From: Bacteroidales bacterium
GTDB lineage: Bacteria; Bacteroidota; Bacteroidia; Bacteroidales; VadinHA17
DNA: 64,000 nucleotides
NCBI GenBank assembly: GCA_041740815.1
Contig: JBGSLG010000157.1
Span: 20,015-84,014 of the forward strand
Direction of reading: 5' to 3'
Part shown: positions 1 through 64,000 of the stretch, one piece after another
Layout: the number at the start of each line of letters is the position of its first letter
How positions within the stretch are numbered: the first letter of the stretch is position 1
Notes under the pieces: model-generated
Databases searched by the model: none
Seen by the model: only the letters and a program-made list of their open reading frames with translations
What the model was told of the DNA's origin: nothing
Position numbers and translations under genes: made by a program

Positions 1-1
1 G

Positions 2-850
2 AATCAGACCTTATATTCAATCTCGAAGGCCTATAAAGTTACTATTCCCGAGATTGAGCGCGAGAATGTGATTCCTTCAAGCGGCATACAGGCCGGACAG
101 GTGCTCCGGATCCCGTCGCGTGAAGACATGGCTGGCTCAGGTTCGCCTGCGCGTGCCGTGGCTCAGCCTGCATCACGGACTTCACAGCCTGTCGCCTCCG
201 GTGCAGGACCGTCATACGATCCGGCTACAGGTATACGCATCTCCGGGGAGAAGATAGTGTACTCCGGTAAGAACTATTATATGCATGAGGTGCTAAAGGG
301 GCAGACACTATATTCTATCGCGAAGGCTTACAGGGTAACGATCCTGGATATAGACCGTGAGAATATGATACCCGCCGGAGGCATACAGGCCGGGCAGGTC
401 CTCAGGATACCGGTGGCATCATCAATGATAGCACAGGAAGAGGTGGATGCGCCTCCGGCAAATGTCCAGACCAGACCTGCTGCCGCCGGCACCGGCGACC
501 GTCAGGCTTCAACTCCGGGAACGGGCAAACCGGCCCAACCAGCAGTGGAGGCCAGGCAAATGCCTTCAACACAATCGCAGCCGCCGACAGTGCAACAGTC
601 AACCGATGCCGTGAAGCAGACGGAGGAGGTGGCACAGGCCCCTGCAGCAAAATCTAAGACCGAGGCAAAAAAGACACCGCTTGTGAAGAAGAAGATCCAT
701 AAGGTGCAGAAGGGGGAGTCTCTTGCCGACATAGCAAAAATATATGACATCACCGTTCAGGAGCTGAAGCAGGCAAACAAGGGAGTGATCTTTGCCATGC
801 CTGACATGCGCCTCGTGATACCTTCGCCGGAAGAATCAGAGGAGAAATAG
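2..850 (+). CDS. LysM-repeat peptidoglycan-binding protein (5' end outside window)
   Basis: The frame is open from base 2 (NQTLYSISKAYKVTIPEIERENVIPSSGIQAGQVLRIP). There are three LysM-like modules, two ending QAGQVLRIP and one reading LADIAKIYDITVQELKQAN, separated by P/A/Q/T-rich linkers. The track start at 68 is only the first in-window GTG. Confidence 0.8.
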   Translation, partial: NQTLYSISKAYKVTIPEIERENVIPSSGIQAGQVLRIPSREDMAGSGSPARAVAQPASRTSQPVASGAGPSYDPATGIRISGEKIVYSGKNYYMHEVLKGQTLYSIAKAYRVTILDIDRENMIPAGGIQAGQVLRIPVASSMIAQEEVDAPPANVQTRPAAAGTGDRQASTPGTGKPAQPAVEARQMPSTQSQPPTVQQSTDAVKQTEEVAQAPAAKSKTEAKKTPLVKKKIHKVQKGESLADIAKIYDITVQELKQANKGVIFAMPDMRLVIPSPEESEEK

Positions 851-1124
851 CCCTGAAAGCTCATGATATTACAGGGGTATGGTAAAAATATTGCCAGTCC
901 CTTTTTGCTTTTATTCCGGCAGCCTTTCCGGTTTTTATTCTATTAAGTTTTAATTATTATCATTTTACTGCCATAATTTAGGCGAAAACCTATTAAGAGA
1001 TGGGTATGTAGCATCTTAACCCCATAACTTTCATCAGGCAGATGCATTAAGAAATTGTTTCTTTCCCATAAATTTACTATTTTTAGTTCAATTAACCCAT
1101 GTCAAACCATAAATACCCATTGAT

Positions 1125-1979
1125 ATGAAAACTATCAAAGCATTAATCATTATCATGGTGGTACTTAGCCTTTCCGGCTGCAAGTACAAGACTATGTCGG
1201 AACAGCTCGAAGCTGAAAAACAGGATCTGATCACTCAGCTTGCAAAGAGCGAGTCAACGATGAAGGAGTACCTTTCCGTAATGAACAACGCTGATGCAAA
1301 GCTCAGTGCGCTGCTCGGGCAGGAGGGCGCTGCAGGACAGCAGGCGGCAGCCGGGGATCTGCCGGCAAGGCTGGATCAGGCAATAGCAAATATAACCTCC
1401 TTGATGGAGGATACGGAGCAGAAATACCAGTCTGCGAGAAACCGGTATTACAGTGCCAGCTCAAAGGTGAAGGTGCTTGAAGATGAGGTGTCGAAGCTCA
1501 AGGTTCTGGCTCAACAGAAAGACAGCCTGATCAATGTTATGAAAGAGAAGAGCGCGGCCCTTGTTGCCACCATCGAAGAACAGACCGCTAACATTGAGAC
1601 CCTGACCGGAAATATCAGTGAGATGGAAGGAACCATCAGTGAGATGACCGGTAACCTGAACACTGTCTGGTATACTGCAGGTACGAAGGACGAGCTTATA
1701 AGCAGGAATGTCATTACCAAAACCGGCGGGTTTCTCGGCTTCCTGGGAAGGGTGATGGTGCTGTCGCCGTCGCTTAGCAGCAGCAGTTTGGAGAAAATGG
1801 ACATACGTGAGAAGACAACCTTCACCCTCAAGGGTACCCTCGATAAAATGGAGTTTATTACACTTCATCCTTCGGGCAGCTATCAGCTGACTACCGTTGA
1901 TGCCGAAACAGTCACTCTGACTGTGACAGACCCGGCCAGGTTCTGGGAAGGGTCGAGATTCCTGGTCATCGTTTTGTGA
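1125..1979 (+). CDS. Lipoprotein with central coiled-coil region, function unknown
   Basis: Signal peptide plus lipobox (MKTIKALIIIMVVLSLSGC). A long E/K/L/Q-rich heptad-like stretch is followed by a beta-rich C-terminal third. The antisense ORFs at 1461-1868 are shadows. Confidence 0.6.
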   Translation: MKTIKALIIIMVVLSLSGCKYKTMSEQLEAEKQDLITQLAKSESTMKEYLSVMNNADAKLSALLGQEGAAGQQAAAGDLPARLDQAIANITSLMEDTEQKYQSARNRYYSASSKVKVLEDEVSKLKVLAQQKDSLINVMKEKSAALVATIEEQTANIETLTGNISEMEGTISEMTGNLNTVWYTAGTKDELISRNVITKTGGFLGFLGRVMVLSPSLSSSSLEKMDIREKTTFTLKGTLDKMEFITLHPSGSYQLTTVDAETVTLTVTDPARFWEGSRFLVIVL

Positions 1980-2066
1980 CCACTTGTAATGATGCTGACT
2001 TTGTAGTCAGGACGTCATCCGGGATCATGAAAGACCATTGGTCGAGAGCAGTTTGATGGATTGATT

Positions 2067-2471
2067 TTATTTTCCTCTTTCCCAGGTCAATACTATCACC
2101 AGGCCGACAATTGCCATGACGACTGTTGTCACCGCGATGTCAACAATCATTGCCCCGGCGTTAAGGTACGTAGTGCTCATCGACCAGTATGAGAATGCGA
2201 TACCTGATCCGTACAGTAATCCGAACAGTGCTCCAAACTTCAGGCCGTCGATGATGCTTCTGGCTTTTGCCCAGTTCAGGATAAGGGTCAGCAGAAGCGC
2301 CATCACCAGGTTTGAAAGGATGATGGCCCACCATATCATTTCGCCATCAGTGCGGCTGGTACATTGATTCATGTTAGCTAAAAAGAAATCCATGAGCAGG
2401 ATTCCCCATACAAGCCACCCCAGGAGAAAATAAGCAATTCCCCCGAAAATGGTTCCTCTGAGAATTTTCAT
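2067..2471 (-). CDS. Small integral membrane protein (about 4 TM helices), function unknown
   Basis: 134 aa, made almost entirely of hydrophobic helices (GGIAYFLLGWLVWGILL, WWAIILSNLVMALLLTLIL, FGALFGLLYGSGIAF, IVDIAVTTVVMAIVGLVIVL). No catalytic motif recognised. Confidence 0.55.
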   Translation of the reverse strand: MKILRGTIFGGIAYFLLGWLVWGILLMDFFLANMNQCTSRTDGEMIWWAIILSNLVMALLLTLILNWAKARSIIDGLKFGALFGLLYGSGIAFSYWSMSTTYLNAGAMIVDIAVTTVVMAIVGLVIVLTWERGK

Positions 2472-2579
2472 TGGTCTTCAGTTTTAAGTTAAAACGCTAA
2501 TGCAATTTAAAATATTAATTCAACCTTATAATGTCATTTGGAAGGTTATGATGGTTCCAATGTCAATCCCTGAAGTGAA

Positions 2580-2927
2580 TTAGTTCTTGTCAGCCAGTGT
2601 TGTTGAGCCGTTCAATACATCGGTAATTAAAATTTCCTGCAGTCTCTGCGGTTCCTCGAACATCGGACTGTGAGCCGAATTCTCAAAAGTGTAGAACCCT
2701 TTTACAGGAGCCTCTACCTTCTTCAGGTAGTCTTTTGCCAGATCCTTATTGACTGTCAGATCATATCTCCCACTCAGGAAATAGACCGGCATGTCGAGGC
2801 CGGTGACAGTGGCCGGTATATCGGAGCTGATGACCTGACTTCTCAACCCTGACCTGGATACAAAGGAGAACTTCGCCTTCCAGATTTTGATTTTTTCTTT
2901 TAGAGTATAGGCCCTGCAGGTCCAGCT
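2580..2927 (-). pseudogene. C-terminal remnant of an alpha/beta-fold hydrolase (proline-iminopeptidase-like), 5'-truncated
   Basis: The C-terminal sequence MPVYFLSGRYDLTVNKDLAKDYLKKVEAPVKGFYTFENSAHSPMFEEPQRLQEIL includes the catalytic-His block (NSAHSP) of alpha/beta hydrolases. My hand translation keeps this frame open upstream only to a TGA at 2928-2930. No nucleophile-elbow (GXSXG) region is present. AT-rich DNA begins immediately beyond the break. Confidence 0.6.
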
Positions 2928-3111
2928 TCATATTTTATAGTTTCAATGAAATGAATTTCCTGACTGTTCCCATTCCCTGCAGACAAGCCCCCCCCCGGAA
3001 AATCAAAATTAAACTAAAAACCCGAAATCTGACTGCAAAGAAATCCTGAGAATTATGAAGGAAGGAAAAGAATAATTTCCATTTTTGGGTATTAATTAAA
3101 ACCTGATAACA

Positions 3112-3750
3112 ATGCAAAGTGCAGAAAGTCTGAAAAGGAGAATAGAAATGGAAGAAAGGAATAGTTTGATTAGAGAATCGCCTTCCGAATCCACAGCGAT
3201 TAAAGTTGGGGACGATTCTAATTCAAGTGAGATCCTTGTCTTTACTTCCCTGTGTAATGTATACAAAGTTCAGAAAAAGGAACTTATGGACAAGTTTCAG
3301 GCACTGCAGAAAATTGATTTCGAACCAGGAGAAAAACCGATCTATCTGACCGGAGAAAAGAGATATAAAGGTTTTCTGATTGTGGCATTTGAAAATGGCA
3401 AAATCGGGAAAATTTCTATGGAAAGTTTTCAAACCGAGTACACAAGGAAAAAACTCAGGAATGCATTCAATGGCGAATCGCGATTGATCTTTATTGAACT
3501 CATTGAACATGATATTAATCTGGTTACAATGAGCAGCATTAAAAAGGTGGTTCTGTTTAACACTTCTCAGATCAATGCGGTAGAAAGCAGGTCGACAAAA
3601 GGTGTTCAGGTTATGAAACCGAAGGATGGCAGTGTAATGATAAAAGTTATTCGGCCGGAAAATACAAAACTAACTGATCCTGAATACTACCGTAAGAGTG
3701 AATCTCTTAATGCAATCGGATTTTACTTGAAACCAGGTGATGAAATCTAA
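3112..3750 (+). CDS. GyrA/ParC C-terminal-domain-like (beta-pinwheel) protein, probably a fragment or stand-alone domain
   Basis: Repeated blade-like segments (KGFLIVAFENGKIGKISMESF; STKGVQVMKPKDGSVMIKV) resemble gyrase/topo IV subunit A C-terminal blades. There is no N-terminal cleavage-religation domain. The gene is AT-rich. The family call is from memory only. Confidence 0.4.
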   Translation: MQSAESLKRRIEMEERNSLIRESPSESTAIKVGDDSNSSEILVFTSLCNVYKVQKKELMDKFQALQKIDFEPGEKPIYLTGEKRYKGFLIVAFENGKIGKISMESFQTEYTRKKLRNAFNGESRLIFIELIEHDINLVTMSSIKKVVLFNTSQINAVESRSTKGVQVMKPKDGSVMIKVIRPENTKLTDPEYYRKSESLNAIGFYLKPGDEI

Positions 3751-3763
3751 TTCCTGGCGCACG

Positions 3764-3874
3764 GCGGACTTCCAGGGGCCGGCTGAAAGAGAAAAAGCCT
3801 TTCATTCGCTCCGCTCATTCCAGCCTTTATTTTTTCTTATGCTCCCGAAAGCAAGCTTTCATCGCACAGAAAAA
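3764..3874. repeat. Direct repeat copy R1 (111 bp), left bracket of the hyp cassette
   Basis: GCGGACTTCCAGGGGCCGGCTGAAAGAGAAAAAGCCT...GCAAGCTTTCATCGCACAGAAAAA recurs at 8330-8441. My hand alignment shows 4 substitutions and one extra A. Confidence 0.9.
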
Positions 3875-4323
3875 TTATAGCACTATCAAAGATTAAAACA
3901 AAACATTAAAATTATTAAGAGGTGCTAGTGTTGGGTTTTGAATATGTGAATCATGTAAACTCTCTTGGAAATATTGTAACAATTTCCTTCTCAAATTGGA
4001 AGAGCTTTACAAACAGATATGCAGAAAAAGCATCTTTAACAATTACAGCCGCTTTTAATGTTGATGAGATATTTATATCAGCAGAAGATCGGGGTAACCT
4101 GTCTTATCCTGCCGGAATTGCGGGTTATATGAAGGTTTTGGCGTGGTTTCTTTAACTAAACTTTTTTGTGCCAAACTACGCCTGCACAAGAACCATTAGT
4201 GACAATGGTAAGATGATGCTGTAAAGGCCAATAACCCGTTAAAGGACTAAAGATTGGCCGAAACAAAAGCCAATAAAAGTGGGATTGCCGAAAATATGTA
4301 CTAAGAAATAAAAAGAGCATAAA

Positions 4324-4995
4324 ATGGATCGCTATAAAATTCTTGAAATAAAGAAAAGTGTCTTCGAAAACAACGATAAACAAGCGAATATTCTTCGCGA
4401 CGAATTAAAAAAGGACAAGACCTTTTTACTCAATCTGATGTCATCACCGGGTTCGGGTAAAACAACAACTGTTTTAAGAACCATTGAAACCTTAAAGGAT
4501 GAAATGAGCATCGGCATTTTAGAGGCTGATATTGATTCTGATGTGGATGCGTTCACAGTTTCTAAAACCGGCGTTAAAGTTATTCAGTTGCATACAGGTG
4601 GAATGTGCCATTTAGATGCTGATATGACCAGGCAGGGACTCGCTGGTCTGGGAACCAATGGAATCGACCTGGTAATACTTGAGAACGTCGGCAATTTAGT
4701 ATGCCCCGCTGAATTTGATACCGGAGCGGTGAAAAATGTCATGATCTTAAGTGTGCCGGAGGGAGATGACAAACCTCTCAAATATCCTTTAATGTTTTCA
4801 ATCGCTGATGTTTTATTAATTAACAAGATGGATTCAATAGGTTTCTTTGAGTTTGATTTAGAGGCTGTTAAAGTACGAGTTAAAAAGCTAAACCCAAACA
4901 TCAAGATAATTCCAATTACTGCTAAAACAGGTGAAGGAATTGAAGAGTGGGCTAATTGGCTACGTACTGAAGTTAAAAATTGGAATGAATATTAA
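4324..4995 (+). CDS. hypB: Hydrogenase/nickel-enzyme maturation GTPase HypB
   Basis: P-loop SPGSGKTT, the diagnostic ENVGNLVCPAEFD block and the NKMD G4 motif. 223 aa. AT-rich codon usage. Confidence 0.9.
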   Translation: MDRYKILEIKKSVFENNDKQANILRDELKKDKTFLLNLMSSPGSGKTTTVLRTIETLKDEMSIGILEADIDSDVDAFTVSKTGVKVIQLHTGGMCHLDADMTRQGLAGLGTNGIDLVILENVGNLVCPAEFDTGAVKNVMILSVPEGDDKPLKYPLMFSIADVLLINKMDSIGFFEFDLEAVKVRVKKLNPNIKIIPITAKTGEGIEEWANWLRTEVKNWNEY

Positions 4996-5023
4996 GACAT
5001 TTTAAAAATTGGGAGACACAAAA

Positions 5024-7705
5024 ATGGCAGAACAATTAAGAGAATGTATTGTGGATTTAGCAAGGCTGATTCGAGGCAGTAAGAGATTAACGATCACTAA
5101 AGATATGCCTGACTATTATGTTTTAGAGAAATTAGTCACTGATGAAATGGCAGAAGTAGTTCTTGGAATGAAAAAAAGAAGAACTTATGTAAATCCAGCA
5201 CAAGTTGCAAAAAATATTGGCAAAACAAAAGAACACTGTTCTGAAGTTCTGGAGAAATGTCTTGATGTTGGAATAGTAGAATGTAGAGAAGTTGAAGGAG
5301 GATATGAGTACAGTGTGCCAATTTATGTTCCTGGAATTTTCGAAATAATGATTCTTAATAAAGAACAGGCTGAAAGCCATCCGGAAATAGCAAGAGCTTT
5401 TGAAGAATATACCAGAACCACAATTGCTCCAATGGTTGACAAAATACCTTTAGGAAGAGGTGCACTTAGAGTTATTCCTGTAGAATCTGCTATAAGTGGA
5501 GAATCTAGAAAAGCTAACTATGAAGAGATTAGCTATTGGCTTAATAAATATGATGGACAAATTGCTGTTGGCGCTTGCCAATGCAGAAGAAGTCGCAGAA
5601 TTATGGGTGAAGGCTGTGGCGACTTAGAAGATGAAAAATGTATCATATTAGGTGATTTGGCTGATGCTGGTGTTAGAACCAATAAATTGCGTCGTGCAAC
5701 CAAAGGCGAAGCATTGGAGATAATATTGAAGGCAGAGAGAGAAGGTTGTGTTCATCAGGTTACAAATATGGACGGTAAAGACAAGATTTTTGCTATCTGT
5801 AATTGTAATATCAATGTATGTTTTGCCTTAAGAACTTCACAATACTTCAATACACCTAATATGAGTAAATCAAATTATGTGGCTGAAGTAAATCCAGATA
5901 ATTGCGTAGCCTGTGGTGCATGTGTAGAAAAGTGTCCCTCCAATGCTATTAGACTTGGAGAAAAACTTTGTACAAAAACACCTATTAAAGTTGCAGAAAT
6001 GGAATTGCCGGATGATCATAGGTGGAGCAAAGAAAGATATAACCCTGATTTTAGAAATAATCGCAAATTGGTTGTGCCAGAAACTGGCACATCTCCTTGT
6101 ATTACTGAATGTCCGGCACATCTTGCTATTCAAGGATATATAAGATTTGCCAGCCAGGGTAAATATAGAGAAGCATTAGAAGTAATAAAAAGAGTAAATC
6201 CATTGCCAGCAGTTTGTGGAAGAATTTGCCCTCATAAATGTGAAGATGCGTGTACTCGTGGGTTTATAGATAATCCTGTAGCAATAGATGATATTAAGCG
6301 TTTTATTGCAGATAAAGATATGGAATCTGAATCAAGATTTGTTCCTGAAAAAATGCATGCTTATGGAAAGAAAATTGCCATTATAGGTTCTGGTCCTGCA
6401 GGTATATCTTGTGCATATTATTTGGCTATTGATGGATATAAGGTTACTGTATTCGAAAAACAAGAAAAACTTGGTGGGATGCTAACTTTAGGAATACCAG
6501 CATTTAGACTTGAAAAGGACGTAATTGTATCAGAAATAGATGTGCTTCGTGAACTTGGAGTAGAATTTAAGACAGGAATTGAAGTAGGTAAGGATGTTAC
6601 AATACCTGAATTAAGAAAAGAGGGTTTTAAAGGATTTTATCTTGCAATTGGTGCTCAAGGCGGAAGAAAACTTGGCTTGGAAGGTGAAGATGCTAAAGGT
6701 GTTATTACAGGTGTTGATTTCTTGAGAAATGTGGCTTTGGATAATGCAGATAAACTAAATGGTAATGTAGTAGTAATAGGTGGCGGTAATGTTGCTATTG
6801 ATGTTGCAAGAACTGCAACAAGAACTGGCGGAAAAACAGTAAATATATATTGTTTGGAAGCAAGAAAAGAAATGCCAGCTTTAGATGAAGAAATTGAAGA
6901 AGCAGAATCTGAAAATATTACAATCAATAATGGATATGGTCCTAATAAAATTGTTATTGAAAATGGCAAAGTTACTGGAGTAGAATTCAAAAAATGTTTA
7001 TCAGTATTTAATGATGACGGTAAGTTTTCACCAAAATATGACGATAATAATATCATAACTGTGCCAGCAGACCATGTATTGCTTTCCGTTGGACAATCAA
7101 TTGAATGGGGTAATTTAATAGACGGAACTGATGTGAAATTAAACAGAAATAAAACTGTAGTTGCTGATGATTTTACTTATTTAACTGATGAGAAAGATAT
7201 TTTTGTTGGTGGTGATTGCTTTACGGGACCAAAATTTGCCATCGATGCAATAGCTAGTGGCAAACAAGGTGCAATTTCTCTTCATCGTTCAGTTTGGGAA
7301 GGACAAAGTTTGACTATTGGTCGCCCATACAATGGATTTGCAGAAATTGACAAAGATAATTTGGTTTTCAAAGATTATGATACAACCAAAAGACAAAGAC
7401 CATTGCATATTAAAGAAAATGATGGAACATTTAAAGATACCAGGGCAACTTTGACAGAAGAGCAATTAAAGAAAGAAACTTTAAGATGTTTGGGCTGCGG
7501 TGTTGCTGTTATTGATGAAGGTAAATGCCTGGGTTGTGGTGTTTGTACAGTAATGTGTAAATTTGATGCAGTTAGTCTTAAAAAGATAAACAATGTTGGA
7601 CAAGTCGCTTATGAAGATATACCAAAAGAAGTATTAAAGAATATTCCAAAAAGAGAAGTTAAAATTGCAATAAGAAAAATTAAAGAAACATTTAGTAAAT
7701 ATTGA
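5024..7705 (+). CDS. Multidomain Fe-S flavoprotein: Cys-rich N-terminal domain + 4Fe-4S ferredoxin + GltD-like NAD(P)H/FAD oxidoreductase + C-terminal 2x[4Fe-4S]
   Basis: CVACGACVEKCP is a ferredoxin motif. NPLPAVCGRICPHKCEDACTRG is the GltD/PreT-type Fe-S signature. IAIIGSGPAGISCAYYLAIDGYKVTVFEKQEKLGGML is a dinucleotide fold, and a second Rossmann motif reads VVVIGGGNVAID. The C-terminus has CLGCGVA...CLGCGVCTVMC. I prefer the ATG at 5024, which sits 7 nt after GGGAGA (5011-5016), over the track TTG at 5009. Confidence 0.8.
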   Translation: MAEQLRECIVDLARLIRGSKRLTITKDMPDYYVLEKLVTDEMAEVVLGMKKRRTYVNPAQVAKNIGKTKEHCSEVLEKCLDVGIVECREVEGGYEYSVPIYVPGIFEIMILNKEQAESHPEIARAFEEYTRTTIAPMVDKIPLGRGALRVIPVESAISGESRKANYEEISYWLNKYDGQIAVGACQCRRSRRIMGEGCGDLEDEKCIILGDLADAGVRTNKLRRATKGEALEIILKAEREGCVHQVTNMDGKDKIFAICNCNINVCFALRTSQYFNTPNMSKSNYVAEVNPDNCVACGACVEKCPSNAIRLGEKLCTKTPIKVAEMELPDDHRWSKERYNPDFRNNRKLVVPETGTSPCITECPAHLAIQGYIRFASQGKYREALEVIKRVNPLPAVCGRICPHKCEDACTRGFIDNPVAIDDIKRFIADKDMESESRFVPEKMHAYGKKIAIIGSGPAGISCAYYLAIDGYKVTVFEKQEKLGGMLTLGIPAFRLEKDVIVSEIDVLRELGVEFKTGIEVGKDVTIPELRKEGFKGFYLAIGAQGGRKLGLEGEDAKGVITGVDFLRNVALDNADKLNGNVVVIGGGNVAIDVARTATRTGGKTVNIYCLEARKEMPALDEEIEEAESENITINNGYGPNKIVIENGKVTGVEFKKCLSVFNDDGKFSPKYDDNNIITVPADHVLLSVGQSIEWGNLIDGTDVKLNRNKTVVADDFTYLTDEKDIFVGGDCFTGPKFAIDAIASGKQGAISLHRSVWEGQSLTIGRPYNGFAEIDKDNLVFKDYDTTKRQRPLHIKENDGTFKDTRATLTEEQLKKETLRCLGCGVAVIDEGKCLGCGVCTVMCKFDAVSLKKINNVGQVAYEDIPKEVLKNIPKREVKIAIRKIKETFSKY

Positions 7706-7715
7706 TAATAAATCA

Positions 7716-8075
7716 ATGCACGAATTAAGTTTATTAGTAGAAGTTGTAAAAATTGTAGAAGATTTAGTAGTTAAAAATAAAATTCAAAAACTAAGAGCTA
7801 TAGTTTTGCAAGTTGGAGAAGTTTCTTCTGTGATTCCTTCTTTCATGGAAGAGTATTTTCCTGTTGTGACTTTGGATAAACCATTTTTTAAGGATACTCA
7901 ACTAGAAATTGAAATGATACCTGGTGAGGCAAAATGTGTGGATTGTGGCGAAGTTTTTAATATCTTAAAAACAGACGGTTATTGCTCAAACTGCCATAGT
8001 TTTGAGAAAGAGGTGCTTCGCGGAAGAGAATTTTTAATCAAAGAATTAGTTGTGTATGATGAAGAACAAAATTAG
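7716..8075 (+). CDS. hypA: Nickel metallochaperone HypA
   Basis: N-terminal MHELSL nickel-binding motif and a zinc site CVDCG...CSNCHS. 119 aa. Starts 10 nt after the preceding gene. Confidence 0.9.
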   Translation: MHELSLLVEVVKIVEDLVVKNKIQKLRAIVLQVGEVSSVIPSFMEEYFPVVTLDKPFFKDTQLEIEMIPGEAKCVDCGEVFNILKTDGYCSNCHSFEKEVLRGREFLIKELVVYDEEQN

Positions 8076-8174
8076 TGATTTTCAAATATTGGAAAACTAC
8101 TTTTTGTACTACTAATAACAATGGCTTCGTAAAGATCTGATTTACAAGGCCATTTTATTTTAATTGCCGGGGGA

Positions 8175-8329
8175 GAAGATTGCCGCAAAGCGGGGCTTTG
8201 CGACAATCTTCCAGGGGGCAGATGACATTGATTGAGAAGATTGCGCTCCGCCAACTGGCGGAGCGCGGACTTCCAGGGGCCGGCTGAAAGGGAAATAGAA
8301 GATTGCTCGCCCTCCCGTCGGTCGGCCTC
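8175..8329. repeat. Three tandem ~62-bp GC-rich units, each GAAGATTGC - variable GC hairpin - CTTCCAGGGG
   Basis: Units start at 8175, 8236 and 8298. Unit 1 folds as GAAGATTGcCGCAAAGC-ggg-GCTTTGCGaCAATCTTC. Unit 2 contains the perfect 10-bp hairpin GCGCTCCGCC-aact-GGCGGAGCGC. Units 2 and 3 end with the first ~30 nt of the R1/R2 repeat. Confidence 0.85.
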
Positions 8330-8441
8330 GCGGACTTCCAGGGGCCGGCTGAAAGAGAAAAAGCCTGTCATTCGCTTCGCTCATTCCAGGTCTTTATTTT
8401 TTCTTATGCTCCCGAAAGCAAGCTTTCATCGCACAGAAAAA
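8330..8441. repeat. Direct repeat copy R2 (112 bp), right bracket of the hyp cassette
   Basis: Near-identical to 3764-3874. Lies 47 bp from the 3' end of tRNA-Pro. Confidence 0.9.
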
Positions 8442-8479
8442 ATAAAGCCCTTCCCCGCCAGCTGGCGGGGAAAGGCTTT
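8437..8479 (-). terminator. Rho-independent terminator downstream of tRNA-Pro (hairpin usable from both strands)
   Basis: AAAGCCCTTCCCCGCCAG/CTGGCGGGGAAAGGCTTT is an 18-bp palindrome with one mismatch. It is flanked by an A-run (8437-8442) and a T-run (8477-8481). Confidence 0.75.
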
Positions 8480-8487
8480 TTCTCTTG

Positions 8488-8560
8488 TCGGGGTGAGAAG
8501 ACTCGAACTTCCGGCCCCTACGTCCCGAACGTAGTACGCTACCAACTGCGCTACACCCCG
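8488..8560 (-). tRNA. tRNA-Pro (anticodon CGG)
   Basis: The minus strand reads CGGGGTGTAGCGCAGTTGGTAGCGTACTACGTTCGGGACGTAGGGGCCGGAAGTTCGAGTCTTCTCACCCCGA. The 7-bp acceptor stem is perfect. The anticodon stem CTACG/CGTAG encloses loop TTCGGGA. The T-loop is TTCGAGT. CCA is not encoded. Confidence 0.9.
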
Positions 8561-8668
8561 ATGCAGCCTGCTAATCCCGCCAAAAGGCGGAGAGGGAGGC
8601 TGATTCCTGAATAAATTCAGGTTCGCAAAAGTAATAATTTTTTATTCCTGACAGAACTTTTTTGCTCT

Positions 8669-9055
8669 TTAAAGCGTCAGCTCTGCAATCTTCCGGTGCA
8701 GGTCGTTGCTGCTCACCGGCTTGGGAAGATAATCAGTACAGCCCGAATCAAGCGCCCTCTTCTTGTCATCAGGGAATGCATAGGCCGTCACAGCTACAAT
8801 AGGCAGCTTCTCAAACGCAGTCTCCGTCCGCAACCGACGGGTGAGCGAAAGACCGTCCTCATCTCCCTTGAGAGAGATATCCATCAACACCAGGTCAAAC
8901 ACCCTGTCGTGAAGCAAATCCCATGCCTCCCGGGCCGATGATGCCACGGCAGTGTCATACAGTCCCGACAACAGCTTGGTGAAATAAAGCTGGCTGTGCG
9001 GATCATCTTCCACTATCAGGATGGCCATTCGTTTCGACGGTGAAGGTTCTTTCAT
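8669..9055 (-). CDS. Stand-alone CheY-like response-regulator receiver domain
   Basis: ILIVEDDP...DLVLMDISL...PIVAVTAYA...DYLPKP gives the acidic pocket, phospho-accepting Asp, conserved T and K. There is no output domain. The start overlaps the upstream stop as ATGA. Confidence 0.85.
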   Translation of the reverse strand: MKEPSPSKRMAILIVEDDPHSQLYFTKLLSGLYDTAVASSAREAWDLLHDRVFDLVLMDISLKGDEDGLSLTRRLRTETAFEKLPIVAVTAYAFPDDKKRALDSGCTDYLPKPVSSNDLHRKIAELTL

Positions 9056-10167
9056 ATCTTAATCAGTTTGTACGATAAAGATCCAGCTGCTATCTTCTCA
9101 GCGTGAACAAGAGCAGTATTCCAGTCGGTGTTGCCATGCGCCATACGGAACTTGTCAACACCCGTGAAATCATTGCCATTCTCCTTATCCTGCAAATGCC
9201 ATGCCGCAGGTGCGGCAACAACCATATCGGCACAGGCCTTGTCAAGAGCTACCGGGTCAAGAGAGGCGGCAATGCCTATGTCTCCCACCAGCGGAATGTC
9301 ATTGTGCCCCCAGCAGTCGCAGTCGGGCGAGACATCCATGATGAAGTTGACATGCAGACATGGCTTGCCCTTGACCACAGCCAACGTATACTCGGCAATC
9401 TTCTTGCTCAGGGTATCTTCGCCGGAGCCCCATACCACCCTGGCGGCGTCATACTGGCACACAGCCACACACTGCCCGCAGCCGGTACATTTGTCATTAT
9501 CAATGTGAGCCTTCCTTTCGGGTCCGAGGTGCACTGCGTCATGTGCACAGTTGATGACACACATGTTGCAACCGGTACAGTTCTTTTCGTAGATCACGGG
9601 AGGATTACCGGAGTGAAGGAACAACTTGCCTCCCACGGAGGCACATCCCATACCGAGGTTCTTCAGAGCACCGCCGAAACCTGTCTGCTCGTGTCCCTTG
9701 AAATGGTTCAATGATATGATGATGTCTGCGTCGGCAATGGCAGTGCCAATCATAGCCTTCGCCGTATACTCGAGATTGACCTCTATCTCACGGTAGTCAG
9801 TTCCCTTGATGCCGTCGCCGATGACCACATGGCACCCGGCGCTGAGAGGGTTGTATCCGTTGCTGAAGGCAGCCTCCAGGTGGTCCGGACCGTTGGCCCG
9901 CTCACCGTAATAGAGAGTGTTGCAGTCTGTAAGATAGGGTTTGCCGCCTTTGTCCTTGACCATCTGGGCTATACGGGCCGCAAAATTGGGGCGCAGGTAT
10001 GCCAGGTTACCCGGTTCGCCGAAATGGATCTTGATGGCAGTCATCTTACGGTCGAAGTCGATCTCATCAAACCCCGCCGCCCTCACAAGCCTCTCCAGCT
10101 TCTTCAGCAGGTTGATAGAGGGTGTGGTGTGCAAATCGGTGAAGTATACCTCTGACGGTTCCATCAA
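9052..10167 (-). CDS. DUF362-type protein with inserted 2x[4Fe-4S] ferredoxin domain
   Basis: The N-terminus EVYFTDL...AIKIHFGEPGN is typical of DUF362. Motifs CTGCNMCVINCAHDAV and CTGCGQCVAVCQYDAA are present. 371 aa. Confidence 0.75.
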   Translation of the reverse strand: MMEPSEVYFTDLHTTPSINLLKKLERLVRAAGFDEIDFDRKMTAIKIHFGEPGNLAYLRPNFAARIAQMVKDKGGKPYLTDCNTLYYGERANGPDHLEAAFSNGYNPLSAGCHVVIGDGIKGTDYREIEVNLEYTAKAMIGTAIADADIIISLNHFKGHEQTGFGGALKNLGMGCASVGGKLFLHSGNPPVIYEKNCTGCNMCVINCAHDAVHLGPERKAHIDNDKCTGCGQCVAVCQYDAARVVWGSGEDTLSKKIAEYTLAVVKGKPCLHVNFIMDVSPDCDCWGHNDIPLVGDIGIAASLDPVALDKACADMVVAAPAAWHLQDKENGNDFTGVDKFRMAHGNTDWNTALVHAEKIAAGSLSYKLIKI

Positions 10168-10184
10168 TCTATAAATGCTTTTTG

Positions 10185-11165
10185 TCAGACATTCAGGATG
10201 TCAATAATATCAACAAGGTGCTGGTTCAGCCCTCTGTGCTCCTTTACGGCTTTGCGGAAAGGTACAAGTGTTATCTCGTCGTTCTGAAGACCTACCATCA
10301 CGCTCTGCTGCCCGTCAAGCAAAGCCTCAACAGCCGCGTTGCCCAGCCTGCTGGCATTGACGCGGTCAAGTGCCGACGGTGATCCTCCGCGCTGGAGGTG
10401 ACCAAGGACTGCGACCCTTACCTCATAACCCTTAAGGTCGGGCTTGAGTTTCTCGGCAATGGCTATGGCCCCGCCCTCTTCATCGCCCTCGGCAACAATG
10501 ATGATATTGCTTGACTTCTTCCTCTTGTTGCCTGTCTCGATCATCTTTGTGATGTTTCGCGAATCGCCCTTTATCTCAGGCATGATAATGGCCTCAGCAC
10601 CGCTGGCAATGCCGCTGTAGAGCGCTATGTGGCCTGCCTCGGCGCCCATCACCTCAACGAAGAACATACGGTTCATTGCACTGGCAGTATCACGTATCTT
10701 GTCCACGGCCTCAACCACGGTGTTAAGAGCCGTATCATAACCTATTGTGTAGTCAGTTCCGAAGATGTCATTGTCTATCGTGCCCGGGACACCTACAAAC
10801 GGGATATTATACTCTTCATTGAAGACGCTGGCTCCCTTGAACGAACCGTCACCTCCAATAACCACCACTCCGTCTATGCCTGCCGCCCTCAGGTTCTCAT
10901 AGGCCGTCTTGCGCCCCTCAGGTGTTCTGAAGGCTTCACAGCGTGCTGTTTTGAGAATGGTTCCACCGCGCTGGATGGTATCTGATACGCTATGGGCATA
11001 CAGCGGCTTGAAGTTGGCATTTACCATACCCAGATAACCATGCCTTATGCCGATCACTTCAATGCCATTGTAAATTGCAGTGCGGGTTACAGCCCGGATG
11101 GCTGCATTCATTCCAGGAGCGTCACCACCCGATGTGAGAACGCCAATCTTATTAATTTTGCCCAT
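10185..11165 (-). CDS. pfkA: ATP-dependent 6-phosphofructokinase
   Basis: IGVLTSGGDAPGMNAAIRAV, VVIGGDGS, PGTIDNDI and VLGHLQRGG motifs. 326 aa. Confidence 0.92.
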   Translation of the reverse strand: MGKINKIGVLTSGGDAPGMNAAIRAVTRTAIYNGIEVIGIRHGYLGMVNANFKPLYAHSVSDTIQRGGTILKTARCEAFRTPEGRKTAYENLRAAGIDGVVVIGGDGSFKGASVFNEEYNIPFVGVPGTIDNDIFGTDYTIGYDTALNTVVEAVDKIRDTASAMNRMFFVEVMGAEAGHIALYSGIASGAEAIIMPEIKGDSRNITKMIETGNKRKKSSNIIIVAEGDEEGGAIAIAEKLKPDLKGYEVRVAVLGHLQRGGSPSALDRVNASRLGNAAVEALLDGQQSVMVGLQNDEITLVPFRKAVKEHRGLNQHLVDIIDILNV

Positions 11166-11237
11166 TTTAAAAATTATTTATTAACGGTGCCAAATTACTA
11201 ATATTTTATCCATTGGCAATCGGTACTGCTAACAATA

Positions 11238-12113
11238 TCAAATCTTCGCGACTGTATCGGCCACCTTCTGTATAAGCCACTTTGGGGTGGAGGTGGCACC
11301 GCATATGCCTGCACTCTGTGCATTACTAAACCAGCTGCGATTAACCTCTTCGGGGGAGGAGACGAAGTGTGTACGGCGGTTCTCCTTCAGGCACACATCA
11401 AACAGCATACGGCCGTTTGAGCTTTTCCTTCCGCTGACAAAGATGATGACATCATTCTTTCTGGCAAACTCCCTGAGCCGCGGTTCACGGCCTGATACCT
11501 GTCTGCAGATTGTGTTATGGACCTTCAGTTCATTGCCCGGGTGATCCGGACGGGCTTTCTCGAGGTTCAGCCGGATGATCTCGGCCACCAGTTCATACTC
11601 GGCCTTGCTTCTGGTCGTCTGCGCGAAGAGCCATACGGGCCTGGTGAAGTCGATCCTTCCGATATCCTGCTTCCCGGTGACAAGGATCCCCTTTTCTCCT
11701 GCCGCACCAAGCAGTCCGATGACCTCGGCATGATCCTGCTTGCCGTAGATCACAATCTGCCCTTCCCCCTCCCTGGCGAGATTCTGTACTCGCTTAATCT
11801 TCTCCTGCATTGAGTGAACGATGGGACAGGTGGCATCGATGATTGTGATGTTGTTCTCCCTGGCTTTTTCATAGGTCGAAGGGGGCTCGCCGTGCGCCCT
11901 GACGAGCACCTTGCAGTCGTGCATGCGTTCAAACTCATCATAGGTGATTGTCACCAGCCCCAGCTCCTTCAGACGCAGGACCTCAATGTCATTGTGTACT
12001 ATCTCTCCGAGGCAGAAGACCGCTTCACCATCGCGGAGCGCCTCTTCAGCTATCCTCACGGCGTTCTCCACGCCGAAGCAGAATCCGGAGCCAGGTTCTA
12101 TCTCAACCTTCAT
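11238..12113 (-). CDS. ispH: 4-hydroxy-3-methylbut-2-enyl diphosphate reductase
   Basis: N-terminal GFCFGVENAV and the three cluster Cys contexts (FCFGV, ATCPIVH, NTICRQV). 291 aa. Confidence 0.9.
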   Translation of the reverse strand: MKVEIEPGSGFCFGVENAVRIAEEALRDGEAVFCLGEIVHNDIEVLRLKELGLVTITYDEFERMHDCKVLVRAHGEPPSTYEKARENNITIIDATCPIVHSMQEKIKRVQNLAREGEGQIVIYGKQDHAEVIGLLGAAGEKGILVTGKQDIGRIDFTRPVWLFAQTTRSKAEYELVAEIIRLNLEKARPDHPGNELKVHNTICRQVSGREPRLREFARKNDVIIFVSGRKSSNGRMLFDVCLKENRRTHFVSSPEEVNRSWFSNAQSAGICGATSTPKWLIQKVADTVAKI

Positions 12114-12798
12114 TGATCCTCCTTTTGTACAGCTTCCTGAACCATTTCATCTGCTCCGCGGGAGTCATCTCGCTGTTATCGAGCACCACAGCGTCATCGG
12201 CCTGTCGCAGCGGACTGACATCCCTTGATGAATCGATGCGGTCACGGTCAGTGATATTTTTTATGACGGCGTCAAGGTCTGCTGGCAGTCCCTTGCTCAC
12301 CAGTTCGAGGTAACGGCGTTGTGCCCTTATTTCAGGTGTGGCGCTCATGAAGATCTTCAGTTCCGCTTCCGGGAATACCACGGTGCCTATGTCGCGGCCG
12401 TCCATCACTATGCCTCCGCCGGCGCCCATCTCGCGCTGCAGCTCCACCAGCTTCGACCGCACCTCTGCTATGGTGCTTACTGCGCTCACATTGTCCGAGA
12501 CAGCCCTGTCACGTATCTCCCTCTCAACCGACTCGCCATTGAGGAGAGTCTCTGAATATCCCGTCTCACAGTCGGGCCGGAAGGTGATCTTTATCCCCGT
12601 GAGGGCGCGTACAATACGGCTGGCATCAGCTACGCCCCCTGCAACAAGCCCTTTGCGCAGGCAGTAGAGGGTGACAGCCCTGTACATCGCCCCTGAGTCA
12701 ATATATATATAGCCCAGCTCCGAAGCAATGGCTTTGGCGAAGGTGCTCTTGCCGCATGATGAGTAGCCGTCAACAGTAATGATTATCTTTTTATTCAT
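12103..12798 (-). CDS. cmk: Cytidylate kinase
   Basis: IITVDGYSSCGKST P-loop, DSGAMYRAVT and MDGRDIGTVVFP motifs. Overlaps ispH by 11 nt. Confidence 0.9.
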   Translation of the reverse strand: MNKKIIITVDGYSSCGKSTFAKAIASELGYIYIDSGAMYRAVTLYCLRKGLVAGGVADASRIVRALTGIKITFRPDCETGYSETLLNGESVEREIRDRAVSDNVSAVSTIAEVRSKLVELQREMGAGGGIVMDGRDIGTVVFPEAELKIFMSATPEIRAQRRYLELVSKGLPADLDAVIKNITDRDRIDSSRDVSPLRQADDAVVLDNSEMTPAEQMKWFRKLYKRRINEG

Positions 12799-12844
12799 TC
12801 GCTCTAAGTTAAAACGAAACTGCTGTCATAAGGTTCAGCGGCTA

Positions 12845-13873
12845 TTATTTTTTAAACATCAGTTCGGGACGGAGTGTCACAGTAAGATGATTGGATCCTC
12901 CTGCATGGTGAAATGCATCGTGAGCATAGGAGAGCTCGAAGGCCCTGGAACGGATCCCGAATCCTGCCGAGAACCCTGCCATCCCGGGCCGCTCCGGTGT
13001 GCGCATCTCGGACCGGCGCTGGTAATTCAGTCCCGCCCCAATCCAGAACACATCAGCCGGGATTATCTCAACGCCGAAGACGACATGTCTGAGGAGATTC
13101 TCTCCGAAGCCTCCTGCCGGGATATCATCATCCGTGTCATAGTCGTGGGTGAGGTCAGGCTTCTCCAGGTGCCTGACAGTAAGCGAGAAGCTGAACGGGG
13201 CATGCGGAAGCCTTTTTGTGGCGCCGGCGATGATCTCAAAAGGAAGAGGCTCTCCGCCCTGCCCGGTATAACTCTTTAACTGAAACCCTGCGTTCCGGAT
13301 GACCAGTCCTGCATCAAACAATAACCGCTCATTATGGTACGCCGCTCCTATATCCGCACAGATACCGGCGGAGAAATAGCGTTCAAGGTGCGAAAGCACC
13401 GGCTTGATGTTTATTCCCGCCGTGAAGGATGAGTCAATCTGCACTGACCACATTATATTGAATGCATACTCTGCGGCGGTGAAGGAGCCGGTAATGTTAC
13501 CGGCCTCGTCAGCCCCGGTGAAGCTGCCGTAACTGATGAAGCTCACCCCGGCGGCAAAGGTACCCAGGGTCTCAACATCCAGGGCATAGGCTGCGTAGCC
13601 ATAGTTGATACCTGCGAAGTATGTTGAGAAGCTGAGTGAGATGTCTTTGTCCATTGATGGACTCAGCAGAGCAGGATTGAAATAAGGGATGCTGAGGTCA
13701 TTGCTGCCCTGCGCGACCGTGATCCCTCCCGTGGCTGAGGCGAAGGCGGAGTGGCTGAGGTTCAGAAACTCATAGGTGTTGTCGCCGCCGGTCTGTCCCC
13801 CGGCTGGCAGAAGAGAGATAAGAAGAAGGAATACCAGAGCCTGATGCCTCATTTCATTGGAACTTGGAAACAA
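12845..13873 (-). CDS. porQ: Type IX secretion system outer-membrane protein PorQ (PorP/SprF-like barrel)
   Basis: Signal peptide, the N-terminal NTYEFLNLSHSAFASATGG motif of the PorQ/PorP family, and beta-barrel periodicity. The porQ-cmk adjacency is as I recall it in Porphyromonas/Bacteroides. Confidence 0.7.
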   Translation of the reverse strand: MFPSSNEMRHQALVFLLLISLLPAGGQTGGDNTYEFLNLSHSAFASATGGITVAQGSNDLSIPYFNPALLSPSMDKDISLSFSTYFAGINYGYAAYALDVETLGTFAAGVSFISYGSFTGADEAGNITGSFTAAEYAFNIMWSVQIDSSFTAGINIKPVLSHLERYFSAGICADIGAAYHNERLLFDAGLVIRNAGFQLKSYTGQGGEPLPFEIIAGATKRLPHAPFSFSLTVRHLEKPDLTHDYDTDDDIPAGGFGENLLRHVVFGVEIIPADVFWIGAGLNYQRRSEMRTPERPGMAGFSAGFGIRSRAFELSYAHDAFHHAGGSNHLTVTLRPELMFKK

Positions 13874-13910
13874 AGATAATACTATCGGTAAAACGGCAGG
13901 CGGCGTACCC

Positions 13911-14825
13911 TCACGCAGTCCTTCCCGCGAAGTCGGTATCTACTATCGGAACCCTCTTCTTCCGCGCCTGTGAGAGGAAGAGCCCGGCAATTACAACCAT
14001 CATCCCTATCGCATTGCGAAGGGTGATAATATCACCCACAATGAAGAAAGCGAAGAGGGCCGTGAAGACCGGGATGAGATTACTGAATATGTTAGCCCGC
14101 GCTATCCCCAGATGCCTGACGGAATAGGCAAAGAGCACGAAAGCCCCGCACGAGGCGAAGATTGCAAGAAGCACTATGGAGCCGAAACTCTCTGCCACAA
14201 ATCCTGTAGACACCAGGTCTTTAAGGTCGAATATCAGGAAGAGCGGCAGGAAGAAAATGGCACCGATTATGTTCTGAATGTTTACTATTGTAACCGGGTC
14301 ATACTCAGTGGCAAGCCTGTGAAGTACCATATTGTAACCCGTTGCTGACACCACTGCCAGGAACATCAGTGCCAGTCCCTTCGGATTAAGGGTGATGCTG
14401 CCGGTGCTGTTGGTGATGAATATCAGCACGCCCGCAAAAGATACTATGACACCTATATAGTTGATCAGTTTCAGCCGCTCGCGGTAGATGACGAATGCAA
14501 AGATGACTGCAAAGACCGGTATTGTCGATATTATGACCGAGCCCACGGTGGAGGAGACATAGGTCAGCCCGAAGCTCTCGCCAAGGAAGTAGAGAAAAGG
14601 CTCAAAAATCGCCAGGAGGAGGAAGTACTTGCGATCAGCCTTCCTGACACGCTTGAAACGTTTTGTTACCCAGAGGAAAGCCGATAGAAAGACTATTGCC
14701 ATGCAGAGCCTGATAAAAACTATGGCGATGGGATCATAGGTCCGGTTTGCTATCTTGAACCATACAAACGAGAATGACCAGAATATCATAGCCAGCACCA
14801 GGGCTGCATAGGGTTTACCTTTCAT
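13911..14825 (-). CDS. EamA/DMT-family transporter (10 TM)
   Basis: 304 aa with two homologous five-helix halves and EamA-like patterns (WSFSFVWFK; ARANIFSNLIPVFTALFAFF). Confidence 0.8.
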   Translation of the reverse strand: MKGKPYAALVLAMIFWSFSFVWFKIANRTYDPIAIVFIRLCMAIVFLSAFLWVTKRFKRVRKADRKYFLLLAIFEPFLYFLGESFGLTYVSSTVGSVIISTIPVFAVIFAFVIYRERLKLINYIGVIVSFAGVLIFITNSTGSITLNPKGLALMFLAVVSATGYNMVLHRLATEYDPVTIVNIQNIIGAIFFLPLFLIFDLKDLVSTGFVAESFGSIVLLAIFASCGAFVLFAYSVRHLGIARANIFSNLIPVFTALFAFFIVGDIITLRNAIGMMVVIAGLFLSQARKKRVPIVDTDFAGRTA

Positions 14826-15021
14826 GTGAGAGTCAAAAAGAGGGCTGTTTGGCGGGCGAAGTTAATTTATTTTTCGTTACCCTGCCTCAGTCTGCCGCAA
14901 AGGAGTTTGTAAGTTCGAACGGATTGGTTGAGAGTTCGGAAGACCTATTGTATATATCAGATAAACAGTAGTATATTGTGGCGGAACTTTCGACCGGGTT
15001 CAACAGCTCTTACGGGACCGG

Positions 15022-15050
15022 TTTGGAGGAATTGTTTTTTATTATATTTG
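15022..15050 (+). promoter_or_regulatory. Putative Bacteroidota promoter for etfBA-acd (-33 TTTG / -7 TATATTTG)
   Basis: TTTG at 15022-15025 and TATATTTG (TAnnTTTG consensus) at 15043-15050, 22 nt upstream of the etfB ATG. Confidence 0.4.
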
Positions 15051-15072
15051 CCCCTTCAAAAGTGAGACAGAG

Positions 15073-15936
15073 ATGAACGGACTCAAGATCGTTGTACTTG
15101 CCAAGCAGGTGCCTGACACGCGCAATGTGGGGCCTGATGCCATGAAGGCTGACGGCACTGTGAACAGGAGCGTGCTGCCTGCCATATTCAATCCGGAAGA
15201 CCTGAATGCCCTCGAGCAGGCGCTGCGCCTGAAAGAGATGTATCCGGGCACCACCGTGACAGTTCTGACCATGGGGCCCGGCAGGGCGGCAGAGATAATC
15301 CGCGAGGGGCTGTACCGGGGCGCTGATGACGGTGTGCTGCTGACAGACAGGGCTTTTGCCGGATCGGATACACTGGCAACCTCATATGCTCTGGCCCTCG
15401 CAGTGCGAAAGCTGGCGCCGGACCTGGTAATTGGCGGCCGCCAGGCCATCGACGGAGACACAGCCCAGGTGGGGCCTCAGGTAGCAGAGAAACTCGGATG
15501 GCCACAGGTGACCTATGCTGAGGAGTTGCACTTTGAAAACGAAAAACTGATTATACGCCGCAGACTGGAACGGGGAGTGGAGACAGTCTCCTGTCCGCTG
15601 CCTCTGGTTGTAACCGTCAACAGCACCGCCCCGGCATGCCGCTACCGTCACGCCCGGCTGGTGATGAGGTACAAGTACGCCCGCACTGACACCGAGCTCC
15701 AGACAGAAAGCTCCGATTACATCGCAGCCAGCCGTCCCTCGGTAAAGATAACCGAATGGGGAGTAGATGCCATTGGCGCTGATCCCGAACAGCTCGGACT
15801 CTCAGGCTCGCCCACCAAGGTCAAGGAGATTGACAATGTCATCCTTCAGGCCAAGGAGGCCAGGCACCTGACAGCCTCGGACAAGGATATAGAATCGTTG
15901 GTGAAGGAGCTCCTTGAGAGTCATACAATTGGTTGA
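15073..15936 (+). CDS. etfB: Electron transfer flavoprotein beta subunit
   Basis: MNGLKIVVLAKQVPDT N-terminus and GRQAIDGDTAQVGP motif. 287 aa. Confidence 0.9.
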   Translation: MNGLKIVVLAKQVPDTRNVGPDAMKADGTVNRSVLPAIFNPEDLNALEQALRLKEMYPGTTVTVLTMGPGRAAEIIREGLYRGADDGVLLTDRAFAGSDTLATSYALALAVRKLAPDLVIGGRQAIDGDTAQVGPQVAEKLGWPQVTYAEELHFENEKLIIRRRLERGVETVSCPLPLVVTVNSTAPACRYRHARLVMRYKYARTDTELQTESSDYIAASRPSVKITEWGVDAIGADPEQLGLSGSPTKVKEIDNVILQAKEARHLTASDKDIESLVKELLESHTIG

Positions 15937-15959
15937 TTAACGCATAAAACATACTTGCT

Positions 15960-16979
15960 GTGAATAATCTGTTCGTCTTTTGTGAACTTGATGAAGGAAA
16001 GCCGGCCGACGTGAGCCTCGAACTGCTGACCAAAGGCAGATCGCTGGCCAACACCCTGGGCTGCAAGCTGGAGGCTGTTGTGCTGGGACATAATATGGAA
16101 GGAATAGAGAATGAGCTCTTCCCTTACGGCGTCGACGTGGTGCACATGGCTGATGACCCTGTCTTTGAACACTACCGGACGATGCCCTTTACATCGGTTG
16201 TGGTGGGGCTTTTCAGGCATGAGAAGCCGCAGGTTGCACTCATGGGTGCCACAACGGTGGGCCGCGACCTCGGCCCGAGGGTCTCATCGGCCCTCCACAG
16301 CGGCCTGACAGCCGACTGCACCGCGCTCGAGATAGGTGATCATTATGTTAAAAAGAGTGATACCACCTACAAAAACCTCCTTTACCAGATAAGGCCTGCC
16401 TTTGGCGGGAACATCATCGCAACCATCATTAACCCTGACCACCGCCCGCAGATGGCAACGGTGCGTGAAGGGGTGATGAAGCGTGAGATTGTAAATAAGA
16501 ATTACCGCGGCGAACTGAAAAAGCTCACTGTCTCTGACTATATCAGACCGGAAGATCTTGCCGTGGAGATAATTGAGCGTCACATGGAAGCCAGGAAGGT
16601 GGACATCAAGGCGGCTCAGATAGTTGTTTCAGGAGGTTATGGCATGGGATCAAAGGAGAACTTCAATCTCCTTTATGAGCTTGCCTCGGTCCTCGGGGGT
16701 GAGGTGGCAGCCTCAAGGGCAGCCGTCGATGCCGGTTTCGCGGGCCACGAGCGCCAGGTAGGACAGACGGGGGTGACGGTAAGGCCAAAACTCTATATCG
16801 CATGCGGCATATCAGGTCAGATACAGCACACTGCCGGCATGGACCAGAGCGGCAAGATCATTGCAATCAACAATGATCCGATGGCACCCATAAACACAAT
16901 CGCCGATTATGTGATCAACGGCGATGTGGCGGAGATACTCCCCAAGATAATAAAGTATTACAAGGCCAACGCCAGATAA
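15960..16979 (+). CDS. etfA: Electron transfer flavoprotein alpha subunit
   Basis: The C-terminal FAD block reads VVSGGYGMG...VGQTGVTVRPKLYIACGISGQIQHTAGM. GTG start. 339 aa. Confidence 0.9.
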   Translation: MNNLFVFCELDEGKPADVSLELLTKGRSLANTLGCKLEAVVLGHNMEGIENELFPYGVDVVHMADDPVFEHYRTMPFTSVVVGLFRHEKPQVALMGATTVGRDLGPRVSSALHSGLTADCTALEIGDHYVKKSDTTYKNLLYQIRPAFGGNIIATIINPDHRPQMATVREGVMKREIVNKNYRGELKKLTVSDYIRPEDLAVEIIERHMEARKVDIKAAQIVVSGGYGMGSKENFNLLYELASVLGGEVAASRAAVDAGFAGHERQVGQTGVTVRPKLYIACGISGQIQHTAGMDQSGKIIAINNDPMAPINTIADYVINGDVAEILPKIIKYYKANAR

Positions 16980-17014
16980 CAGAACAGCAGTCTGACATAA
17001 AAAACAACAACCCG

Positions 17015-18721
17015 ATGGCAAACTTTTATACAGACAACAAAGACCTGAGGTTCCACCTCACGCATCCGTTGATGGAGAAGATCGTACGGCTCAAGGAGAT
17101 GGATTACAGGGACAGGGATCAGTATGACTATGCACCCCACGACTTTGAGGATGCCATGGACAACTATGAAAAGGTTCTGGAGATCATCGGAGCTATCTGC
17201 GCTGATGTCATTGCCCCCAACGCCGAGGATGTCGATCATGAGGGCCCGCAGATAGTGGATGGCCGTGTCAGGTATGCCCGCGGAACGCAGGAGAACCACG
17301 AAGCCCTGACCAGGGCAGGCGTGATAGGGATGAACTTCCCGCGCAGGTTTGACGGTCTAAACTTCCCGATGGTGCCATATGTCATGGCCGCCGAACTGGT
17401 GTCGAGGGCCGATGCAGGTTTTGCCAACATCTGGGGGCTGCAGGACTGCGGAGAGACGATCCTTGAGTTTGCGTCGGAGGATATCCGGGAGGAGTTTCTG
17501 CCGCGATTCAACAAAGGGGCCACGGCGGCCATGGACCTGACGGAGCCGGATGCCGGATCAGACCTTCAGGCGGTGCAGCTTAAGGCTCACTATAACGAGG
17601 AAAAAGGGACCTGGATACTCAACGGCGTGAAGCGCTTTATCACAAACGGTGACGCGGAGATATCACTGGTGCTGGCACGCTCGGAGGAGGGTACAACTGA
17701 CGGTCGCGGACTGTCGCTCTTTGTCTATGACAAGTCCGAGGGCGCCGTAAAAGTCAGGCGCATTGAGAACAAGATGGGCATAAAGGGCTCACCCACGTGC
17801 GAGCTGGTATTTCGCAATGCACCGGCCAAACTGATAGGTGAGAGGCGCATGGGCCTGATAAAATATGTCATGTCACTGATGAACGGTGCGCGACTGGGAG
17901 TAGGGGCACAGTCGGTGGGCATCGCCCAGGCGGCGTATGAGGAGGCCGCCAGGTACGCGGCGCAGAGGAAACAGTTCGGAAAGACAATTGACCAGTTCCC
18001 GGCTGTTTACGAGATGCTCACCCTCATGAGGGTCAGGATTGAAGCCATGAGATCACTGCTCTATGAGACGGCCAGGTTCGTTGATATATATAAGGCATGG
18101 TCATTCATTGCAGCAGAGCGTACCCTGACAAAAGAGGAGCGTGAGGATATGAAGACCTTCACCCGCCTTGCAGACATCTTTACTCCTATGGTCAAGCTTA
18201 TCAGCAGTGAGTGGTGCAACCTGATAGCTTATGATGCCCTTCAGGTACATGGCGGCGCCGGATTCATCAAGGATTTCCCGGTGGAACGCCTCTACCGTGA
18301 TGCCCGCATCACGTCAATCTATGAGGGTACGTCACAGCTTCAGGTTGTGGCCGCCATCAGGGGAGTGACAACGGGGGGGTACCTTGCACAGATACGCGAA
18401 TATGAGAAGAAGGATGTCAGACCTGAACTGGAACACCTTCGCCGGCGACTGATGACACTCACTGACGACTTTGAAAAGAGGGTGACGGCAGTGGTCGCCG
18501 CCGGAAACAACGAGCTTACTGACTTTCATGCCCGCCGTATGGTGGAGATGGCAGCCAATATAATAATGGGATACCTGTTGCTGCATGATACACAGCGTGA
18601 CTCCGGTTATGCCTCTTCCGCAGAGTTGTTCATCTCGGTTGCCGTGTCTGAAAACAACATGAGATCAGGTTATATCGCCGGATTTGAGGAGAAGGAACTT
18701 GGCCTTTTCAAGGTAAGCTGA
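17015..18721 (+). CDS. Long-form acyl-CoA dehydrogenase (Etf-linked)
   Basis: LTEPDAGSDL, KRFITNGD and ERLYRDARITSIYEGTSQLQ motifs. 568 aa, with N- and C-terminal extensions. Immediately downstream of etfBA. Confidence 0.88.
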   Translation: MANFYTDNKDLRFHLTHPLMEKIVRLKEMDYRDRDQYDYAPHDFEDAMDNYEKVLEIIGAICADVIAPNAEDVDHEGPQIVDGRVRYARGTQENHEALTRAGVIGMNFPRRFDGLNFPMVPYVMAAELVSRADAGFANIWGLQDCGETILEFASEDIREEFLPRFNKGATAAMDLTEPDAGSDLQAVQLKAHYNEEKGTWILNGVKRFITNGDAEISLVLARSEEGTTDGRGLSLFVYDKSEGAVKVRRIENKMGIKGSPTCELVFRNAPAKLIGERRMGLIKYVMSLMNGARLGVGAQSVGIAQAAYEEAARYAAQRKQFGKTIDQFPAVYEMLTLMRVRIEAMRSLLYETARFVDIYKAWSFIAAERTLTKEEREDMKTFTRLADIFTPMVKLISSEWCNLIAYDALQVHGGAGFIKDFPVERLYRDARITSIYEGTSQLQVVAAIRGVTTGGYLAQIREYEKKDVRPELEHLRRRLMTLTDDFEKRVTAVVAAGNNELTDFHARRMVEMAANIIMGYLLLHDTQRDSGYASSAELFISVAVSENNMRSGYIAGFEEKELGLFKVS

Positions 18722-18776
18722 CGCGTAGCAAAATCCGGGAGGCAGTCATCCTCCGCGGGATAATATTTAGCAGCCC

Positions 18777-18808
18777 GTCAAATGACAAATGTCAACATGT
18801 CTGTTGAC
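18777..18808. promoter_or_regulatory. Cluster of four GTCAA/TTGAC half-sites upstream of the cytochrome operon, including one FNR-like box
   Basis: The region reads GTCAA-ATGAC-aaat-GTCAA-catgtctg-TTGAC. aTGAC-N4-GTCAA (18782-18795) fits the TGA-N6-TCA core of FNR/CRP-family sites. TGTCAAC-N6-GTTGACA is a perfect 7-bp inverted repeat. Confidence 0.35.
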
Positions 18809-18871
18809 AAGAAACATCTAGATATCAGTTAAATATGTCATCGCCGGAAGGGGAGGGTAACCTTATTGCGA

Positions 18872-18879
18872 TATATTTG
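18872..18879 (+). promoter_or_regulatory. Putative -7 box (TATATTTG) of the cytochrome operon promoter
   Basis: Exact TAnnTTTG match 25 nt upstream of the ATG at 18905. No clear -33 TTTG. Confidence 0.35.
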
Positions 18880-18904
18880 TGATTGAATTAACAACCGTAG
18901 AAAG

Positions 18905-19270
18905 ATGAACCGAAAGGAAAGGATTTTAAGGGGATTGCTCCCGTCTCTGTTAATGACGGGAATGCTTATCCTGTCATCGTGTGAGAAGTATTCCTGGGAA
19001 AAACAGGTGGTGCCGGAGGATCTTGTAATCAGCTACACGGAGGATATTTTCCCCTTCTGTAACGGCTGTCACGGGTCATGGAGCACAGACAGGACATATG
19101 ACAACTTGTTTGAAAACACTGATACAATCACACCGGCGTCAAGCCAGATTCTGTCTATTCATTCTTCCATAACCGCATTCGGGTCACAGATGATACAGAT
19201 CGATACCGTTCTGATTTCAGCACCTGATATGATTAAGCTGTGGGCATCGCAGAAAGCTCCCAAAAACTAA
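18905..19270 (+). CDS. Small monohaem c-type cytochrome lipoprotein
   Basis: Signal peptide with lipobox (LILSSC) and a single CXXCH (FPFCNGCHGSW). 121 aa. First gene of the operon. Confidence 0.65.
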   Translation: MNRKERILRGLLPSLLMTGMLILSSCEKYSWEKQVVPEDLVISYTEDIFPFCNGCHGSWSTDRTYDNLFENTDTITPASSQILSIHSSITAFGSQMIQIDTVLISAPDMIKLWASQKAPKN

Positions 19271-19298
19271 CCTCAAGAACCTATAAACTAATAAGACC

Positions 19299-20135
19299 AT
19301 GAGAAAGATAGTAGCATCAGTAATTCTCGCTCTGTTATTTGTTCCGTTATTCAGCCAGGAGAGCGAAGATTTCCCGATAAGAGTTTTTGAAACAAGCATA
19401 CTCATAGACAACCAGACGGTTGCAACCCCTTTCAAGGGTATGCTCGAATTTGAGATACACCACAGGTTCGGGACGGTTAACAACGGTCTTGACGACCTGT
19501 TTGGACTTTGGGCACCTGCCAACATCAGGCTGGGACTCAATTATGGTATCACTGACAAGCTCATGATCGGCGCCGGCACTGCCAAGAACTTCAAGGCCCA
19601 GGACCTGGCAGTGAAGTATGCCCTCTTGCAGCAGACCAGCTCCGGTTCGGTACCGTTCTCACTCTCCTTTTACGGAAATGTGGGGTTGAACCTGCTCAAT
19701 GAGAACACGTTTGGACCGGCACACGACTGGAGGGAGATACACCGTCTGTCATATTTCAGCCAGATACTGCTGGCCCGCCGCTTCGGTGAGAAGTTGTCAC
19801 TGCAGCTTGCTCCGACATTCATCTGGTTCAATGCCGTTGAACTCGGTTACAAGAATGCCAACTATGGTATTTCCGCAGGTGCCAGGTACAATGTCGCGGG
19901 CTCACACAGCCTCATTGTTGAGTATGACCAGCTTTTCAACAAGCAGGAGAACGAGGAACTCAACCCTAAACCGCAGATTGCACTCGGATGGGAGATAGGC
20001 ACTGCCACTCACGCCTTCCAGGTTTTCTTTGCCAACTATAAGGATATCCTCGGGCAGTATAATTTCCTTTATAATCAGAACAGCATCAGCGACGGGAATT
20101 TCCTTATCGGCCTGAATGTTACGGTAAGGTTTTAA
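19299..20135 (+). CDS. Outer-membrane beta-barrel protein (possibly DUF5777-type)
   Basis: Sec signal peptide (MRKIVASVILALLFVPLFSQ), alternating hydrophobic strands, an IHHRFG motif, and a C-terminal aromatic beta-signal (GLNVTVRF). The DUF assignment is from memory and needs an HMM check. Confidence 0.65.
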   Translation: MRKIVASVILALLFVPLFSQESEDFPIRVFETSILIDNQTVATPFKGMLEFEIHHRFGTVNNGLDDLFGLWAPANIRLGLNYGITDKLMIGAGTAKNFKAQDLAVKYALLQQTSSGSVPFSLSFYGNVGLNLLNENTFGPAHDWREIHRLSYFSQILLARRFGEKLSLQLAPTFIWFNAVELGYKNANYGISAGARYNVAGSHSLIVEYDQLFNKQENEELNPKPQIALGWEIGTATHAFQVFFANYKDILGQYNFLYNQNSISDGNFLIGLNVTVRF

Positions 20136-20141
20136 AGATTT

Positions 20142-21167
20142 ATGGGAAATAAATTGAACAGGATTCTGATTCTTCTCCTTCTTCTGCCGTTTACGGTGAT
20201 TTCCCCTGCCGGAGCAATGCCTCAGGAGGAAGTAACGGCTAAGGAAGGAAAGCAGAAGGGAATGGAATTCAGCCTTTACGCTGGAGATAATGATCAGAAT
20301 TGCCTTAAGTGTCATGGCAAGCTTGTATATACTATTACAGACACGGTCAGCGGATTGTCGCGGAAGGAGCTGATGGCGGAACACAATTTTATAAGCCCTG
20401 ATGCTTTTTACAATTCGGTCCATTGGAGTTTCAGCTGCCTCGACTGCCACAGTGAGGGATTCAAGAGTTTCCCCCATGCAATAGAGACACGTTTTGAGAC
20501 AGGCTGGGGTTGTATCGACTGCCACGGATATGACCCGAACTATGCCCAGTACAGGTTCGAAGAAATAGACGCAGAATACCAGAAAAGCATTCATTATACG
20601 GCTACTGACGGTGCGTTTACCTGCTGGCAGTGCCATGATGCACACTATTATAATCCTCTTGCCCGCGAGACTGGAAGCGGACGTGAGAATATTCTCAAAT
20701 CCAACGAGATGTGCCTGCACTGTCATGGTAACCCTGATATAATGGGCCTCGTGACTGAGAAGGAACTTACAATGGTACTGCCCAAACATGAGTGGCTTCC
20801 TGATGTAGACAGGCATCTTGCCGCTGTAAGGTGCATCGACTGTCATACCCGAATGAATGACAGTGTTCTCATTGCTCATGAGGTTATGTCTGCCGACAGT
20901 GCAGTCAATGACTGTGCCGACTGCCACAGCCAGAACTCTATACTGATGGGCACTCTTTACAAGTATGCCGCCAGGGAGAGCAGAGACGAGAAGGGTTTTG
21001 TAAACGGGGTTATTTTCAGTAATGACTCTTACGTAATCGGTGCAAACAGAAGCAAATTCATCTCTCTTACAGGGATTGTCCTCATTGCGCTGGTTCTTAT
21101 ATTCGCAGGCATACATACCGTATTCAGAGTAATAATCAAGCCAGTAAAGAGATATTATGAGTCATAA
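20142..21167 (+). CDS. Heptahaem c-type cytochrome, membrane-anchored by a C-terminal TM helix
   Basis: Seven CXXCH motifs: CLKCH, CLDCH, CIDCH, CWQCH, CLHCH, CIDCH, CADCH. N-terminal signal peptide. C-terminal helix ISLTGIVLIALVLIFAGIHTVF. Confidence 0.85.
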   Translation: MGNKLNRILILLLLLPFTVISPAGAMPQEEVTAKEGKQKGMEFSLYAGDNDQNCLKCHGKLVYTITDTVSGLSRKELMAEHNFISPDAFYNSVHWSFSCLDCHSEGFKSFPHAIETRFETGWGCIDCHGYDPNYAQYRFEEIDAEYQKSIHYTATDGAFTCWQCHDAHYYNPLARETGSGRENILKSNEMCLHCHGNPDIMGLVTEKELTMVLPKHEWLPDVDRHLAAVRCIDCHTRMNDSVLIAHEVMSADSAVNDCADCHSQNSILMGTLYKYAARESRDEKGFVNGVIFSNDSYVIGANRSKFISLTGIVLIALVLIFAGIHTVFRVIIKPVKRYYES

Positions 21168-21777
21168 TTTCTATCACTATCCGGTTTGGGTAAGATTATG
21201 GCATGCCATCAACGCCATCTTGTGTCTGTTCCTGATCGTGACAGGATTCAGCATGCTCTATTCGGATCCGGATAATGCCCTTGTGGTTACGTTCCAGAGA
21301 GCCGTAGCGATACATAATGTGTGCGGTGTGCTTCTTACTTTCAGTTATACTCTTTTTCTTTTTGGAAATCTCTTCACGCCAAACGGACGACACTATCTTT
21401 TAAGGCTTAAGGGTGTGGGGCAAAGGCTCTGGCAACAGGGTTACTTTTATGCATACGGATATTTCAAGGGGGAAAAGGCGCCATTTCCTGTAAGCAGCGA
21501 GCGCAAATTCAATCCTTTGCAGCAGGTGTCGTACGTCGGAGTAATGTATTTCGTTCTGCCAATGCTGTTCATCACCGGCTGGGCCCTGTTATTCCCGGAA
21601 TTCATCCTGAAAAAATTTCTGGGACTCAGTGGTATCTTTCTTACTGACCAGTTTCATGTAGTACTAGGTTTCCTGGTCGTAATATTTCTGTTTATACATC
21701 TGTATGTCAGCACTATGGGCAAGTCTCCGATAAGTAACTTCAGGAGCATTGTTACAGGCTGGCAGGAAGGTCACTGA
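21157..21777 (+). CDS. Dihaem cytochrome b, FdnI/HydC/PhsC family (quinone-interacting membrane subunit)
   Basis: Four TM helices with His in TM1 (LWHAINA), TM2 (AIHNVCG) and two in TM4 (FHVVLG...FIHLYV). Overlaps the heptahaem gene by 11 nt. Confidence 0.75.
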   Translation: MSHNFYHYPVWVRLWHAINAILCLFLIVTGFSMLYSDPDNALVVTFQRAVAIHNVCGVLLTFSYTLFLFGNLFTPNGRHYLLRLKGVGQRLWQQGYFYAYGYFKGEKAPFPVSSERKFNPLQQVSYVGVMYFVLPMLFITGWALLFPEFILKKFLGLSGIFLTDQFHVVLGFLVVIFLFIHLYVSTMGKSPISNFRSIVTGWQEGH

Positions 21778-21786
21778 TCAGGCCCG

Positions 21787-22062
21787 ATGAGCTGGTCAGG
21801 AGATGCATTGCACGGTAAGACCGTGTCAGACACTGATTTAAAAGATGCATATGGAAAGGAAAGTAAAAGATTCTTCATCCCGCAGAAAGTTTATCAGGAA
21901 GTCATGCTGCTTACATATCTGAAGGACACCGATTCACGGCAAATTCTCCGGGTAAAGATGACGAACATCACCCAGATTGGGGAAGTGCCGTTACCCGGGT
22001 TGCAGATACGTTTTTACAATAATGAAAGAAGGATTGAAAAACAGGAATTAATCATATCCTGA
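21787..22062 (+). CDS. Hypothetical 91-aa protein inside the cytochrome operon
   Basis: ORF in operon context, 9 nt after the cytochrome b gene. No signal peptide or recognisable motif. Coding status uncertain. Confidence 0.3.
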   Translation: MSWSGDALHGKTVSDTDLKDAYGKESKRFFIPQKVYQEVMLLTYLKDTDSRQILRVKMTNITQIGEVPLPGLQIRFYNNERRIEKQELIIS

Positions 22063-22114
22063 TTTGTTTGGCATGAAAAATGATATATTTAAGTGAAATT
22101 TTAAAAGTAAGTTT

Positions 22115-22516
22115 ATGAAGTTGAAAGTTTTAATTGTTGGTACAGCGCTTCTTGCATTCTCTTTCACGCAGGTGATGAATGCACAGCAGAAGAAGGGTGA
22201 GCCCTGGGTTATCCCTGCTGAATATAAGAAGATGGCTAATCCCGTTGCTTCTGATGATGCTTCGGTAAAGGCAGGCCAGGTGGCTTTTGCCAAGAACTGT
22301 GCGTCATGCCACGGGAAGACCGGACTAGGTGACGGCCCCAAAGGCAGGATGTGCAAGACATTCCCGGGCGACTTCTCAGGTGCAACCTTCCAGGCCTATG
22401 CAGCCGGGGAGATGTTCTACCAGACCAAGTTCGGAAGGGGCGAGATGCCTGCTTACGACAAAAAGATTCCTGACACTGAGATCTGGAATATGGTCAACTA
22501 CATGAAGACACTTTAG
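22115..22516 (+). CDS. Periplasmic monohaem class-I-type cytochrome c
   Basis: Signal peptide, a single CASCHG motif, and a distal Met candidate (GEMPAY). 133 aa. Confidence 0.85.
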   Translation: MKLKVLIVGTALLAFSFTQVMNAQQKKGEPWVIPAEYKKMANPVASDDASVKAGQVAFAKNCASCHGKTGLGDGPKGRMCKTFPGDFSGATFQAYAAGEMFYQTKFGRGEMPAYDKKIPDTEIWNMVNYMKTL

Positions 22517-22534
22517 AAGTAGTTACTGTAACAC

Positions 22535-22570
22535 AAAAAAAAAGCTGCCTTGATGGGCAGCTTTTTTTTT
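22535..22570. terminator. Bidirectional rho-independent terminator between convergent cytochrome genes
   Basis: A9-GCTGCC-ttgatg-GGCAGC-T9. Confidence 0.85.
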
Positions 22571-22586
22571 GGAGTTTCTTTATCTC

Positions 22587-23666
22587 TTACTTCCCGGGAA
22601 CAGGATACCCCAGGGTCGTCATGGCTGAGATTGAGTTGTCAAGCAGCACCTTGATGTAGCCGGGGTTGTGTAGTCCCAGACTGCGGTCTTCCTTGACCGT
22701 GTTGTAGTTCAGATAAGCAAGCACGGCATTTGCCTTGAATGTACCTGTTTTGGCAAGTCCGGTAGCCGAATTGTAAACCCCGGCAGCAATGAGCTGAGCT
22801 TCAAGATCGGCAAGCCTGGCTTCAACATCTTCCTGCAACTCAGTAATCTTGTTGTTGAAAGCGGTGTACGGGCTGGTGCCAATCTCATGACATGGTGTGC
22901 AGCCTGTTAAAAGCCTTGTCTCAGTTCCGTGAGAATCATATTTTAATGCCATGTTATGACCACCGGCCTGATAGCCGTACGGTGTTGACATGTGGCATGT
23001 GACGCAACCCTTTGATGTTGAGTGCGGGTTGGTTGTCGGAACTGTAGCGCCTGGTATTTCAAACGGAGTCTTACCAAGGATCAGGTTGGCATTCGGGCCG
23101 TGGTGCGGTCCGATGCGCGAGCTGGCAATAACGAAGTCAGTACCGTTGGCTACAGGAGCAGGTGAGACAGGCCTCGACTGATGGCAGAAGACACACTGAT
23201 TGCTGGTCCCTTTATCCCAAACGACGTCAGCACCGGCATACTTGACATCCAGTGTCTGTGCACCTGGCTTGGTGAGCGCCCAGTCGCCTTCCGAATAGGT
23301 CTGATGGATCTTGTGACATGTATAGCAGGTGATCTGCATGGGATTGTCAGGTACCAAGATAGCAGCAACTGATCCTTCGGCTACGTACTCGAGGAAGCCC
23401 TGGCTGGTATGACACTGTACGCAACCGGCACGGTTGGCGTAGGCAGCATTGCCGCCTGTGGCATGCATTGATGAGCTCCACTGGGCAGAGAACGCCGTCG
23501 CCGGATTGGTGCTGTTATGACACTCAGCACATGCCAGCGTTGTCCCCGGATCGCCCTGGTCACCCTTCGGGCCATTGTCGCCTACAGGGCCCATCGGACC
23601 TTCACAGGATGCCAGAACCATGACGCCTGACACGAGGAGTGTAACAATTTTAAGACTTCTTTTCAT
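22587..23666 (-). CDS. Hexahaem c-type cytochrome lipoprotein with collagen-like G-X-Y linker
   Basis: Lipobox VLASC followed by GPMGPVGDNGPKGDQGDPG (six G-X-Y triplets). Six CXXCH motifs: CAECH, CVQCH, CYTCH, CVFCH, CVTCH, CTPCH. Helical C-terminal domain with a LGLHNPGY motif. Confidence 0.85.
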   Translation of the reverse strand: MKRSLKIVTLLVSGVMVLASCEGPMGPVGDNGPKGDQGDPGTTLACAECHNSTNPATAFSAQWSSSMHATGGNAAYANRAGCVQCHTSQGFLEYVAEGSVAAILVPDNPMQITCYTCHKIHQTYSEGDWALTKPGAQTLDVKYAGADVVWDKGTSNQCVFCHQSRPVSPAPVANGTDFVIASSRIGPHHGPNANLILGKTPFEIPGATVPTTNPHSTSKGCVTCHMSTPYGYQAGGHNMALKYDSHGTETRLLTGCTPCHEIGTSPYTAFNNKITELQEDVEARLADLEAQLIAAGVYNSATGLAKTGTFKANAVLAYLNYNTVKEDRSLGLHNPGYIKVLLDNSISAMTTLGYPVPGK

Positions 23667-23780
23667 ATTGATATTCTTTTAGGTTTTTCTGCAACGAAAG
23701 GTAACATTACGCTTAATCCCAACACTCTGTTTATCATTGATATTTCAATCACAACAGATTGATAAGTACAAGCACTGAAG

Positions 23781-23794
23781 TTGACATAAATCAA
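23781..23794. promoter_or_regulatory. FNR/CRP-type box TTGAC-N4-ATCAA in the divergent hexahaem/crp intergenic region
   Basis: TTGACATAAATCAA matches 9 of 10 positions of the TTGAT-N4-ATCAA consensus. Its centre is ~62 nt upstream of the putative crp -7 box TACATTTG (23846-23853). Confidence 0.45.
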
Positions 23795-23872
23795 AATAAA
23801 GTATGATATTTGTTATAGTTTAAGCAGCTTGCTTAAAGCTCTGGCTACATTTGACCTTAAATCGGGTTCATT

Positions 23873-24568
23873 ATGTATAGCGAAAATCATATTTCAAGCT
23901 GTGAGGCCTGCAACAGGTGCTGGACCAATTTCAGGAATCTCTCCAGGGAGGAACTTGAGATAGTCAACCATAACCGGTACGAGGCCAGTTTCAACCCATC
24001 GGAGATAATCATCAAACAGGGCTCTCCCTCCTCAAACGCCATCTTCCTGATCTCAGGTCTGGCAAAGGTTTACATGGAAGGATATTCCGGCAGGAACCTG
24101 ATAATAAACCTCGCCGAACATTCCACCCTGCTGGCCGGTCCGGGAGTCCATGTAAATTCACGTTACGTATATTCCGTCGCAGCCATCACCCACGTCCAGG
24201 CCTGCTTCATCAGTTTTGAGGTTATCCGAAAGATAATTGCCGAGAATCCGGGATTTGCCGTAGGCTTTATTGAGGATCTGAGCGACAAGGCATTCAGGAT
24301 GCATCACAAGATCCTGAACCTGACCCAGAAAAAGATGCACGGAAGGCTTGCCGAAGCGCTTCTCTATTTTGCAGATACAATCTTTCATTCTGATGACTAT
24401 GAGATGGTTCTTACCAGGCAGGAGCTCGGCGAGATGACAAATATGGCTAAGGAAAGTGTGGTCAGAATAATGGGTGAACTGGAGCATGAAAACATAATCC
24501 GCTCAACTCCGCGCACAGTAAAGATTCTTGATCGCGATAAATTGAATGTTATATCCGAAAAGGGATAG
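23873..24568 (+). CDS. Crp/Fnr-family transcription regulator with FNR-like cysteine set
   Basis: N-terminal C10-x2-C13-x2-C16 plus a central Cys111 (VQACFISF). cNMP-binding-like barrel. C-terminal HTH TRQELGEMTNMAKESVVRIM with an E--VR recognition motif. Confidence 0.8.
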   Translation: MYSENHISSCEACNRCWTNFRNLSREELEIVNHNRYEASFNPSEIIIKQGSPSSNAIFLISGLAKVYMEGYSGRNLIINLAEHSTLLAGPGVHVNSRYVYSVAAITHVQACFISFEVIRKIIAENPGFAVGFIEDLSDKAFRMHHKILNLTQKKMHGRLAEALLYFADTIFHSDDYEMVLTRQELGEMTNMAKESVVRIMGELEHENIIRSTPRTVKILDRDKLNVISEKG

Positions 24569-24589
24569 TTTTGTACACAAATCAGTTCC

Positions 24590-27500
24590 ATGAAAATAGT
24601 AAGGTTTTTATTTACACCCGCCATGATGGGGGTCTTGTTTATTGTGCTTGCCGTGGCCATGGCCGCCGCCACATTCATTGAAAACGACTTCGGGGCAGAT
24701 ACCGCAAGGGCAACGGTTTACAACACCCGCTGGTTTGAACTGCTCTTCCTGTTGCTTGTAATAAACCTTGTCGGGCAGATCATAACCTTCAAGCTCTACC
24801 GCAGAGGCAAGCTGACCGTTATGCTCTTTCACACAGCATTCATTGTCATGGTTGCCGGAGCGGCAATTACCAGGTTTACCGGTTATGATGGTATGATGCA
24901 TATCAGGGAGGGAGAGACATCCTCGCTTACCTTCTCTTCAGGCAGTGACATTGGGTTTGAGCTTGCTGACCGCGAGGGCCGCTTGATGGCCAGCCATTCG
25001 GGGGCAGTCAGCCTTACCGGTGGCCGTAACAGCAGTTTCAGGAAGAGACTGAAGGCCGGGGATGAAGAGGTGACCCTTACATATGACAGGTTTATTCCCG
25101 GCGCTGTCAGACAGGTGGAAGAGACGGCTGACGGCGTGCCTCTGGCATCCTTCCTCACAACACCTGACATGGTGAGCAGCAAAGTGATAGCTCTTACGCA
25201 GGGCGAAACTGACATTATCGGTGAGATGACTTTCGGTTTCGAAGCTGATGCAGACATCACAGTGACCACCAGCAACTCCGCCTTCTTCATCAGGTCAGAA
25301 AGAGAGATCCGTTCAACAAATATGCAGGCTATGCAGACGGTTGTCTATCCTCCTGACACGCTCATTTCTCTTGCCAAAGGAACTGTCTATACGGTTGAAG
25401 GCTACAGGATTATGCCGCAGGTCATGACAATGAGCGGCATGATTGTTCCCGGAACCGGGCAGGGAAGCCTGGGCCCCGGCGGAGCAATTGAATGTACCCT
25501 CACAGGGCCGGAAGGAGCCAGGAAGATTTACCTGTGGGACGATGGGAGTGATACCCGGTCAGTATGGCAGGGCAGGGTGGGCGATCTTACCGCAAAGGTC
25601 AGCTACGGAAACAGTGTGCTGAACCTGCCCTTCAGTCTCAGGCTTGATGACTTCATGATTGAACGTTACCCTGGCTCCAACAGCCCGTCGGGTTTTAAGA
25701 GCAGGGTTACCCTGAATGATCCGGATCACAGTACGGACTTCCAGTATGACATATACATGAACCACATACTTAAGTACCGCGGTTTCCGGTTCTACCAGGC
25801 GTCATATGACAATGACGAACTCGGCACCGTACTTTCGGTCAACCATGACCCGGCAGGAATGTATACCACCTATATCGGGTACGCTCTTCTTTTCCTTTTT
25901 ATAATACTTTCATTATTCAACCGGAAATCCTCCTTCAGAACCATCGGCACCGGTTATTGGAGTTCGCGGTACCGCAAGCCTGTTGCTGCCCTGGTGGTAT
26001 TGTTCCTGCTGTCACTGGCACCGGCAAAGGGCCAGCACCTTGTCATAGAGAAGGATGATGCCGACCGTTTCGGGGAGCTCCTGGCGCAGGATCAGAAAGG
26101 GCGAACCAAGCCCCTGTACACCATTAGCAGCGATATCTTGCGCAAGGTTGCCAGGGAGAACAGCTTTGACGGTCTGTCGCCCATGCAGGTCTTCCTGGGG
26201 TGCTCTCTCGATTTTTTTCACTGGCAGAATGTGCCCCTGATAAAAGTGTCAAACGACGAGTTGCGACAGGTCCTTAAGCTGAAGGGTGAGATGGCGGCAT
26301 TCTCGGATATAGTGACCTTTGGTGATGGTGGAGGCTATAAACTCACAACTCTGGTTGAGACTGCCTATTCCAAGGCAGAGAGTGAGCGTAGCAAGTTCGA
26401 CAAGGAAGTTATAAAGGTTGATGAGCGGGTGAACATCTGCTACATGATGTCAAGGGGAGACTTCCTGCATATCTTCCCCCTCAGGGATGGTACAGACCAT
26501 TGGGGTACCGCTTCTGAGGCCGTAATGCATGATGTAAGCAGCGAAGACTCACTGTTTGTGCTAAGTGTTGTGCCCATGTGGGTGCAGACGGTCACTGAAG
26601 TCGGTGGCTCCGGGCCGGACCCGGAGGAATTTATTGCTGCGGTGACTCAGTACCAGCGCACCCATGCCGGCTATGACCTCCCGTCAGAGACAAAGGTGCG
26701 GGCCGAGCTCTTCTATTACAAGAGTAACATCTTCGAGAAGCTGTTTCCATGGTATGCCACCCTGGGCCTCGTGATGATATTCACTGTCATTACTGTCATT
26801 ATCAGGGGCCAGAGCAAGTCAGGAATGCTGCTTAAGGCGCTGACAGCGCTTGTGGCAGCAGGGTTCCTGTTTCACACCCTGGGTCTTGCCATCAGGTGGT
26901 ATATCTCAGGACACGCACCCATGAGCAACGGGTATGAGTCGATGCTCTTCCTCTCATGGGTGATTGTTCTTGTCGGTTTCATCTTCAGCCGCAAGTCGAT
27001 GCTTACGCTCGCGGCAACCTCATTACTGGCAGGTCTGACCCTGATGGTGGCACACCTCAGTTTCATGGATCCGGAGATAACCAGCCTGGTGCCAGTGCTC
27101 AGATCATACTGGCTGACGCTGCATGTCTCTGTCATCGTCGGCAGTTACGGTTTCCTCGGACTGGGTGCGATACTCGGGCTGATAGTGCTTATAATGATGC
27201 TTTTTGTGAATTCCGGAAACCGGGAGAGGATCAGCACTGTAATTGATGAGCTTACAGTAATAAACTACAGGTTGATTACCCTCGGGCTATATTTCCTTAC
27301 GATAGGGACATTCCTCGGAGCCATCTGGGCCAATGAATCATGGGGACGCTACTGGGGATGGGATCCGAAGGAGACCTGGTCTCTGATAACTATAATTGTC
27401 TATACACTTGTGACCCACTCACGCATGATTCCGGGGATGAAGGATACATATACATTCAACCTCCTGTCACTCTTCGCATTTGCCTCGGTTCTGATGACCT

Positions 27501-27652
27501 ACTTCGGAGTCAATTATTACCTGTCAGGACTTCATTCCTATGCAGGCGGCGACCCGGTTCCCGTACCGGTATTCGTGTATGTGGCCATCGTGCTCTTGAT
27601 ATCACTTGCCATAGGAGCAAAGCTAAAGTATAACAGGGCAACTGACAGATAA
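24590..27652 (+). CDS. ccsBA: System II cytochrome c synthase, ResB(CcsB)-CcsA fusion
   Basis: ResB-like N-terminal TM plus a large periplasmic domain. The C-terminal CcsA carries the Trp-rich haem-handling motif [22 protein letters not shown] and conserved His residues. 1020 aa. Confidence 0.88.
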   Translation: [1020 protein letters not shown]

Positions 27653-27686
27653 CAGTCCCTGCCGGTACAGGCGATAGTATAAAACT

Positions 27687-27718
27687 AAAGAGCCCCGCTT
27701 TCCGGCGGGGCTCTTTTA
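27687..27718. terminator. Bidirectional terminator between ccsBA and the convergent PUL
   Basis: AAAGAGCCCCGC-tttccg-GCGGGGCTCTTTT. Confidence 0.8.
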
Positions 27719-27735
27719 ATATTCAGATCGCAGTA

Positions 27736-28767
27736 TTACTTTCTGTAGTTCTGAGGTCTCTGGAATTTGATCGTGCCCTTGTAGGGACCGGATTCTGTTC
27801 CGTCTGCCTCAATGATTGTGTACTTGCCGCCTGATACTTCAATCTCACAGACTATTCCGCCGAAGCCAACGCCGTTGTCATCATACCCCGGGGTACCAAC
27901 CAGCGCAATCTCAGAAGGAATCTGAGTTATCTCAAAATCAATCAGTGAGGTGCCCTGACGGGTGAAGACCGCAGTGATAGGCATGGTCAGGTCAGTATCA
28001 ACTATATCATAGTAACCAAGCAGTCCGTTGGCCCAAAGGTCAGTAATGATTGTATAGGTACCGTCAGGCAGATTGAGTTCCAGTTCCTCGGGATTGCTTC
28101 CCGTAGCAGCCGCGTCAACTATATCACCCCCTGAATCGAGAACGAAGATATCCCAGTCAACCTCATCAGCAACGTCAACAGTGATGTCAACGGTGTCAAT
28201 TACGGTGTAGGTATATTCATTACCGTACTCCTCTGCGGTGAGCTCAACCTCAACGATATCCTGAACCGTCACTTCCTGATGCCATGTCAGCACTACATTC
28301 ACGATATCGGAGACGTAGTTTGTGATTGTGGCAGTCAGCGTCGGGAATACAGTTGCAGAGTTGACAAGATACTTGTCAGCGATGCTAAAGACACCTATCT
28401 GACCGGTGAGGGTCTCGGTTGCAGTGAAATCATAATCCTCAAGGAAGATGATATAAAGCTTTGCCGTCTTCGTGTAGGGTGCAACAACACCGGGGATGAC
28501 AGTATAGTCATCACCGTTGGCTGTACCGCCGGTCTGCTTGAAATTGAAGGTTATGGACCGATCGATTGTCTTGTCAAGAGTGATGTTATAGATGATAGTA
28601 TCACCCTCGGCCACGGTTGTTCCTGTTGCATTGGCGAAGGTTGCAATTGCATACCCTTCGGGACTCACTACCGGCTCCGCATCCTGACTGGCTGTATCGC
28701 AGGCAACAGCGCCAACAACAAGAAGGGCCAGTCCCAGAATCTTATATAACATTTTATTTTTCATCAT
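27736..28767 (-). CDS. Surface lipoprotein of the Sus-like locus, beta-sandwich repeats with PPC-like motif
   Basis: Lipobox (LVVGAVAC). D/T/V/Y-rich beta repeats. DEVDWDIFVLDSGGDIV...DGTYTIITD resembles pre-peptidase C-terminal (PPC) domains. No catalytic motif recognised. Confidence 0.6.
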   Translation of the reverse strand: MMKNKMLYKILGLALLVVGAVACDTASQDAEPVVSPEGYAIATFANATGTTVAEGDTIIYNITLDKTIDRSITFNFKQTGGTANGDDYTVIPGVVAPYTKTAKLYIIFLEDYDFTATETLTGQIGVFSIADKYLVNSATVFPTLTATITNYVSDIVNVVLTWHQEVTVQDIVEVELTAEEYGNEYTYTVIDTVDITVDVADEVDWDIFVLDSGGDIVDAAATGSNPEELELNLPDGTYTIITDLWANGLLGYYDIVDTDLTMPITAVFTRQGTSLIDFEITQIPSEIALVGTPGYDDNGVGFGGIVCEIEVSGGKYTIIEADGTESGPYKGTIKFQRPQNYRK

Positions 28768-28801
28768 TTTTGATTTTTAATATTAATGAAGTTACACGGG
28801 A

Positions 28802-29644
28802 CTAGTCTTGTTTAACGTAGGTAGCCTTGTAGAAGTTACATGCTCCGGCGTAACAAACAGAGTATTCAATGTAAATATCACCCGTTTCCGGATTGACTGA
28901 GCCGAGGGCTGTGCCTTCTACAATATTTGAATAGAGATCGACAAGGTTCTGTTCCGGTACGTTTAGTACGTTACAGACGTCTGTGAAGGTAAAACCGGGG
29001 GTTCCGCCGAGCTGACCTGGTGTCCAGTGACCTGCGTAGGTTGTTCTGTATGTTCCGACACCGGTCTGAGTGATTACCTCATCGGTCCTTACAATTGTTG
29101 AGGGTACACCAAGTGTGCTGACCCTCTGGATTGTGAGAGTGTACAACCCTGCAAGGTTCGAGAAGCAACCGTAGTTGAGTGTAATCTCCAGCTTCTTGCC
29201 GTTATTGATTACGTTCTCTGCGCCTGTTGCGCTCACCGCCTTAAGAACAAGCTTGGGAGCCGTAGCAAGAGGTGCTATGATTCCATCGGTCAGAATCTTA
29301 ACGGGAATTACACCCAGGTAGTTATCTGACTTCTTAAGGGTAATGGTGGGCTGGGGCAGTACGAAGTGCGTATTCTTGATGGCTGTGGATGATTCGTCAC
29401 TGTCTATTGTGAGTACTATATCTTCGGTCACATCCATTGAGGTAGGACCGATAAGTTTCACTTTGACGGTAAAGTCGTATTCATTGCCGTCGGAGACAAA
29501 TGAAAACGCAGTCCTTGCATCGGTAAAGCCGGCAAGGTTTGGTCCGTCATCATTGAGATCGTACCTGGTAGTATCATCAACCAAACAGGAATTGAGGGCA
29601 CCCAGGCTAAAGAAAAGGATCAAAATATATTTTAATGTTTTCAT
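28802..29644 (-). CDS. Surface lipoprotein of the Sus-like locus, function unknown
   Basis: Lipobox (LGALNSC) followed by an acidic stretch (LVDDTTRYDLNDD). Predicted all-beta. 280 aa. Confidence 0.6.
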   Translation of the reverse strand: MKTLKYILILFFSLGALNSCLVDDTTRYDLNDDGPNLAGFTDARTAFSFVSDGNEYDFTVKVKLIGPTSMDVTEDIVLTIDSDESSTAIKNTHFVLPQPTITLKKSDNYLGVIPVKILTDGIIAPLATAPKLVLKAVSATGAENVINNGKKLEITLNYGCFSNLAGLYTLTIQRVSTLGVPSTIVRTDEVITQTGVGTYRTTYAGHWTPGQLGGTPGFTFTDVCNVLNVPEQNLVDLYSNIVEGTALGSVNPETGDIYIEYSVCYAGACNFYKATYVKQD

Positions 29645-29663
29645 AGTTGTTACTGTTTAAGTA

Positions 29664-31154
29664 TTAGTTCGCCCAGAAGATCTTTACCGTAAAGGCATTT
29701 GGCTGAGCCGGGACATTGCCTCCGTTGGATGAATATTCACCTGCAGGATAGAAAAGTCTTACGGGTTTGTCAGCTGTGGTGTTGTAGTTCAGGGGAAGAG
29801 GAAGACCACTGGGGTATCCTGTCCTGGTGTAGTCAAACCACGACTGCTCAGCTGTAATGCCGTTGGTAGCAATCCATTTCTGGGTAATAATTGCCTGGAT
29901 TTTGTTGGCTGAGCTGTTCCAGCCAACAAGGTTCTGTGCATTTGTGTAATAATCTTCAGCTTCGGCCTCATCCAAACCAAGGAAGAGGAATGAAGCCTCA
30001 ATACCGCTTTCATAGAGTGACTGTGCACTGGCACCGGTGGTAATGAGATTCTTCTGCCTCAGTTCTGCAAGGTTGAAAAAATGTTCAGCCAGAGTAAAGA
30101 TGGTGGCATCCATGTCAGCTGCCTTGAGAATGCCGGGGCCTATGTTGGAAACCTTGTCAGGCATGTACTGGTCAAGAACCGGCGTGTCATAGTCGAGCAG
30201 ACCCTGCGGCACACCAAGGTGACCGGTTGAGGGTTTCTCATATATGTAGTCGATCCTCGGGTCAGCTGTTGTTGTAAGGTAGTTCAGGACATAAGCCGTA
30301 GCACAGGTTGCGTTGTAGCTCATTGTCTTCGTACCGCCCTCATCCCAGCCAAGTGAGTTCCACATGGGGTTCTGCTTGCCAACGTTCTTGGGTATGTAAC
30401 CGGGATTGACACCCACATCGGTAGTTATGTAACCGTGGCCTTCGCTTGCAATGACTGCGAGTTCGGTCTGGATGTATGCATCTCTGCCGGTCATGTCAGA
30501 CTGACGGTTCAGTATTCTGATCTTCAGCGTATTGGCGAATTTAATCCAGTTGGTCATGTTGCCGTTGAAGATGGCGTCATCATCTCCTGGAACATCTGCA
30601 CCGGAAGCGTTCTTGATGATGTTGATGGCCTCGGTCAGCTGAACGATAAGATCTTCATAGATCTCCTGTGCACCGTCATACTTCGGTGTTGCCTCCTGGC
30701 TTCTGCCGAGAGCTTCCGAATAGGGAACGTCTCCGTAGGTGTCAACAAGCTGCTGATAGTGGAATGCCTTCATTATCTTGGCAATAGCCCTGTAGTTATC
30801 GAATTTCGGATCTTCAAGATTGTTGAGGATCTGATACTGCTTGAGAGTATTGGCGTAGGTGTTATTGAATATCCTCGAGTAGAATGATGATGTCACGTTG
30901 TACTTGAACTCATCCGAGTACCATGAGAAACCGTCACTCTGGCTCCAGTTAACCATCATCATATTTCCAAGATGGCTTACGCCCCTGTCATCCTGCTGAT
31001 ACTGCGCAGTGTAATACTGGCCGACGGGCAGGACAAGGTCCGGTGTTACTGTTGTGGGATTATTCGGGTCGACGTTAACGTCCAGATAATCGTCACATGA
31101 TACCAGCAGTCCGAAGGCCGCCAGCACAATAGCGAATTTTATAATACTTTTCAT
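29664..31154 (-). CDS. susD: SusD/RagB-family nutrient-binding outer-membrane lipoprotein
   Basis: Lipobox LVSCDDYLDVNVDPNNP, the typical SusD N-terminus. TPR-like helical content. Sits directly downstream of susC. 496 aa. Confidence 0.85.
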   Translation of the reverse strand: MKSIIKFAIVLAAFGLLVSCDDYLDVNVDPNNPTTVTPDLVLPVGQYYTAQYQQDDRGVSHLGNMMMVNWSQSDGFSWYSDEFKYNVTSSFYSRIFNNTYANTLKQYQILNNLEDPKFDNYRAIAKIMKAFHYQQLVDTYGDVPYSEALGRSQEATPKYDGAQEIYEDLIVQLTEAINIIKNASGADVPGDDDAIFNGNMTNWIKFANTLKIRILNRQSDMTGRDAYIQTELAVIASEGHGYITTDVGVNPGYIPKNVGKQNPMWNSLGWDEGGTKTMSYNATCATAYVLNYLTTTADPRIDYIYEKPSTGHLGVPQGLLDYDTPVLDQYMPDKVSNIGPGILKAADMDATIFTLAEHFFNLAELRQKNLITTGASAQSLYESGIEASFLFLGLDEAEAEDYYTNAQNLVGWNSSANKIQAIITQKWIATNGITAEQSWFDYTRTGYPSGLPLPLNYNTTADKPVRLFYPAGEYSSNGGNVPAQPNAFTVKIFWAN

Positions 31155-31167
31155 ATACTAATCTGTT

Positions 31168-34100
31168 TTAAAATTCTATGTTTAAGTTCACACCAAAGGA
31201 TCTTGTCGGAGGCATCTGGAAGTAGCCGCCAACACCAATCGTGTTGTTGTTGGAAGTAGAGTTGTTGAACTCAGGGTCAGAAAAAGCGTTCTCTGCCGGA
31301 AGAAGGGTGAAGAGGTTTCTTGCGATGAAACCAACTGATACCATCTGAAGGGGGGTCTTGCTCACAATGGATGAAGGAAGAGTATAGCTTACTGCAAGTT
31401 CTCTGATCTTGAATGCTGTTGCATCAACAACATAGTTTTCCTTGACATCGTTGTAGGTATCGGTCCAGTAGCTCTGGCGTCCGTTCTGGATGGGTATGTT
31501 TGTGTTCTCAACATAAACGCCCGGGCTGGTCTCGATAACCGAGTTGGGGATGACAAAGTCCTGCCTGTTGGCTGACACACTTGCCATTGACCTTCCTACG
31601 AACTCCATTGCATCCTGGCCCTGTGCATAGAAGACGTGGCCGGTCCTGTAGTCGATTGTGGTTGAAACTGCAAATCCGAAGAATTTCATGGATGTGTTCA
31701 GACCCACGATGTGCTTGGGAGTCGTTCTGCCGAGTGCTGAAAGAGCAGCGTTGGTCTTTGGATATCCGGTTGCCGGATCTATAACGAGCCTGCCCTGGGG
31801 ATCCCTTACATAGGTGTTGGCTTTCATCTGCGGATAAGGTAAGTCAACAATTGCATAGACACCGTACTGGGCCCATGCGCCTACTGCCACCTCGTCAAGT
31901 CCTTCATAGATCTCCTTGACAATAGTTTCTGAGGTTGAATAGTTGACACTCATGTCCCAGGTAAAGTCCCTTGCCTTGATGATCGATCCGCCCAGTGATA
32001 CCTCAAGTCCTTTACCCTGCAGTTCCCCGATGTTGGTGAGGAAAGCGGTTGAGCCTGACGCCACTGACGGTGTAGTGTTGGTGATGAGGTCAGTGGTGGT
32101 GGTCATGAAGTATGATGCATCAAGCATGATCCTTGACTGCAGCAGACCCAGGTTAAGACCTATCTCAGTTGTGTTCAGCTTTTCCTTCTTGATGTTGGCA
32201 TCAACAGTGGTGCTTGACAGAACGAAACCGTTGACCGGACCGTAGGGGAATGCCGGGTGCTTGCTGAAGGTCTCGTTGATCCTGTAAGGTGAAAGGTCAT
32301 TGTACACCGTTGAGTTGGAAGCGGTGACCTTGGCATATGAAAGGAAATTATTATTCTTAAGGGCATCGATAGCATCCGTAATAACGAATGAGATACCGAC
32401 ACCGGGATAGAAGTAGTTGTTGTTTCCCGTGGCTAGAGTTGAGGTCCAGTCATTTCTTCCTGAGAAGTTCAGGAACACGAAGTTGCTGTAACCAAGCGTG
32501 ATGTCTCCGAAGAAACCGAAGTTGACCTCCTGAGATGCATCTGCGCGAACAGTCGGGGTTCCTGTACCGTTTGAGATATCATAGAAACCGGGGATACTGA
32601 GGTTGTCAGCCCTGATCCTGCTGTAACGGTAGATGTAATTGTAGTTTGCTCCACCAAGGATTGTCTTCAGTGAGAAGTTGCCTAACTCAAAGGTTCCGGT
32701 GACGAGCAGGTCTTCTATGATTTCTGAAGACTGTGATTCCGTGTCTTCAACAAACGATGACACAGCGCCGGCTGATGGCTGCAGATCTGCATCATAAGTC
32801 TGTGCTGCACGCCAGTCCTTGCCGCTGCTCCAGAGGGTGTTCGTACCGATCCTGGCAGTAACATTCAGCCAGTTGAGCGGATCCCAAGATGCCTGTACGT
32901 TTCCGTTGACCCTGTTCGACTTCTGGTTGTCTCTGTTGGTGCCTACTGCCCAGTAAGGGTTCTGATAATAGGCGTTGTAGTAACCGTCCGGGGTGGCATA
33001 AAGATCTGTCTGCCAGTTGGCGTAACGTGAGAGCGGAATGTTTGCCGATGTGTTCAGAAGGAACCAGTAAAGGGGCCTGTCCTGATCACCGATGCTGCCG
33101 CCGACGACGTCTGTCTCATCCTTAAAGAAACTTGAGTTCAGTGAAAGTTCCACTTTACCAACCTTTTTGCTTGCGTTGACCCTGACGGTGTTTCTCTTGT
33201 ATGTGTCGTCAGGAACGATGCCGGTGGCTCTCTGGTCACCTATTGAGACATAGAACTTGCTTGCCTCGTGGCTGCCGCTCAGGTAGATTGTATTATTGAA
33301 GTTATGGCCCGTGTTGAAGAATGCAAGGAGGTTATCCTTGACGGGTGCGTAGGGAACAGCCTGGTAGGTGCCGTCTGGCCATGTGGGCCCGATCTGGCGA
33401 AGGGTGCCGTCGAAACGTGGACCCCAGTTGGTGTTCTCAACTGCGTCATAGGCGCCTTCCCATCCTGTACCATATTCAGACTGGAATTTAGGCATGTAGG
33501 CAACCTTCTCAGCGGTGTATGATGAGATGAGACCGATTGTCATCTTCTCGCCAGCCTGTCCTTTCTTGGTGGAGACAATTATAGCACCGTTGGCAGCGTT
33601 GCTGCCGTAGAGTGCTGCTGCCGTTGCACCTTTAAGGATGCTCAGGTCGGCAATATCGTTAGGGTTCAGGTCATCAAAGGCTCCGAGTGATGCAATAACA
33701 CCGTCGATGACAACCAGTGCCTGGTTGTCGGATGATATTGACCTCAGACCTCTTAAGATGATCTGTGTAGTAGGGTTAACACTGTTGTCCTGTACGTTGA
33801 TCTGAAGACCGGCAACCTTACCGGCAAGTGCGCTACCGGCTCTCGTCGGCTGTGCTGCTGCCAGTTCGGAGTTGTCAACCTTCTGTGTCTGATAGGTGAT
33901 CTCCCTCTTCTCTCTCTTTATACCGAGTGCCGTCACAACGACCTCACTCAGACCAACCACGTCAGACTCCATCACAGCGTTTACCACTGAGCGTCCTGAG
34001 ATGTTAACCTCCAGCTGCTTCATTCCGATGAATGAGAAGACAAGAGTTGCTGCATCTTCCGGAACTGTCAGTGAGTACCTGCCGTCAACATCTGTTGATG

Positions 34101-34260
34101 TTGCGATGGTGGTGCCTTTGACAAACACAGATACACCGGGAACTGCACCTTCCCCCTCCGTGGCGGAGGTAACTGTACCTGTAATGACTTTTGTCTGCGC
34201 CCACAGGGTGCTGGCACCCGCTAACACAAACAAAACAAAGAACAGAAATAGTTTCTTCAT
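31168..34260 (-). CDS. susC: SusC/RagA-family TonB-dependent outer-membrane transporter
   Basis: Signal peptide MKKLFLFFVLFVLAGASTLWAQ. Carboxypeptidase-regulatory-like domain (ITGTVTS...VPGVSVFVKGT...DGRYSL). Plug motif (VVVTALGIKREK). C-terminal FGVNLNIEF. I start at the ATG at 34260; the track's extra 35 codons contain no signal peptide. Confidence 0.9.
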   Translation of the reverse strand: MKKLFLFFVLFVLAGASTLWAQTKVITGTVTSATEGEGAVPGVSVFVKGTTIATSTDVDGRYSLTVPEDAATLVFSFIGMKQLEVNISGRSVVNAVMESDVVGLSEVVVTALGIKREKREITYQTQKVDNSELAAAQPTRAGSALAGKVAGLQINVQDNSVNPTTQIILRGLRSISSDNQALVVIDGVIASLGAFDDLNPNDIADLSILKGATAAALYGSNAANGAIIVSTKKGQAGEKMTIGLISSYTAEKVAYMPKFQSEYGTGWEGAYDAVENTNWGPRFDGTLRQIGPTWPDGTYQAVPYAPVKDNLLAFFNTGHNFNNTIYLSGSHEASKFYVSIGDQRATGIVPDDTYKRNTVRVNASKKVGKVELSLNSSFFKDETDVVGGSIGDQDRPLYWFLLNTSANIPLSRYANWQTDLYATPDGYYNAYYQNPYWAVGTNRDNQKSNRVNGNVQASWDPLNWLNVTARIGTNTLWSSGKDWRAAQTYDADLQPSAGAVSSFVEDTESQSSEIIEDLLVTGTFELGNFSLKTILGGANYNYIYRYSRIRADNLSIPGFYDISNGTGTPTVRADASQEVNFGFFGDITLGYSNFVFLNFSGRNDWTSTLATGNNNYFYPGVGISFVITDAIDALKNNNFLSYAKVTASNSTVYNDLSPYRINETFSKHPAFPYGPVNGFVLSSTTVDANIKKEKLNTTEIGLNLGLLQSRIMLDASYFMTTTTDLITNTTPSVASGSTAFLTNIGELQGKGLEVSLGGSIIKARDFTWDMSVNYSTSETIVKEIYEGLDEVAVGAWAQYGVYAIVDLPYPQMKANTYVRDPQGRLVIDPATGYPKTNAALSALGRTTPKHIVGLNTSMKFFGFAVSTTIDYRTGHVFYAQGQDAMEFVGRSMASVSANRQDFVIPNSVIETSPGVYVENTNIPIQNGRQSYWTDTYNDVKENYVVDATAFKIRELAVSYTLPSSIVSKTPLQMVSVGFIARNLFTLLPAENAFSDPEFNNSTSNNNTIGVGGYFQMPPTRSFGVNLNIEF

Positions 34261-34300
34261 AAGACTTAGATTTAGGTTTAAATTCAAGTGGGGCAAGGTA

Positions 34301-34308
34301 CAAAAATA
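34301..34308 (-). promoter_or_regulatory. Putative -7 box (TATTTTTG) for the susC operon
   Basis: Minus-strand TATTTTTG (TAnnTTTG) 41 nt upstream of the susC ATG. Confidence 0.35.
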
Positions 34309-34413
34309 TTTTTCCGAAATACAAACCCTTGTGAAAAAAATCAGATGGGATATGATAATGCGCACTTATACCCAGGCTTGGTTCAGGATGCGTTAAACAC
34401 ACTTCATATTTCC

Positions 34414-34458
34414 TAAAAAAATTAAGCTGATTCCCGACAGAGTCGTCGGGATCAGCTT
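34414..34458 (-). terminator. Rho-independent terminator after tRNA-His
   Basis: The minus strand reads AAGCTGATCCCGAC-gactct-GTCGGGAATCAGCTT followed by a T-run. Confidence 0.8.
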
Positions 34459-34468
34459 ATAATGACAG

Positions 34469-34543
34469 GGTGGAAGACCGGGTTCGAACCGGCGACCTCC
34501 AGATCCACAATCTGGCGCTCTAACCAACTGAGCTACAACCACC
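34469..34543 (-). tRNA. tRNA-His (anticodon GTG) with encoded G-1; acceptor stem has two U-U mismatches
   Basis: The minus strand reads GGTGGTTGTAGCTCAGTTGGTTAGAGCGCCAGATTGTGGATCTGGAGGTCGCCGGTTCGAACCCGGTCTTCCACC. The anticodon stem CCAGA/TCTGG encloses loop TTGTGGA. The G-1:C73 pair is present. Positions 5:68 and 6:67 are T opposite T. Confidence 0.8.
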
Positions 34544-34699
34544 GTTTTACGGAGTGCAAAGAAACAGCAAAAAACGCATTCTGCAAATTTTTATTTTTTT
34601 TTGTTTTCATTCTCCGGCAAACATTATCTTCGTCGTACTGAATCCCGCTGGTACAATTATTGCAGGCTGTAAGCGTTCCAGTCTTTATACCGGAAAAGT

Positions 34700-36046
34700 T
34701 TGACCAGACTTAAGTTCATAGACAATATCTCGGGACTGCAGGCCGTACAGCTGCTCAGATTTGCCACCTTCCTCATTATTAGTATCGCCTTTACAAAGAG
34801 CCACCTGTCAAGAGCACAGATAGGTAACTGGGAGCTTTTTCTCTTTATCTCCAGCCTGCTTAGCTTCTTCTGGGTGTCAGGAATCATACAGTCGCTCCTC
34901 ACTCTCTATAACCGCAACCGGACCTTCAGGGAGTCCGGTGATACAGCAGGCCGCAAATCGCCAGAGCTCTTCAATGCCTTCCTTCTTATTACTTTCTTCA
35001 GTGTGCTGGTCTTCGCCATGGGGATACCGGTAAAATTCATTCTCTCATCCTCCCAGCAGCAGACCGAGATACCTTATACGGGTCTTCTTCTGCTGTATAT
35101 CCTCCTGAGTAACCCTGTGACCCTCATTGAATATATCTATCTCCTGAACAACAGGCCGCACCGCATCCTGCAGTACGGAATATATACCTACGGTGCACAG
35201 CTCCTGGTTGTGCTGGCGCCGGTGGTAGCGGGATTTGATGAGAAGAGTGCTATCCTGGGCCTGTTCGTCATAACAGGGGTGAGATGGGTATGGCTTATCA
35301 TACTGCTGCGCCGTTATACATTAATAAAGGTATCATATGACTTTATCCGTGAGCACCTGAGGATAGGCATGCCGCTGATCCTTACATTCCTCATCAGCGG
35401 ATCGGCACAGTATATTGACGGTATAATCATATCAGCCCGCTATGCTGACCCGGGCGTCTTCGCCATGTACCGTTACGGGGCGAAGGAGTTTCCTCTTGTA
35501 CTGCTGCTGGCCAACGGCCTGAGCAACGCGCTCCTTCCTCAGTTCAGTACAAGGGAGGGTATGCGCGAGGCCCTTGTGACACTCAGACACAGGTCCGACA
35601 GACTCATCAAGTACCTGTTCCCCATAATTATGGCCACCATGCTCGTGGCACGGTGGGTCTACCCGCGCCTGTTTACTCCGGAATTCACACGCAGCGCAGA
35701 CGTCTTCATGATCTACATGCTCCTTATCATACCCAGGCTGGTCTTCCCGCAGACCATAGTGATAGGCCGGCGAAAAACGAGAGTGACACTCATAGTGGCG
35801 GCCGTTGAGATAGCAGTCAATGTCCCCCTGAGCCTCATGCTGATAAAGCCCTACGGGGTGGTGGGTGTTGCCCTGGCAACCTTTATAGTCTATTTCCTTG
35901 AAAAGGCATTCCTTATATATTATGTATGGAAAAAAATGAAGATCAGGCCGGCAGAGTACATCCCGGTCACCCGGTGGCTCATATGCTCCGCCCTTCTGAT
36001 GCTGCTGTTCGTGCTTATTGACCACCGCATCATTGACATTCACTAG
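34700..36046 (+). CDS. Polysaccharide/oligosaccharide flippase-like (MOP/Wzx superfamily) membrane protein
   Basis: 448 aa with ~12-14 TM helices and an internal two-fold repeat typical of MOP flippases. TTG start as given by the track; the true start is uncertain. Confidence 0.6.
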   Translation: MTRLKFIDNISGLQAVQLLRFATFLIISIAFTKSHLSRAQIGNWELFLFISSLLSFFWVSGIIQSLLTLYNRNRTFRESGDTAGRKSPELFNAFLLITFFSVLVFAMGIPVKFILSSSQQQTEIPYTGLLLLYILLSNPVTLIEYIYLLNNRPHRILQYGIYTYGAQLLVVLAPVVAGFDEKSAILGLFVITGVRWVWLIILLRRYTLIKVSYDFIREHLRIGMPLILTFLISGSAQYIDGIIISARYADPGVFAMYRYGAKEFPLVLLLANGLSNALLPQFSTREGMREALVTLRHRSDRLIKYLFPIIMATMLVARWVYPRLFTPEFTRSADVFMIYMLLIIPRLVFPQTIVIGRRKTRVTLIVAAVEIAVNVPLSLMLIKPYGVVGVALATFIVYFLEKAFLIYYVWKKMKIRPAEYIPVTRWLICSALLMLLFVLIDHRIIDIH

Positions 36047-36134
36047 TCAGCCGGGGATAATGCCGCAACCCGCCCGGTCATAAACTGCAACCAAAAAGAA
36101 TTATATTTGGGGCAACTAAATCAGGGCAGCGGTT

Positions 36135-37622
36135 ATGCCGGACAAAAAAACCCACACAGAGGACTATTTCAGTGCATTCAGAAAGAATATTATTGGTATT
36201 GACCAGGAATATTCCACTCCCTACGGCTTGAAGAAGATCATTTACTGCGACTGGATAGCCAGCGGAAGACTCTACGGACCTGTTGAACAGATGCTGGCCG
36301 GCACCTTCGGTCCGTTTGTCGGCAACACCCACACCGAGACCTCCGAGACGGGCTCAAGGATGACCTGGGCTTATCATCATGCCCAGGAGATTATCAAGAA
36401 GCACGTCAATGCCGGCCCTGATGATGTTCTTATAGCTGCCGGTGCAGGAATGACCGCGGTGATTAACAAATTTCAGAGGATACTCGGACTCAAGGGGTGC
36501 AACTACCCCAAAACTGCACGCTGCCTCAGCGAAAATGAGCGCCCGGTTGTCTTCATAACTCATATCGAGCATCATTCAAACCAGACATCATGGTATGAGA
36601 CCATGGCTGATGTAGTGATGATTGAACCGGGCAGGGATCTTACCGTTGACCCTGACAGTCTGCGGAAGGCGCTTGACAAATACAGCGACAGGAAGTTCAA
36701 GATAGGATCCTTTTCCGGCTGTTCCAATGTAACAGGGGTTTTCACACCCTACCACAGGCTTGCCCGCATCATGCATGAGAACGGCGGTCTTTGCTTTGTT
36801 GACTTCGCGGCTTCGGCTCCATATGTCGATATAGATATGCATCCTGCCGAAAGCATGGAGAAGCTTGATGCCATCTTCTTCTCTCCGCACAAGTTTCTTG
36901 GCGGACCGGGGTCATCCGGCATAATGGTATTTGACAAATCGCTGTACAAGTCCACCGCCCCGGACCAGCCCGGCGGAGGCACGGTAGACTGGACCAACCC
37001 CTGGGGCGAATACAAGTATGTTGACAGCATTGAATCAAGGGAGGATGGCGGCACTCCCGGTTTCCTCCAGCTTATAAGGGCGGCGCTGGCCATCAGGCTG
37101 AAGGAGATGATGGGAACGGAGATGATATGTGCCAGAGAGGAGGAGCTGGTCAAGAGGACTTTTGAGGGACTCATGGCTATACCCGGGCTCCATATCCTCG
37201 CCCCGCAGGTCAGACACAGGCTGGGCGCCATCTCCTTTTACATAGATGACATGCACTACAACCTGGTGGTAAAACTGCTCAGTGACCGGTACGGGATACA
37301 GGTCCGGGGCGGCTGTGCCTGCGCAGGTACCTATGGCCATTTCCTGCTTGATGTGACTTATGACCACAGCCATCGCATCACCGAGATGATCAGCAGGGGA
37401 GACCTGTCTGAGAAACCCGGATGGGTAAGGCTCTCATTGCACCCCACAATGACCGATGAGGAGCTTGAGACGGTGATAAGGGCCCTGGGCGAGATAGTTG
37501 AGCATGCCACTGAGTGGAGAAAAGATTATACATACAACAGGAAAACCAACGAGTTCTGCCATAAAGACGAATCCGGCGAAGGCAGGGAGAGAGTCCGGTC
37601 ATGGTTTAATATTCAGAGCTGA
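36135..37622 (+). CDS. Class V aminotransferase-fold PLP enzyme (cysteine desulfurase/selenocysteine lyase-like)
   Basis: FFSPHKFLGGPGSSG carries the PLP-Lys (S-x-H-K context). Also GTFGPFVGNTHTE and GGTPGFLQ. 495 aa. Confidence 0.75.
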   Translation: MPDKKTHTEDYFSAFRKNIIGIDQEYSTPYGLKKIIYCDWIASGRLYGPVEQMLAGTFGPFVGNTHTETSETGSRMTWAYHHAQEIIKKHVNAGPDDVLIAAGAGMTAVINKFQRILGLKGCNYPKTARCLSENERPVVFITHIEHHSNQTSWYETMADVVMIEPGRDLTVDPDSLRKALDKYSDRKFKIGSFSGCSNVTGVFTPYHRLARIMHENGGLCFVDFAASAPYVDIDMHPAESMEKLDAIFFSPHKFLGGPGSSGIMVFDKSLYKSTAPDQPGGGTVDWTNPWGEYKYVDSIESREDGGTPGFLQLIRAALAIRLKEMMGTEMICAREEELVKRTFEGLMAIPGLHILAPQVRHRLGAISFYIDDMHYNLVVKLLSDRYGIQVRGGCACAGTYGHFLLDVTYDHSHRITEMISRGDLSEKPGWVRLSLHPTMTDEELETVIRALGEIVEHATEWRKDYTYNRKTNEFCHKDESGEGRERVRSWFNIQS

Positions 37623-37627
37623 AAGAG

Positions 37628-38836
37628 ATGAAAGTAACGGAAGTGAGCACCGGTGAGCACAGGAGGGAGTTTGTCAGCTTCCCCAGGAGACTCTATAAGG
37701 GAGATCCCTTCTGGGTGTGCCCTCTCGACAGCGAAGCCGAAGCTGTATTTAACCCGGAGAAAAACGCCGCCTTCAGGCATGGCGTGGCCACACGCTGGAT
37801 CCTCACCGACAGCGGAGGCCAGACCATCGGGAGAGTGGCCGCCTTCATCGACGAGATACGTTCAAAAGCCAACAGACAGCCTACAGGCGGATTCGGATTC
37901 TTTGAGGTCATTGAATCACGCGAGGCGGCATTCATGCTCTTTGATACAGTCAGGGACTGGCTCTCGGCCAGAGGCATGAAAGCAATGGACGGACCCATCA
38001 ACTTCGGGGAGAATGACAACTACTGGGGACTCCTCGTTGAAGGATTCATGCAGCCCGGGTTCGGCATGCCCTACAATAAAAAATATTACAGGCAGTATTT
38101 CGAGGATTACGGGTTTGTCACCTACTTCGAACAGTACAGCTACCATAAGGATGTTGCAGCCGTGGAGGTCTTCCCGGAACGATTCAGGAAGATAGCAGAA
38201 TGGGTTTCAAAGAGACCAGGCTACACCTTCCGCCATTTTGAATATAAAAGGAAAGACAAGTTCATTGCCGACATCGTTGAGATATACAACGCTACCTGGT
38301 CGGTTTTCAAGGAGGACTTCACCCCGCTTGACCCGGCAATGCTGAACAGCTCCCTCAGCCAGGCCAAGGCATTCCTTGATCCGGAACTGATCTGGTTTGC
38401 ATATCATAATGACAAGCCTGTGGCTTTCTTTATCCTGTTACCCGATCTCAACCAGATCATCCGGCACTTCAACGGCAGACTGAACCTCTGGAATATAGTC
38501 AGGTTCGTCTGGTATAAACTGACTCACGAGATCACACGCGCAAGGGCACTGGTAGCCGGAGTGCACCCGTCATACCAGAACAGCGGGATAGAATCAGCCA
38601 TATTCCTGGAGATATTCAAGGTCCTGCGCAGAAAAAGGTTCTATAAGGAGATGGAGCTCTCATGGGTGGGCGACTTCAACCCCAAGATGATTTCAATTTA
38701 TGAGGCCATCGGGGCAACCAGGGCAAAGACACACCTTACAATGAGATACATGATTGACAGCACACTTCCCTTCAGAATGTACAGGGATGAGATGGAGGAA
38801 AACAAGGCCGCAAGACAGGCAAAACTCAGGGAGTAA
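37628..38836 (+). CDS. Conserved ~400-aa protein, possible GNAT-fold acyltransferase
   Basis: The N-terminal FVSFPRRLYKGDPFWVCPL and central GGFGFFE...DGPINFGEND resemble a Bacteroidota family I recall being annotated as GNAT-like. The C-terminal YQNSGIESAIF fits an acyl-CoA-binding loop. The call is weak. Confidence 0.4.
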   Translation: MKVTEVSTGEHRREFVSFPRRLYKGDPFWVCPLDSEAEAVFNPEKNAAFRHGVATRWILTDSGGQTIGRVAAFIDEIRSKANRQPTGGFGFFEVIESREAAFMLFDTVRDWLSARGMKAMDGPINFGENDNYWGLLVEGFMQPGFGMPYNKKYYRQYFEDYGFVTYFEQYSYHKDVAAVEVFPERFRKIAEWVSKRPGYTFRHFEYKRKDKFIADIVEIYNATWSVFKEDFTPLDPAMLNSSLSQAKAFLDPELIWFAYHNDKPVAFFILLPDLNQIIRHFNGRLNLWNIVRFVWYKLTHEITRARALVAGVHPSYQNSGIESAIFLEIFKVLRRKRFYKEMELSWVGDFNPKMISIYEAIGATRAKTHLTMRYMIDSTLPFRMYRDEMEENKAARQAKLRE

Positions 38837-38854
38837 AAAATTTTTACCACAGCT

Positions 38855-38885
38855 TTTGTATTTTTCTTATAGTTCATTATCTTTG
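38855..38885 (+). promoter_or_regulatory. Putative promoter of rpmE2 (-33 TTTG / -7 TATCTTTG)
   Basis: TTTG at 38855-38858 and TATCTTTG at 38878-38885, with a 19-nt spacer. Confidence 0.4.
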
Positions 38886-38935
38886 CACTCCCTTGGAAAT
38901 GGGATTTTTCGAACAGTAACAAATTATATCAGAAG

Positions 38936-39202
38936 ATGAAAGAAGGTATACACCCGAACAATTACAGGATGGTTGTATTTCAGGATATGTCAAACGGCAC
39001 GTCATTTATAACACGTTCAACAGCCTCGTCACGTGATACAATCAAATGGGAGGACGGCAAGGAGTATCCGCTCATCAAGCTTGAGATCTCAAACACTTCA
39101 CATCCTTTCTATACCGGCAAGATGAAACTTGTTGACACAGCCGGAAGGGTAGACAAGTATATGAGCCGTTACAAAAACCACATCGATAAGAAAACGAAGT
39201 AG
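38936..39202 (+). CDS. rpmE2: 50S ribosomal protein L31, type B (zinc-independent)
   Basis: [10 protein letters not shown]...HPFYTGK with no CxxC zinc motif. 88 aa. Confidence 0.92.
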
Positions 39203-39218
39203 GGTTACATACACAGGG

Positions 39219-39249
39219 AAGCTGCCTTAAACAAGGCAGCTTTTTTTTT
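39219..39249 (+). terminator. Rho-independent terminator after rpmE2
   Basis: GCTGCCTT-aaac-AAGGCAGC followed by T9. Confidence 0.85.
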
Positions 39250-39329
39250 GTTATCAGGTGACGCCTCTCCGTGCGGTGGCTGGAAGGGGGTAAGATATAT
39301 TTGACTAAATTTGCACAGTTTGACTTATT

Positions 39330-41792
39330 ATGGAGAAAAAGGTTTTCAGGAAGTGGGACAGTATCGGTTTTCAGGAGCTGATTGACGAGGGGCGGGAGAT
39401 TATACCCATTCTTTCTGACGGCGACGACCAGGAGCTGGAGGAGGTTGAGATACCGGGCAGTGTGCCGTTGCTGCCGCTGCGCAATACGGTGCTGTTCCCG
39501 GGGGTGGTCATACCCATAGCCGTAGGCCGCTCCAAGTCGGTGCAGCTTGTGCGCGAGGCCTATCGCGGCAACAAGCTCGTTGCGGCTGTGGCACAGCTTG
39601 ATGCCGAGGTTGAGGATCCGGAGATACGTGACCTGAACGTGGTGGGAACACTAGGCCAGGTGGTGAAGCTGCTGGAGATGCCTGACGGTACAACCACTGC
39701 TATAATCCAGGGGCGCAGACGCATATCGGTGGTCAATGTACTGCAGACAACACCCTATATGACGGCACAGGTAAAGGCCATTCCTGAAGCCAGGGGCGGG
39801 GAAGACGAGAAGGACTTCGATATAATCATCGGCTCACTTAAGGACTTGTCAGTCAAGATAGTAAAGCTGAACCCCAATATCAATCCTGAAGCCTCATTTG
39901 CGGTTAAGAACATCGAAAACAGCACCTACCTGATCAATTATATATGTTCCAACACCGAGATCAATGTCAACGACAGGCAGAAGCTGCTTGAGGCGACTAC
40001 CCTCCGTGAGCGTGGAATGAGGCTCCTGGAGCACCTGGTGCGAGAGATACAGCTCCTGGAGCTGAAAAATGAGCTGCAGTCGAAGGTAAAGTACGAGATA
40101 GACCAGCAGCAGCGCGAGTTTCTCCTGCATCAGCAGATGAGGACCATCCAGAATGAACTGGGTGGTAATCCTGTTGAGAAGGAGGTGGAGGAGTACCGTC
40201 TCAGGGCTGAGAAGAAACTGTGGAATGAAGAGGTGGCTAAGGTCTTCGCCCGTGAGCTCGACAAGCTGGCGCGCCTCAATCCCGCCGCAGCCGAATATTC
40301 GGTGCAGGTGAATTATATCCAGACCCTCCTTGAGCTGCCCTGGAATGAATACACCACTGACAACCTTGATCTCAATAACGCCCAGCGCGTCCTTGATGAA
40401 GACCACTACGGCCTGGAGGAGGTGAAGGAGAGGATACTCGAGCACCTGGCGGTGCTTAAGCTGAAGGGCGACCTCAAGTCGCCCATCCTGTGCCTCTATG
40501 GCCCTCCCGGCGTGGGGAAGACCTCGCTGGGCAAATCCGTTGCACGCGCCCTGGACCGCAAGTATGCGCGCATGTCTCTCGGTGGGCTTCATGATGAGGC
40601 GGAGATACGAGGACACCGCAAGACATACATAGGCGCAATGCCCGGAAGGGTGGTGCAGAACATACGCCGGGCAGGCTCGTCAAACCCGGTCTTCATCCTT
40701 GATGAGATAGACAAGGTGGGACAGGATTTCAGGGGTGACCCCTCCTCAGCATTGCTTGAGGTGCTCGACCCGGAGCAAAACACACACTTCTATGACAATT
40801 TCCTTGAGCTGGAATTTGACCTCTCCAAGGTACTCTTCATAGCTACCGCCAATACCCTTGCAACGGTCAGTCCTGCCCTGCGCGACAGGATGGAACTGAT
40901 TGAGATTACGGGATACCTGGTGGAGGAGAAGAGGGAGATAGCCGTCAGGCATCTCATCCCCAAACAGCTTGAGGCTCATGGCGTTACTGCTGACCAGTTC
41001 GGATTGTCCGACCAGGTGATAGAAGAGGTAATCCAGAAGTATACCCGTGAGTCGGGCGTCAGGGAGCTTGACAAACGGATAGCCAAGCTGGTCAGGTTCA
41101 GGGCCAGGGAGATAGGCTTCAACAACACCCCTGAAGCCAATGTTACGGGTGAAAAGGTGGCAGAGATACTCGGCCCTCCTAAATACCTCAAAGATATCTA
41201 TGACGGTAATGACCAGGCCGGCGTTGTCACCGGGCTGGCATGGACAGCAACCGGCGGCGAGATACTTTTCGTTGAGACCAGCCTCAGCAGGGGCAAGGGC
41301 AATCTTACCCTGACCGGCAACCTGGGAGATGTAATGAAGGAGTCGGCGGTGATAGCCCTCGAATACCTTAAGGCACACGCATCCCTGCTGGGCCTGCCCG
41401 AGACATTCTCAGAAAAGTGGAATATTCATATCCATGTTCCTGAAGGAGCCATACCCAAGGACGGACCCTCGGCAGGAATCACCATGGCCGTATCCGTTGC
41501 CTCCGCATTCACACAGCGCAAGGTTAAGAAGTATGTTGCAATGACAGGTGAGATCACACTGAGAGGAAAGGTGCTTCCCGTTGGTGGCATCAAAGAGAAG
41601 ATACTGGCGGCCAAACGCGCCGGCATAAGGGAGATAGTGCTCTCTGAACAGAACCGCAAGGATGTTGAGGAGATAAATAAGAAGTATGTGCGCGGACTGA
41701 AGTTCAGGTATGTTGACACAATCATGGATGTGCTTGAGTATGTGCTGCTGCGGCAGAAGGTCACCAACGCCAGAAATTTTGAATTTGACTAA
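39330..41792 (+). CDS. lon: ATP-dependent Lon protease
   Basis: LON N-domain (LPLLPLRNTVLFPGVVIPI), Walker A GPPGVGKTS, Walker B FILDEIDK, and the protease motif DGPSAGITM. 820 aa. TAAATTTG -7 box at 39306-39313. Confidence 0.95.
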   Translation: MEKKVFRKWDSIGFQELIDEGREIIPILSDGDDQELEEVEIPGSVPLLPLRNTVLFPGVVIPIAVGRSKSVQLVREAYRGNKLVAAVAQLDAEVEDPEIRDLNVVGTLGQVVKLLEMPDGTTTAIIQGRRRISVVNVLQTTPYMTAQVKAIPEARGGEDEKDFDIIIGSLKDLSVKIVKLNPNINPEASFAVKNIENSTYLINYICSNTEINVNDRQKLLEATTLRERGMRLLEHLVREIQLLELKNELQSKVKYEIDQQQREFLLHQQMRTIQNELGGNPVEKEVEEYRLRAEKKLWNEEVAKVFARELDKLARLNPAAAEYSVQVNYIQTLLELPWNEYTTDNLDLNNAQRVLDEDHYGLEEVKERILEHLAVLKLKGDLKSPILCLYGPPGVGKTSLGKSVARALDRKYARMSLGGLHDEAEIRGHRKTYIGAMPGRVVQNIRRAGSSNPVFILDEIDKVGQDFRGDPSSALLEVLDPEQNTHFYDNFLELEFDLSKVLFIATANTLATVSPALRDRMELIEITGYLVEEKREIAVRHLIPKQLEAHGVTADQFGLSDQVIEEVIQKYTRESGVRELDKRIAKLVRFRAREIGFNNTPEANVTGEKVAEILGPPKYLKDIYDGNDQAGVVTGLAWTATGGEILFVETSLSRGKGNLTLTGNLGDVMKESAVIALEYLKAHASLLGLPETFSEKWNIHIHVPEGAIPKDGPSAGITMAVSVASAFTQRKVKKYVAMTGEITLRGKVLPVGGIKEKILAAKRAGIREIVLSEQNRKDVEEINKKYVRGLKFRYVDTIMDVLEYVLLRQKVTNARNFEFD

Positions 41793-41807
41793 CAGATATC
41801 CCGCATC

Positions 41808-42284
41808 ATGAACAAAATTGCCGTATTCCCCGGTTCCTTCGATCCCTTTACTGTTGGGCATGAGGCCCTCGTTAAGAGAGCTCTGCCACTGTTTGAAAAA
41901 GTAATCATTGCCGTTGGTGAGAATGCTGAGAAGAAGAGTCTTTTCAGTATCGAAATGAGGCTGAAGATGATCTCCAAGGTCTTTGAGGGCGAGAGCAGGG
42001 TGGAGATTACCAGGTTCAGCGGCCTGACGGTCGATTTCTGCCGCAAGCATAATGCCCGCTATATCATTCGCGGACTTCGCACGGCGGCTGATTTTGAATA
42101 TGAGAGGGCTATGGGCCACATGAACTGGAAGATGGCCCCGGAGATAGATACCGTCTTTTTGCTTACAAGCACGGAGCATACCCCTGTGAACTCCACCATT
42201 GTGCGTGACATCATAAAGAACGGAGGCGACGCCTCGATGTTCGTCCCTGATTCAATAAATATTTCAGATTATCTCGGCGCCTGA
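41808..42284 (+). CDS. coaD: Phosphopantetheine adenylyltransferase
   Basis: IAVFPGSFDPFTVGHEALV (T/HxGH motif), RGLR and SSTIVR-like (NSTIVRD) motifs. 158 aa. Confidence 0.92.
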   Translation: MNKIAVFPGSFDPFTVGHEALVKRALPLFEKVIIAVGENAEKKSLFSIEMRLKMISKVFEGESRVEITRFSGLTVDFCRKHNARYIIRGLRTAADFEYERAMGHMNWKMAPEIDTVFLLTSTEHTPVNSTIVRDIIKNGGDASMFVPDSINISDYLGA

Positions 42285-42944
42285 TCACTTTACCCTGAGG
42301 GTAGAGTTCAGCAGGTCAAGCAGCGACAGGAAGGTGTTTGACTTGATCCGCGCTATCTCAGACGGCGTCAGCCATTCGGCATGGGTGATACCCTCCTCGG
42401 CCTGTGGTTCGGTTATCATCTCGCCATTGTACCCCATGCGGAACCACCATGTCTTTTTCATGTGAGGCTTGTTGTCAAAGAGGTAGGTGTGATAGCTGGG
42501 AGGGAGAGATCCTTCAATGAAATGGTCCCGTAAATTGCACTCCTCGGTCACCTCCCTGAGGGCACACTGCTCAGGCGTCTCCCCCTTCTCAATATGTCCC
42601 TTTGGCAGATCCCATCTTCCGTAACGCATGATGAAGAGGTATTTCCCGGACGGATGGCCTATAAGTCCCCCGGCAGCTTCTATCACGGTAAACCACGAGG
42701 AAAATACTGTCCACAGATTGTTAATATCCGATGAATAAATATTAAGCGAAGGGATGTCATTATTGACGGCAAACTGTGATATTTGGGCGAAGAGCTCCTC
42801 CTCCACATTGTATTTGTGGAAAAGGGCGTATTTTTGAACCCTGTCAGGCTCGGGGGAGAGAGTGATTACCCTGTTGTCAAAATATATTTTATACCTCACC
42901 ATATGGACGATATCGCAAATAGAACCGCAGAATACCTCCTGCAA
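42285..42944 (-). CDS. NUDIX hydrolase with N-terminal accessory domain
   Basis: Nudix box GHIEKGETPEQCALREVTEECNL. The start is ambiguous: 42944 (track) or the ATG at 42902 (MVRYKIYF), which would abut the pyrE start. Confidence 0.8.
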   Translation of the reverse strand: MQEVFCGSICDIVHMVRYKIYFDNRVITLSPEPDRVQKYALFHKYNVEEELFAQISQFAVNNDIPSLNIYSSDINNLWTVFSSWFTVIEAAGGLIGHPSGKYLFIMRYGRWDLPKGHIEKGETPEQCALREVTEECNLRDHFIEGSLPPSYHTYLFDNKPHMKKTWWFRMGYNGEMITEPQAEEGITHAEWLTPSEIARIKSNTFLSLLDLLNSTLRVK

Positions 42945-43544
42945 ATTAAAGCAATTAAATTACAACCCGCAAAACCTTTTACCTGGGCCTCCGGCTGGAG
43001 ATCGCCCATCTACTGTGACAACCGCATGACCCTCTCATTTCCGGAAGTCCGTGGCTTCCTCAGGGATGCCTTCGCAGAGAAGGTAAGGCAGTTATATCCG
43101 GATGCCGGACTGATTGCCGGGGTGGCAACAGGTGCCATAGCACACGGGGTGCTGGTGGCCGAACGCCTGGGACTGCCTTTCATCTATGTCAGATCGGGAG
43201 CCAAGGATCACGGTCTGGGCAACCAGATAGAAGGTTACTATGAAAAGGGACAGAAGGTGGTGGTGATTGAGGATCTTATCTCTACGGGGGGAAGCAGCCT
43301 CGGAGCCGTCAGGGTGCTACGTGAGGCTGGTTGCGAGGTGCTGGGGATGATAGCCATCTTTACATATGGCTTCGGCAAGGCTGCTGAGGCCTTCAGCACT
43401 GAGCAATGCAGACTCGATACCCTCAGTAACTACGGAACCCTTGTCGACAGGGCGGCAGCATCGGGATATATCACCCGGGAAGATGTTGAAACACTTAAGG
43501 AGTGGCGCGTTGCTCCCGCGGAATGGGGGAGGGATATTGTATAA
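42903..43544 (+). CDS. pyrE: Orotate phosphoribosyltransferase
   Basis: FTWASGWRSPIYCDNR and the PRPP-binding loop VVVIEDLISTGGSS. I start at ATG 42903 (MDDIANRTAEYLL). The track's 40 extra codons are antisense to the NUDIX gene. Confidence 0.9.
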   Translation: MDDIANRTAEYLLQIKAIKLQPAKPFTWASGWRSPIYCDNRMTLSFPEVRGFLRDAFAEKVRQLYPDAGLIAGVATGAIAHGVLVAERLGLPFIYVRSGAKDHGLGNQIEGYYEKGQKVVVIEDLISTGGSSLGAVRVLREAGCEVLGMIAIFTYGFGKAAEAFSTEQCRLDTLSNYGTLVDRAAASGYITREDVETLKEWRVAPAEWGRDIV

Positions 43545-43581
43545 AGGTTAAAGGTTAAAGGATAAGGGATAAAGGTTAAAG
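43544..43581. repeat. Heptanucleotide microsatellite (AAGGTTA)n, 5 imperfect units
   Basis: aaggtta aaggtta aaggata agggata aaggtta aag, starting at the pyrE stop codon. Confidence 0.8.
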
Positions 43582-43622
43582 TAAAAAGTGAAAGGGAAAC
43601 GTAAATTCAGGGAGGACCAGAG

Positions 43623-44069
43623 ATGAGTCCCGTAACAACTTATACAAGCAGGACCGGCGAGGTGCCCTGCGGCGACAGTGACCTATATGCTTTTCTGACC
43701 GACATGCGCAACCTCAGGACCGTAGTGCCGGAAGGCATGCTAACCGACTGGGAGGCAACAGAAGACCGATGCAGCTTCAGGATTGAAAAGACAGGGAAAA
43801 TATCGGCATCGCTGGTTGAGGCACTGCCTCATTCGTTGATAAAATATGTTGCTGAGACATTCCTGACCGGAAGAATGACAGTACAGGTGGAGATTGAGTT
43901 TATCACTAATCTCAGGTCATCATTTCACCTGACTGCCGGAGTGAACATGAACCCCATCATGAAGATGCTCGTGGGAGACTCGGCCGGAAAGTATCTTGAC
44001 AGTCTAATTGATGCAATAGAGTCGTACAACGGGTTTGACAAGGTCAGAGGATATAATCAATCTCCTTAA
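43623..44069 (+). CDS. SRPBCC (START/Bet v1-like) family protein, function unknown
   Basis: 148 aa with a beta-rich core and a long C-terminal helix. The position after pyrE matches what I recall from Bacteroides. The call is from memory. Confidence 0.45.
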   Translation: MSPVTTYTSRTGEVPCGDSDLYAFLTDMRNLRTVVPEGMLTDWEATEDRCSFRIEKTGKISASLVEALPHSLIKYVAETFLTGRMTVQVEIEFITNLRSSFHLTAGVNMNPIMKMLVGDSAGKYLDSLIDAIESYNGFDKVRGYNQSP

Positions 44070-44784
44070 AGGCATACTCCGAGCTCTTTCCGTCTCTTCT
44101 GCGCACGGAAAGCATCCCGTCAGGCCTGACGTACTCTATCATACCTTCGAACTCTCCCCGGCTGTCGGCATACCGGTGCCATTCGCCCATCCTGTATAGC
44201 GCCTCATGATATTCCCGTGCCATGGCTGCTGACTCACCGTTCAGTATCATCCTGTACCTGCGGTCAAGCATGTCAGTAAGCCTTCCGGTAACAGCCGGCA
44301 GGTCATGGCTTAAGCCGGTGACAAGCGCCAGGGAGACAGGATTGGGGGCTCCACCCCTGAAGAGGGTCTGGTTGACGTTAAGCCCTATGCCTGCAACAGT
44401 GCTGCCAACCACGTCGCCCATTATGCTGTTCTCAATCAGGATCCCTGCTATTTTGTCATCCCTGACGTAGATGTCGTTGGGCCATTTGATCCTCACTTCT
44501 GAAGTATGCAGGCTGACAAGGTCATGAACCGCCAGGGAAATCATCTGCGAAATGACAAACTGTTCCGCAGGCTTTACAGTGACCGGGTAGAGTATCACGC
44601 TCATCAGCAGGTTACTGCCGGGCTCACTCTCCCACCTGTTTCCCGCCTGGCCTCTTCCGCTCTCCTGGTATGACGCCGTAATTACAGTTCCTTCTGCCGG
44701 GTTCGACTCACGCAGAAGGGCTGCAGCCACCGTGTTTGTAGATGACACTTTTTCATACAGTATGACATTCGATCCTATTATCAT
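44044..44784 (-). CDS. birA: Biotin-[acetyl-CoA-carboxylase] ligase (group I, no HTH)
   Basis: QESGRGQAGNRWES (GRGRxGRxW-type motif), KWPNDIYV and GIGLNVNQ. 246 aa. Confidence 0.88.
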   Translation of the reverse strand: MIIGSNVILYEKVSSTNTVAAALLRESNPAEGTVITASYQESGRGQAGNRWESEPGSNLLMSVILYPVTVKPAEQFVISQMISLAVHDLVSLHTSEVRIKWPNDIYVRDDKIAGILIENSIMGDVVGSTVAGIGLNVNQTLFRGGAPNPVSLALVTGLSHDLPAVTGRLTDMLDRRYRMILNGESAAMAREYHEALYRMGEWHRYADSRGEFEGMIEYVRPDGMLSVRRRDGKSSEYAFKEIDYIL

Positions 44785-44954
44785 GATAACCAGATATTTA
44801 TTCTGTCCTTCTCAGGCAAAACCGGCCCTTTTGTCCCTTCCGGCCATATTGGCACCCTTATTGTAAAAAGAGCAGGAGCCGGACGAAAATACGGATAAAT
44901 GTTCGTAATTTTGCGGCTGTTAACAGGAACTGTTTATTACTGAAAAGATTATTG

Positions 44955-45338
44955 ATGAGAAAAGCCGGAAAAGAGGCCACCCAGATGACGGAGAGCATTG
45001 CTAAGGGTTTGTTTGAGAGAAAGGGAGAGAGGGTGGCGCTGATCGATCTGAGAAACATTGAAAGCAGAGTATGTGACTTTTTTGTTATAACCCATGCCGC
45101 ATCCACCAAACAGGTTGATTCGCTCGCATGGTCCGTTGAGGATGTTGTACGCAAGGAGACAGGCAGAAAGCCTTATCATATCGAAGGAAGGGAAAACTGC
45201 ATGTGGGTCCTGCTCGATTACGGTGATGTTCTCGTACATATTTTTCAGCAGCCGTACAGGGATTTTTACGACCTCGAATCGTTATGGGCCGACGGACGCA
45301 TGACTATCCTCGAGGACAAACCAGAAATGAAAGGTTAA
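44955..45338 (+). CDS. rsfS: Ribosome silencing factor RsfS (iojap)
   Basis: DFFVITHAASTKQVDS...WVLLDYGDVLVHIFQQPYRDFYDLESLW is the canonical RsfS core. TAATTTTG -7 box at 44906-44913. Confidence 0.88.
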   Translation: MRKAGKEATQMTESIAKGLFERKGERVALIDLRNIESRVCDFFVITHAASTKQVDSLAWSVEDVVRKETGRKPYHIEGRENCMWVLLDYGDVLVHIFQQPYRDFYDLESLWADGRMTILEDKPEMKG

Positions 45339-45344
45339 TTATAT

Positions 45345-47513
45345 ATGGCAGAGAGCAAAGAGACTCCGAAGTCAGATAAGAACGATAAGAAGCCCAAAGC
45401 ATGGTTCAACACGAGCTGGCCTATTGTTATTCTTGTGTTGACATTTATTGTATTCCAGCTCCTCTTCTCAGGCAAGTACACCCAGAAAGCCGGACAGAGG
45501 GAGATTGAAGAGATGGTCATGAATCACGATATCGAGAAGGTCATCGTGATCAATGAGGAACAGGCTGAGATCTACATCTGGGCCGATTCGCTCAAGAGCG
45601 GACGCTATCCCGATTTTGCCGAGCAGCGCAGCTTCGGCCTCCAGCCGCCCAGACCGCATTATTACCATACCTTCGGAACGGTGGAGCTCTTCCAGGAGTT
45701 CTTTGAGGCGGCCCAGGATAAGGCCGGCTACACCGAGAATGACCGCATCTACCTCGAATACCAGAAGAGAAAAGATTACCTGGCCACCTTCCTGGGAGTT
45801 ATACTTCCGTTCCTGATCATTGCCCTGCTGTGGATCTATTTCATGCGGCGTATGGCTGGCGGCGGCGGTGCCGGCGGTGCCGGGAACATCTTCAGCGTAG
45901 GCAAATCCAAGGCGCAGATCTTTGATAAGGACACTCACATCAAGACCAACTTCAGTGATGTAGCAGGCCTGGAGGAGGCCAAGACCGAGGTGATGGAGAT
46001 TGTTGATTTCCTGAAAAACCCGAAAAAATATACCTCTCTCGGTGGCAAGATACCGAAGGGCGCACTTCTCGTTGGCCCTCCTGGGACAGGGAAGACCCTG
46101 CTTGCCAAGGCCGTGGCCGGTGAAGCCAACGTCCCCTTCTTCTCAATATCGGGGTCAGACTTCGTCGAGATGTTTGTCGGCGTCGGCGCCTCGCGCGTCA
46201 GGGACCTCTTCAAGCAGGCCAAGGAGAAGGCGCCATGTATCGTATTCATTGATGAGATAGACGCCGTGGGTCGTGCCCGCGGCCGTAACCCGAACTTCGG
46301 GGCTAATGACGAACGTGAGAACACCCTGAACCAGCTCCTCACCGAGATGGACGGCTTCGGAACCAACAGCGGGGTGATAATACTGGCAGCCACCAACAGG
46401 GCGGATATACTTGACAAAGCCCTCCTCAGGGCAGGCCGTTTTGACCGTCAGATACACGTTGAGCTTCCTGACATCAAGGAACGCGAGGCAATCTTCAAGG
46501 TGCATCTTCGCCCTATCAAGCTCGCAGCGGAATTTGATATTGCCTTCCTTGCAAAACAGACCCCCGGGTTCTCAGGTGCCGACATCGCCAACGTATGTAA
46601 CGAGGCAGCACTGATCGCCGCCAGGGGAAACAAGACCGTAGTGGAGAAACAGGATTTCCTCGACGCCATCGACAGGATTATCGGCGGGCTGGAGAAGAAG
46701 AACAAGATCATCTCCATGGAGGAGAAGAGAACGATAGCTTATCACGAAGCAGGACACGCCACCGTCAGCTGGCTCCTGGAACATGCCAGTCCCCTGCTTA
46801 AGGTGACTATCATTCCAAGGGGAAAAGCCCTCGGGGCAGCATGGTACCTGCCTGAGGAGAGATCGATATCTACCCGTGAACATATATTTGACGAGCTTGC
46901 CTATGCACTGGGCGGCAGGGCAGCTGAGGAGCTGGTCATAGGTAAAATTTCAACCGGCGCACTGAGCGACCTTGAAAAGGTGACCAAACAGGCTTATGCC
47001 ATGGTGGCATGGTTCGGAATGTCTGATGCAGTGGGAAACATGAGTTATTACGATTCATCAGGACAGTCGGAATACGGATTTACAAAGCCATACAGCGAGA
47101 AGACTGCTGAGCTCATCGACATGGAAGCCAAAAAAATCGTGGATGTGTCGTACACCAAGGCCAAAGAGGTCATCTCAGCGAATATTGACGGTCTTAAGCA
47201 GCTTGCCGAACAGCTCCTTGAGAAGGAGGTTATCTTCAGCGAGGACCTTGAGCGGATCTTCGGTAAGCGCAAGGGTGACCACTCAAGAGACCTGACTGAT
47301 GATAAGCACCTTCCGGAAATTCCGGCATCGGGTGAGGCAACCTTAACAACTGAATCTCCGGCGGCTCCGGAGACTACGGCAACGTCTGAGAAGAGGGAGA
47401 CTCCGGAAAACACGCCAAGGTCTGAGAAGAAGGGGGCTCCGGAAACCACGCCAGCGTCTGCGAAAACGGAAAATCCGGAAGCTCCGGCATCACCGGCTGA
47501 ACATGGAGAATGA
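45345..47513 (+). CDS. ftsH: ATP-dependent zinc metalloprotease FtsH with repetitive P/E/T/A-rich C-terminal tail
   Basis: Two N-terminal TM helices, Walker A GPPGTGKT, Walker [13 protein letters not shown] ([18 protein letters not shown]) and the zinc site HEAGHA. The tail repeats ETTATSEKR / [12 protein letters not shown] / [11 protein letters not shown]. Confidence 0.95.
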
Positions 47514-47700
47514 GTGGGTTGTCATAGCCGGCTTCACCGATGATGTCAGAAGCCATATTGCTGTTGAACGCCTGCTCACCAGCGGTATAGATGCAGTGGC
47601 TGTGGACAAGCGCGACAGTATATACAGAATAGGTGAGATAGAGGTTTTTGTGCATCGTGATAATGTGCTAATTGCTAAGGATATAATCAAAGATCTTTGA
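47503..47700 (+). CDS. Small DUF2007-like (putative signal-transducing) protein
   Basis: 65 aa. The pattern WVVIAGFTDDVRSHIAVERLLTSGIDAVAVDKRD...IEVFVHRDNVLIAKDII fits the beta-alpha-beta DUF2007 fold. Overlaps the ftsH stop by 11 nt. Confidence 0.5.
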   Translation: MENEWVVIAGFTDDVRSHIAVERLLTSGIDAVAVDKRDSIYRIGEIEVFVHRDNVLIAKDIIKDL

Positions 47701-47701
47701 G

Positions 47702-48544
47702 GTGACCAATCTTGTCAGGCGCACAGTTACAGGTGCTTTCATAGTGATATTCGTGCTCGGAGGGTTATGGCTCCATCCTGTTTCTTTTTTCCTGGTGGGT
47801 GCGGTGATGCTGGCAGGCACACAGCTCGAGTACTACCTCATGGTCAGGAGCGCGGGAGTACGTCCCCAGATGGTCACAGGAATCATAAGCGGTTTCATTC
47901 TCTACATCACATCAACGATGATTGCTCTCGGGTGGCTGCCCCTGGAGGGTTTTCTTGTACTTATACCTGTGGTATCCGCAGTGATGCTGCTGGAGCTCTT
48001 CAGGAATGTGGAGCGGCCATTTGATTCGCTGGCCCACACCTTTTTCTCAATACTGTACACCGCAGTGCCTATATCCATGTTCCCCTTCGCCGCCTTTAAC
48101 AGGCCGGGGATGGCGCCGCTGATACCCATGGAGGGAATTGAATTCTCGCCTGCAACAGTGATCGGATTCTTCCTTCTGCTGTGGACCAATGACACCGGTG
48201 CCTATCTCGTCGGGTCATCGCTGGGAAAACACCGTCTCTTTGAACGCATCTCCCCGAAGAAGTCGTGGGAGGGTTTCTTTGGAGGGATGGTTCTGACCCT
48301 GCTCGTCGCCCGTCTGGTCTTCGGATGGCTGGGTGTTGAAGATACAAACAGATGGATGATAATAGCACTGATCATCTCCATTGGAGGAACTGTGGGTGAT
48401 CTCCTGGAGTCATTGCTCAAGCGCAGCGTGGGGCTTAAAGACTCAGGGACGATCATGCCGGGACACGGAGGATTTCTTGACAGGTTTGACAGCGTGGTGG
48501 TGGCATTCCCGCTGGTTTATCTTTATCTGGCAATAACAGGATAG
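47702..48544 (+). CDS. cdsA: Phosphatidate cytidylyltransferase
   Basis: The C-terminal signature reads SLLKRSVGLKDSGTIMPGHGGFLDRFDS. Multi-TM. GTG start. Confidence 0.9.
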   Translation: MTNLVRRTVTGAFIVIFVLGGLWLHPVSFFLVGAVMLAGTQLEYYLMVRSAGVRPQMVTGIISGFILYITSTMIALGWLPLEGFLVLIPVVSAVMLLELFRNVERPFDSLAHTFFSILYTAVPISMFPFAAFNRPGMAPLIPMEGIEFSPATVIGFFLLLWTNDTGAYLVGSSLGKHRLFERISPKKSWEGFFGGMVLTLLVARLVFGWLGVEDTNRWMIIALIISIGGTVGDLLESLLKRSVGLKDSGTIMPGHGGFLDRFDSVVVAFPLVYLYLAITG

Positions 48545-48546
48545 TC

Positions 48547-49221
48547 ATGGCATTAAGAAAAATTAAAATTCACAGGGAAGGGTACAGGATCATCCTGGGA
48601 GTGTTCGTCCTGCTTGTTGGCCTGAACGTTGCAGCCTGGCTGCTATGGCCGGGACCGACGCTGGCGCATTACGGGGGTCTGGCGGCATCACTCCTTTTCC
48701 TTGGCTTTATCCTGATGTTTTTCCGCACACCGGCAAGACTCGTTGAGCCTGACCCGCTGCTAATCTATGCACCGGCAGACGGAAAAATCGTCGTTATAGA
48801 AGAGGTATTTGAAAAAGAGTACTTCCGTGACAACAGGCTGCAGATCTCGATATTCATGTCGCCCTTTAACATGCACAGCAACAGGTACCCCATATCAGGT
48901 ACCGTATCCTATACCCATTACCAGCCCGGCAAGAAATACCTTGCCCGCAGCCCCAAATCGTCATTGCTGAACGAAAGGAGCAGTGTGGTTGTTACTTCAG
49001 ATAACGGCACAGGTGTGCTCATAAGGCAGGTTGCTGGAGCAGTGGCAAGACGCATTGTCACATACTCCAAAAAGGGAGAAAAAGTGAACCAGGGTGATGA
49101 GCTGGGATTCATCAAGTTCGGTTCACGGGTGGATATATTTCTGCCGCCAGATACCGAGGTTAACGTTGAGATGTTTGAGCAGGTAAGGGCAAGCCGGACC
49201 ATACTTGCGAGAGTTATTTAA
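48547..49221 (+). CDS. psd: Phosphatidylserine decarboxylase proenzyme (short Bacteroidota type)
   Basis: IFMSPFNMHSNRYP and the self-cleavage region GFIKFGSRVDIFLP. 224 aa. Sits 2 nt after cdsA. Confidence 0.88.
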   Translation: MALRKIKIHREGYRIILGVFVLLVGLNVAAWLLWPGPTLAHYGGLAASLLFLGFILMFFRTPARLVEPDPLLIYAPADGKIVVIEEVFEKEYFRDNRLQISIFMSPFNMHSNRYPISGTVSYTHYQPGKKYLARSPKSSLLNERSSVVVTSDNGTGVLIRQVAGAVARRIVTYSKKGEKVNQGDELGFIKFGSRVDIFLPPDTEVNVEMFEQVRASRTILARVI

Positions 49222-49232
49222 CTTTAAAGAAA

Positions 49233-50459
49233 ATGAAAGCAGATACCAGAATACTTGATCTTACACCCGATGTGAAATGGATAGGGGTGCTTGATCCGGA
49301 CATAAGGACCTTTGATATTGTGATGCATACTGAACACGGTACCACATACAACTCATATTTCATCAACGCTGAGAAGAAGACCGTTATTGAGACGGCCAAG
49401 GAGAAATTCAGTGAAACATGGCTCAGCAAGCTGAGGCAGGTCACTGATCCTGCCGATCTGTCCTACATAGTGCTTGACCATACCGAGCCTGATCATTCAG
49501 GAGCCATGAGGCAGCTGCTTGACCTTGCGCCTTCAGCAGTTGTGGTGGGCAGCGGCAACGCTATCAGGTACCTCTCTGACATCGTCAACAGGCCATTCAA
49601 GTCACTGGTTGTTAAGGACGGCGATACGCTGGACCTGGGGAATAAGACCCTGAAGTTCATCTCGGCCCCCAACCTTCACTGGCCTGACACTATCTATACC
49701 TGGCTGGTGGAGGACAGGATACTCTTCACCTGCGACTCCTTTGGGGCGCATTACTGCCATGAGGAGATGTTTGATGACCTCACGGGCGATTACAGCGAGG
49801 ATTTCAGGTATTACTTTGAGGTGATACTTAAGCCATACAGCAAGTTCATGCTAAAGGCCATTGAGAAGATCAGACCGCTTGACATCTCGATGATCGCAAC
49901 GGGACACGGTCCGGTACTCAGGCAGGGATGGAAGAAAATTGTGGACGAAACACATGATCTGGCCTCCGCCTATATCAGGCTGACAGATGGATCAGGGGAA
50001 AAGCGTCTTCTTATAACCTACGTCTCCGCATACGGATATACAAGGGAGATGGCGGAACTGATTGCAAGGGGGGCCTCCGCGGTAGAGGATGTCAAAGTAG
50101 AGGTAATGGATATCGAAACTGCCGATATCGGGGAGATAGATTCAAAGCTTACTATTGCTGACGGCATCATTGTAGGGTCTCCCACGATCAACCAGAACAC
50201 GCTTTTACCGGTCTACAAACTGGCAGCGATGGTCAGTCCGCTCCGCGACAGAGGCAAGCTTGCCGGTTCGTTCGGCTCATACGGCTGGAGCGGAGAGGCA
50301 CCCGTTCTCATTGCGGAGATGCTCAGGAACCTCAAGCTGCGGTTCTTTGAAGAGCCGGCGGCATATAAGTTCCTCCCCGAAAGCGATAAGGAAAAACCGC
50401 TCATTGAATACGGAGAGAGATTTGCACGCGAACTGACGGCACTCCGGGCAGAGGACTGA
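49233..50459 (+). CDS. FprA-type flavodiiron protein (metallo-beta-lactamase-like + flavodoxin domains)
   Basis: Diiron ligand motif LDHTEPDHSGA, and a C-terminal flavodoxin domain (LITYVSAYGYTREMA...GSPTINQN). 408 aa. No rubredoxin domain. Confidence 0.88.
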   Translation: MKADTRILDLTPDVKWIGVLDPDIRTFDIVMHTEHGTTYNSYFINAEKKTVIETAKEKFSETWLSKLRQVTDPADLSYIVLDHTEPDHSGAMRQLLDLAPSAVVVGSGNAIRYLSDIVNRPFKSLVVKDGDTLDLGNKTLKFISAPNLHWPDTIYTWLVEDRILFTCDSFGAHYCHEEMFDDLTGDYSEDFRYYFEVILKPYSKFMLKAIEKIRPLDISMIATGHGPVLRQGWKKIVDETHDLASAYIRLTDGSGEKRLLITYVSAYGYTREMAELIARGASAVEDVKVEVMDIETADIGEIDSKLTIADGIIVGSPTINQNTLLPVYKLAAMVSPLRDRGKLAGSFGSYGWSGEAPVLIAEMLRNLKLRFFEEPAAYKFLPESDKEKPLIEYGERFARELTALRAED

Positions 50460-50483
50460 ACAATCAGAATGTATATAAAACAG

Positions 50484-50512
50484 GCAGAGACGTTGCACCG
50501 CAACGTCTCTGC
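50484..50512. terminator. Bidirectional hairpin terminator between fprA-like gene and hsp20
   Basis: GCAGAGACGTTGC-acc-GCAACGTCTCTGC is a perfect 13-bp stem. Confidence 0.8.
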
Positions 50513-50552
50513 TCATTTAATTACCAACCTGTTACATGGTTGTGATCCCTGC

Positions 50553-51011
50553 TTATGCTATCGGGACCGAACGGATTTTCTCCTTCTTCTTCTCCTCTTC
50601 CAGCTTGGGTATCTCAACATTCAGAATACCATCCCTGTAGTTGGCACCGATCTTTTCTCCGTTGACATCCTCAGGCAGGTAGAAGCTGCGGCAGAATGAG
50701 CTGTAGCTGAACTCCCTGCGCCTGAAGCCATCAAGATCCTCCTGCTTCTCTTCCTTCTGCTCAGCTGAGATTGTAAGAACATCATCCTTTACTTCAATTC
50801 GCAGATCCTTCCTGTCCATGCCCGGTACAGCAAGCTCAAGATAAAACGCCTTCTCATCTTCCCTGATATTCACTGCAGGCAGACTGCTTGCATTCCTGTT
50901 GAATGTCGGAAAAAAATCCTCGTTGAGAAAATCCGACAGTGTAAGCGGTTTGTAATTCCTTCTGGTGATCATTGGTAACATAGCGACCTCCTTTTTATTA
51001 TTGTTAGACAT
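50553..51011 (-). CDS. Hsp20/alpha-crystallin small heat-shock protein
   Basis: Alpha-crystallin domain PAVNIREDEKAFYLELAVPGMDRKDLRIEVKDDVLTISAE...GILNVEIPK. 152 aa. Confidence 0.9.
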   Translation of the reverse strand: MSNNNKKEVAMLPMITRRNYKPLTLSDFLNEDFFPTFNRNASSLPAVNIREDEKAFYLELAVPGMDRKDLRIEVKDDVLTISAEQKEEKQEDLDGFRRREFSYSSFCRSFYLPEDVNGEKIGANYRDGILNVEIPKLEEEKKKEKIRSVPIA

Positions 51012-51062
51012 TAATTACGTTTTCACCGGTAATATTTCAATCTCCATGCCGTCCGCCATTAT

Positions 51063-51109
51063 ATGCCAATATGGCATAATAATTTAATTTTGACATGACA
51101 ATATGGCAT
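51063..51109. promoter_or_regulatory. Two copies of palindrome ATG(C/A)CA-ATA-TGGCAT upstream of hsp20 (candidate operator pair)
   Basis: ATGCCAATATGGCAT at 51063-51077 and ATGACAATATGGCAT at 51095-51109. Their centres are 32 bp apart, and they lie 52-98 bp upstream of the hsp20 start codon. Confidence 0.45.
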
Positions 51110-51214
51110 TTAGCATAAACTGATTGTTTAACCGGGAAATCTTTATAATTTTGGATTTAGGAGTTTTATCCGTTGCCTGCTGTAGCGGGGTACAATTACC
51201 TGATCTGAAGCCCG

Positions 51215-52483
51215 ATGAACACAACTCTGCGTAATATTCTGATACTAATTGGCTTAGCCCTTCTGGTCTATCTTTTCTGGTATTTCCGGAGCATTTTTGC
51301 GTACATTCTGATAGCTGGCGTCATCTCACTGATAGGTCGGCCTGTGGTTGACCTTCTGAGCAGCATCAAGGTATGGAAGTTCAAGTTTCCCAAGGCATTG
51401 AGTTCACTTCTTACGCTCCTGATGCTGTACGGTCTGCTGGCTCTCTTCTTCATGATTTTCATCCCGCTGATTGCCAAACAGCTCGATGCTCTATCAGGCT
51501 TTGATGCAGGTTCTATAGTTCAGGGTCTGCGTGATCAGCTCGACAAGCTTGATACGGTGATCAAGAGGATCTACCGCGATATGCCTGCAGATAAAACCAT
51601 GTATGACATCGCAGTTACAACTATCACAAATATTCTTAACCCGGCATCAATCAGCGATTTTGCCGGCAACATCGTGACTTTGATCAGCAGGGTGGTCGTT
51701 GCCGCCGTGGCAATCACCTTCCTAGCCTTCTTCTTTCTGAAGGATGAAGGCCTCTTCAAGGAGACGATAATGGTTATGGTGCCAGACCAGTACGAGTTAA
51801 GAATCAGAAATGTACTTCACTCCATCAAGAAGCTGCTGATTAGATATTTTATCGGCATTATTCTGCAGAGCACCATTGTGCTCATCAATATCACGATCGG
51901 CATGACAATCGTCGGGTTTCCTTTCCAACAGGCGCTGGTGATGGGCCTCCTGGTGGGTATCTTCAATGTCATACCCTATCTCGGACCCTGGCTGGGCGGC
52001 TCGGTTGCAGTGCTGATGGGGGTGGCAACAGCCGTGACCACGGCAGGCTTCCCTGTCATCTGGCTCCTCATAGTATACATGCTTATCGTCATTGCATGCA
52101 CGCAGCTTATTGACAATAACCTGATCCAGCCCATGATTTATTCGCGGAGCGTAAATGCCCATCCCATCGAGATATTCCTTGTGATTATGGCTGTGGGCAG
52201 CTTCGCCGGCATCATCGGGATGATAGTGGCGGTGCCCGCATATACCGCGATGAGGGTCTTTGCCCGCGAATTCTTCTATAACTTCGGGCCTGTCCGAAAA
52301 CTTACCTCCGGCTTCGGCAAGGAGAACAGGGAGACAAAAGAGGAAACCAGTGATAAAGGTGGCACTGGTAATCCCGTAGGGACAGGCGTCACCGTGGAGG
52401 CAGGAAAGACACAAGAGGCAGACCGTCCCGTAGAGGCAGGAAAGACACCAGAGTCAGACCGTCCCATAGAGGCAGGGCATTAA
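51215..52483 (+). CDS. AI-2E/PerM-family transporter with repetitive C-terminal tail
   Basis: 8 TM helices. IPYLGPWLG and LIQPMIYSRSVNAHPIEIF are AI-2E family blocks. The tail repeats VEAGKTQEADRP / VEAGKTPESDRP / IEAGH. TAATTTTG -7 box at 51146-51153. Confidence 0.82.
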   Translation: MNTTLRNILILIGLALLVYLFWYFRSIFAYILIAGVISLIGRPVVDLLSSIKVWKFKFPKALSSLLTLLMLYGLLALFFMIFIPLIAKQLDALSGFDAGSIVQGLRDQLDKLDTVIKRIYRDMPADKTMYDIAVTTITNILNPASISDFAGNIVTLISRVVVAAVAITFLAFFFLKDEGLFKETIMVMVPDQYELRIRNVLHSIKKLLIRYFIGIILQSTIVLINITIGMTIVGFPFQQALVMGLLVGIFNVIPYLGPWLGGSVAVLMGVATAVTTAGFPVIWLLIVYMLIVIACTQLIDNNLIQPMIYSRSVNAHPIEIFLVIMAVGSFAGIIGMIVAVPAYTAMRVFAREFFYNFGPVRKLTSGFGKENRETKEETSDKGGTGNPVGTGVTVEAGKTQEADRPVEAGKTPESDRPIEAGH

Positions 52484-52506
52484 CGCTGGAAAAAGGAGTA
52501 GAATTG

Positions 52507-52734
52507 ATGTCAGGAATGTTAACCGGCCCGGGTAAAGTTGCAAGGTTTTATTATGACGGATTCCGCACCATGTCATGGTGGGGTAAAAGGGTGTGGCTCA
52601 TCATCCTCATCAAGCTCTTCATCATGTTCCTCATCCTTAAACTCTTTTTCTTCCCTGATTTCCTGAAGACCAACTTCAGGTCAGACGAGGAGCGGAGCGA
52701 CTATGTTCTGGAACAACTAACAGGAAACAACTGA
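52507..52734 (+). CDS. DUF4492-type small membrane protein preceding cydAB
   Basis: ~75 aa with a single TM helix (VWLIILIKLFIMFLILKLFFF). This is the conserved Bacteroidota position directly upstream of cydA. ATG at 52507 preferred over TTG at 52504. Confidence 0.7.
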   Translation: MSGMLTGPGKVARFYYDGFRTMSWWGKRVWLIILIKLFIMFLILKLFFFPDFLKTNFRSDEERSDYVLEQLTGNN

Positions 52735-52738
52735 TTTT

Positions 52739-54295
52739 ATGATAGAAAACGTTGATCTTACACTGGTAAACTGGTCGAGGGCGCAATTCGCCCTGACAGC
52801 CATCTATCACTGGCTGTTCGTGCCTCTTACACTTGGTCTCTCATTCATCCTCGCGTTTATGGAGACTATATATGTACGTACCGGCGATGAGGCCTGGAAG
52901 AAGATCACAAAGTTCTGGATGACGCTTTTCGGCATCAACTTCGCCATCGGGGTGGCCACCGGCATCATCCTGGAGTTTGAGTTCGGGACCAACTGGTCCA
53001 ACTACTCGTGGTTCGTTGGTGACATCTTCGGTGCTCCGCTGGCAATAGAAGGGATACTGGCCTTCTTCCTCGAATCGACTTTTGTTGCCGTGATGTTCTT
53101 CGGATGGAACAAGGTGAGCAAAAGGTTTCACCTGGCCTCCACATGGCTGGTGGCTGTGGGCGCCAACCTCTCGGCCCTCTGGATTCTTGTAGCCAACGCC
53201 TGGATGGAAAACCCGGTAGGGATGGTATTCAATCCTGATACCGCCCGCAACGAGATGAGCAGCTTCTGGGAGGTAGTCTTTAATCCTGTTGCAATTGACA
53301 AGTTCACCCACACCGTCACCTCAGGCTTTGTACTGGCCTCAGTATTTGTGATTGGCATCAGTTCCTGGTTCCTTATCAGGCGCAGGGAGGAACTGCTTGC
53401 AAGGAAGAGCATACTCATTGCAGGCATCTTCGGACTGGTCTCTGCCCTGGCGGTGGCCATGACCGGAGACAGCTCGGCACGGACCATTGCGGAGGCGCAG
53501 CCCGTCAAGTTCGCAGCTATGGAAGCCCTGTATGAAGGGAAGACCGACGCCGGCCTGACTGTGATAGGGGCGCTGTGGGACAGCGGGGAGAGGATGGGTG
53601 AAAAAAGGGTTCATGACATTAAGATGAAGATAGAGATCCCCAAGCTGCTCTCGTTTATGACAACAGGTAAGGCAGAGGGGTATGTGCCAGGTTTGAAAGA
53701 CCTGGTTAACGGTAATCCTGAGAGGGGAATTATGTCTGTCAGTGAGATGATGGAACGCGGGACCCATGCACGCCAGGTGCTGACCGACTACAAGATGGCA
53801 AGGGAGCTGGGTGACACTGCCTCCATGACTGTTCTCGCCGCCCGGTTCAGTGACAGTGATTTTACTGAAAACTACTTCAGGTACTTCGGTTACAGCTTTT
53901 TTGAACATCCATGGCAGGTGATCCCGTCAGTGCCTGTAACATTCTACAGCTTCCGCATAATGGTAGGACTGGGTTTTTTCTTTATCCTGCTCTTCATACT
54001 GGCTATCTACCTCCAGCGGAGGAATACGCTTGAGAATAACCGCTGGTTCCTCTGGATGGCGCTCTTTTCAATACCGCTGGCATACCTCGCCAGTGAACTC
54101 GGATGGGTAGTGACGGAGATGGGGCGTCAGCCATGGATAATACAGAACCTGATGCCTGTCAGTGTGGCCGTATCCAACATCAGTGCCGGTGCGGTACAGA
54201 CAACCTTCTGGCTCTTCGCCGTCCTCTTCACAGCCCTTCTGATAGCGGAGGTCTCCATAATGGTTAAACAGATCAAAACGGGTCCTAAACACTAG
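52739..54295 (+). CDS. cydA: Cytochrome bd ubiquinol/menaquinol oxidase subunit I
   Basis: LSRAQFALTAIYHWLFVPLT-type N-terminus, Q-loop region and the GWVVTEMGRQPW motif. 518 aa. Confidence 0.95.
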   Translation: MIENVDLTLVNWSRAQFALTAIYHWLFVPLTLGLSFILAFMETIYVRTGDEAWKKITKFWMTLFGINFAIGVATGIILEFEFGTNWSNYSWFVGDIFGAPLAIEGILAFFLESTFVAVMFFGWNKVSKRFHLASTWLVAVGANLSALWILVANAWMENPVGMVFNPDTARNEMSSFWEVVFNPVAIDKFTHTVTSGFVLASVFVIGISSWFLIRRREELLARKSILIAGIFGLVSALAVAMTGDSSARTIAEAQPVKFAAMEALYEGKTDAGLTVIGALWDSGERMGEKRVHDIKMKIEIPKLLSFMTTGKAEGYVPGLKDLVNGNPERGIMSVSEMMERGTHARQVLTDYKMARELGDTASMTVLAARFSDSDFTENYFRYFGYSFFEHPWQVIPSVPVTFYSFRIMVGLGFFFILLFILAIYLQRRNTLENNRWFLWMALFSIPLAYLASELGWVVTEMGRQPWIIQNLMPVSVAVSNISAGAVQTTFWLFAVLFTALLIAEVSIMVKQIKTGPKH

Positions 54296-54307
54296 CACGA
54301 GAAAACA

Positions 54308-55438
54308 ATGACACCCATGATAACGCACGCATTCCTGCAAGACTACTGGTGGATGATAATATCACTTCTCGCCGGTCTCCTCGTGTTCCTTATGTTTGTC
54401 CAGGGCGGACAGTCGTTTATCTTTTCGCTGCCGCGAAACGAGGTGCAGCGCACGATGCTTGTCAATGCCCTTGGCAGAAAATGGGAGTTCACCTTCACCA
54501 CCCTCGTCACCTTCGGCGGGGCCTTCTTTGCCTCCTTTCCACTCTTCTATGCCACCAGCTTTGGCGGTGCTTACTGGGTATGGATGGCAATCCTCTTCAG
54601 CTTCATCATCCAGGCTGTGGCCTACGAGTTCAGGTCAAAGCCCTCGAACGTGTTTGGCACCAGGGTCTTTGATACCTTTCTTTTCATCAACGGCTGTCTC
54701 GGCCCCTTCCTTATAGGTGTTGCTGTGGCAACATTTTTCACGGGATCTGACTTCACCCTTGACCTTTTCAACAGCGTGACATGGGGTACCGGGTGGCATG
54801 GGCTGGAGGCGCTGTTAAACCCTGTAAACCTCATGCTGGGCTTTGCCGTGCTGTTCCTGGCACGGGTACTGGGCCTGATGTACCTCAGGAACAGCATTGA
54901 TGACGCAGAGCTGAGCGCCTCAATCAAGAGGGCGCTGGCAAGGAATGCGGTTCCCTTCCTTGTCTTCTTCCTGGCTTTTGTGGCCTTTATCCTTCTGGCT
55001 GAAGGGTACAGGGCCGACGGCGTTACGGGAGAGGTTACGCTTGTGAAGCATCATTACCTTCACAATCTTCTGGGTAATCCCCTGACGCTGATCCTGTTTC
55101 TTGCCGGTGTGGTGCTTGTGCTCATTGCACTCTGGCTTGGCGCTGTGAAGGGCTCCGGGCGGGCCATATGGTATGCAGGCGCAGGCACGGTACCGGTGGT
55201 GATGGCTCTCTTCTTCATGGCCGGTTACGGCGAGACTGCCTTCTATCCTTCATCAGCAGACCTGCAGAGCTCGCTGACACTGGCAAAGTCATCATCAAGC
55301 CGGTTCACACTCAACACGATGATGTACGTCTCATTTATTATTCCTTTTGTGCTGGCATATATATGGTTTGCGTGGAGATCAATTGACAGGAAGAATATCA
55401 CAGCCGAAGAGATGTCCGGGGATGATCATAAGTATTGA
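54308..55438 (+). CDS. cydB: Cytochrome bd oxidase subunit II
   Basis: 376 aa with 8-9 TM helices. LQDYWWMIISLL N-terminus typical of CydB. Starts 12 nt after cydA. Confidence 0.9.
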   Translation: MTPMITHAFLQDYWWMIISLLAGLLVFLMFVQGGQSFIFSLPRNEVQRTMLVNALGRKWEFTFTTLVTFGGAFFASFPLFYATSFGGAYWVWMAILFSFIIQAVAYEFRSKPSNVFGTRVFDTFLFINGCLGPFLIGVAVATFFTGSDFTLDLFNSVTWGTGWHGLEALLNPVNLMLGFAVLFLARVLGLMYLRNSIDDAELSASIKRALARNAVPFLVFFLAFVAFILLAEGYRADGVTGEVTLVKHHYLHNLLGNPLTLILFLAGVVLVLIALWLGAVKGSGRAIWYAGAGTVPVVMALFFMAGYGETAFYPSSADLQSSLTLAKSSSSRFTLNTMMYVSFIIPFVLAYIWFAWRSIDRKNITAEEMSGDDHKY

Positions 55439-55538
55439 TCATTAAGGCGTGAAGCACACAAGGGTTGGCGCCATGCAGGCCTGAAGGAGGAGAGGGGGCA
55501 GGTGAGGAGGGTTGAGCCCTGATGAGATAAGCGGTTTT

Positions 55539-55703
55539 CTGCAACTAAACCTTACCGGGTGATTCCTTGCGGCGCCGGAGCAGGAGATATGTGGCGAGCT
55601 GCAGCTAAACCTCAACGGCTGATTCCTTCTGCCGCCGGAGCAGTAAATATGTGGTAAGCTGCAGCTAAACCTCAACGGCTGATTCCTTCTGCCGCCGGAG
55701 CAG
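55539..55703. repeat. 60-bp tandem repeat x2.75; the last unit encodes the C-terminus and stop codon of pssA
   Basis: Units run 55539-55598, 55599-55658 and 55659-55703. Units 2 and 3 are identical over the first 45 nt (CTGCAGCTAAACCTCAACGGCTGATTCCTTCTGCCGCCGGAGCAG). Unit 1 is diverged. Confidence 0.9.
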
Positions 55704-56381
55704 GTTGGAAACAACAGAAATTATTATATAGGCTGCCATGATCAGAGGCAGTGAGGCGAACTTCAGGATGAGGAAGAGCAGAACGGCAACGGCGGCGAAG
55801 ATCCAGCGCTCCTCGTTTCCCTTCCATCCCAGGCTGGCGAACTTCAGAGAAAACATCCTGGTATTTATAAGCATCATCACTGCAAGGAAGACTGACAACA
55901 GGGCTATGAACCAGGGCGAACCAACCATTGTATCAAACAGATGATAGTCAGTGTAGGCCGAGGCAATCACCACCGACACAACAGTGAAAGCACTTGCCGG
56001 TGTGGCCAGTCCCCTGAAGGAGGTTGCCTGGGTGGTGTCATTGTTGAATTTTGCGAGCCTCAGTGCCGAGGCAACCGGGATCAGTGAGGCGATGATGAAT
56101 GCCGGTACTGAATCAAGGCCGCCTGACATGAGCAGGTTGTGGACGATGGCGCCAGGAGCAACACCGAATGTGACAACGTCAGCAAGACTGTCGAGGTCCC
56201 TGCCGAGGTCGGAATATGCTTTCAGCAGCCTTGCTGCAAATCCGTCAGAAAAATCGAGCAGTGCCCCGACTATGATGCAGAATGCCGCATACTCAATGTA
56301 ACCATTTATAGCATAGATAGTTGCAGCAAATCCAGCAACCAGGTTCAGGAGCGTAAGTGAGTTTGGAATGTGTTTTATCAT
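55665..56381 (-). CDS. pssA: CDP-diacylglycerol-serine O-phosphatidyltransferase
   Basis: CDP-alcohol phosphotransferase motif DGFAARLLKAYSDLGRDLDSLADVV (D-G-x2-A-R-x8-G-x3-D-x3-D). Multi-TM. 238 aa. Confidence 0.9.
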   Translation of the reverse strand: MIKHIPNSLTLLNLVAGFAATIYAINGYIEYAAFCIIVGALLDFSDGFAARLLKAYSDLGRDLDSLADVVTFGVAPGAIVHNLLMSGGLDSVPAFIIASLIPVASALRLAKFNNDTTQATSFRGLATPASAFTVVSVVIASAYTDYHLFDTMVGSPWFIALLSVFLAVMMLINTRMFSLKFASLGWKGNEERWIFAAVAVLLFLILKFASLPLIMAAYIIISVVSNLLRRQKESAVEV

Positions 56382-56453
56382 AGCTTATTCAGAGGTGGGG
56401 TAAAATTACAATATTCCGGACAACTATTATTTGTTTATTTTTGCATCTGGATT

Positions 56454-56876
56454 ATGAGAGATCTCACAAACATCAAGATTGCTGTCGACTTTGACGGAAC
56501 CATTGTGGACCATGAGTACCCGGCCATCGGCAAAGAGGTGCTTTTTGCCTTCATCACCCTGAAGGAGTTGCAGAAGAGGGGTGCGTTGCTTATCCTCTGG
56601 ACTTTCCGTACCGGCAGGGAGTTGCAGGAGGCGGTGGACTACTGCAGGCAGAACGGCATTGAGTTTTACGCGGTCAATAAAAACTATCCGGAGGAGCAGT
56701 GGACTGCCGAGACGCCGCGCAAGGTGAATGTAGACATCTTCATTGACGATAAGAATGTCGGAGGCTTTCCCGGCTGGGGAGAGGTGCTGAACATGATTGA
56801 CCCCTGGTCTGAGCGTGAGGAGCAGGCAATGCGTGCAATCAAAACCAGGCGTTTCAGCCTGTTCGGGAAGAAGTAA
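56454..56876 (+). CDS. Small HAD-like (DxD) hydrolase-fold protein
   Basis: KIAVDFDGTIVDHEYPAIG is a motif I-like DxDGT. 140 aa from ATG 56454, which lies 10 nt after TATTTTTG (56436-56443). The track's upstream extension overlaps the pssA promoter region. Confidence 0.6.
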   Translation: MRDLTNIKIAVDFDGTIVDHEYPAIGKEVLFAFITLKELQKRGALLILWTFRTGRELQEAVDYCRQNGIEFYAVNKNYPEEQWTAETPRKVNVDIFIDDKNVGGFPGWGEVLNMIDPWSEREEQAMRAIKTRRFSLFGKK

Positions 56877-56886
56877 TTATCTGCGG

Positions 56887-58071
56887 ATGATACAATTTAC
56901 AAACCATAGTGCAGCGTTCGGGTCACGGTCCCGGATTTACGATCCTGCCGGCAAAACGCAAATAGCCCTTTTGCTTATCCTTTTTGTGATTGTGGCGATG
57001 ATCTCCTGCTCGGGATCACCAGGCACCGGCAATAATAAGCCAGCCGGCTCTTCTGTCAGCAGCGAGGCTGCGGACACCCGGCCTTCGAAGAGACTCATAG
57101 AGGTTCTCTCACCTGCTGACAACTCAACGCTTTCATGCACTGACAGGATCGTCTTTTCCGTTGCGCTGGCTGCAGGCCAGCCGAAGGCTGATTCCGTACA
57201 GCTATGGGTTGACGGCCGGCTGGCCAGGACTCTCACTACCCTGCCGGCAACGGCCGAGCTTGACGCTGCCGGCACTCCGGGAAGAATATCACTGCGTGCC
57301 GTGGCATACTCATCACTCACCAGGCCCCAGACCATAACGCTTTTTGTCACTGCGCTCTCAGATATTACTCCGGTGATATACCGGCACCGCGTGGTGAAGT
57401 CTTATCCGCATGACAGGCGGGCATATACGCAGGGACTGGTCTTTGATGACGGGTTCTTCTATGAAGGTACCGGGCAGCAGGGCGAATCGTCACTTAGAAA
57501 AGTGGAGGCGGAGACGGGCAGGGTGATCAGCCAGGTCAACCTCGACGGCTCCCTCTTCGGTGAGGGGGTGGCGATCCTCGGTGAACGCATCTATCAGCTC
57601 ACCTGGACCACCAAGGTGGGTTTCGTCTATGAGAAAGAAACACTGAAACAGATCAACCGTATCTATTACCAGACTCAGGGATGGGGGCTCACAACGATGG
57701 GCGACAGCCTTGTGATGAGTGACGGGACCAATGTGATATGGTTTCTCGACTCTGATTTCAACGTGCTCTCCTCGGTTGAGGTGTTTGACAACAAGGGGAT
57801 GGTGGATAATCTCAATGAGCTTGAGATGATTGACGGGGAGCTATGGGCAAACATCTGGCAGACAGACAGGATAGCCCGAATTGACCCGTTGTCAGGCAAG
57901 GTTCTGGGGTATGTTGAACTCAACAACCTGCTGCCCCGCGAACAGCGATCACAGGAGACCGACGTGCTCAACGGAATTGCTTGGGATTCAGGGAAGAGAC
58001 GACTGTTCGTGACAGGCAAGTACTGGCCCCTCCTCTTTGAAATCACTGTCGCTCCGCTGGCCCGCAACTGA
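56887..58071 (+). CDS. Glutaminyl-peptide cyclotransferase (beta-propeller type) lipoprotein with N-terminal Ig-like domain
   Basis: Lipobox (VAMISCSGS). YTQGLVFDDGFFYEGTGQQGESSLRKVEAETGRV...WGLT...ELEMIDGELWANIW matches plant/bacterial-type glutamine cyclotransferase. Start taken at ATG 56887. Confidence 0.8.
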   Translation: MIQFTNHSAAFGSRSRIYDPAGKTQIALLLILFVIVAMISCSGSPGTGNNKPAGSSVSSEAADTRPSKRLIEVLSPADNSTLSCTDRIVFSVALAAGQPKADSVQLWVDGRLARTLTTLPATAELDAAGTPGRISLRAVAYSSLTRPQTITLFVTALSDITPVIYRHRVVKSYPHDRRAYTQGLVFDDGFFYEGTGQQGESSLRKVEAETGRVISQVNLDGSLFGEGVAILGERIYQLTWTTKVGFVYEKETLKQINRIYYQTQGWGLTTMGDSLVMSDGTNVIWFLDSDFNVLSSVEVFDNKGMVDNLNELEMIDGELWANIWQTDRIARIDPLSGKVLGYVELNNLLPREQRSQETDVLNGIAWDSGKRRLFVTGKYWPLLFEITVAPLARN

Positions 58072-58172
58072 CCGGTTCTGCGGGCATCTTCATGTTGAAA
58101 ACGTGTTAATAAACCCGGGCAAAATGTTTACAATAACATACAGTGCCGGTTATCCGGCATAGGCAATAAGTG

Positions 58173-58180
58173 TAAATTTG
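58173..58180 (+). promoter_or_regulatory. Putative -7 box (TAAATTTG) for parAB
   Basis: Exact TAnnTTTG match 32 nt upstream of the parA ATG. Confidence 0.35.
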
Positions 58181-58212
58181 AGGCTCATTAAATTAAGGAA
58201 AAAAGGGATCAT

Positions 58213-58995
58213 ATGTCAAGGATAATAGCACTTGCCAATCAGAAGGGAGGAGTAGGAAAGACGACTACGGCAATCAATCTGGCCGCAAGCCTGGCAGCGC
58301 TTGAAAAGAAGGTGCTGATTGTTGATGCCGACCCGCAGGCCAACGCCACATCGGGGGTAGGCATTGACCAGAAACAGGTGAAACTGACCGTATACGACTG
58401 TCTGATTGACGGGGCCAATCCCCGCGAGGCAGTGATACCATGCAGCATAGAACATCTCTCAATCATACCCTCGAATATTGACCTGGTGGGAGCGGAGATA
58501 GAGATGCTTGAGAGACCGGAGAGGGAGAAGACCCTCAAGAAGGTACTCGCGGCTATTGCTTCAGATTACGATTATATTCTGATAGACTGCTCACCGTCGC
58601 TCGGCCTGCTCACTGTCAACGCGCTCACCGCCGCTGACTCGGTGATAATACCGGTGCAGTGTGAGTACTTCGCACTTGAAGGGCTGGGCAAGCTGCTCAA
58701 CACAATCAAGATCATCCAGACCAACCTTAACCCGGCGCTGGAGATAGAGGGTTTTCTCCTGACGATGTATGACTCACGCCTGCGTCTTGCAAACCAGGTG
58801 GTGGATGAGGTCACCCGTCATTTTCAGCAGATGGTATTCAATACAATCATCCAGCGAAACGTCAAGCTTTCGGAGGCACCCAGTTACGGGCAGCCGGCCA
58901 TACTCTACGATGCCGAATCGAGGGGTACGGTTAACTATCTCAACCTTGCCCGTGAATTGCTCGAGAGGGTGGAGGCCAGGCAGAAGAACCAATAA
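58213..58995 (+). CDS. parA: Chromosome partitioning ATPase ParA/Soj
   Basis: Deviant Walker A NQKGGVGKTT, VLIVDADPQ and ILIDCSPSLG motifs. 260 aa. Confidence 0.93.
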   Translation: MSRIIALANQKGGVGKTTTAINLAASLAALEKKVLIVDADPQANATSGVGIDQKQVKLTVYDCLIDGANPREAVIPCSIEHLSIIPSNIDLVGAEIEMLERPEREKTLKKVLAAIASDYDYILIDCSPSLGLLTVNALTAADSVIIPVQCEYFALEGLGKLLNTIKIIQTNLNPALEIEGFLLTMYDSRLRLANQVVDEVTRHFQQMVFNTIIQRNVKLSEAPSYGQPAILYDAESRGTVNYLNLARELLERVEARQKNQ

Positions 58996-59010
58996 TTGCT
59001 TATCCGCACA

Positions 59011-59898
59011 ATGAACACAGCCAAAAAGAGCCCGCTGGGCAGAGGTCTAGGCGCCCTGATTGATGGTGTTGAGAAAGAGGCACTTGAGAAGAAGGTTGAG
59101 GCCAACCTCCAGATTGATATCAACTCCATTGACGTCAATCCATTTCAGCCGCGCACACGGTTCGACAGCCAGTCGCTCGAAGAGCTGGCTGCTTCCATCC
59201 GGCAGGTGGGCATCGTGGTGCCCCTCACAGTCAGGGAGACAGCCGAAGGACGTTACCAGCTCATTGCCGGTGAACGCAGGCTTCGCGCTGCGCGAATGGC
59301 AGGCCTCACGCATGTCCCGGCATATATCCGCACAGCTGATGACACGGCTATGCTTGAGATGGCGCTCGTGGAGAATATCCAGAGAGAAGATCTTGATGCC
59401 ATTGAGGTGGCCATCACCTACCAGCGCCTCATAGAAGAGTGCAGCCTCACACAGGAGCAGCTGAGCGACAGGGTGGGCAAACAGCGCTCCACCGTTGCCA
59501 ACTACATGCGTCTGCTGCGCCTGCCTGCAGAGATACAGCTCGGCATCCGCAACAGAAACCTCTCCATGGGCCATGCCCGCACACTGGTTAATATTGAAGA
59601 CCCCGGCAAACAGATCAATGTATTCTATCATATAATTGAGGAAGACCTGTCAGTCAGGGCCACAGAGGAGCTGGTGAGGCATCTCCAGAGTCCGTCCGTG
59701 AAGGACCCCGTCAGGGTGGAGAAGAAAAAGAGGCTCAAAACAGAGTACGACGAGCTCGCCCAGCAGCTCAGCAGCCTCTTCCGGTCGGAAGTACAGTTCC
59801 GCATCAACGAAAAGGGAAGAGGCAAAATAGTCATCCCATTCGGTGACAGCGATGAGATGGAGCGCATAATAGCTTTGCTCGATAAACTTAACAGGTAA
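59011..59898 (+). CDS. parB: Chromosome partitioning protein ParB/Spo0J
   Basis: LGRGLGALI, ParB box QLIAGERRLRAA and HTH (TQEQLSDRVGKQRSTVANYMRLL). Start taken at ATG 59011. Confidence 0.93.
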   Translation: MNTAKKSPLGRGLGALIDGVEKEALEKKVEANLQIDINSIDVNPFQPRTRFDSQSLEELAASIRQVGIVVPLTVRETAEGRYQLIAGERRLRAARMAGLTHVPAYIRTADDTAMLEMALVENIQREDLDAIEVAITYQRLIEECSLTQEQLSDRVGKQRSTVANYMRLLRLPAEIQLGIRNRNLSMGHARTLVNIEDPGKQINVFYHIIEEDLSVRATEELVRHLQSPSVKDPVRVEKKKRLKTEYDELAQQLSSLFRSEVQFRINEKGRGKIVIPFGDSDEMERIIALLDKLNR

Positions 59899-59936
59899 TT
59901 AGTTATATTTGCCGGCAAACACTAATTGTTTGCCCT

Positions 59937-60566
59937 TTGGAGCTGTTCAGCAAAATAGTATTCCTGATTATTTTTTCCTCTTTCATGACCTGCGGCCTGC
60001 AATCTCAGGACACTATTCCCGTTAGTAAAGAGAGGGTCCGCAGATATACAATTGACCCTGTCAGATCAACAATGTATGCAGCAGCTCTTCCCGGCCTTGG
60101 CCAGATTTACAACCGCAAGTACTGGAAGGTGCCGATAGTCTATGCAGGATTCGGTGCCCTGGGTTATGCAGTCACCTTAAACACAAAGAATTACAACGAG
60201 ATAATAACAGCCTACCAGGATTTCAAAGACATTATTCCCGAGACTGACAGCTATCTTGATCTGCTTGTAAACCAGGACCCTGCACAGTATGACCCCGTCC
60301 TTCACCCGGAGACCTACAACCCCTCAACAGAAGCATGGGTGAGTAACACACTGCTTAACGGGGTTGAATATTACCGCAAATACCGTGACCTGTCGTATAT
60401 TGGCATAGCGGCATGGTATCTTTTTACAATAATTGACGCCCATGTTGATGGAAGCCTCTTCGACTACGATATCAGTGACGACCTGAAAGCCTCCGTGCTT
60501 CCTGTCTCCACATCATTTGCAGGCATATCACCGGGAATTACAATTGCAATTACAAGAAATTTTTAA
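59937..60566 (+). CDS. DUF5683-type membrane/periplasmic protein conserved downstream of parB
   Basis: The MYAAALPGLGQIYNRKYWKVPIVYAGFG motif as I recall it for DUF5683. TTG start. TATATTTG -7 box at 59904-59911. Confidence 0.6.
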   Translation: MELFSKIVFLIIFSSFMTCGLQSQDTIPVSKERVRRYTIDPVRSTMYAAALPGLGQIYNRKYWKVPIVYAGFGALGYAVTLNTKNYNEIITAYQDFKDIIPETDSYLDLLVNQDPAQYDPVLHPETYNPSTEAWVSNTLLNGVEYYRKYRDLSYIGIAAWYLFTIIDAHVDGSLFDYDISDDLKASVLPVSTSFAGISPGITIAITRNF

Positions 60567-60572
60567 AAACTG

Positions 60573-62141
60573 ATGACGATGAATCTAAAAACAATAATCC
60601 TTCCACTTTTTCTTTCACTCTTTAGCCTTTCTGTATCTGCAGTAAATGATACCATAATAATAAAAAACGATGATTCCACCGAACGCATAGAGCGTGATCT
60701 CGACAGCCTGCTGAACAACTGGTTCATCCAGATGTCAGTAGCCAGGGCTGAGTTCACTCCGGTGGATTCAACCATTCCCGAGTTCAGCGACACCATCTAC
60801 AAGGACCGCATAGGCAGGATCAATTCCGTCATTCTGCTGCCATATAACAACATCATCAGAAGCCATATACATGTCTATACCCAGAGAAAGCTTGACAGGT
60901 TCCAGGTAATGCTGGGGCTGCAGGATTACTATTTCCCCATGATAGAGGATATATTTGACTACTATGGCCTCCCGGTGGAGCTGAAATACATGGCTGTAAT
61001 TGAATCTGCCCTCAATCCCAACGCAGTCAGCCGCGTAGGAGCAACGGGTCTGTGGCAGTTCATGTACAGCACCGGACGCATGTACGGACTGACAATCAAC
61101 TCGGTGGTTGACGAGCGCCGTGACCCGGTGAAGGCGACACATGCCGCCGCCAGGTACCTGAAGGATCTTTATGGAATATACAACGACTGGATTCTTGTCA
61201 TTGCAGCCTATAACTGCGGTCCGGGCAACGTCAACAAAGCGATACGCAGGTCAGGCAACCGCAAGGATTATTGGGAGATATACTACCGTCTTCCCCGTGA
61301 GACCCGCGGATACATCCCTCAGTACGTGGCTGCTGCCTATGCCATGAACTATTACCGTGAGCATAAGATCACACCGGTGCAGATAAACCTCCCCCTGGCC
61401 ATTGATACTGTCATGATCTCCCAGGACATCCATCTTGAGCAGATAGCCGCTGTCCTTGGCCTTCCTCTTGAGGAGCTCAGGGCCATGAACCCGCAGTACC
61501 GTACCGGCCTCGTCCCCGGCAGAAGCAAGCCCAGCGCCATCACGCTCCCCGTTGACCGGCTGGGTGACTTTATCGCAATGACTGACACCATTACCGGGTA
61601 CAGGAGAGAGCAGTACCTCACCAGGGTCAACCAGACATCAAACCCGGTGCAGTCGGCCTACAGTCCCCCTGATGTCAAGGGTAAGACAACCCTGACCTAT
61701 GTGGTGAAGGACGGCGATAACCTGGGATTCATCTCGGAATGGTATGATGTGAGTCTATCAGATCTGAGATACTGGAATAATATCTATCGCAATACAATCA
61801 GGATAGGACAGAAGCTTACTATCCACATTGACCCTGCCAAAGCCGAAAGGTACAGCAAGATCAATACAATGAGCTACGCCGATAAACAGAAGCTGGAGGG
61901 GAAGGTCGTCGCTTCAGTCTCCGGGAGCACCCTGGCATCCTCCGGTACGGTCACTGCATCATCGTCATCTTCTTCTGACGGCGAATTTGACCTCTATACC
62001 GTCCGGTACGGTGACACCGTCTGGGATATTGCCAAGAAGTTTGACGGGGTATCCGCCACTGATATTTTGAGACTGAATAATATCTCCGACGCGTCCAGAA
62101 TACAGGTGGGGCAGAGGCTGAGAATCAGGAAAAAAAGCTGA
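60573..62141 (+). CDS. MltD-like lytic murein transglycosylase with two C-terminal LysM domains
   Basis: SLT catalytic block AVIESALNPNAVSRVGATGLWQFM...AAYNCGPGNV. LysM modules (YVVKDGDNLGFISEWYDVSLSDLRYWNN; YTVRYGDTVWDIAKKFDGVSATDILRLNN). Confidence 0.88.
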   Translation: MTMNLKTIILPLFLSLFSLSVSAVNDTIIIKNDDSTERIERDLDSLLNNWFIQMSVARAEFTPVDSTIPEFSDTIYKDRIGRINSVILLPYNNIIRSHIHVYTQRKLDRFQVMLGLQDYYFPMIEDIFDYYGLPVELKYMAVIESALNPNAVSRVGATGLWQFMYSTGRMYGLTINSVVDERRDPVKATHAAARYLKDLYGIYNDWILVIAAYNCGPGNVNKAIRRSGNRKDYWEIYYRLPRETRGYIPQYVAAAYAMNYYREHKITPVQINLPLAIDTVMISQDIHLEQIAAVLGLPLEELRAMNPQYRTGLVPGRSKPSAITLPVDRLGDFIAMTDTITGYRREQYLTRVNQTSNPVQSAYSPPDVKGKTTLTYVVKDGDNLGFISEWYDVSLSDLRYWNNIYRNTIRIGQKLTIHIDPAKAERYSKINTMSYADKQKLEGKVVASVSGSTLASSGTVTASSSSSSDGEFDLYTVRYGDTVWDIAKKFDGVSATDILRLNNISDASRIQVGQRLRIRKKS

Positions 62142-62154
62142 TTAATAATAGACT

Positions 62155-64000
62155 ATGCGCCCTGGCAGAATACTGCTTTTTCTGCTTGCCGTCGTTCTGA
62201 CGATCTTCCTTCTGAGTCTTGCGATCACTCATCAGAAGGAGGGGAGGGGCACACTGTACCATGACACAGATGTTGATACATCTGCGTTTGATACCACCAC
62301 TCATGATTCGCTTGCGGACAGCGGTGCAGTCTATGCTGAGCCGGCAGTTCCCACGGGGCAGCCTGAACAAAAAGCGACTAATACATCTGCGGAAGCAAAT
62401 CCTGCCGCTGCATCAGGAGTTACCGGTAGCGCCCGGGCTGTTGATGCGACAGCCGCTCCTGCAGCTGCATCAGGAGTTACCGGTAGCGCCCGGGCTGTTG
62501 ATGCTGCAGCCACTACTGCCGCCACGGTTCCCGCACCTTTTCATCCGGGTGACGCCCTCAGGGACTCCCTGGCAGGGGGTAGCCAGGTAAGGATACTATA
62601 TTACGGCGACTCACAGCTTGAAGGTGACCGTGTAACTTCTTTACTCAGAAGAGAGTTGAGGGATGACGGCGGAGGATCGGGGCCGGGGCTGATCTCACCG
62701 GTGATGCCGGTGATGTACACCCGTTCATACGTTGTGCGGTCATCATCAAACTGGAAGAGATACACGCTGCTCGATTACCGGAACGGAACTTTCCCGCACA
62801 ACAGGCTGGGTCCGATGCTTGCTGTCTGCCGGTTCACCCCTGCGGGTAAGACCCTGACCTCACGCTCTTTTGCCTCGGTAAGGATAAATCCTGTCCCCGG
62901 CGCTGATGCCTCCGTTTCAGTATATGAGAAGCTGAGGATATTCTACGGGAATAATTTCGATACAATCCTGGTGGGTATATGGTCAGGCAGCAACCTGGTT
63001 GACTTTGCGATGCTGCAGATGGGAGAAGGACCTCAGGAGTACGCCGTGCCTCTCCCTTCCATCTCCGATATCACCGTTGAGTTCACCGGCCGTAACTCTC
63101 CGGATATCTATGCGCTTAGTCTTGAGAGCAATACGGGTGTGATAATTGACAACGTGCCTGTCAGGGGGAGCGCCGGCCTTGAGTTTGTAATGACTGATAT
63201 TAAGGGCTTCGAGGGATGCCTCACCAAACTTGATCCTGATCTGATTTTCATGCAGTTCGGACTGAATGTGGTCAGAAATGTCCGAAGCGAGTATCATTAT
63301 TATGAGGAGGGTCTGGTCAAACAGGTTGAATACCTGAAGAGGGCTTCCGGTGGTACCCCGGTGGTGCTGGTGAGCGTTACGGATATGGCCCTGAGGGTCA
63401 GCGACACAATCAGACTCTTTCCGAATATCAGGGCCATAAGAGATGCACAGCAGAAGGCAGCCCGAAGAAGCGGAGCCATATTCTGGGATGCCTGGGAGTC
63501 TATGGGCGGCCCCGGCTCTATACTTAAATGGTATGAACATAATCCCCCGCTGGCCTCCAAAGATCTCACCCACCTCTCCAACGCCGGAGCTGATACTATA
63601 GCAGCAAGAATCTTCAGTGACCTGCTTGTTTCACGGACAGAGAGGGAACCATCAGATACGGGACTGGATGCAACGGGCCCGGTGACAACTGCAACAGGCT
63701 CACTTCCCTCCGGCGATGAGTCAACGGAGACAACTGAATCCGTCACTCTGCGCGTCGGGGCCGAGCCGTCAGGTACATCTGCAGCCGGCACTCTTTCCAC
63801 CAGAGCTGGGTCGACGGAGACATCTGCAGCCGGCACTCTTTCCACCAGGGCTGGACCGACGGAGACATCTGCAGCCGGCACTCTTCCTGCCGTGGGTGAG
63901 TCTCAGGAGACAGCCGCAACAGGCACACTCTCTTCCGGTGAAGAGCCCCCGGAGGCGGACACCTCCACCCCCGTAACCGCCGATGCCGACCCTGACGATG
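62155..64000 (+). CDS. SGNH/GDSL-family hydrolase with N-terminal TM anchor and repetitive low-complexity flanks (3' end outside window; not in the ORF track)
   Basis: My hand translation from ATG 62155 stays open to the window edge (615 codons): MRPGRILLFLLAVVLTIFLLSLAI... It carries block I ILYYGDSQLEGD, block III-like FMQFGLNVV and block V KDLTHLS (DxxH). All track ORFs in 62219-63976 are in other frames or on the other strand. Confidence 0.8.
   Translation, partial: MRPGRILLFLLAVVLTIFLLSLAITHQKEGRGTLYHDTDVDTSAFDTTTHDSLADSGAVYAEPAVPTGQPEQKATNTSAEANPAAASGVTGSARAVDATAAPAAASGVTGSARAVDAAATTAATVPAPFHPGDALRDSLAGGSQVRILYYGDSQLEGDRVTSLLRRELRDDGGGSGPGLISPVMPVMYTRSYVVRSSSNWKRYTLLDYRNGTFPHNRLGPMLAVCRFTPAGKTLTSRSFASVRINPVPGADASVSVYEKLRIFYGNNFDTILVGIWSGSNLVDFAMLQMGEGPQEYAVPLPSISDITVEFTGRNSPDIYALSLESNTGVIIDNVPVRGSAGLEFVMTDIKGFEGCLTKLDPDLIFMQFGLNVVRNVRSEYHYYEEGLVKQVEYLKRASGGTPVVLVSVTDMALRVSDTIRLFPNIRAIRDAQQKAARRSGAIFWDAWESMGGPGSILKWYEHNPPLASKDLTHLSNAGADTIAARIFSDLLVSRTEREPSDTGLDATGPVTTATGSLPSGDESTETTESVTLRVGAEPSGTSAAGTLSTRAGSTETSAAGTLSTRAGPTETSAAGTLPAVGESQETAATGTLSSGEEPPEADTSTPVTADADPDD

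Follow-up and report, generated by a model that had tools for sequence, protein, structure and literature searches.

Tandem islands are known from the 3' side of a small structured-RNA gene in the ssrA-GIs, where short direct repeats of the 3' end of that gene bound them. In these systems the insertion point lies in the T-loop region, content differs between strains, the low-GC cargo includes an anaerobic reductase operon, and some islands without integration genes have been proposed to be cis-mobilizable. The locus described here, an islet beside a tRNA-Pro(CGG) gene in a 64-kb window (the whole stretch of Bacteroidales DNA that was analysed), resembles them in these respects, complete copies of the tRNA 3' end bounding islets in some related loci. 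It differs in its target, which is tRNA-Pro in Bacteroidales; in its core, which measures 13-15 nt rather than 20 bp; and in the far smaller size of its islets (0.2-5 kb). A conserved hairpin arm follows each core copy here and is not described for ssrA-GIs. The enzymes differ too: DsiB is a serine recombinase of CcrB-like type, and the only integrase observed at the present site belongs to the tyrosine recombinases.

For the streptococcal ICESt1 family, CIMEs have been described, as have ICEs and IMEs that accrete in tandem at the 3' ends of tRNA genes (PMC5704250). Shared with the present hotspot are integration at a tRNA end, decay that leaves neither integrase nor transfer genes, and entry of further elements into retained att sites to give tandem arrays; by definition, however, a CIME keeps both attL and attR (PMC5704250), whereas the cassette in the window has at most one core, on its right side. 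The block has lost integration and transfer genes, as a CIME has, but does not retain both attachment sites, its left junction lying inside a truncated terminator. It also differs from the ICESt1-type CIMEs in belonging to a different phylum and in that conjugation genes are absent from view.

Within the Bacteroidales, elements of the NBU1/NBU2 type carry tyrosine integrases with Arm-DNA-binding and SAM-like N-terminal domains. Their core of ~14 bp at a tRNA 3' end is like that of the present hotspot; they target tRNA-Leu or tRNA-Ser and carry mobilisation genes, whereas the target here is tRNA-Pro. Integron cassette arrays offer another likeness, namely cassettes separated by imperfect hairpins with a conserved base and a variable top. 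Unlike in integrons, IntI and an R''/R' consensus are absent here, cargo orientation is mixed, and the hairpin units, which originate from the 3' end of a tRNA, remain at the hotspot, being absent from the candidate donor contigs (L082-L086). The search for IntI and cassette-borne attC returned no attC-like match and no integrase. The islet is of a kind already known and fairly ordinary; this member is new, and its repeat architecture is unusually informative.

The block stands out by composition. In the whole window GC falls below 0.42 only at 2500-8500 (0.28-0.40 there, 0.50-0.57 in the rest), which bears out the AT-rich island of the original prediction. That prediction treated 2928-8441 as a single 5.4-kb insertion, possibly made in two steps. 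More than one step is indeed required, and the single insertion does not survive, as 3032-3884 is present in more than 25 related species without the cassette. The block consists of several layers: a hydrolase remnant, an ORF212 module, and a recent insertion at ~3885-8096, which is a 4.2-kb AT-rich three-gene cassette. To the right lies tRNA-Pro(CGG) (8487-8560, minus strand), whose 3'-terminal 15 nt read GTCGGGGTGAGAAGA on the plus strand and form an att-type core. The end of the block lies 0-400 nt from the 3' end of this tRNA, and position 8441, the right end as first placed, is 45 nt from it, close by as had been claimed.

The newest layer reads pseudo-DUF5692-hypB-isrA-like-hypA, all on the plus strand. 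Its first part (3885-4323) is the decayed 3' remnant of a DUF5692 membrane-protein gene, recognised by tblastn with the DUF5692 proteins of L082 and L086 as NPLKD*RLAETKANKSGIAEN at 4233-4298. DNA homology to both contigs begins at 4233, and the remnant was co-transferred with the three genes that follow; a 77-aa ORF at 3922-4155 has no family match. hypB (4324-4995) encodes a nickel GTPase chaperone (TIGR00073, 244 bits against a cut-off of 121; Pfam cobW). Gene X (5024-7705) encodes an 893-aa FAD/[4Fe-4S] oxidoreductase, a putative member of the IsrA family ('clade 9'), with Pfam Fer4_20 (PF14691), Pyr_redox_2 (PF07992) and Fer4 (PF00037, residues 293-315 and 833-859). hypA (7716-8075) encodes a nickel metallochaperone (PF01155, E 2e-27, 95.7 bits against a cut-off of 28.9), although the stricter TIGR00100 equivalog was missed at 73.9 versus 88.1 bits. 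A Shine-Dalgarno-like GGGAGA at 5011-5016 lies 7 nt ahead of the true ATG of X (5024), and even a 4-mer core is found in only 3 of 30 long host ORFs, so that the claim of a signal unlike those of host genes holds. An exact-protein look-up gave no record for a DUF362 neighbour or for an 898-aa ORF.

The isr operon of Acetobacterium wieringae ISORED-2 combines a putative isoprene reductase, IsrA (VUZ27132.1), with HypA and HypB (PMC10134865). The family is found mostly in Firmicutes, with a few Bacteroidetes members; its recurrent neighbours include hypA (73% of homologs), hypB (56%), DUF5692 and TetR (PMC10134865). An unannotated N-terminal domain of IsrA holds a Cys6 site with two CxC motifs, C180/182 and C254/256 (PMC10134865). 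X likewise is ~900 aa long, with an unannotated N-terminal stretch of 270-290 aa containing two CxC (CQC at 190-192, CNC at 264-266, with further cysteines at 203, 211 and 271), followed by Fer4, Fer4_20, an FAD/NAD(P) domain and a second Fer4 at the C-terminus. It also adjoins hypA and hypB, as it does in L081-L086; unlike in the isr operon, the order is hypB-X-hypA, there is one hypA, and the extra ferredoxin is absent (PMC10134865). X was assigned to the IsrA type by domains, CxC motifs and neighbours as published. The cassette would comprise a putative IsrA-type reductase and its dedicated nickel chaperones. Such a module has been proposed, not proven, to reduce unactivated C=C bonds, for example in isoprene, and the isoprene link holds for only some clade 9 homologs (PMC10134865).

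Several lines of evidence support the predicted horizontal acquisition of hypB-X-hypA as compositionally foreign DNA. GC3 of the cassette genes is 0.18-0.36, against 0.58-0.67 in host genes; the tetranucleotide distance of X is 0.048, whereas host segments lie at 0.0153 +/- 0.0022; and ten related loci provide cassette-free sites. Among 52 related species loci (L001-L052), none matches 3900-8090, and L081 is the only other contig with the cassette at this site (98%). At the DNA level the cassette shares 89% identity with a copy that is native by composition to a low-GC Bacteroidales, and X and hypA are 80-85% identical to Clostridia copies. L082 and L086 carry DUF5692-hypB-X-hypA in uniformly low-GC contigs, and the named homologs of a gene flanking it in L082 are all from Bacteroidales. 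The Clostridia-type order is TetR|X-hypA-hypB, and the best named matches of X are from Clostridia. The predicted Firmicutes-like origin gives way, since the closest copies with the same gene order and DUF5692 are those of L082 and L086: a low-GC Bacteroidales with that order seems to have been the immediate donor, and the link to Clostridia probably lies one step further back. The donor contigs (L082-L086) contain neither hairpin units nor S, the AT-rich segment described below.

X differs from its L082 counterpart at 141 synonymous and 69 non-synonymous codons, and the cassette genes are intact and evolve under purifying selection. In comparison with every relative, hypB shows greater divergence than X and hypA, which makes the cassette itself a mosaic. 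The locus would offer a clean, datable case of a putative nickel-dependent IsrA-type reductase module crossing phyla: out of Clostridia into low-GC Bacteroidales and from there into a Bacteroidales of 51% GC, with the transferred genes still intact and carrying a Shine-Dalgarno rare in the recipient lineage. It bears on the spread of a poorly understood isoprene/alkene-reductase family in anoxic habitats.

The suggestion of a tRNA-proximal hotspot is supported by other accessory genes in the same place in related species. ORF212 abuts a unit array and tRNA-Pro at the ten empty sites (L002, L003, L006, L008, L018, L027, L031, L036, L041 and L043). Elsewhere the site holds GH9, AbiEi/AbiEii, M24 peptidase, AraC, DUF5692, Fic or HipA-like genes. 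The native scaffold consists of repeated modules, each with a copy of the tRNA 3' end, a hairpin arm and then either tail and terminator or S, and different species hold different accessory genes between these modules. In seven loci (L108, L114, L127, L130, L111, L117 and L128) a terminator is followed by GTCGGGGTGAGAAGA and then by foreign DNA, the tRNA body being absent; a tyrosine integrase adjoins this displaced-core junction in L108, which comes from the 60-kb contig Ga0334882_1000504, and in L114. In L035, L011 and L130 a complete 15-nt core precedes a tandem duplication of the unit-tail-terminator module, and complete core copies bound the islets. L147 carries core-unit and S-core motifs beside tRNA-Pro(GGG).

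No integrase is left in 2928-8441, as predicted, and tblastn found none in the 64-kb window. None was found in L001-L052, and the L108-type integrase has no tblastn homolog in the window or the other loci. The tyrosine-recombinase pattern H.LRH had no match but is too narrow, missing even the L108 integrase, which is of Bacteroidetes type. A scan of viral contigs for the L108-type att junction gave no match. The hotspot is documented across dozens of uncultured Bacteroidales species, and its recognisable grammar of core, hairpin arm, cargo and S or terminator could serve as a probe for accessory and defence genes in metagenomes.

The 111-bp direct repeat said to bracket hypB-X-hypA is real: 3764-3874 aligns with 8330-8441 at 108 matches, 3 mismatches and 1 indel, and weaker similarity reaches 3754-3884 and 8320-8451. 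A repeat-derived 21-mer occurs three times in the window and in none of 100 shuffles. The partial copy reported near 8265-8295 is likewise real, at 8255-8298, with an additional degenerate copy at 8208-8249. These copies belong to three tandem hairpin units of ~63 nt each (8168-8357), of which the first (8168-8232) is degenerate. Each unit runs from a tRNA-Pro 3'-end-like GGGG(T)GAGAAGA through TTGC, a variable hairpin and GCGG to ACTTCC-AGGGGCCGGCTGAAAG. The units are followed by a tail with a bidirectional terminator palindrome (8358-8486; palindrome 8437-8486), immediately 3' of tRNA-Pro. The right repeat copy, R, is unit 3 with this tail and palindrome; the left copy, R' (3754-3884), is half a hairpin unit (~3762-3791) with a tail, broken at the expected start of the terminator. 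R and R' are each other's closest relatives. At R', L081 has a complete unit, which implies that the window lost 66 nt by unit-by-unit deletion.

Segment S (8097-8165) is an AT-rich, terminator-like hairpin that recurs before a tRNA-core copy after unrelated cargos. It occurs in 11 loci, downstream of hypA, AbiEii, Fic or ORF212 (four unrelated cargos), and is followed by core-like GGGGTGAGAAGA wherever the reported flank is read in the right orientation. In the window a core-like CGGGG-GAGAAGA lies at 8168-8179, to the right of the cassette, and units 2 and 3 are headed by degenerate copies. The unit breakpoint after GAGAAGA is the position at which displaced cores join foreign elements. Each hairpin unit is headed by 13-15 nt copied from the tRNA 3' end, and these are the true att-type core. 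The original reading of the repeats as att-like or recombination scars stands insofar as they are recombination-related; they were neither brought by nor made for the cassette as its own att, and belong to a native, multi-species module family from the tRNA-Pro 3' flank.

Comparison of 91 distinct units reveals an invariant base, GAAG-A-TTGC / GCGG-A-CTTC, with covarying tops. The covariation gives a hint that the hairpins are not just scars but have a function under selection, and is left unexplained by a model of integration and decay. For runs of 63-nt units free of P arms, slippage fits better than serial integration. Fold energies of the two strands are -16.5 and -16.8 kcal/mol, showing no strand asymmetry, and an Rfam E-value scan of 2800-8700 returned only the tRNA, the units matching no described RNA family. 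A CRISPR-like reading of the ~63-nt repeats was rejected: the 'spacers' are palindromic, and different species share them. In viral contigs the unit pattern matched 18 times, about the chance expectation; the sole hairpin-like match lies inside an ssRNA phage coat gene.

Taken in aggregate, these data make it probable that the locus is a layered islet, the product of successive rounds of integration and decay at a tRNA-Pro(CGG) hotspot of environmental Bacteroidales. The cassette would have been brought in as cargo by an element whose tyrosine integrase recombined it into the tRNA-Pro 3' core. Consistent with this proposal, its right end still reads cargo-S-core. A later deletion may then have taken out most of DUF5692 along with the integrase and the left core and arm, and what was left became joined to the tail of a neighbouring module; this fusion would account for the 111-bp direct repeats that seem to bracket the cassette. 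The islet would subsequently have passed between close lineages, those of the window and L081, via recombination in conserved flanks. As neither a core copy nor a P' arm survives at the left boundary of the cassette (3884/3885), site-specific entry of this particular cargo is a step that we infer. The donors' want of units and S speaks against such entry.

One possibility would be that foreign DNA entered a pre-existing unit-tail tandem duplication by illegitimate recombination, with no site-specific step. The repeats would then be duplicates of the tRNA flank made by slippage or unequal crossover, and the conserved ORF212 and tRNA modules would let homologous recombination swap cargo between species. 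This is possible, though on balance unlikely. It accommodates the variable cargo-to-unit junctions, the left junction inside a coreless terminator and the unit-free donors. The mutual closeness of R and R' fits intragenomic duplication or gene conversion, and the clear exchange of ORF212 by recombination agrees with it as well. However, displaced 15-nt cores followed by unrelated elements and an integrase, all with the same breakpoint, are left unexplained, as is the succession of S and core after four unrelated cargos.

A related idea concerns what the units do. It is doubtful, if conceivable, that units and S are working att arms of small integrase-less cassettes at tRNA-Pro, with the integrase supplied in trans. 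If so, this platform would allow environmental Bacteroidales to take up, stack and swap cassettes with toxin-antitoxin, defence or metabolic genes. The result would be a chromosomal cassette platform analogous but unrelated to integrons, with ORF212 and IsrA/HypAB among its cassettes. As an account of the whole locus, a platform whose units and S are recombination sites for integrase-less cassettes moved in trans, integron-like or CIME-like, is highly improbable. The invariant base and covarying tops of the 91 variants would suit it, as would units flanking AbiE cassettes in six loci and also Fic, GH9, ORF212 and others, and the multi-cassette arrays of L004, L108 and L130. Yet the arrays have no linked dedicated recombinase, junction positions vary, cargo orientation is mixed, the cassette lacks accompanying units in the donors, and an attC-like consensus is absent.

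That a single 5.4-kb Firmicutes block (2928-8441) truncated the hydrolase and left the repeats as its own att scars, or that the assembly is chimeric, is scarcely credible: the AT-rich stretch does run unbroken from ~2930 to 8200 and the named best matches of X are from Clostridia, but 3032-3884 is common to more than 25 relatives lacking the cassette, the nearest copies with the DUF5692 neighbour and the same order are from Bacteroidales, an intact hydrolase is missing from the site in every relative, and independent contigs reproduce all junctions. Two independent Logan contigs (L105 and L106, 99.7% identical) span 1-3122 and 1-3158, and ORF212, R', the cassette, S and unit 1 all recur at 98% in L081, a JGI contig of independent origin. 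The junctions are not assembly artefacts, which answers the concern of the original prediction about a chimera at the repeat. An AT-rich block beside a tRNA need not be one event; composition alone merged at least three layers here.

At the left of the block, a 115-codon 3' fragment of an alpha/beta-hydrolase gene (2580-2925, minus strand) shows host-like composition (GC3 0.59). The frame break placed at 2928 is confirmed, homology beginning sharply at WTCRAYT (~2925); an in-frame stop lies just upstream, nothing is recognisable beyond it, and the first 27 codons hold no usable start. Database homologs are all 202 aa or shorter. The same fragment is present in the same-species contigs L105 and L106 and was not found in L001-L052. 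The claim that the cassette insertion cut this gene fails, since the related loci include neither an intact copy at the site nor an ancestral state. The fragment is a strain-specific remnant in a second variable spot. Between it and the next layer lies species-specific junction DNA (2926-3031), confirmed by L105 and L106, after which homology to relatives restarts at 3032-3072.

The AT-rich ORF212 module (3032-3750, plus strand) comprises a conserved upstream region and, at 3112-3750, a 212-aa protein similar to the C-terminal domain of topoisomerase II, GyrA and ParC (phrog_28877, E 1.8e-32; PDB 1suu, the GyrA C-terminal domain, E 1e-4; ncbifam gyrA/parC, E ~1e-7). Its homologs form the extreme C-terminus of 700-1900-aa proteins, and PADLOC assigned no defence family to ORF212 or to the cassette proteins. 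With the first repeat, the module occupies the same locus in the more than 25 related species noted above, often abutting tRNA-Pro. Its identity to relatives at third codon positions is 0.77-0.92, where core genes reach 0.42-0.67; recombination has clearly passed ORF212 between related species. It is an older, widely shared occupant of the hotspot that behaves as a resident cassette, and in L131 and L134 it sits between hairpin units.

The only low-GC part of the 64-kb window lies at ~2500-8500, where GC is 0.28-0.40 as compared to 0.50-0.57 in the flanks. This block contains: an alpha/beta hydrolase fragment (2580-2925, minus strand), a 115-codon open frame that matches the C-terminal part only, with homology beginning abruptly at WTCRAYT; ORF212 (3112-3750), a 212-aa protein with no match in a Pfam search; hypB (4324-4995); the gene for the 893-aa Fe-S flavoprotein X (true start 5024); hypA (7716-8075); and tRNA-Pro(CGG) at 8487-8560 on the minus strand. 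The X ATG has GGGAGA 7 nt ahead of it; even the 4-mer Shine-Dalgarno core is present in only 3 of 30 long host ORFs. A 111-bp direct repeat lies on either side of the cassette (R', 3764-3874; R, 8330-8441; 108 matches, 3 mismatches, 1 indel), weaker similarity reaches 3754-3884 and 8320-8451, and partial copies are found at 8255-8298 and 8208-8249. All six sequence observations of the original prediction are borne out, including the hydrolase frame break at the start of AT-rich DNA, the repeat with a further partial copy, and a Shine-Dalgarno sequence unlike those of the host. Outside the block, a short low-GC (0.37) intergenic stretch separates a LysM-protein gene from a 284-aa coiled-coil gene (801-1200).

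The bounds proposed for the insertion, 2928-8441, require revision. A search with the flanking DUF362 gene identified 50 species-level loci (80-90% protein identity) from uncultured Bacteroidales labelled Rikenellaceae, Rikenella or Bacteroidales. When the window was aligned to these loci, 3900-8090 had no match in any. ORF212 and its upstream region (3032-3780) are kept in more than 25 of them, at 79-95% DNA identity and without a cassette match. In ten (L002, L003, L006, L008, L018, L027, L031, L036, L041, L043), ORF212 is parted from tRNA-Pro by a short non-coding array alone, which matches window 8097-8486. The left 0.95 kb therefore belongs to the locus across the clade, and the recent insertion is ~3885-8096. 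Nor is the hydrolase truncated by this insertion, as had been proposed. The fragment is host-like in composition (GC3 0.59), has no counterpart in any related locus, and lies in window-unique DNA at ~2540-3031; it survives as a remnant at another variable site, which lies between ORF212 and the DUF1761 gene.

In all relatives, what separates tRNA-Pro from ORF212 or other cargo is non-coding DNA assembled from the same parts: units of ~63 nt, one to three in number, GGGTGAGAAGA-TTGC-(variable hairpin)-GCGG-ACTTCC-AkGGGCCGGCTGAAAGAG; a tail of ~85 nt; and a terminator palindrome abutting the tRNA. Each unit is headed by a duplicate of the tRNA-Pro 3' end. Read on the plus strand, tRNA-Pro is GTCGGGGTGAGAAGA-CTCGA-ACTTCC, and a unit in each of L035, L011 and L130 reads (terminator)-GTCGGGGTGAGAAGA-TTGC-hairpin-GCGG-ACTTCC, so that the acceptor strand and the two T-stem strands are present and a hairpin takes the place of the T-loop. 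The 91 distinct units compared, taken from the window (8168-8357), 52 genome loci and 41 metagenome loci, have an invariant base (GAAG / A:A / T:G, T:G, G:C, C:G) that includes an A:A mismatch and two T:G pairs; outside the window, the variants lie in L002-L051 and L107-L147. The inner stem covaries, with positions 11-14 paired in 78-93% of units through three or four pair types. Positions 9-15 are paired in 0.735 of cases, as compared to 0.43 +/- 0.02 for permuted partners, a control that still contains relatedness. Folding energy is equal on both strands, and the units match no Rfam family. The covarying hairpin tops hint at a selected role, perhaps as a terminator, an RNA stabiliser or a protein site.

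These parts account for the 111-bp repeats, which were initially read as att-like or recombination scars. R is unit 3 plus tail and R' is a half unit plus tail, broken at the expected terminator start; both belong to a module family found in relatives. R and R' have common substitutions missing from relatives, which places the duplication or gene conversion within this lineage. Directly 3' of tRNA-Pro, 8437-8486 is a palindrome of 25+25 nt with a perfect centre and A and T runs at its sides, a terminator that works in both directions and closes the cargo side as well. This palindrome has two sequence types among relatives, both found in the tandem modules of L011. In metagenome contig L147, units adjoin a tRNA-Pro of anticodon GGG (7638-7714), so the module is not confined to CGG or to the DUF362/response-regulator neighbourhood.

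In seven contigs, the terminator and then GTCGGGGTGAGAAGA are followed by unrelated AT-rich DNA in place of the tRNA body; ARAGORN, applied to three of these (L108, L127, L130), detected no tRNA. At least five different sequences follow the displaced core (L108/L114/L127, L130, L111, L117 and L128). In L108 and L114 only, the junction is followed first by a tyrosine integrase gene, whose product has Arm-DNA-bind_5, Phage_int_SAM_5 and Phage_integrase domains. Displaced cores followed by foreign DNA or an integrase indicate that elements integrate at the tRNA-Pro 3' end. Element identity stops right after GAGAAGA, the same breakpoint as in the units. Segment S (8097-8165) is present at 11 loci, where hypA, AbiEii, Fic or ORF212 comes before it; the core-like GGGGTGAGAAGA follows it wherever the reported flank reads in the right orientation. 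Read as att sites, S plays the part of a P arm, as do tail plus terminator, and the hairpin unit that of a P' arm. Units that follow one another with no intervening P arm resemble products of slippage. The displaced-core elements (L108 5108-9742, L117 1077-3443, L128 2468-6038) carry defence- or toxin-like genes: a HATPase_c_3 protein, DUF3800 and Fic.

The genes between modules differ and are unrelated from species to species: a GH9-like protein (L007, L025, L029, L033); AbiEi/AbiEii toxin-antitoxin pairs (L004, L035, L037, L108, L114, L130); an M24 peptidase and DUF1214/1254 (L004); an AraC regulator (L028); Fic (L127, L128); a HipA-like pair (L131, L134); DUF3800 (L117); and a lone intact DUF5692 gene (L039), ~560-1500 nt from tRNA-Pro on the opposite strand, without hypB, X or hypA. 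In L131 and L134, unit and tail also occur upstream of ORF212, so ORF212 is a cassette in its own right. Its product is similar to the topoisomerase II/GyrA C-terminal domain (phrog_28877, E 2e-32; PDB 1suu), and its homologs sit at the far C-terminal end of proteins of 700-1900 aa. Third codon positions of ORF212 are 0.77-0.92 identical between species, far above those of the adjacent core genes, which are saturated at 0.42-0.67; ORF212 has therefore undergone recent exchange between species, with purifying selection maintained. It is a small mobile or recombining gene that marks the hotspot, and it is AT-rich in every carrier (window, L002-L049, L111, L118, L125, L126, L131, L134).

Relatives of X form a tight group at 83-98% identity and then fall to 66% or less; all named matches are Clostridia or other anaerobes, in line with the Firmicutes origin first proposed. 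Contexts of the close group were sorted into two types. Type A (TetR / X-hypA-hypB; L083, L084 from an NCBI 'Clostridia' MAG, and L085) lies on low-GC contigs with Firmicutes-type neighbours and shares 79-85% DNA identity with the window across X and hypA, and only ~70% across hypB. Type B (DUF5692-hypB-X-hypA; L082, 89%, and L086, 86%) lies on contigs of uniformly low GC (0.34-0.36). The gene order is thus circularly permuted between the Clostridia type (L083, L084, L085; TetR divergent) and the Bacteroidales type (window, L081, L082, L086). At window 4233-4298 the final 21 codons of a DUF5692 gene survive, broken by a stop; a type B segment, cut inside DUF5692, was therefore received. L082 bears outer-membrane genes, and homologs of its patatin/Omp85 gene are named Bacteroidales only (Prolixibacteraceae, Paludibacter and others). 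The immediate donor lineage is thus probably low-GC Bacteroidales, with the Clostridia connection, in either direction, likely one step further back; the donor in the original prediction was mistaken.

In all comparisons, hypB shows greater divergence than X and hypA (third-position identity to L082, 0.63 vs 0.81-0.83) and differs in GC3 (0.36 vs 0.18-0.22), so the three-gene cassette is itself a mosaic. X differs from L082 by 141 synonymous and 69 non-synonymous codons, and from L081 by 18 and 14. The cassette genes are intact, and purifying selection acts on them.

The cassette is foreign and recent. It sits in a tRNA-Pro hotspot common to many species; the hotspot's repeats originate in the tRNA 3' flank, and integrase-bearing elements share its core. 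As the right end is still cargo-S-core (8076-8179), pseudo-DUF5692-hypB-X-hypA would have been brought in as cargo of such an element. A later deletion would have taken most of DUF5692 together with the integrase and the core and arm of the left side, joining the remnant to a neighbouring module's tail and producing the apparent bracketing by 111-bp repeats. Through the conserved flanks (ORF212 and units), homologous recombination may have spread the result between close lineages. The donor contigs yielded neither units nor S. The main rival, in which illegitimate recombination put the DNA into a module that was already duplicated and homologous exchange followed, is unlikely though not remote; a trans-mobilised cassette platform using the tRNA-derived hairpin units is a little less probable again. 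An integron cassette is rejected: IntI is absent, no attC consensus is present, and the cassette moves without the sites.

An assembly artefact at the junctions is contradicted by independent contigs. Logan contigs L105 and L106, from other samples, are 99.7% identical to window 1-3122 and 1-3158 and therefore cross the 2925-3111 junction. JGI contig L081 is 97.8% identical to the window over ORF212, R', the pseudo-DUF5692 remnant, hypB, X, hypA, S and unit 1. Its left and right junctions are identical to those of the window, and its outer flanks are unlike: a different gene on the left and different AT-rich cargo after unit 1. Its R' holds a complete hairpin unit, so the window copy has lost 66 nt by recombination between two units. 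The same-species contigs L105 (1-3120) and L106 (1-3156) both stop inside the 5' end of ORF212, which suggests either polymorphism of the hotspot in the population or poor assembly of the AT-rich part.

Among known systems, the ssrA genomic islands of Dehalococcoides come closest: they lie in tandem, are bounded by 20-bp repeats of the ssrA 3' end, are inserted in the T-loop and carry low-GC reductase operons, and some of the islands have no integration genes (PMC3146451). The scheme of integration, decay and accretion by which CIMEs are defined (PMC5704250) suits the history as well; the cassette is not itself a CIME, both att sites not being kept. The block is best described as a decayed tRNA-anchored islet whose cargo is a known, uncharacterised IsrA-like reductase and HypAB module. 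The finding of horizontally acquired DNA next to a tRNA is an ordinary one; its least ordinary part is the hotspot's hairpin-unit grammar, an architecture well resolved over ~90 loci. The other contribution is that a putative Ni-dependent alkene-reductase module has moved across phyla.

A literature search on DUF5692 turned up IsrA, a 901-aa FAD/Fe-S oxidoreductase induced by isoprene in Acetobacterium wieringae and encoded together with two hypA, one hypB and a ferredoxin (Kronen et al. 2023, PMC10134865). Among 988 IsrA homologs, 73% neighbour hypA and 56% hypB, with TetR and DUF5692 as further recurrent neighbours; nickel is proposed to enter a Cys6 site whose two CxC motifs are C180/182 and C254/256 and which lies in the first 270 residues, a stretch that carries no annotation (PMC10134865). 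X has the length, domain order and neighbours of this family, and its CxC motifs lie at 190-192 and 264-266. Compared with IsrA by description, X is thus filed as a putative IsrA-family ('clade 9') reductase with dedicated Ni chaperones. Its PDB relatives, the NfnB-like modules of 9bov, 8oh5, 9n5u and 5jca, cover residues ~356-827 only.
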